Assembly (NCBI GenBank): GCA_038826135.1
Contig: JAWBON010000016.1
Span: 1 to 24,424, forward strand
Reading direction: 5' to 3'
From: Candidatus Odinarchaeota archaeon
GTDB lineage: Archaea; Asgardarchaeota; Odinarchaeia; Odinarchaeales; Odinarchaeaceae
DNA: 24,424 nt
How positions within the stretch are numbered: position 1 is the stretch's first letter; every line of letters starts with the position of its first letter. The position numbers and the translations under genes were made by a program. Shown one piece after another: positions 1 to 24,424 of this stretch. Below the pieces are notes generated by a model. That model searched no databases, was not told the DNA's origin, and saw nothing but the letters and a program-made list of their open reading frames with translations.

Positions 1-279
1 GCATTAGGGGATCACAATGCTGTTATACCCAGATGGCCTAACGGCTTCATAGAACCACTTTTCGCCGTATACCGTAAAGAAGCCTTAGAACAAAGTATCA
101 GGCAGGTTTTATCTGAGGGAAGGTTTGAACTGACGCGAATGGTTTCCAAACTAAGCAAAGTACTATATTTCTCAACCATGGTTATAGAGAAATTTAACCC
201 TAAGCTGGATTGTTTCCTTAACGTGAACACACCTCTCGATTACGAGAAGTGTTTGAAAAAGATTAAACCTTCATTTTAG
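1..279 (+). CDS. mobA: Molybdenum cofactor guanylyltransferase (MobA-like), 5'-truncated by window edge
   Basis: Frame 1 is open from base 1 to TAG at 277-279 (not in ORF track because it has no start). It reads ALGDHNAVIPRWPNGFIEPLFAVY...CFLNVNTPLDYEK, with the MobA-type EPL-A-Y and FxNVNTP motifs. Confidence 0.8.
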   Translation, partial: ALGDHNAVIPRWPNGFIEPLFAVYRKEALEQSIRQVLSEGRFELTRMVSKLSKVLYFSTMVIEKFNPKLDCFLNVNTPLDYEKCLKKIKPSF

Positions 280-289
280 GAGGTGTAGT

Positions 290-1039
290 ATGATACAGGT
301 TATACCGGTACCAGGCATCCCGGTTTTAAATCCGGGAGATGATATTGTTAAAACTATTTACGAAGCTTTGAAAAATAATCCTGTTAAACTATTAGACGAT
401 GACATCATCGTCATAGCTCATAAAATAGTTTCAAGGGCCACACGCAGGTTGGTGAAACTATCAGATGTTAAACCTGGGAAACACGCTTTGAAAATAGCAG
501 GTAAAATGGGGGAGGATCCGAGAAAAATACAGGTGATTCTTAACGAATCTTGCCGGATCATTAAAAGCACCAGTAAGCATTTGATAACTGAAAATAAACT
601 AGGATTTATATGTGCTAACGCTGGTGTTGATCGCTCCAACTCCTATCCTGGAGAGTATGTTATACTCCCCCCTGTTGACCCTGATAAAATATGTGAAGAT
701 ATTAGAGTCTTCATAGAGGATAAGATGGGTGTTCGAATCGGTGTGATAATGTCTGACACTCACGGGCGAGCGTTAAGAAGGGGTGCTGTCGGTGTTTGCA
801 TAGGTGTGTCAGGTATACCTGCGCTGATAAGCCATAAGGGGAGAAAGGACATTTTCGGCTATGAGTTGAAGGTTACAGAGATAGCTATCGCCGATGAAAT
901 AGCCTCTGCAGCGGAGCTAGTTATAGGAGAATCTGATGAGAAAACCCCGGTAGCAATAATAAGAGGTTTAACATTAAATCCAGCGAAGTCATCGCACATG
1001 GACCTCATATATCCGCCTGAAGATAGATTATTCTACTAG
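290..1039 (+). CDS. cofE: Coenzyme F420-0:L-glutamate ligase
   Basis: PGIPxxxPGDD N-terminus, IVIAHKIVSRA, ANAGVDxSN, SDTHGRALRRG, IADEIASAAELVIGE..E..PVAIIRG. SD GGAGGTG at 279-285. Confidence 0.9.
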   Translation: MIQVIPVPGIPVLNPGDDIVKTIYEALKNNPVKLLDDDIIVIAHKIVSRATRRLVKLSDVKPGKHALKIAGKMGEDPRKIQVILNESCRIIKSTSKHLITENKLGFICANAGVDRSNSYPGEYVILPPVDPDKICEDIRVFIEDKMGVRIGVIMSDTHGRALRRGAVGVCIGVSGIPALISHKGRKDIFGYELKVTEIAIADEIASAAELVIGESDEKTPVAIIRGLTLNPAKSSHMDLIYPPEDRLFY

Positions 1040-1058
1040 TTTTAATATTCGAAAACTA
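1037..1058 (+). terminator. Short hairpin at cofE stop, possible terminator
   Basis: TAGTTTT-N8-AAAACTA 7-bp inverted repeat overlapping the stop codon. Confidence 0.3.
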
Positions 1059-1173
1059 ACGCTAGCAGCCACCTCGTATTCTACTCGGAGACGGTTTTGA
1101 AAAATTCGCGTATAGTGGTTGATGATAAGCTTTTTAAGAAACCTGTTTTAAAGTATTTACACGGTGAAAAACC

Positions 1174-2196
1174 ATGGTTAATGTAGGCATAGCCGGTTAC
1201 GGAACTATAGGTAAACGCGTAGCTGAAGCTGTTATGAAATCCGATGATATGAAGCTTGTCGGGATAACTAAGACATCACCGGACTACAGCGCCTATCTAG
1301 CTAAAAATAAAGGTATAAAAGTGTACGCTCACAGCCAGGAGGATATCGCCAACTTTGAGAAAGCAGGCTTCAAAGTAGAGGGAACAGTGAAAGACCTGTT
1401 AAGTAAAATTGATATAATAGTTGACACCGCCCCTGGAAAGAAAGGAGCTGAAAACAAACAGCTTTACGAGGCTGCCGGGGTGAAGATGATATTTCAAGGA
1501 GGGGAGAAAGCTAACATCGCAGAAGTAAGCTTCAACGCTCAAGCTAACTATGATAAAGCGTGGGGTAAAAAAATTGTTCGCGTTGTCTCATGTAACACTA
1601 CAGGTTTAAGCCGTGTTCTTAACGCGTTACACTCTAAAATAGGTGTTAAACAAGCTAAAGTAGTGTTAATCCGGCGGACATGTGATCCTAAAGAGCTGAA
1701 AGGGCTTGTAAACGCGATTCAACCAGAGATGAAGATGCCGAGCCATCACGGACCAGACTTAAACACGGTTATCCCTGATGTAAAAATAGAGAGCCTAGCA
1801 GTGGTGGTTCCCAGCACACTTATGCACCTGCACACTTTAATGGTCGAATTCAAAAAAGAAACCACTCGCGAGGAACTTATAGATCTTATGAAGAATACCC
1901 GTCGGCTAATACTTGTTAAAGGCGAGCACGGGTTAACATCAACTAATACAATAATAGAACTTGCACGTGATCTCGGAAGACCAAGATATGATTTACCGGA
2001 AGTGGTTATGTGGGAGGACACTATAAACGTTAAAGAAGGCTGGGGCTATCTAGTTTACGCAGTTCACCAAGAAGCAATAGTACAACCCGAAAACATAGAT
2101 GCGATAAGAGCCATGAATAAAATGCTTCCAAAGGAAGAAAGCATTAAGAAAACAGATGCCTCACTAGGCCTAGTTCACGGATACCTTTACAAATAA
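1174..2196 (+). CDS. gap: Archaeal type II glyceraldehyde-3-phosphate dehydrogenase (phosphorylating)
   Basis: GYGTIGKRVA Rossmann motif, FQGGEK, catalytic VSCNTTG, SHHGPD, HQEAIVxPENIDAIRAM. Confidence 0.95.
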   Translation: MVNVGIAGYGTIGKRVAEAVMKSDDMKLVGITKTSPDYSAYLAKNKGIKVYAHSQEDIANFEKAGFKVEGTVKDLLSKIDIIVDTAPGKKGAENKQLYEAAGVKMIFQGGEKANIAEVSFNAQANYDKAWGKKIVRVVSCNTTGLSRVLNALHSKIGVKQAKVVLIRRTCDPKELKGLVNAIQPEMKMPSHHGPDLNTVIPDVKIESLAVVVPSTLMHLHTLMVEFKKETTREELIDLMKNTRRLILVKGEHGLTSTNTIIELARDLGRPRYDLPEVVMWEDTINVKEGWGYLVYAVHQEAIVQPENIDAIRAMNKMLPKEESIKKTDASLGLVHGYLYK

Positions 2197-2438
2197 AATT
2201 CATTTTCAAATTTCCTCTTCTATTTTTCATATATAAACCGCTAATTTTAAAATAAAATTTAAAATTATTTTCTCTACTCAAATAACTTAGCTGAAAAACT
2301 ATTAATAAATTCAAAAACGCTTTCATATTTTAAAAAGCAGCTATTAACAAGAATAAGGGTTAAAACCACTAAACTAAAAAAGCTGACACTAATATTAATA
2401 TTCCTATTCCACCAACTTTAAGAAGAGGAGATATTAAA

Positions 2439-5360
2439 ATGTCAAGTGAAAGAGTACCCGTAAATAAAATTAATGATAACATCTGGCAGATACCTAAAAC
2501 ATATAAGGATTGTATGCGCGTTCCCGGCATACTCTACGCTGACGAAGACCTCTTAGAACATATTAAACAAGATCTCACACTAGAGCAACTAGCTAATGTA
2601 GCATGTCTGCCAGGCGTTCTCAAACACGCTCTAGCCATGCCAGACGCTCATCAAGGATACGGTTTCCCAATAGGCGGAGTAGCTGCAACAGACTACTCTA
2701 CAGGAGTTATCTCACCAGGAGGCGTGGGATATGATATTAACTGCCTTAGTCCAAATTCAAGGATACTTACAGAAAACGGTTATTGGGTTAGACTAGAAGA
2801 ATTACCTGGAAAAGCTAGGGCTGAAAGAATAAAAATTTATAATGATAGGGAAGGGCATAACGATTCAACTCCGATTCTATTTATTTCAACAAGAAATATA
2901 CATAGAAGTGAAGCCGCTTTAAAAATCACAACACAATGTGGCAGAAATATTGAAGGAAGCTCAGACCACCCTATTTTAACTTCAAAAGGCTATAAAATAA
3001 TGAGAGAAATTAACAAAAACGATTATCTGGTTGTAAACCCGTTTGAAGGAGTTGAATATGAAGAGAAAGATTTAATCATATTAGATGAAAATGATTTCAA
3101 AGATTACGATAAACAAATAATCAAATATCTTAAGGAAAGGGATTTAATCCCTTTAAAAATGAACGATCCGAGGATAGGCGTTATTGCAAGAATTTTAGGT
3201 TTCTCGTTAGGAGATGGGTCAATAGTTAAATCTGAAAATAGAAGAGAACGCTATATCACCTATTTTTATGCTCGTAAAAGCGAATTAGAAGAAGTATCGA
3301 AAGACCTAGAAAAATTAAGGATTAAAGCATCTAAAATCTACTCTAGGAGCAGGCTGATTTGTATAAAAACCCCCTGGGGTAAAATGTATAAATCTAACTG
3401 CACGGATAACACTATAAAAATTTCTTCCAATGCATTCAGCTTATTATTAAATAAACTTGGTATGCCCATAGGCCGAAAAACTGAACATGAATATGGAGTA
3501 CCAGGATGGATAGTTAAATCACCTTTATGGGTTAAGAGAAACTTTCTGGCAGGTTTATTCGGAGCTGATGGCAGTGTAATCAATTTTAAATCCTATACGC
3601 CGCTACCAATTAATTTTACTCAATCAAGGAAAAAAGAGTTTGAACCAAATCTTCTAGCGTTCTTAAACGAAATTAAGAATATTTTAGAAGACTTCGGTGT
3701 TAAAAGCATTATCTACCATATTAAATCGGTGAAAGGGAGAGTAACTTATAGAATTGCTATAGAAGGTGAAGAAAACCTGAGATGTTTTTTAGCTAAAATC
3801 AATTACGAATACTCACCTGATAAAAAACAGGAAGGGTTAATTGCTTTAGAATATCTGAAAAGAAAAGCAGATGTTCTAAAAATTAGGAAAATTTCAGCGG
3901 AGAAAGCTAAAAAAATATACGAAGAAACTGGGAGCGTCAAAAAATCTTTCAATCAGGTTGCTGGAAAATACGTTAATAGAAGATTTATTGAAAGAGCAAT
4001 ACACGAAGGGGATAAAAAGATCAGAGTATCTCAAGAATTCCTTTCATTCAAAGAATTTCGAGAAAAATTTAGCTTAAAAGGTGGTTTCATATTAGACAGG
4101 GTAATAAGAATTCAAAAAATTAAACCCGTTTACACCAGTTTTTATGATATAGGTGTTCCCCACCCATCCCATAACTTCATCGCTAATGGAATAATCGTTC
4201 ACAATTGTGGGGTAAGGGTTGTGTCAACTAATCTTAAAGTTGATGAGGTTCGACCTAGGGTAAATGAGTTGGTTGATCTGCTTTTTAGGGAGATTCCCAG
4301 CGGGCTTGCGAGTAAGGGTAAGATTAGAGTGTCTGTTGGTGAGTTGAATGATGTTATTGCTGGTGGTGCTAAGTGGGCTGTTGAACACGGTTACGGTTGG
4401 CATGAGGATTTGAAGCATTGTGAGGAGAATGGTTGTATGAAGACAGCTGACCCGGAGGCGATTTCACCGAAAGCTAAGGAGCGTGGTAAAAGTCAGATTG
4501 GTAGTTTGGGGAGTGGTAATCATTTTCTAGAAGTTCAATATGTGGAGAGGATTTTTAACCCTCAGGTGGCTAAAAGATTCGGTATCAATGAGACTGGGCA
4601 GGTTCTTGTAATGATTCACACCGGCTCTAGGGGTTTAGGTCATGAGACATGTTCCGATTATCTTAGATTAATGGAGATGGCTATTAAAAAATTTAATATT
4701 AAGCTGCCTGACAGGGAGCTTGCGTGTGCTCCTAATAATAGTGATGAAGCTGAAAAATATTTTAAAGCTATGAGCGGGGCTGCTAATTTCGCATGGTGTA
4801 ACCGTCAGCTTATAACTCACTGGACTCGTGAATCTTTTAAACATGTTTTTAAAACAGATCCTGAGGATCTTGGTATGAACACGATATATGATGTAGCGCA
4901 TAACATAGCTAAACTAGAGGAGCATGATATTGACGGTAAAAAGGTTAAATGCTATGTTCATAGAAAGGGGGCTACAAGAGCCTTCCCTCCAGGTCACCCT
5001 GACATACCAGCTGATTATAGGGATATAGGGCAGCCTGTTATTTTACCTGGAACGATGGGTACTTCAAGTTATATATTGGTTGGCACCCCTAAGTCGATGG
5101 AGATAAGCTTCGGTTCAACCGCTCATGGAGCAGGGCGGCTTCTCAGTAGGATAAAGGCTGTGAAAAGCTTTTCAGCGCATGATGTTAAAGCTAAGCTTTC
5201 AACTAAGAATATTGTTATAAGAGCGGCTGATCTGAAAGTGATAAGTGAAGAGGCACCTGGCGCGTACAAGGATATTGACAAGGTTGCCAAGATCTCGAAC
5301 GCTGTAGGTATAGCCACTCTTGTAGCTCAGATGAAGCCTATAGGTGTTACTAAAGGTTAA
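2439..5360 (+). CDS. rtcB: RNA-splicing ligase RtcB precursor (973 aa; about 485 aa after intein removal)
   Basis: MPDAHQGYGFPIGGV, GGVGYDIN|CG split by an intein, GSLGSGNHFLE, HTGSRG, YDVAHN, HRKGATRA, PGTMG, STAHGAGR, EEAPGAYK. Confidence 0.96.
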   Translation: MSSERVPVNKINDNIWQIPKTYKDCMRVPGILYADEDLLEHIKQDLTLEQLANVACLPGVLKHALAMPDAHQGYGFPIGGVAATDYSTGVISPGGVGYDINCLSPNSRILTENGYWVRLEELPGKARAERIKIYNDREGHNDSTPILFISTRNIHRSEAALKITTQCGRNIEGSSDHPILTSKGYKIMREINKNDYLVVNPFEGVEYEEKDLIILDENDFKDYDKQIIKYLKERDLIPLKMNDPRIGVIARILGFSLGDGSIVKSENRRERYITYFYARKSELEEVSKDLEKLRIKASKIYSRSRLICIKTPWGKMYKSNCTDNTIKISSNAFSLLLNKLGMPIGRKTEHEYGVPGWIVKSPLWVKRNFLAGLFGADGSVINFKSYTPLPINFTQSRKKEFEPNLLAFLNEIKNILEDFGVKSIIYHIKSVKGRVTYRIAIEGEENLRCFLAKINYEYSPDKKQEGLIALEYLKRKADVLKIRKISAEKAKKIYEETGSVKKSFNQVAGKYVNRRFIERAIHEGDKKIRVSQEFLSFKEFREKFSLKGGFILDRVIRIQKIKPVYTSFYDIGVPHPSHNFIANGIIVHNCGVRVVSTNLKVDEVRPRVNELVDLLFREIPSGLASKGKIRVSVGELNDVIAGGAKWAVEHGYGWHEDLKHCEENGCMKTADPEAISPKAKERGKSQIGSLGSGNHFLEVQYVERIFNPQVAKRFGINETGQVLVMIHTGSRGLGHETCSDYLRLMEMAIKKFNIKLPDRELACAPNNSDEAEKYFKAMSGAANFAWCNRQLITHWTRESFKHVFKTDPEDLGMNTIYDVAHNIAKLEEHDIDGKKVKCYVHRKGATRAFPPGHPDIPADYRDIGQPVILPGTMGTSSYILVGTPKSMEISFGSTAHGAGRLLSRIKAVKSFSAHDVKAKLSTKNIVIRAADLKVISEEAPGAYKDIDKVAKISNAVGIATLVAQMKPIGVTKG
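2742..4205 (+). mobile_element. Intein (488 aa) with LAGLIDADG homing endonuclease in rtcB
   Basis: Begins CLSPNSRILT (TGC at 2742) and ends HNFIANGIIVHN (AAT at 4203-4205), followed by Cys+1 (TGT 4206). Block B SDHPILT, two dodecapeptide motifs RILGFSLGDGS and FLAGLFGADGS, block F FYDIGV. Confidence 0.94.
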
Positions 5361-5364
5361 ACGG

Positions 5365-6258
5365 CTACTCTAATAGGTTTTTCAAGTAAATTCTACCGGA
5401 TCCCAGTTTACCACCATAGTTGGCAGCCGTTATCTCGAGAACACCTTCAACTGAGGCTGCTGCTAAAATACCTTTTTTCATCGCCTCGCTGACGGTGTCT
5501 ATATTGGAGCCGTTGATAACAATCTCGTACACTGTTGAAGCGGAGTCCGGTAGCTCTGAGTCGGCTACAATATTTTTTAAAGATGGGCATAATCGATGAT
5601 TTATAGAAGCGGGCATTCCCTTATATTTTAATGAGCCCGGTTTAGAGCCGCTTCTGCATATTCCCCCCGGGAAAGATGTTATAACATATGGTAGCTTATG
5701 TATTTCTGTGACGGCGTTTTTAGCAGCTTTTAAACAGCTAGTTCTGTCACTGGCTATGATTATGAAATTGCCTCCAGCAACCCCTTCAGCTATTCTGAAA
5801 GAATCTTCTATGATGAATTCACCATCCATCATAGGTAGCCGCCACACGTCTCTTCCGAGCATTTTATCTTTTCTCTGCCATCCGTCTCCGAAGAATGATA
5901 TGTAACGGCCTGTATTCACCGACTCCCCTTCTTCTAAACCGTTGAAAACAGAGGCTGTCGGGGTTGTTAACACACATTGAGACAGCCGTTTATCAAGTTC
6001 TTTTTTCAAAGAATCTCTATCTTTAGCGAACAACATAACAGTCGCGCCCACTCTTCTATCCGGGGTTTTATTACTAGGCAGATATGAGTCAACACCAGCC
6101 TCACAGGGGCACAGGATAACGCTTGTAGCGAAACCTGTAATCGAATTTAAAGCATATCCTAGTAGCTCCGAATCATCAGCTGTTATAATAACACGGGAGT
6201 ATACCATATTGAATGTTTCAGCGAATGTTTCTTTAACCACTACTTTACCCAGCCGCAT
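5365..6258 (-). CDS. ftr: Formylmethanofuran--tetrahydromethanopterin N-formyltransferase
   Basis: ETFAETF, TGFATSVILCPCEAG, QCVLTxPT, GVAGGNF, GGICRSGSK, EIVING, NYGGKLG. Start placed at ATG 6258 behind SD AGGTG rather than the GTG at 6267. Confidence 0.92.
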   Translation of the reverse strand: MRLGKVVVKETFAETFNMVYSRVIITADDSELLGYALNSITGFATSVILCPCEAGVDSYLPSNKTPDRRVGATVMLFAKDRDSLKKELDKRLSQCVLTTPTASVFNGLEEGESVNTGRYISFFGDGWQRKDKMLGRDVWRLPMMDGEFIIEDSFRIAEGVAGGNFIIIASDRTSCLKAAKNAVTEIHKLPYVITSFPGGICRSGSKPGSLKYKGMPASINHRLCPSLKNIVADSELPDSASTVYEIVINGSNIDTVSEAMKKGILAAASVEGVLEITAANYGGKLGSGRIYLKNLLE

Positions 6259-6285
6259 ATGAAACACCTATTAAAAGATTTGACA

Positions 6286-7104
6286 CTATCCGCTTAAAAG
6301 CATCATTAAATCTGCAAGGTAGGCGCTATTTGGGGCTGCTATAAAAGAGAATGTGGATGCGTGTTTAAGAGATGGATTAAACTCTAAACCGTTTATGTCG
6401 CGGAATAAACCCCCCGCCTCCTCTAAAATTAACTTAGCCGCTGAGATGTCAACAACCCTTGAGACGCCTCTGAAATCTATGCAAGCGTCTATTCGGCCGG
6501 CTGCTACGTAACATAATTCTAGGGCCTGGCTTCCAAGCGTTCGAATCTTAGCGGCTCTGGTGATCTTAACATACTTGTCAAAGTTAATATTAGCGCGATA
6601 AGCGTACAGACTTATCAGACTGTTATCCGCTTTTGATACACTGCTTGTATTAATGCGCTTACCATCCTCGTAGGAGCCTTTACCGCGTTCAGCGTGAAAA
6701 GTTGTGTTACTGTATATGTCTTTAACAAGGGCTACGTTAACAGAGCTTGTTCGAATAGAATCCTTGTATTCACCTAAAGCTAGAGAAGTTGAAAAGAAAG
6801 GTATCCGCTGCAGAGCGTTTCGCGTCCCGTCAACAGGGTCAAGCACGATAAATATCTCAGGCTCCCCTTCGCCGATAACCTTCTCCCCAACCTCTTCACT
6901 GATAAGATATGTGGGCACTTCCTCCTCCTCTATTATTTTCATCGTTATATCTTCAGCGATCTTATCAATTCTACGGGTAAACTGCATGCTGGGATTTAAA
7001 CCCAACTTCTCCGAGAAAACATCGAACCCTCTCTCTATTAGTTTAATCACGCCCTCTCTTACTTGGCTGCTGATCTTCTTTAAAAGATTCAGATAATCAA
7101 GCAT
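6286..7104 (-). CDS. suhB: Inositol monophosphatase / FBPase (FIG superfamily)
   Basis: IDKIAE, SEEVG, metal-binding LDPVDGT, RTLGSQALELCYVAAG, DISAAKLILEEAGG. Confidence 0.87.
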   Translation of the reverse strand: MLDYLNLLKKISSQVREGVIKLIERGFDVFSEKLGLNPSMQFTRRIDKIAEDITMKIIEEEEVPTYLISEEVGEKVIGEGEPEIFIVLDPVDGTRNALQRIPFFSTSLALGEYKDSIRTSSVNVALVKDIYSNTTFHAERGKGSYEDGKRINTSSVSKADNSLISLYAYRANINFDKYVKITRAAKIRTLGSQALELCYVAAGRIDACIDFRGVSRVVDISAAKLILEEAGGLFRDINGLEFNPSLKHASTFSFIAAPNSAYLADLMMLLSG

Positions 7105-7114
7105 ATATTAACCT

Positions 7115-7669
7115 CTATTCAGAGAATAATTCAATAATTTTTCTAAGTATTATATTAGCCTCCTCTTCAACAGTTAACTTATCAGATTCAACAACTATCT
7201 CAGGTTTAAGCGGCTCCTCGTACGGTGCTTGAACCCCCGGTACACTTTTACTTTTACCCGTTTTAGCTCCTTCATATATATTTGCAGGCGCTGAACGCGT
7301 GTTTACACGTTTACTCTCTCTTATAATCGCTACATTAAGAGGGCATTTAATATACGCCTCCATAAAATTCGGTATTATCCTCCTAGCTAGATCCCGGTAT
7401 CTTCTAAGATTACCTGTCGCATCTATTATAACACTTATATTATTTCTTGTTAACACCATCGCCAGATAAGATATTGAATTATAGAGTATCTGTCTCTCCT
7501 CATCAGTGTATTTAGGGTTCGGCGTCACCAGTCTGCGCATTTCATCCATTCTCAGGATTTCAACTTTTACAGAGGCCTCCTCTAAAAGTTTTTTCAATTT
7601 TTCAGATACGACAGATTTACCTGAACCCGGTAAACCGGTAACCCATACCGTGAATGGTTTAACCTTCAT
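7115..7669 (-). CDS. cysC: Adenylyl-sulfate kinase-like P-loop kinase
   Basis: WVTGLPGSGKS Walker A, IIDAT, C-terminal PGVQAPYEEPLKPE typical of APS kinases. Start at ATG 7669, directly after the upstream stop. Confidence 0.75.
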   Translation of the reverse strand: MKVKPFTVWVTGLPGSGKSVVSEKLKKLLEEASVKVEILRMDEMRRLVTPNPKYTDEERQILYNSISYLAMVLTRNNISVIIDATGNLRRYRDLARRIIPNFMEAYIKCPLNVAIIRESKRVNTRSAPANIYEGAKTGKSKSVPGVQAPYEEPLKPEIVVESDKLTVEEEANIILRKIIELFSE

Positions 7670-7670
7670 T

Positions 7671-8768
7671 TCATAACCTCTCAAACATGGATGGAACATC
7701 ACTTAACACTAGTTGATCCCTTGATAGAACAGCGTGTATGAAATTGAATATTTTACGACGGATTTTATTTTCGAGTTTAGGATACCATATGGGGGAGGCT
7801 ACCACTAGGCCTCTCCAAGCATAGAATGGAGCTATAACCTTGAGAATCTCCCGGTCTCCGGTTTTCTCAAGATACTTATTCCAGAAAGTGTTGAAAAGCG
7901 TAAGGAACGGGCCTTCAACCCTACCTTTTGTTTGAAGAGCGTAGAATAAATAGTTAATAGTTATACTAGCCACGTCATCCGCAGCTTCACCCCACTCCCC
8001 TCTACTTCTATCTATAACAGTGAAGTCGACTCCCTCCCGGAACAGTATATTCCAAGGATGAAAATCACCGTGCACCTGGCATAGCCTACCTGTCTTATAT
8101 TTAATCTTATACCTGTAGTCAATACACTTCTTCTCTATCTCTCTCAGCTCATCCGCGTCTGTGAAGTCTAGTTTAGCCGGATAACTGTCTGTTAAACCCA
8201 TAAGACACTCTCCGTGACCAATTAAATCCCTGATCCGTCTAATGTAAAGCGTCTCTTCCCCGCTCTTCAACTGGTGGATTGAAGCCAGATACTCTGCAAG
8301 AGCTTCAGCCCTTTCAACGTCTAAGCTTGTTAAAACACCCGTTGACTTAACCCTCTCCAAGTCAAGATAATAGAGTTTCCCCTCAACTTTCTCCGTGATT
8401 ATAAAGAATTCCTCCGCCTCACCGAGGGATATTATACCACCATCCCTTGTGAAAGCGCCCACATCAACTGATCTAGCATGCCTGGGTAGTTTATTAAAAC
8501 AGGAGTGAGCTAGTAATAGGGATTGAGCTCGATCTGAGAAATGATCATGTCCGAATATATTCTTAGTCATCGATGATAATACTAAACTCTTAAACTGGCC
8601 TTTAATCTCAAACTCTATTAGCAGTGTTTTCCCGTAGCCGAACTCTTTTAAGCCTTCAGAGGCCAGCGCCTCCTTGTTTATAGGACCTAGATAAAGTATT
8701 TTAACAGGCGACTTATATAATTCCTTCAAGTATTTCATCAGTCTCTGCGTGAATACCTCAGGATCCAA
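7671..8768 (-). CDS. Aminoglycoside/choline phosphotransferase (APH) family kinase
   Basis: Brenner motif HGDFHPWNILF and metal-binding IDRSRG. TTG start with SD GGAGGG. Confidence 0.75.
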   Translation of the reverse strand: MDPEVFTQRLMKYLKELYKSPVKILYLGPINKEALASEGLKEFGYGKTLLIEFEIKGQFKSLVLSSMTKNIFGHDHFSDRAQSLLLAHSCFNKLPRHARSVDVGAFTRDGGIISLGEAEEFFIITEKVEGKLYYLDLERVKSTGVLTSLDVERAEALAEYLASIHQLKSGEETLYIRRIRDLIGHGECLMGLTDSYPAKLDFTDADELREIEKKCIDYRYKIKYKTGRLCQVHGDFHPWNILFREGVDFTVIDRSRGEWGEAADDVASITINYLFYALQTKGRVEGPFLTLFNTFWNKYLEKTGDREILKVIAPFYAWRGLVVASPIWYPKLENKIRRKIFNFIHAVLSRDQLVLSDVPSMFERL

Positions 8769-8809
8769 CCGTAACCCTCCCTACTATAATCTAGTCTTTT
8801 ATACTACTT

Positions 8810-8821
8810 CTGGTTAACCAG
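8810..8821. promoter_or_regulatory. Perfect 12-bp palindrome in divergent promoter region
   Basis: CTGGTTAACCAG between AT-rich TATA-like tracts of two divergent units. Confidence 0.35.
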
Positions 8822-8864
8822 TATAAATAAATTTATAATATCAGGTAATTTTTAGAATAGGTGG

Positions 8865-9164
8865 ATGAATATGGCTGTGAAAAACTTTGACACTGTTTTA
8901 AATAATTTATACCAGTATACTTGTATCGGTTTAATTATCCTGGCTTTCATAATAGGTGGGCTTGGATTACTAGACCTGCTTTCAAAGCAGGTGGCTGTGC
9001 CTTTAATAATTTTCGCAATAATCGAGTTCGCGCTCACTTTAGGAATCCGACTATATCAAAGCGATGTTAAAAAGTCGAGTCTGGATAGAAAAAGAATATT
9101 CTATAATTGGATAGGTGTAACTGCATTTTTAATTGTGATAACCATTCTAGCAGCCTTACTCTAA
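8865..9164 (+). CDS. Small membrane protein, about 3 TM helices, unknown function
   Basis: Three hydrophobic stretches, SD AGGTGG before ATG, 9-nt spacing to the moaE ORF. Confidence 0.7.
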   Translation: MNMAVKNFDTVLNNLYQYTCIGLIILAFIIGGLGLLDLLSKQVAVPLIIFAIIEFALTLGIRLYQSDVKKSSLDRKRIFYNWIGVTAFLIVITILAALL

Positions 9165-9173
9165 GCTGTTGAT

Positions 9174-9620
9174 GTGAGATGGACTGGAATGTATGAGGGT
9201 AAAGTTGTAAAGAAAGGTGAGATTTCATTTCAACAAGCTCTTAACATTGTTAGAGAGAAAGGCATGGCTAACACAGGCGCGATCGCCTCTTTTATAGGGG
9301 TTGTCAGACCGACGTCTAAAACAGGTAGACGTGTTAAAAGCCTTTATATAGAGGCTTGGCGGGATGCTGCTAACACTTCACTTAGCAGAATAGCCCGTGA
9401 ACTCTCTGAAAAAAAAGGCGTGTCCAGTGTTCTAATATATCATTTTGAAGGAGAGTTGAAAGTAGGGGATGAAATCGTGTACGTTATTGTTTCAGGAGAT
9501 CACAGGGAGAATATTCTCCCAGTTTTAACAGAGGCTGTTGAGAGATATAAACATGAATCTGAGATCTGGAAGAAAGAGGTTTTTGAAAACGGTGACGCTA
9601 ACTGGGTTGAAGAAGTTTAA
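9174..9620 (+). CDS. moaE: Molybdopterin synthase catalytic subunit MoaE (start may be ATG 9189)
   Basis: GAIASFIGVVR, HFEGELKVGDEIVYVIVSGDHR, K...IWKKE..ENG..WV. Confidence 0.88.
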   Translation: MRWTGMYEGKVVKKGEISFQQALNIVREKGMANTGAIASFIGVVRPTSKTGRRVKSLYIEAWRDAANTSLSRIARELSEKKGVSSVLIYHFEGELKVGDEIVYVIVSGDHRENILPVLTEAVERYKHESEIWKKEVFENGDANWVEEV

Positions 9621-9638
9621 ATGGTGCGAGGGGTGGGA

Positions 9639-9655
9639 TTCTCGCACATAAGTGT
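9639..9655 (-). other. tRNA intron, T-loop position 59/60 (17 nt)
   Basis: Full BHB fold: GTGGG/CCCAC outer helix, TTCG/CGAG central helix, AAA and AAT bulges, CAC-TTAT-GTG inner hairpin. Cutting after nt 2 of each bulge restores TTCGAAT. Confidence 0.93.
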
Positions 9656-9672
9656 TTCGAACCCACGAAAGT

Positions 9673-9689
9673 TTGTGCGAAATATTTCT
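9673..9689 (-). other. tRNA intron in the long variable arm (17 nt)
   Basis: GTGC/GCAC central helix, AGA and AAA bulges, GAA-ATAT-TTC inner hairpin; outer helix poor (relaxed BHB). Excision restores a Leu-type variable hairpin. Confidence 0.85.
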
Positions 9690-9764
9690 CTGCACTAAAG
9701 GATCTTGAGTCCTTCCCCGTTGACCGCTTGGGTACCCTCGCAAGTAGAATATAGATGTGAATTC

Positions 9765-9780
9765 ATATTAAATTTTTTGC
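9765..9780 (-). promoter_or_regulatory. BRE/TATA promoter of tRNA-Leu
   Basis: Minus strand GCAAAAAA-TTTAATAT, with the TATA element 24-31 nt upstream of the tRNA 5' G. Confidence 0.6.
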
Positions 9781-9795
9781 GTGAAAATCTTCTAG

Positions 9796-10104
9796 CTATA
9801 ACTTAGCTTCACCCGTCTTATTTTTCTCAGTATTTAATCCCTCTATTTTTGATTGAAATTCTAAAAGAAGTTTTGTTAAAGGATGGTTTTCCACAAGATA
9901 TATTACCCGCATAAGATTACCGACTTTAATTTCACCTACCACACCAAGCCTTATAAAATTGTCAATAAGCCTCCCAACCGTTGAATTAGCTAAAGAAGTT
10001 CGCCTAGCAACCTCCGATAAATTCATAAGACTGCCCCGGGTTTTGAGCATAAACTGGAGTAGTTTAACCTGACCCGCGTCGCCGAATATATCTATAAACT
10101 TCAT
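9796..10104 (-). CDS. Winged helix-turn-helix DNA-binding protein
   Basis: NLSEVARRTSLANSTVGRLIDNFIRLGVV HTH followed by a beta-wing. SD GAGAGGG. Confidence 0.75.
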   Translation of the reverse strand: MKFIDIFGDAGQVKLLQFMLKTRGSLMNLSEVARRTSLANSTVGRLIDNFIRLGVVGEIKVGNLMRVIYLVENHPLTKLLLEFQSKIEGLNTEKNKTGEAKL

Positions 10105-10122
10105 TGAAAACCCTCTCAGATT

Positions 10123-10809
10123 TTATTTTAATATTCTTGTTCCCACCATCTCGCCTTTAATAATACGTAGAATGTTCTCAGGATTCTTACCGTTAACTAT
10201 CCATGTAGGTATATTAGATCTTCCTATTATTCTTATAGCAAGCGGGTCGAAAAGTTGATACTCTCCAGCTCTCATAGACTCTGAGTGAAGGATTTTTTCA
10301 AGCTCTGTCGTTGAAACCTCGTTTAAAAGTTTAGCGTCAGGGTTTTTCATCGGATTCTTATCGTAGACACCGTCAACATTAGTCAAATTTATTACGCAGT
10401 CGGCTGAAACAGTCTCAGCTAATAGGGCTGCAACAGCATTTGTAGATTGACCCGGCTGCACACCACCCATGACAAGAACCCTGTTTAAAGTCAGAAGCTT
10501 TGAAGCCTCTCTGAAATTCTGAACAGGATAAGGATAAGCCGTCTCTTTTAACGCTCCTATTAGAACCATGCTGTTAAGCCTAGCACAGTCTATTCCAACC
10601 TCATCGCAGACAGCTTCAGAAGCCCCCAGGCTTCTCATATAATTAATATACTCTCTTGCTAAAGAACCCCCGCCGACAACAACTAAAACTGAATGAGATT
10701 CTTTAACCAGTTTCTTAATAATCTTAGCATATTCCTCTACACTTTTCAAGCTTATATTCCCGTTTTCTCCTTTAATGATTGAACCGCCTATTTTCAACAC
10801 AATCCTCAT
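10123..10809 (-). CDS. pyrH: Uridylate kinase
   Basis: VLKIGGS, VVGGGSLAREY, GGVQPGQSTNAVAALLAE, TNVDGVYDKNP, FDPLA. Confidence 0.95.
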   Translation of the reverse strand: MRIVLKIGGSIIKGENGNISLKSVEEYAKIIKKLVKESHSVLVVVGGGSLAREYINYMRSLGASEAVCDEVGIDCARLNSMVLIGALKETAYPYPVQNFREASKLLTLNRVLVMGGVQPGQSTNAVAALLAETVSADCVINLTNVDGVYDKNPMKNPDAKLLNEVSTTELEKILHSESMRAGEYQLFDPLAIRIIGRSNIPTWIVNGKNPENILRIIKGEMVGTRILK

Positions 10810-10964
10810 GAAAATAACCCCGCTGCCTATTATTATAATTATAATTCTAATAAGTGATATTTTTAGATTCCCCTTTGATAGGATTCTAATATTTCAAATA
10901 AACGCTGATTCTCCAAAAGATTATTAAATAAAAGAATTATTTGTTAATTGAGTAATCCGCCGGA

Positions 10965-10997
10965 AACCTTTAATTCTAAAGGTTAAAAGTTATAAAA
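10965..10997 (+). promoter_or_regulatory. 8-bp inverted repeat abutting the probable BRE/TATA of aRF1
   Basis: AACCTTTA-ATTC-TAAAGGTT (10965-10984), followed by AAAAGTTATAAAA about 45-55 nt before the TTG start. Confidence 0.45.
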
Positions 10998-11039
10998 CCG
11001 GTCACGTGAAACCACTGAATATGTTGTTGAGGCCTACCA

Positions 11040-12284
11040 TTGTCGGAGAGTATTTCACTACAAAAGTTTAGGTTAAAAAAATTAATCCAAGACCTTAAAT
11101 CTAAGAGAGGATACCACACCGAGCTTATATCACTGTATATTCCTCCGAGCAAAGTGTTAAGTGATGTTACCAATCAATTGAATCAGGAGTATGGTACAGC
11201 TTCAAACATAAAATCTAAAACTACTAGGAAGAATGTTCTGGACTGTATCACTAAAACCACTCAGAGATTGAAAATGATTGACAGGGTACCAGAGAATGGC
11301 ATAGTCATCTTCACCGGAGCTATACCGCAAAACGGGCAGGGGAGTGAAAAAATCGAGCAATACGTGATCACACCGCCTAAACCAATTAACATATATAAGT
11401 ATCTTTGTTCAAGCGAATTCTATCTTGAACCTTTAGAGGAGCAATTAGCTGAAGAAGAATCCTACGGTCTTATCGCAGTCGATAGAAGTGAAGCTTCATT
11501 CGCTGTTTTAACAGGTCGAACCCTGCAAATTATGAAAACAATAACTTCCGGGGCTCCTAGTAAACACGACGCTGGCGGCCAGTCTGCTCGACGTTTTGAA
11601 CGGGTAATAGAGCAATTAGCCCACGAGTTTAATGTCAGAGTAGGCGAGTACGCTAATAAAATCTTCTTGGAAATAAAGAATTTGAAGGGCATCGTAGTAG
11701 GCGGGCCCGGTCCTACAAAAGATAAATTCGTTCAAGGATCTTACTTAGACTACAGGTTGAAAGAGAAAATCCTGGCTGTAATAGACATCGGGTACTCTGA
11801 TGAAACAGGTATCAAAGAATTAGTTTCAAGAGCTGAAGAAGTTTTTAAAAACGTCCGCTTCGTTGAAGAGAAAAGACTAGTTCAGGAATTTCTAAGTAAG
11901 CTTTCAAAAGATACTGGGCTAGCTATATACGGGGAAAGAGAGGTTAAAAATGCTTTAAATGAGGGGAGCGCTGCAATTATTTTAATATCTGAAAGTGTTG
12001 ACATATATAAAATATCTGTTAAATGCATTCAATGCGAGTATGTTGAAGAGAAAACCGTTAACGGTAAAGATATAAGTAAATTCAGAGGGGAGATTAGTAA
12101 CCTAGCCTGCCCTAAATGTAACGGGCCGCTTAATATAGTATCCGAGAAAAACGTAATAGATGAGATAAGCGAGCTAGCTGATTTAACAAGCGCTAGAGTT
12201 GAAATTATTTCAACAGATACTGAGGAAGGCGCTCAACTCCTCAACTTCGGTGGAATTGCCGCCATACTCCGGTATAAAGCTTAA
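11040..12284 (+). CDS. prf1: Peptide chain release factor aRF1
   Basis: TASNIKS, YLCSSEF (YxCxxxF), GGQS, GFGG-like NFGGIAAILRY end, CxxC...CxxC insertion in the C domain. Confidence 0.97.
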   Translation: MSESISLQKFRLKKLIQDLKSKRGYHTELISLYIPPSKVLSDVTNQLNQEYGTASNIKSKTTRKNVLDCITKTTQRLKMIDRVPENGIVIFTGAIPQNGQGSEKIEQYVITPPKPINIYKYLCSSEFYLEPLEEQLAEEESYGLIAVDRSEASFAVLTGRTLQIMKTITSGAPSKHDAGGQSARRFERVIEQLAHEFNVRVGEYANKIFLEIKNLKGIVVGGPGPTKDKFVQGSYLDYRLKEKILAVIDIGYSDETGIKELVSRAEEVFKNVRFVEEKRLVQEFLSKLSKDTGLAIYGEREVKNALNEGSAAIILISESVDIYKISVKCIQCEYVEEKTVNGKDISKFRGEISNLACPKCNGPLNIVSEKNVIDEISELADLTSARVEIISTDTEEGAQLLNFGGIAAILRYKA

Positions 12285-12300
12285 TCGGATGGTGCTGTTA

Positions 12301-13206
12301 ATGAATGGTAAAGAAGCTGAATTAAACAATCAGATAAATATTCTAGTTCAGAATTTTTTTAAAGCCGCTACTATCCAACAGGCTAATCAAATCCTAGGTG
12401 AAATAAAAGAGGCTTTAAATCGACTTAAAAACAATTATAATGAACAGGGAAACCAGGTGATGGCTAATCTAACAGATTGTAGGTTAATTGTATGGGATGC
12501 TTACCAGCTTTACATAGACGCTAAAAAATATTTAATCGAGTCTGGAATATCTGATGAACGCGGCCAGTTTACAATAGGATTCACAAGACGCGGGGTAATC
12601 GTGCAAAACAGGAGAGGAAGATACATTGTAACCGCTAAAGATGTTTTAAACAGAATAAAGCTTTCAAACGAGTTTTTGAAAACAATAAGAAGCGTCAAAG
12701 ACATCCCCGGTAAAACATATGAAGCGATTAAAAAAACCTATAGCTTGATTAATCAAGTAAGCGATGAAGAAAACCGGAACGTAATCACACGTTTCCTAAT
12801 AAACTGGACTAAACTCCTTTTACAGTGGAAAATCGAGCTGCTAGCACTAGCAGTTATCACAGTTATTTTAAAAAGTGATCCCGCTGAATATAAACAGCTA
12901 GTGGAGAAGCATAAAGAGCTAGCAGCCCAGTTAGACGCATTATTCCAAGGACAAAAATATCAGAAAACAATCATATTAGATAACGCCACCTACCAGGAGA
13001 TTAAAAGCAGTCTCCAAGCGAAATACTATGATTTAACCCAGAGGAAAGGAGGCTTACTCGGCGGCGGTGGCACTCAAGACATACTTCTCTTCTTAAATGA
13101 CGCTGAAAAAATACAGGACATCACCATACCCGCCTATGTTTTTGAACTAGATTTTAAAGAATTATTCCCTAAAGAACTGCAAAGTGATAAACCAGCCCCA
13201 AGCTAA
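12301..13206 (+). CDS. Hypothetical, mostly alpha-helical protein (301 aa)
   Basis: Long open frame filling the aRF1-valS gap. Start moved to ATG 12301 (SD-like GGATGGTG) to avoid an 86-nt overlap with aRF1. No family recognised. Confidence 0.75.
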   Translation: MNGKEAELNNQINILVQNFFKAATIQQANQILGEIKEALNRLKNNYNEQGNQVMANLTDCRLIVWDAYQLYIDAKKYLIESGISDERGQFTIGFTRRGVIVQNRRGRYIVTAKDVLNRIKLSNEFLKTIRSVKDIPGKTYEAIKKTYSLINQVSDEENRNVITRFLINWTKLLLQWKIELLALAVITVILKSDPAEYKQLVEKHKELAAQLDALFQGQKYQKTIILDNATYQEIKSSLQAKYYDLTQRKGGLLGGGGTQDILLFLNDAEKIQDITIPAYVFELDFKELFPKELQSDKPAPS

Positions 13207-13247
13207 AATATTTAAAACCTCTAAAAAAACACTCAGGTCGGATAACC

Positions 13248-15746
13248 ATGTTCACACCTAAAATCTTAGAGAAAAGATGGTCGCCGGAGCTTGAAGAAAC
13301 CATAATAGAGCAATGGCTTCTGAAGAAAACATATATTTTTAACAAGCATACAAGTAAAAAAATATTTTCAATAGACACCCCCCCACCTTACGCATCCGGT
13401 AAATGGCATCTAGGCGGAGCTATACACTACTCTCAAATAGATATGATCGCCAGAGTTAAAAGAATGCTCGGCTATGAAGTCCTCTTCCCACTCGGAATAG
13501 ATCGAAACGGTCTACCGATTGAAGTTCAAACAGAGAAAGAGCATAATATAAGAATGCGAGAAACCCCCAGGGAAAAATTCATCGAACTCTGCCGCAAACT
13601 TTTAGATAAATATGAGAGTGAAATAATCAATATAGCTAAACGGCTTGGATTAAGCTGCAACTCCTTCATAGATAACTCAATATATAGAACAGACAGCCCA
13701 GATTACAGGAGAATAACTCAAGCCACCTTCATAGACCTCTGGAAAAAAAACCTAATCTACATCGACGAACGGGCGAATAACTGGTGCCCTGTATGCGGCA
13801 CCACTCTAGCAGACGCTGAAATAGAGTACACTGAAATGGATACAAACCTGAACCATATAGTTTTCAAAGTTAAAGAAACAGGTGAAAACATAATCATCGC
13901 CACAACCAGGCCTGAACTACTACCCGCATGCGCTGTGATAATGGTTAACCCGGATGATGAAAGATACAAACACCTACAAGGGAAAACAGCGATAATCCCG
14001 CTTTTCAACATAGAAGTGCCGATCATAGCCCACCCAGCCGCGCAAATAGAGTTCGGCACCGGCATAGTAATGACATGCTCATACGGGGATTACACGGATG
14101 TCCGCCTCTTCAGAGAGCTTAACCTAACACCGATAAACGCTATCACCCCTGAAGGTCGAATGACAGATAAAGCTGGACCATACCAGGGGCTTACAGTCAA
14201 AGAAGCTCGTGAAAGAATAGTGCAAGACCTAACCAATATGGGACTTATAACCAAGATCGAGAAAATAAAGCATAGAACCCCCACCTGCTGGAGATCCAAA
14301 AACCCGATAGAATTCATACAAATGCCTGAATACTATCTAAACCAAAACGACTACAGAGAACCATTACTAGAGATCACTGAAAAAATAAAATGGCATCCCC
14401 CCTATTATAAACAGATACTATTAGACTGGTTAAACTCCATCTCAATGGATTGGCCTATCAGCAGAAGAAGATACTATGGAACTGAAATCCCAATATGGTA
14501 TTGCAACAACTGCGGCAAACCCTACACACCACCCCCGGGAAAATACTATCAACCTTGGAGAGAACCACCCCCCGTTGAAAAATGCCCACACTGCAACAGC
14601 AACACCGGATTCAAAGGAGAGGAGAGAACCTTCGACACCTGGTTCGACTCAGGCATAAGCCAGCTACAAATATTACACTATCTACGCGATAAAGAATTCT
14701 TTGAAAAAGCATTCCCCTGCTCTATAAGACCGCAAGGAAAAGACATCATACGCACCTGGCTATACTACAGTCTCCTCCGAACATACCAGCTATTAGAGAA
14801 AGCCGCCTTCGAAAACGTTTGGATCTCAGGAATGGTCTTAGACGAGCAAGGCCGAGCCATGCACAAATCACTCGGAAACATAGTATGGGTGGAACCCCTC
14901 ATAAAAAAATACGGCTCAGACGCGCTAAGACTATTCGGCTGCTTGGAAGCAAGCCTAGGAAGCGATATAAGATTCTCAGAAGAACGGCTCAGCGGCGCCT
15001 ACAAATTCCTCACAAAACTCTGGAACATAGCAAGATTCATCTCAACATTCCCACATATTGAAAAAACCAGTAAACTAGAAGCTGCTGATAAATGGATACT
15101 ATTCAAACTCAACGAAGTTATTAAAATCTCTAAAAACGGATATGAAAAACTCGACTTCCAACCAGCCGCCATAAACATAAGAAGCTTCACATGGGACCTC
15201 TTCGCATCCCACTACCTAGAACTTGTAAAATCAAGATGCTACAACCGCGATAACTCTTTCACTCCACAGCAACAAGAATCCGCATGGTACACCATACACC
15301 ACTGCCTCAACACGATACTAAAACTATTAGCACCCATCTGCCCCTTCATCACAGAGAAAATCTACACGCAAATATACTCTCAAACAGAAAGCATACACCA
15401 CCAGCCTCTACCCACACCAGACCAGAAAATAGCAGCAGAAATGAAAGAGGATAAAACAGAACTGATAACCCAGTTTAATAAAGCAATATGGGCCTTCAAA
15501 AACAAATATAACATACCGTTAAACGGCCCGATCGAAAAAGTATACGCGCCTCAAGAACTAGCTGAATACAGCGAGGATCTTAAAAAAATGCACAACATCC
15601 AAAACCTACAATACAACCAGCCTTCAAACGAATCCATATTCAAACAATTAGAAGAAGCATCCGAAGGCAAACAAACCAAAACCTACATTAAAATAAATGT
15701 GAACAACATATCACAGGAAAAAATATACATAGAAAACACTATTTAA
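13248..15746 (+). CDS. valS: Valine--tRNA ligase (archaeal type)
   Basis: IDTPPPYASG, HIGH-equivalent HLGG, ATTRPELL editing domain, DWPISRRRYYG, FDTWFDS, KMSKS-equivalent AMHKSLGN, YGSDALR. Confidence 0.95.
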   Translation: MFTPKILEKRWSPELEETIIEQWLLKKTYIFNKHTSKKIFSIDTPPPYASGKWHLGGAIHYSQIDMIARVKRMLGYEVLFPLGIDRNGLPIEVQTEKEHNIRMRETPREKFIELCRKLLDKYESEIINIAKRLGLSCNSFIDNSIYRTDSPDYRRITQATFIDLWKKNLIYIDERANNWCPVCGTTLADAEIEYTEMDTNLNHIVFKVKETGENIIIATTRPELLPACAVIMVNPDDERYKHLQGKTAIIPLFNIEVPIIAHPAAQIEFGTGIVMTCSYGDYTDVRLFRELNLTPINAITPEGRMTDKAGPYQGLTVKEARERIVQDLTNMGLITKIEKIKHRTPTCWRSKNPIEFIQMPEYYLNQNDYREPLLEITEKIKWHPPYYKQILLDWLNSISMDWPISRRRYYGTEIPIWYCNNCGKPYTPPPGKYYQPWREPPPVEKCPHCNSNTGFKGEERTFDTWFDSGISQLQILHYLRDKEFFEKAFPCSIRPQGKDIIRTWLYYSLLRTYQLLEKAAFENVWISGMVLDEQGRAMHKSLGNIVWVEPLIKKYGSDALRLFGCLEASLGSDIRFSEERLSGAYKFLTKLWNIARFISTFPHIEKTSKLEAADKWILFKLNEVIKISKNGYEKLDFQPAAINIRSFTWDLFASHYLELVKSRCYNRDNSFTPQQQESAWYTIHHCLNTILKLLAPICPFITEKIYTQIYSQTESIHHQPLPTPDQKIAAEMKEDKTELITQFNKAIWAFKNKYNIPLNGPIEKVYAPQELAEYSEDLKKMHNIQNLQYNQPSNESIFKQLEEASEGKQTKTYIKINVNNISQEKIYIENTI

Positions 15747-15747
15747 A

Positions 15748-15822
15748 GGGCCGGTAGATCAGTGGAAGATCGCCGCCCTCGCACGGCGGAGGCCGCGGGT
15801 TCAAATCCCGCCCGGTCCACCA
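15748..15822 (+). tRNA. tRNA-Ala(CGC), intronless, CCA encoded
   Basis: GGGCCGG/CCGGTCC acceptor (G3:U70), GATC/GATC D-stem, CCGCC-CTCGCAC-GGCGG anticodon arm, GCGGG-TTCAAAT-CCCGC T-arm. Confidence 0.97.
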
Positions 15823-15928
15823 AATTTTTAAATATTAAACTATTTATTCGTATATCAGTTTTCCAAGTTTGAAACTTCAATCAACGCCATATATGCTTTC
15901 ATATAATTGTATCACGGTGGATAATTCT

Positions 15929-16754
15929 ATGACGGGGGTTGGTGTTTATTCAGAGAATAGAAATTTGCTATTATTCTTTTTAATCGCTTTTGCATGGTCT
16001 TGGTTTTTCTGGTTATTCAAATTTTAGGTTTCAATTTTTATATAGCTCCCTTTGGCCCATTTGTAGCCGCGTTTTTGCTAACTTATCTTCGAGAGGGGGT
16101 TAAAGGTGTTAAAGAATTGTTGAGGAGAGGTTTCGACCCGCGAATCAGGAAAGTTTGGTATATCCCTGTTTTCTTGCTTTGGCCTATAATCTGTGGTCTA
16201 TCTATGTTACTGGTGCTTTTGAATGAAGGTGTTGTTCCAGAACTGGTTGTGTTCTCTCAACCATGGTTGATTCTTTGGAATTTTGTTTACATATTCTTTC
16301 TAGGAGGCCGCTTCAAGAGGAATTTGGTTGGCGGGGTTATGCTCTTCCACGTTTTCAAGCCAAGTACTCGGCTCTTATTTCCAGCGTAGTATTAGGGATT
16401 ATCTGGGCTGTTTGGCATTTTCCTTTAAACTTCATGTACTGGTTAGGTCCACCGTATGAATTGGGATTATCAATGTTTCTAAGCACTGTTATCTTATTCA
16501 TATTCGTGTCAATTCTATTCACATGGATATACAATAATACTGGTGGAAGTATTCTAGCCGCTTTAATATTTCATACAATGCTGAACCTGTCAACATATGT
16601 TGTTTTCCCCGTGTTTGAAACACAAACCGGTCCCACATTCTATTTCACATTTATAATCATCGCGTCAATAATTATAATAGCAGTTTTCGGATTTAAAACA
16701 ATGATGCGTAAAGGGAAAGTTTCAACTAACATTAAAATAAGCGATGCTACCTGA
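15929..16754 (+). pseudogene. CPBP (CAAX protease/Abi) family intramembrane glutamic protease, two -1 frameshifts
   Basis: ATG 15929 gives MTGVGVYSENRNLLLFFLIAFAWSWFF. A shift at about 16004-16018 enters the 15994 ORF, and a shift at 16308-16309 enters the 16263 ORF (GG[P]LQEEFGWRGYALP, WAVWHFP, FHTMLN). Repaired length is 275 aa. Confidence 0.85.
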
Positions 16755-16898
16755 CGGTTTTAAATTGTTTAATTTCTTTTACTTAATTTTAAAATATCTA
16801 AAAATAAAGTCGATTAATTTTCATCAGGCTCGCTAATATCTTATTAGACGCAGTTTGTAAAGTAACCGTTATTAAGGATTTTATAATATAAAAGCCAT

Positions 16899-16939
16899 GG
16901 GCAAATTTTATTCCCGGTAGAATTAAGGTTTATTTGCCC
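16899..16939. promoter_or_regulatory. Inverted repeat between TATA-like box and methylase start codon
   Basis: GGGCAAAT (16899-16906) ... ATTTGCCC (16932-16939) with inner ATTC/GAAT pairing. TTTATAATA lies at about 16880-16888. Confidence 0.4.
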
Positions 16940-16940
16940 G

Positions 16941-18383
16941 ATGATTATGGAATTAAATCAGCGGTTTAAGCATTTTAATTTTAAGGAGAAGGTTTTAGGT
17001 CAGTATTTCACTCCTACTGAGGTCTCAGATTTTATTATCTCCTTAGCTTTAATTCATTTAAAAAATAAGGGGTCTGCTTGTGATCCTGCGTGCGGTGACG
17101 GTGTTTTTTTAAACTCTATGGTTAAATACGGGTTTAATGAGATTGTTGGAGTGGATGTTGATCGGGTATGTTTGTCGATGTTGTCTGGTGCTATCAAGGG
17201 GCGTGTAAATTTATACACGGGGGATGCGCTTCAAAGAGGCGTGGATGAAGAGGGGGGGCTCAATCAACTTAAAGAAAACTATTTTGATTTAGTAGCTGGT
17301 AATCCTCCTTTCAGTGCAAAGTACGGGCGTGTTACTGACCCGAATATTTTATTATGGTACGATACGGGTGCCGGCCGACGCTCTCAGGCTATAGAAGTTT
17401 TATTTTTAGAGCGTTTCATTCAATTAGCTAGAGCCGGGGGAGTTATCGGTATTATACTGCCTGATGGAGTTTTTCTTAATTTAAATTACAGGAAGGTTAG
17501 AGAGTTTATTTTAAGTAAATGTAAGGTTTTAGCTGTAATCTCTCTTCCCAGGTTGATTTTTAACAGTTTAAAGAGAACGTCTTCTAAGACTTCTATTCTG
17601 TTTTTAATGAAGGGATTTAGACATGAAGGCGGTGTTTTCACCGCTCAAGTTGAAAATTTGCAAGATTTACCTGGCATTCTCAATGCTTATAAGCGGCATC
17701 ACCGGTCTAATTTTTCCCGCCGGGTTAATATTACCGCAGATTCTTTTCTCCCTGAAAAACATATTATAAGCGAAAAATTAAATTTTAAACTTCCAACGGC
17801 TAAGCTTAAAGATTTAATAGACGGGATGTTTTGCGGTGGGACCGTCTACGGGGAGAAAAGAAGGTTTAGTGATAGTGGTGTGCGTTTTATATCCGCGAAG
17901 ACTGTTACACCGCTAGGCTTAGATTTTACTAGGGAAAGCCGTAAATATGTTGAGCCGGGCAGTTTGATGGATAAAATTAAAGCACGTGTGAGAGTAGGTG
18001 ATGTTTTATTTGTGAGAGTGGGGGTTGGCTGTATAGGGCGGGCGGCTGTCGTGGTGGATGAGCGTGATCTGGGTGTTGCTGATGACTGGATATATATTAT
18101 AAGACCGCGGGAGCGGCTTTCACCATATTATTTAACAGTTTTTTTACAGTCAAGGTATGGACGTCTTCAATTAGAAGGTATTAAGAGAGGGGTTGGAACG
18201 GTAACCGCTCCTCAGACTTTGTTAAAAGAGTTTATTATCCCGGTTCCTGAAATTCGATTTCAAGAATCTTTTAATGAAGATTATTTGAGGATGGTGGATT
18301 TTAGAAGGAGAGGAGATTACACTGCAGCTGAAAAAATATTTCAAGCAATGCTGGTTAAACTTGAAGAGTATATTAAAGTCTAA
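16941..18383 (+). CDS. N6-adenine DNA methyltransferase fused to a single type I S-like target recognition domain
   Basis: GQYFTP, motif I DPACGDGVFL, motif IV NPPF, GIILPDG. C-terminal third has the TRD pattern (RFISAKTV, GDVLFVRVG...IGRAAV, YYLTVFLQS..G, GTVT...LKEFIIPVP). Confidence 0.87.
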   Translation: MIMELNQRFKHFNFKEKVLGQYFTPTEVSDFIISLALIHLKNKGSACDPACGDGVFLNSMVKYGFNEIVGVDVDRVCLSMLSGAIKGRVNLYTGDALQRGVDEEGGLNQLKENYFDLVAGNPPFSAKYGRVTDPNILLWYDTGAGRRSQAIEVLFLERFIQLARAGGVIGIILPDGVFLNLNYRKVREFILSKCKVLAVISLPRLIFNSLKRTSSKTSILFLMKGFRHEGGVFTAQVENLQDLPGILNAYKRHHRSNFSRRVNITADSFLPEKHIISEKLNFKLPTAKLKDLIDGMFCGGTVYGEKRRFSDSGVRFISAKTVTPLGLDFTRESRKYVEPGSLMDKIKARVRVGDVLFVRVGVGCIGRAAVVVDERDLGVADDWIYIIRPRERLSPYYLTVFLQSRYGRLQLEGIKRGVGTVTAPQTLLKEFIIPVPEIRFQESFNEDYLRMVDFRRRGDYTAAEKIFQAMLVKLEEYIKV

Positions 18384-18407
18384 GATTTAAACTATTATTG
18401 AGGGAGT

Positions 18408-19265
18408 ATGGAGAACTATCAGAGATTTTTAACTGAAGGGTTTAAACCCTTCAACCCATTGGAGTTGGCGGAGAAAACCGAGCGGATTGTAACAAGGCAG
18501 AGTGAGGATGGGCTGGAGAGAAAGTACACTCGCTTCTACACGGCTTCTGTTTACGGTGGTATAGCTACTGGCTACGCTGTTGGTTGTTGTCTGCGTTGTT
18601 TTTACTGTTGGTCTAATTGGTCTAGAGATTTTCCGGAAAGATTCGGTGAGTTTTACTCTCCAAGACAGGTTGCTCGGAATCTTTTTAAAGCTGCAGGTGA
18701 ATGCGGATGGGGTTCTAGTAATTTCATTAAATCTAAAAGATTAGTTGACAGGCTTAGACTCTCTGGCTGTGAGCCTACTATTGGAATGAAGCATTTACTC
18801 AGTGTTTTAAAGTTTGTTGCAGAATCAGAATACTCTCTTTTCATCCTGGAAACTAACGGGATCATTATTGGAAGTAATAGAGAGTATGCTAGGAAGCTTT
18901 CAGAGTTTAAAGAGAAACTGTATGTTAGAGTCTCTTTTAAAGCAGCCACACCGGAGGGTTTCACTCAGCGAACTGGGGCGATCGGAGAGTTTTACAAGCT
19001 TCCGTTTAAAGTTTTAGAGTATCTTTTAAATGAAGGCTTATATGTGAGAGCGGCGGCTATGACTGATGAGAGAGTGATGTCTAAGGGTGAGCGAGCGCTT
19101 CTGATTCAAATGCTGGATGGTATCGATCCTAAAGCAAACTATGCGGAGACCTTGGAGGAGGAGGTTATATACCCTTATAGTATGAGTGTGAATAGGATAA
19201 GGGCTTTTAAAGACGGGTTTTTCGCGGATAAAATTACTCGAAGCATTCTTAAGAAAAAACGTTAA
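18408..19265 (+). CDS. Radical SAM protein of unknown function
   Basis: CxxxCxxC (CCLRCFYC), RLSGCEP, ILETNG, VRVSFKA. SD GAGGGAG. Confidence 0.88.
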   Translation: MENYQRFLTEGFKPFNPLELAEKTERIVTRQSEDGLERKYTRFYTASVYGGIATGYAVGCCLRCFYCWSNWSRDFPERFGEFYSPRQVARNLFKAAGECGWGSSNFIKSKRLVDRLRLSGCEPTIGMKHLLSVLKFVAESEYSLFILETNGIIIGSNREYARKLSEFKEKLYVRVSFKAATPEGFTQRTGAIGEFYKLPFKVLEYLLNEGLYVRAAAMTDERVMSKGERALLIQMLDGIDPKANYAETLEEEVIYPYSMSVNRIRAFKDGFFADKITRSILKKKR

Positions 19266-19266
19266 A

Positions 19267-20619
19267 TTATATTTTTATCAATTCACCTATTTCTGGTTTA
19301 ATAACCGGCTGGTTTAGTGTTTTTTCAAATAACTCCGGGTGTTCCGTGTGGACTGGGATGATTTTACCCGGTTTTATTTCTTTAATAATCTGGGTGATAT
19401 CGTTTTTAGAAGCGTGTCCTGAAGAATGTAACTGGTAAAATTTTAGTTTGAAATGTTCAACCCAGTTTGCCATAACCTCCGCCTCCACATCCTCCTCTGA
19501 GAAGGGTTCGCTCATAGAGTGTATGAATAGGCTTCCCGGTATGGGTTTAATATCGATAAGCTCGGTGAAAGAGTAGAATGTTAAGTGTAGTAGATAGTTT
19601 TTCTGCTTTTTACTTATCTCTTCCGCGGTGACCATTTTATTCATGAACTGTCTTTCCCATTTATAATAGTCTTTTTCATCGTAGCTTCCACTAGACTTCT
19701 TTTTATAGTAGACGAGTATGTTTTTATCCTGTAATGGGTCTGGGATTTTCAGCTTCTCTTTTACTTTACTGAATAGGTATGCTGTTTTAGTTGAGATTAC
19801 AAGGCTTCGAGAGTTTCTTACCGCTATTTCATATAATGTTCTGAAACGATCTATATCTCTACTGTATGAAGTGGCTACGACTAGCTTATCGCTTTTTTCA
19901 ACTAATCTTACGCCGATTTCAAGCACCTGGTTTTCAGTGTACAATTGCCTTCTCTCATCAGGGGCTACTCTGGTCCCCTCCGATATTAAAGCTACTGGTT
20001 TATCTTCTCCGGCTCTTTGAATGAATTCATCTGTCATGTTTTGCATAGGGCCGTGCCTTCTAATATCCCCGGTGTATACTAGGGTGCCGTCTGATGTATG
20101 GATTAGAAAGCCGTAGGCTCCCGGTATTGAATGATCAACGTGGATAGGCTCTACTTCTATGTTATCGGAAACAGTTAATTTATCCCCTGATTTAAATACA
20201 CGGTATTCATGTTCACCATAATATGCTGAGGGGCTTGTATCCTCCTCTACTTCTATGAATGTTTTAGCTCCATGCCCGCAGTATACTGGTATGGCGGGGT
20301 CGATGAATTTTATGTGGTTTACATGGTCGAAATGAGCGTGTGATAAGAGTACCGCGTCTACACTAGGTGGGCAATACTCTAAGTCTGTACCATTCAACAT
20401 GTCTTTCGAGTAGACTCCTTTTATTTTCGGTAATAGATTAAATTCAAAATAGTCTTTGCAGCCGGATACATTTCGAGGTTGAAGCCAGCCTATAAAATAG
20501 TTTTCCCCGCATGTGAAGGATTGACCGAAATCTAGGAAAATTCTACTCTCCTTATGCTCTAGTAATATCTTGTTTCCCCCTATTTCACCAACCCCGCCGT
20601 AGAATGTGAGTTTAATCAT
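19267..20619 (-). CDS. MBL-fold beta-CASP hydrolase, RNase J-related
   Basis: GGVGEIGGN, LDFG, SHAHFDH, DHS, YTGDIR, HSSGH, PVHTEH. Confidence 0.88.
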   Translation of the reverse strand: MIKLTFYGGVGEIGGNKILLEHKESRIFLDFGQSFTCGENYFIGWLQPRNVSGCKDYFEFNLLPKIKGVYSKDMLNGTDLEYCPPSVDAVLLSHAHFDHVNHIKFIDPAIPVYCGHGAKTFIEVEEDTSPSAYYGEHEYRVFKSGDKLTVSDNIEVEPIHVDHSIPGAYGFLIHTSDGTLVYTGDIRRHGPMQNMTDEFIQRAGEDKPVALISEGTRVAPDERRQLYTENQVLEIGVRLVEKSDKLVVATSYSRDIDRFRTLYEIAVRNSRSLVISTKTAYLFSKVKEKLKIPDPLQDKNILVYYKKKSSGSYDEKDYYKWERQFMNKMVTAEEISKKQKNYLLHLTFYSFTELIDIKPIPGSLFIHSMSEPFSEEDVEAEVMANWVEHFKLKFYQLHSSGHASKNDITQIIKEIKPGKIIPVHTEHPELFEKTLNQPVIKPEIGELIKI

Positions 20620-20641
20620 AGTTAACCCCTATAATAAGAGT

Positions 20642-20866
20642 TTATTCGACTGTTATTTCAACTATTTTGTTTTTCGATTTTAAACCTGAGATGATCTTTA
20701 CCTGTGATGTGGATATTTTGAAGTGTTTAGCGATTTTCTTAACTAATTCTTTATTCGCTTCTCCTCTTTCAGGTTTTGATTTTAAACCTGCAATTATTCT
20801 ATTCTCTTCAACTATGAGAAAATCATCGTGGAATTTAACTTCAACTGTGTATCTCATTCCAGTCAC
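20642..20866 (-). CDS. DUF167 / UPF0235 family protein
   Basis: KPERGEANKELVKKIAKHF...V.IISG.KS.NK.VEI pattern. Confidence 0.85.
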   Translation of the reverse strand: MTGMRYTVEVKFHDDFLIVEENRIIAGLKSKPERGEANKELVKKIAKHFKISTSQVKIISGLKSKNKIVEITVE

Positions 20867-20922
20867 TTTTATAATTAACTAGATTTTTAGAAAACCATTA
20901 TATAATAAGTGTGAAGTTGACT

Positions 20923-21459
20923 TTATTTAATTATGAATTCGGATAGTGTTTTTTCATGTATCTTAAGGTTCAGTTCACTGTGGAGCACAAATCTTATTCT
21001 TTTAACATGTTTCAGGTTCGGGATTGTCTCTAAAACTGTTTTAAACGCGATTTCAGCAGCCTCCTCTACAGGATAGTTAAATGCGCCTGTTGAAATAGCC
21101 GGGAACGCTATGGAATCTATCTTATATTTTTCAGCGAGTTTCAACGCGTTCCGGTAGCAGTTTGCTAAAAGCTCAGCTTCCGGTTTATCAACACCGTACA
21201 CTGGGCCTAAACAGTGTATTACGTAACGGTTTGGAAGATTATGACCACCGGTGATTACAGCTTCCCCTGGCCTGATAGGTGCAAGCGGTTTACACTCTTC
21301 TTCAAGGCCGGGTCCAGCTGCTCGATGTATCGCTCCCGCTACTCCTCCACCTCTTTTAAGCTGAGCATTTGCAGCGTTGACAACAGAGGTTATACCTGTT
21401 TGAGATGCAATATCCCCCTTAACGCATTCTATTAAAACACCTGAGATCTTCACTTGCAT
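20923..21459 (-). CDS. Macrodomain protein (MacroD/YmdB-type ADP-ribose hydrolase)
   Basis: GDI, VNAAN, GGGVAGAIHRAAG, VIHCLGP, AFPAISTG. Confidence 0.93.
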   Translation of the reverse strand: MQVKISGVLIECVKGDIASQTGITSVVNAANAQLKRGGGVAGAIHRAAGPGLEEECKPLAPIRPGEAVITGGHNLPNRYVIHCLGPVYGVDKPEAELLANCYRNALKLAEKYKIDSIAFPAISTGAFNYPVEEAAEIAFKTVLETIPNLKHVKRIRFVLHSELNLKIHEKTLSEFIIK

Positions 21460-21580
21460 ATTAATCCCTTTATATTATAATATTTTAATTTCCAGTTAAT
21501 TATATTTAACTCGCGTTAACTTCTTCCCCACCATAAAGCTTAAAATATTAGGGGTGTAAACGAGAATAGAAGCCTATGAT

Positions 21581-21687
21581 GGGACCGTAGCTCAGCTTGG
21601 TTAGAGCGCACGGCTGATAACCGTGATGGTAAATATAATTATTTACCTCGGTACAGGTCCGGGGTCCAAATCCCCGCGGTCCCACCA
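21581..21687 (+). tRNA. tRNA-Ile(GAT) with 29-nt intron at 43/44, CCA encoded
   Basis: GGGACCG/CGGTCCC acceptor, GCTC/GAGC D-stem, CACGG-CTGATAA-CCGTG anticodon arm, AGGTC variable loop after intron removal, CGGGG-TCCAAAT-CCCCG T-arm. Confidence 0.93.
21626..21654 (+). other. tRNA intron at 43/44 (29 nt)
   Basis: ACCG/CGGT central helix, TGA and ACA bulges, GGTAAAT/ATTTACC inner stem. Cutting after nt 2 of each bulge gives CCGTG-AGGTC. Confidence 0.88.
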
Positions 21688-21696
21688 TTCTATTCT

Positions 21697-22113
21697 TTAA
21701 GGTAAATATATTTCAGAGATCAGCTTTGTTTTAGCTTCTTCAAATGATTGATGATAGATTAGTGTAACATCTACATAATACCTTGTCATTCTAGACAGGG
21801 CTGTTAAATAAACATTGAACTCTCCATGTCCATCTATATCTGGTGTTTTAAAAGGTTGAAGCGAGGCGGCGCCTTCACGGCTGGTGATTGATACGAATCC
21901 GTTTATATTAGAAATTATATTAGCGCTTTTATTAATTATCTTAAGGAATAGATTCGGTTTATTCTCGAATTCTTTAAAATAGAATTCTAAGTGTACACAT
22001 TCACTGGTTTTACTCCGGCACTCCCTGTTTTTTACAGTAGGTATTTTGATAACAGCGTATACTAGAATAGCTGAAACAAAGGTGAATAATGCGATCAATA
22101 CTACTGATAGCAC
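21697..22113 (-). CDS. Hypothetical membrane-anchored protein (N-terminal TM helix, probably beta-rich domain)
   Basis: GTG start with strong SD GGGGAGGAG, hydrophobic residues 2-22, alternating beta-strand patterns downstream. Confidence 0.65.
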   Translation of the reverse strand: MLSVVLIALFTFVSAILVYAVIKIPTVKNRECRSKTSECVHLEFYFKEFENKPNLFLKIINKSANIISNINGFVSITSREGAASLQPFKTPDIDGHGEFNVYLTALSRMTRYYVDVTLIYHQSFEEAKTKLISEIYLP

Positions 22114-22165
22114 TCTCCTCCCCTCTACTAAGAAATTGAATTTAGTGCGATATAAATTTTTTTAA

Positions 22166-23212
22166 TTAGAAAATCCATGATCCGTTCTCTATTATTTTCT
22201 GGTCGTCGAACCAGACTGTTATGTTAGGGTAAACGAAGTCTATGTGAATGTCAGCCTTATTAAAGCCTCCGAAATGGCTGTTATCCCCTAAAGCTATGTG
22301 AACTGTGCCCTTTATTTTTTCAGCTTCCAGAATGTTGCCAGGGTTCTTAGCCTGAGGGTTTGTTCCTATTCCGAATTCTGCTATACATCTTCTAGCAGTA
22401 AACTTTTTTTCACAGTCTCTCTTGCCGATGCCTAAGAGATTTTTAAAATATTTGCCTATTTCCCCACCGCCGATTATATCTTTTACAAACCCGTTTACCA
22501 CTGTTATTTTCATATCTTCTCTCAGATTCGGATACCAGCCTTTTTTAACATATAATATGCCGTTAGCTGAACCCTCTAATGGAGCGCAGTAGACTTCTCC
22601 TGCAGGCAGATTCCCCCAGCGCCCCGGTTCAGTGTATAAGCCGTAATCTGGTATGAACGTTCGACTGCCTTTTTCCAAGGTTAGCTCTGTGCCCTCAGGT
22701 GAACTTATTTTTATCTTATTGACTGAAGCTCCTTTAGAGGCTAGTTTTTTAGTTTCACAGGCTATTATGTTATAGTCCACGTCCATAGGTCCGCCTGGCT
22801 TTAACATGTTTTTAGTGAAACCTGGCATGGAAGCAACCCTGGCACCTTTCTCGGAAGCACTCCGCCTAGCATCTGTGTGTGACAGGGAATGGGTTGTCAG
22901 TATAATTATAACGTTGTGTTTTAGCATGGCTTCAGCAACTTTTCTAGGAGGCTCCGCCCCGCTTATCCCTCTGCTTGTAAAAGTTAACAGATTAGTCTCG
23001 GAGGTGAACTGTTTTCTACATATCTTGAAGAATTTAACGGCTAGTAGCGTTCTCTCAAACATGGTTTTAAGTTCATTCTCCGTCTTGATTTTAAGCTCCT
23101 CACTGTTAGGTAAATCGTTTAATATAAGGCATTTCTCACCCTCACCGACGTTTAGATTAATTTTCAGAAGTTTTACAATATTATTTGATATAGAGTCGAA
23201 TAATCTAATCAT
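22166..23212 (-). CDS. M29 family (AmpS/AmpT-like) aminopeptidase
   Basis: SLSHTDAR, NLPAGEVYCAP, AEFGIGTN, EAEKIKGTVHIALG, HIDFV. Start at ATG 23212 behind AGGTG. Confidence 0.88.
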   Translation of the reverse strand: MIRLFDSISNNIVKLLKINLNVGEGEKCLILNDLPNSEELKIKTENELKTMFERTLLAVKFFKICRKQFTSETNLLTFTSRGISGAEPPRKVAEAMLKHNVIIILTTHSLSHTDARRSASEKGARVASMPGFTKNMLKPGGPMDVDYNIIACETKKLASKGASVNKIKISSPEGTELTLEKGSRTFIPDYGLYTEPGRWGNLPAGEVYCAPLEGSANGILYVKKGWYPNLREDMKITVVNGFVKDIIGGGEIGKYFKNLLGIGKRDCEKKFTARRCIAEFGIGTNPQAKNPGNILEAEKIKGTVHIALGDNSHFGGFNKADIHIDFVYPNITVWFDDQKIIENGSWIF

Positions 23213-23266
23213 AAAAACGCACCTGGTAACTGTATGCAAAGTATTTTTCTCGGAGATCTATTAAAA

Positions 23267-23557
23267 TTAGCCTGCGCCGAGAGCTGGGAACATGGAGAGC
23301 TCATCCCCGTCTGATATCTCGGTGTCGAATCTTGAGAGTGAGACTATATCCCTGCCGTTAACAACGATTCTGACTCTGCCGGTTGCTTGACCCTTCTCAT
23401 CCATTACTTTACCTTTTACATCTTTACCGGTGGTCTGTGTTATTTTTTCAATTATATCTTTTACCGTGTATTTTTTACCTTCATCTAATTCTAAATTAAG
23501 TTCCCTAATACCCATGAATATTCCCATATTAGCTAGGAATTTAACTGTAATCTTCAT
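23267..23557 (-). CDS. MoaD/ThiS/SAMP family ubiquitin-like protein
   Basis: ITVKFLA, IVVNGRDI, DGDELSMFP, terminal Gly (LGAG). Confidence 0.85.
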   Translation of the reverse strand: MKITVKFLANMGIFMGIRELNLELDEGKKYTVKDIIEKITQTTGKDVKGKVMDEKGQATGRVRIVVNGRDIVSLSRFDTEISDGDELSMFPALGAG

Positions 23558-23667
23558 CTCTTATCCCTCGAATATATAAAATATAATGCTGTTATAAATT
23601 TTTCTCATAAAAATTAATCTTAATGTTAATATTTAGAAAGCTGAATAAAATTATTCAGGTGAGCTTA

Positions 23668-24424
23668 TTGTTTGATAAGGACGCTATCGGGGAGTATAAA
23701 ATTGATAAGGTTCAGGAGGCTAAAAGAATAATTGATAAAGCCATCGAGGAAAACGTTGTTTTAAAGCTTATAGGCGGCTTAGCTGTTAGAAACCATTGTG
23801 AGATAATAGACTTCTGTGAAAGAGACTACTCTGACATAGATCTGGTGGGGTTGAGTAAACAGTTTAAAGAGATTGAAAGAGTTTTCTCAGAGTTAGGCTA
23901 TGTGGAGAATAAGGATGTTTTAGTAGCGTCTGGGGGGATCGTCTGCAATTCTTGACACGGGATGGTCGTGAACACATCGATGTTTTTATGGATAAATTTG
24001 ATATGGATCACGATGTAATCGATTTGAAGGAGAGATTAAACATTGAAAAATACACGATCTCTCTAAGTGATCTTCTACTTACTAAAATTCAGATACACAA
24101 GATTAACGAGAAAGATGTTAGAGATATTCTTACAATACTTAAAGATATACCTTACGGATATAAGGATCAGCCGGGGGTGGTTAACTTTAAGTATATCACA
24201 CAGAAATGCTCGGATGACTGGGGACTATACTATGATGTGATGGTGAACATAGATAAGTGTCTGAACTTGATGGGGAATTACACGCTCACCCCGCAGGAGG
24301 CTGAAAGAATAAGAAACAGTTTATTAACTTTGAAAAAATTCATAAAAGATGAGCCTAAAACCAAGAAGTGGGTTAAACGGTCAAAAATAGGTGTGAGAAA
24401 ACAGTGGTGGAATATAATAGAAGC
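23668..24424 (+). pseudogene. Nucleotidyltransferase-fold-like protein, -1 frameshift in G6 run, 3'-truncated by window edge
   Basis: TTG 23668 behind AGGTGA, with LIGGLAV and SDIDLVG (DxD). Adding one G at 23932-23937 continues as GDRLQFLTRDGREHIDVFMDKFDMDH...SDLLLTKIQI..INEKDVRD...DWGLYY, open to base 24424. Confidence 0.75.

Follow-up and report, generated by a model that had tools for sequence, protein, structure and literature searches.

The question raised by this locus is whether a stretch of 120 nt that standard tRNA finders pass over encodes a working tRNA-Leu(CAA), and whether both of the segments that interrupt its cloverleaf, one in the long variable arm and one in the T-loop, are introns. 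In the window (the whole stretch of DNA analysed, 24,424 nt), the reverse complement of 9622-9741 reads as a 120-nt pre-tRNA, and its coordinates agree exactly with a minus-strand gene running from 9741 to 9622. We consider it very probable that this is a functional two-intron tRNA-Leu(CAA) of Odinarchaeia, spliced by EndA and RtcB. The features at the locus are as follows, with precursor positions ("pre") in brackets.

9622..9741, minus strand: pre-tRNA-Leu(CAA) gene, 120 nt with encoded CCA (hand parse, ARAGORN after double excision, orthologues in five genomes)
9690..9741, minus strand: exon 1 (pre 1-52); acceptor 5' strand, D arm, anticodon arm, and 5' strand and loop of the variable arm (U-AGU-GCAG)
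9705..9707, minus strand: anticodon CAA (pre 35-37) in the loop CUCAAGA (parse and ARAGORN)
9673..9689, minus strand: variable-arm intron, 17 nt (pre 53-69), relaxed HBh' motif (bulge-helix-bulge check (4,3,0), RNAalifold, covariation, orthologue lengths)
9656..9672, minus strand: exon 2 (pre 70-86); variable-arm 3' strand ACU, then UUC, T-stem 5' strand and T-loop nucleotides 54-59
9639..9655, minus strand: T-loop intron, 17 nt (pre 87-103), position 59/60, strict hBHBh' motif (bulge-helix-bulge check (4,3,5))
9622..9638, minus strand: exon 3 (pre 104-120); U60, T-stem 3' strand, acceptor 3' strand, A73 and CCA
9765..9772, minus strand: candidate archaeal TATA box TTTAATAT at -31 to -24, with an A-rich, BRE-like stretch before it (sequence reading)

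Anatomy of the gene and its two introns

The parse of the precursor gives a 7-bp acceptor stem (pre 1-7/110-116), a 3-bp D stem (10-12/24-26), a 5-bp anticodon stem (28-32/40-44) and a 5-bp T stem (76-80/105-109), with discriminator A117 (equivalent to A73) followed by the encoded CCA. As befits a class II tRNA-Leu, the 7-nt anticodon loop carries a Leu anticodon between U33 and a purine at 37, and the discriminator base is A73. Two stretches fall outside the cloverleaf, a variable region of 31 nt, where about 14 nt are expected for class II, and a "T-loop" of 24 nt. The gene is flanked by open reading frames at 9174-9620 (plus strand) and 9796-10104 (minus strand); a 72-aa frame at 9525-9743 (minus strand) spans the whole tRNA gene and is almost certainly spurious. 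The candidate TATA box is also kept in two same-genus orthologues, and a scan of the window for bacterial sigma-70 promoters and terminators, a model irrelevant to an archaeal host, gave no match.

ARAGORN run on the whole window missed the gene, as did the Rfam tRNA model at its gathering score; under a permissive Rfam scan the sole match to it was misaligned and reached 21.6 bits, below the 29-bit cut-off. The warning of the sequence-only reading that standard scanners may miss this gene is thus accurate for ARAGORN and for the Rfam covariance model. Neither the unspliced sequence nor either singly spliced form was called a tRNA by ARAGORN, but the doubly spliced form was called tRNA-Leu(caa), 86 bases, so that excision of both inserts restores a canonical cloverleaf. 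The gene, its CAA anticodon, and the position and 17-nt length of each intron, all of which had been claimed from the letters, are borne out by the parse, ARAGORN and the bulge-helix-bulge (BHB) check, and the 86-nt class II product by the ARAGORN call on the doubly spliced form.

Elsewhere in the window, a tRNA-Ile(GAU) gene at 21581-21684 (plus strand) carries an insert of about 27-30 nt in its variable-loop region. It scores 58.4 bits with Rfam when the insert is treated as an insertion, and the best borders found by the BHB check give just 3 of 4 central-helix pairs.

We give BHB scores as (central helix, inner helix, outer helix), with motifs that have both flanking helices termed strict and those with one termed relaxed, and we place each cut after the second base of a 3-nt bulge. 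Both introns have a central helix with 4/4 pairs, two 3-nt bulges on opposite strands and an inner helix. At the T-loop, the central helix is UUCG/CGAG (pre 81-84/98-101), the bulges are AA|A and AA|U, the inner helix is CAC/GUG and the outer helix is the 5-bp T stem itself, which makes the motif strict; the standard cut leaves the T-loop UUCGAAU and hence defines position 59/60. In the variable arm, the central helix is GUGC/GCAC (pre 47-50/64-67; window 9692-9695 and 9675-9678), the bulges are AG|A and AA|A and the inner helix is GAA/UUC, with no outer helix, so that the motif is a relaxed HBh'. Cutting here yields U-AGU-GCAG-ACU-UUC, an arm of 3 bp with a 4-nt loop, and places the intron at the junction of the loop and the arm's 3' strand. 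The contrast drawn earlier between a complete motif in the T-loop and a relaxed one in the variable arm therefore holds, at (4,3,5) versus (4,3,0). When the inserts were shuffled with their borders fixed (200,000 trials each), the motif returned in 0.19% of trials for the T-loop and in 0.03% for the variable arm. Both sets of borders can shift without any effect on the mature sequence, by 2 nt at the T-loop and by 1 nt in the variable arm (A53 = A70).

The T-loop intron was removed in all nine of the double deletions that ARAGORN accepted. It is present in three genomes of the genus (the host included), with one loop substitution among them, and absent from the sister-family orthologues, whose T-loop is a plain UUCAAGU. 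Position 59/60 is a listed site of non-canonical tRNA introns (PMC4090602), and at least five tRNA genes of the host genome have T-loop introns there with strict motifs.

Four further tRNA-like T arms with strict-BHB 59/60 introns of 16-26 nt lie at C5:24334, C8:17677, C15:6045 and C29:12195 of the host assembly; three of these are absent from the Rfam list and the fourth scores 20.7 bits, from which it follows that T-loop introns conceal several tRNA genes of this genome. A sister-family tRNA-Leu(UAA) (L051, genome G005) also has a strict-BHB 59/60 intron, of 24 nt, which the genus-level UAA gene lacks. The family pattern is thus the reverse of that for Leu(CAA), and the intron sequences of the two isoacceptors are unrelated; together these observations suggest, from the gene sequences, that the 59/60 introns of Leu(UAA) and Leu(CAA) were gained separately.

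The borders of the variable-arm intron need evidence beyond the motif. A scan with relaxed BHB criteria found 39 candidate motifs within the 120-nt gene and 25-78 single-excision variants in the other Leu genes, and ARAGORN also accepts the 83- and 85-nt products of neighbouring variable-arm cuts. The combination of a BHB motif with an ARAGORN call was dropped as proof of these borders after ARAGORN passed wrong products ("tRNA-Thr", "tRNA-???"). Relaxed BHB criteria alone are weak evidence, and since 39 such motifs arise by chance and ARAGORN tolerates neighbouring cuts, the variable-arm borders rest on relatives.

The variable-arm site among relatives

A DNA search of 40 related genomes recovered full-length orthologues in two genomes of the same genus and three of a sister family in the same order. 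Both introns are retained in the former and the variable-arm intron only in the latter. Precursor positions 1-45 are identical in all six orthologues (host included), exon 3 is invariant in all six from the T-stem 3' strand to the CCA, and the exons differ in compensated variable-arm changes and one loop base, and nowhere else. The variable-arm insert lies at the same place in 6/6, at lengths of 17, 18 and 19 nt in the genus versus 26, 26 and 27 nt in the sister family, with unrelated inner hairpins, and RNAalifold recovered its central helix, 3-nt 5' bulge and inner helix unprompted.

The substitutions that separate the two families fall on pairs. At column 48 the genus has U where the sister family has C, and this base covaries both with the intron base opposite it in the BHB central helix (A to G; alignment column 76) and with the exon base opposite it in the mature arm stem (pre 70, A to G; alignment column 80). 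The pair 48:70 is accordingly UA in one family versus CG in the other, with both sides changed, and the pair 46:72 (alignment columns 46:82) passes from AU in the genus to GC in the sister family. Such covariation of 46:72 and 48:70 across the insert implies that its flanks must pair after excision. In alignment A1, standard pairs fill 99.5% of cells under the precursor structure and 100% under the mature cloverleaf; sliding the 3' partners by 1-3 columns lowers this to 31-65%. The set comprises six related orthologues from two families, so the covariation amounts to few independent events; its form is what would be expected if the splicing-competent fold and the mature arm were both under selection.

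Insert-free relatives provide the other half of the argument. In other Asgard families, three Leu(CAA) genes lack the variable-arm intron and are interrupted at the canonical 37/38 site, and in two of these (L010 and L013) the variable region is U-CUC-GUAG-GAG-UUC, 14 nt in a 1+3+4+3+3 layout, which is the layout predicted for the spliced Leu(CAA) arm.

The sequence-only reading had called a variable-arm intron especially unusual, but it is not peculiar to this gene: of the 28 Leu genes of six Odinarchaeales genomes, 18 have one at this position (CAA 6, CAG 6, UAA 3, UAG 3), and two other Asgard families share it. All the same-site introns start directly after a GYAG loop, have AG|A as first bulge and a 4/4 central helix, and leave a 3-bp mature arm. 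Their central helices covary with the sequence of each arm (GUGC/GCAC, GUGU/GCAU, GCGU/GCGY, CUGU/GCAG, CCGU/GCGG). All 18 genes preserve the 3-nt bulges and the 4-bp helix, whereas the apical part is unconstrained in sequence and measures anywhere from 10 to 20 nt; here, as in the six orthologues, the motif is maintained while the intron body drifts. A 4/4 central helix at the shared site was not found in Leu(GAG), genus-level Leu(UAG) or sister-family Leu(UAA), which have inserts elsewhere in the arm or imperfect helices. Beyond the order, the arrangement recurs in at least two further Asgard families among the 400 genomes of the phylum covered by a pattern scan, in Leu(CAG) of family f7 and Leu(CAA) of family f3 (loci L058, L059, L078 and L079 between them), each with a large D-region insert in addition. 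The count is a lower bound since the pattern fixes the T-arm sequence; surrounding sequence was inspected for the f3, f7, G235 and G300 matches, and those in family f9 were excluded on the matched sequences as false positives, being tRNA-Ser D arms. Judged from these genes, the variable-arm intron is a lineage-wide trait of tRNA-Leu.

The host genome, which is 93% complete and in which just 29 tRNAs reach the Rfam cut-off, covers the five Leu anticodons with a single gene apiece, and all five genes have inserts. Its tRNA-Leu(UAG) (C75:2840-3021, L036) is 182 nt long and apparently has four inserts, a pair in each of the anticodon and variable arms; the second variable-arm motif reaches only 3/4 central-helix pairs. 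The sister-family orthologue is 105-108 nt and has only the variable-arm intron at the shared site. Its tRNA-Leu(GAG) (C3:7312-7443, L035) combines a canonical 37/38 intron with a 26-nt variable-arm insert in the arm's 5' strand, a site unlike that of the other Leu genes, and the anticodon stem would have to contribute its 3' strand to the best central helix for that insert.

Alternatively, one could envision that the variable-arm insert is retained, which would give an unusually long variable region of 31 nt containing a bulged hairpin of 8 bp, and that only the T-loop insert is an intron. The hairpin 47-50/64-67 and the inner helix are present in both the minimum-free-energy and the consensus folds, covariation of the hairpin is likewise expected of a retained structural arm, and ARAGORN tolerates several variable-arm lengths. 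However, ARAGORN rejects the form from which the T-loop intron alone has been removed, retention would leave 8 unpaired bases ahead of the T stem, 46:72 and 48:70 covary across the insert, the apex varies over 10-20 nt while bulges and helix persist in 18 genes, and insert-free relatives have exactly the 14-nt arm that splicing is predicted to leave; we regard retention as very unlikely. Were the intron real but bounded differently, for example by excision of 18 or 20 nt to give an 85- or 83-nt tRNA with a 2-bp arm, the alternative relaxed motifs (cuts 52/70 and 50/70) would supply the cuts, and ARAGORN does call the products tRNA-Leu(caa). Such borders are most unlikely to be used, given that they lose A70, which covariation identifies as the exon-pair partner of position 48, that they break the 1+3+4+3+3 layout common to the Leu paralogues and the insert-free relatives, and that their inner helices are weaker (0-1 bp).

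The silence of ARAGORN and Rfam would also fit a decaying or non-functional tRNA pseudogene with junk for inserts, and tRNA-Leu(UAA) could in principle read UUG codons in its place. It is nevertheless barely credible that exons 100% conserved in two families save for compensated changes, a TATA box kept within the genus and compensatory substitutions that preserve the BHB geometry should belong to a dead gene; moreover, no second Leu(CAA)-like locus was found in the host genome (93% complete) or in the closed genome G002, which makes this the sole Leu(CAA) gene found, and it completes the five-anticodon Leu set.

Splicing enzymes and the proposed pathway

The two-intron reading supposes an endonuclease that cuts both motifs and a ligase that joins the exons. 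The host genome encodes two EndA paralogues. The catalytic alpha subunit is broken across two contig ends (C48:1-420 and C72:2-274; L003 and L001), which overlap by 42 identical residues and so represent one gene rather than a split gene. An intact 188-aa orthologue of it aligns end to end with the alpha subunit of Aeropyrum pernix (3P1Z_B, E 1e-43), gapless through the Crenarchaea-specific loop (CSL) GFFGKPVGIRKPKV, lysine included, and it retains the Tyr, His and Lys motifs. The second paralogue (185 aa) is closest to the EndA of M. jannaschii and reads NEEASKYLV where the latter has DKEHSVYLV, with Ala in place of the catalytic His; since that histidine is missing, it is presumably a structural beta subunit. 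Homology thus supports assignment of the host enzyme to the (alpha-beta)2 type with an L1 loop, predicted to be able to cut relaxed, non-canonical motifs, and classification of the subunits as a catalytic alpha with the Crenarchaea-specific loop and a beta without the catalytic His lends support to the broad-specificity endonuclease that had been postulated for this lineage. An (alpha-beta)2 EndA with the L1 loop was assigned to Asgard archaea, and tied to a broad substrate range, by Kaneta et al. (PMC5829648).

The expected exon-joining enzyme lies in the window itself:

2586..5357, plus strand: RtcB RNA ligase gene (PF01139 in two pieces within one 995-aa open frame)

The two pieces match model positions 1-50 and 49-426. 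The gene is 4 kb from the tRNA gene, and its frame is split by an insert of about 470 aa that is most likely an intein.

From these components we infer the following course of transcription, cleavage, ligation and charging. Transcription from the TATA box about 25 nt upstream would give the 120-nt precursor, which would fold into a cloverleaf with two independent BHB motifs. A heterotetrameric (alpha-beta)2 EndA, with a Crenarchaea-type L1 loop in its catalytic subunit, would cut after the second base of each bulge and free two 17-nt introns, one from T-loop position 59/60 (strict) and one from the junction of the variable-arm loop and 3' strand (relaxed HBh'); RtcB would then join the three exons into the 86-nt class II tRNA, which would be charged with leucine. 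G47 and U48 would pair with the intron before splicing and with C71 and A70 after it, so forming the 3-bp variable arm.

Under this scheme the variable-arm intron would keep the arm unformed until EndA and RtcB have acted. The variable arm is the main identity element for LeuRS in archaea, and Soma 1999 reportedly placed LeuRS identity in Haloferax in loop bases A47c and G47d. Occurrence of the intron in four isoacceptors, in both Odinarchaeales families and in at least two further Asgard families is the ground for a more speculative reading, in which the intron 3' of the GYAG loop is an old Asgard feature kept by selection, with splicing licensing aminoacylation. We think this doubtful; if it were true, selection acting on both states would have left its mark in the covariation of base 48 with its intron and exon partners.

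Whatever the age of the intron, the analysis recovers a tRNA gene invisible to ARAGORN and to the Rfam covariance model, extends heavy non-canonical interruption of tRNA genes to Odinarchaeia, the Asgard class with the smallest genomes, and puts on record an intron site that is conserved within the long variable arm of class II tRNAs. The 120-nt RNA, with a strict and a relaxed motif side by side, would also make a clean natural pair of substrates for measuring the specificity of an Asgard EndA.

Comparison with known systems

Multiple non-canonical introns in one tRNA gene had been put down by the sequence-only reading mainly to Thermoproteales, and genes of this kind with non-canonical BHB motifs are indeed described from Thermoproteales, other Crenarchaeota and Aigarchaeota (Sugahara 2008, as cited in PMC4090602 and PMC3082918). 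The present host, however, does not belong to Thermoproteales: the identical 5' half of the gene is found in Candidatus Odinarchaeota/Promethearchaeota MAGs, and abundant non-canonical introns have already been published for Asgard archaea. Like the crenarchaeal and aigarchaeal genes, the Leu(CAA) gene has at least two short introns of the protein-spliced kind at sites other than 37/38 and mixes a strict hBHBh' with a relaxed motif (HBh' or hBH in those genes), and its host is predicted to share their (alpha-beta)2 EndA with a Crenarchaea-specific loop; unlike them, it comes from Odinarchaeia, an Asgard rather than a TACK lineage.

At the level of single sites, the pre-tRNAs of ARMAN-2 reportedly offer a match to the T-loop intron, with BHB introns at T-loop 59/60 in which the T stem serves as outer helix (Fujishima 2011). 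The position is the same as in Odinarchaeia Leu(CAA), although ARMAN-2 belongs to another superphylum and has an epsilon2 EndA.

For the variable-arm intron, the printed precedents that we found are a variable-region intron in a class I tRNA, the tRNA-Lys of A. pernix (PMC4307357), a variable-loop intron in a class I tRNA of Thermofilum pendens (Kjems 1989, as cited in PMC3978253) and "V-arm" introns mentioned for Caldiarchaeum (PMC3082918). These are in class I tRNAs or are given as bare "V-arm", whereas the Leu(CAA) intron lies inside the long-arm hairpin of a class II tRNA.

Close counterparts of the system are also known from the same phylum. Abundant multiple non-canonical tRNA introns and an (alpha-beta)2 EndA with the L1 loop are on record for Asgard archaea (PMC5829648; PMC11291895; bioRxiv 10.64898/2026.10.13.758758); one of these studies found 92-95% of the tRNA genes of Atabeyarchaeia and Freyarchaeia to be interrupted and lists a Leu(CAA) with three introns (PMC11291895). 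The 2026 preprint states that tRNAscan-SE misses 30% of intervening sequences, and records "Class II variable-arm insertions" that were left out of a figure and stand unanalysed there; its main text does not name Odinarchaeia, and Tamarit 2022 mentions neither tRNAs nor introns. In the published Asgard texts that we consulted we found no description of the exact variable-arm site, of its recurrence in four isoacceptors and at least four families, or of the covariation of base 48 with two partners. The kind of system and its occurrence in Asgard archaea are therefore already known (2018, 2024 and the 2026 preprint), and no new mechanism is involved; what is added is the Odinarchaeia case, a precise and conserved variable-arm site, and covariation of base 48 with two partners. 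The published Asgard cases resemble the present one in that most of their tRNA genes have introns, often several and non-canonical, that many are missed by annotators, and that two EndA paralogues with the L1 loop are reported; they differ from it in that those papers centre on classes other than Odinarchaeia.
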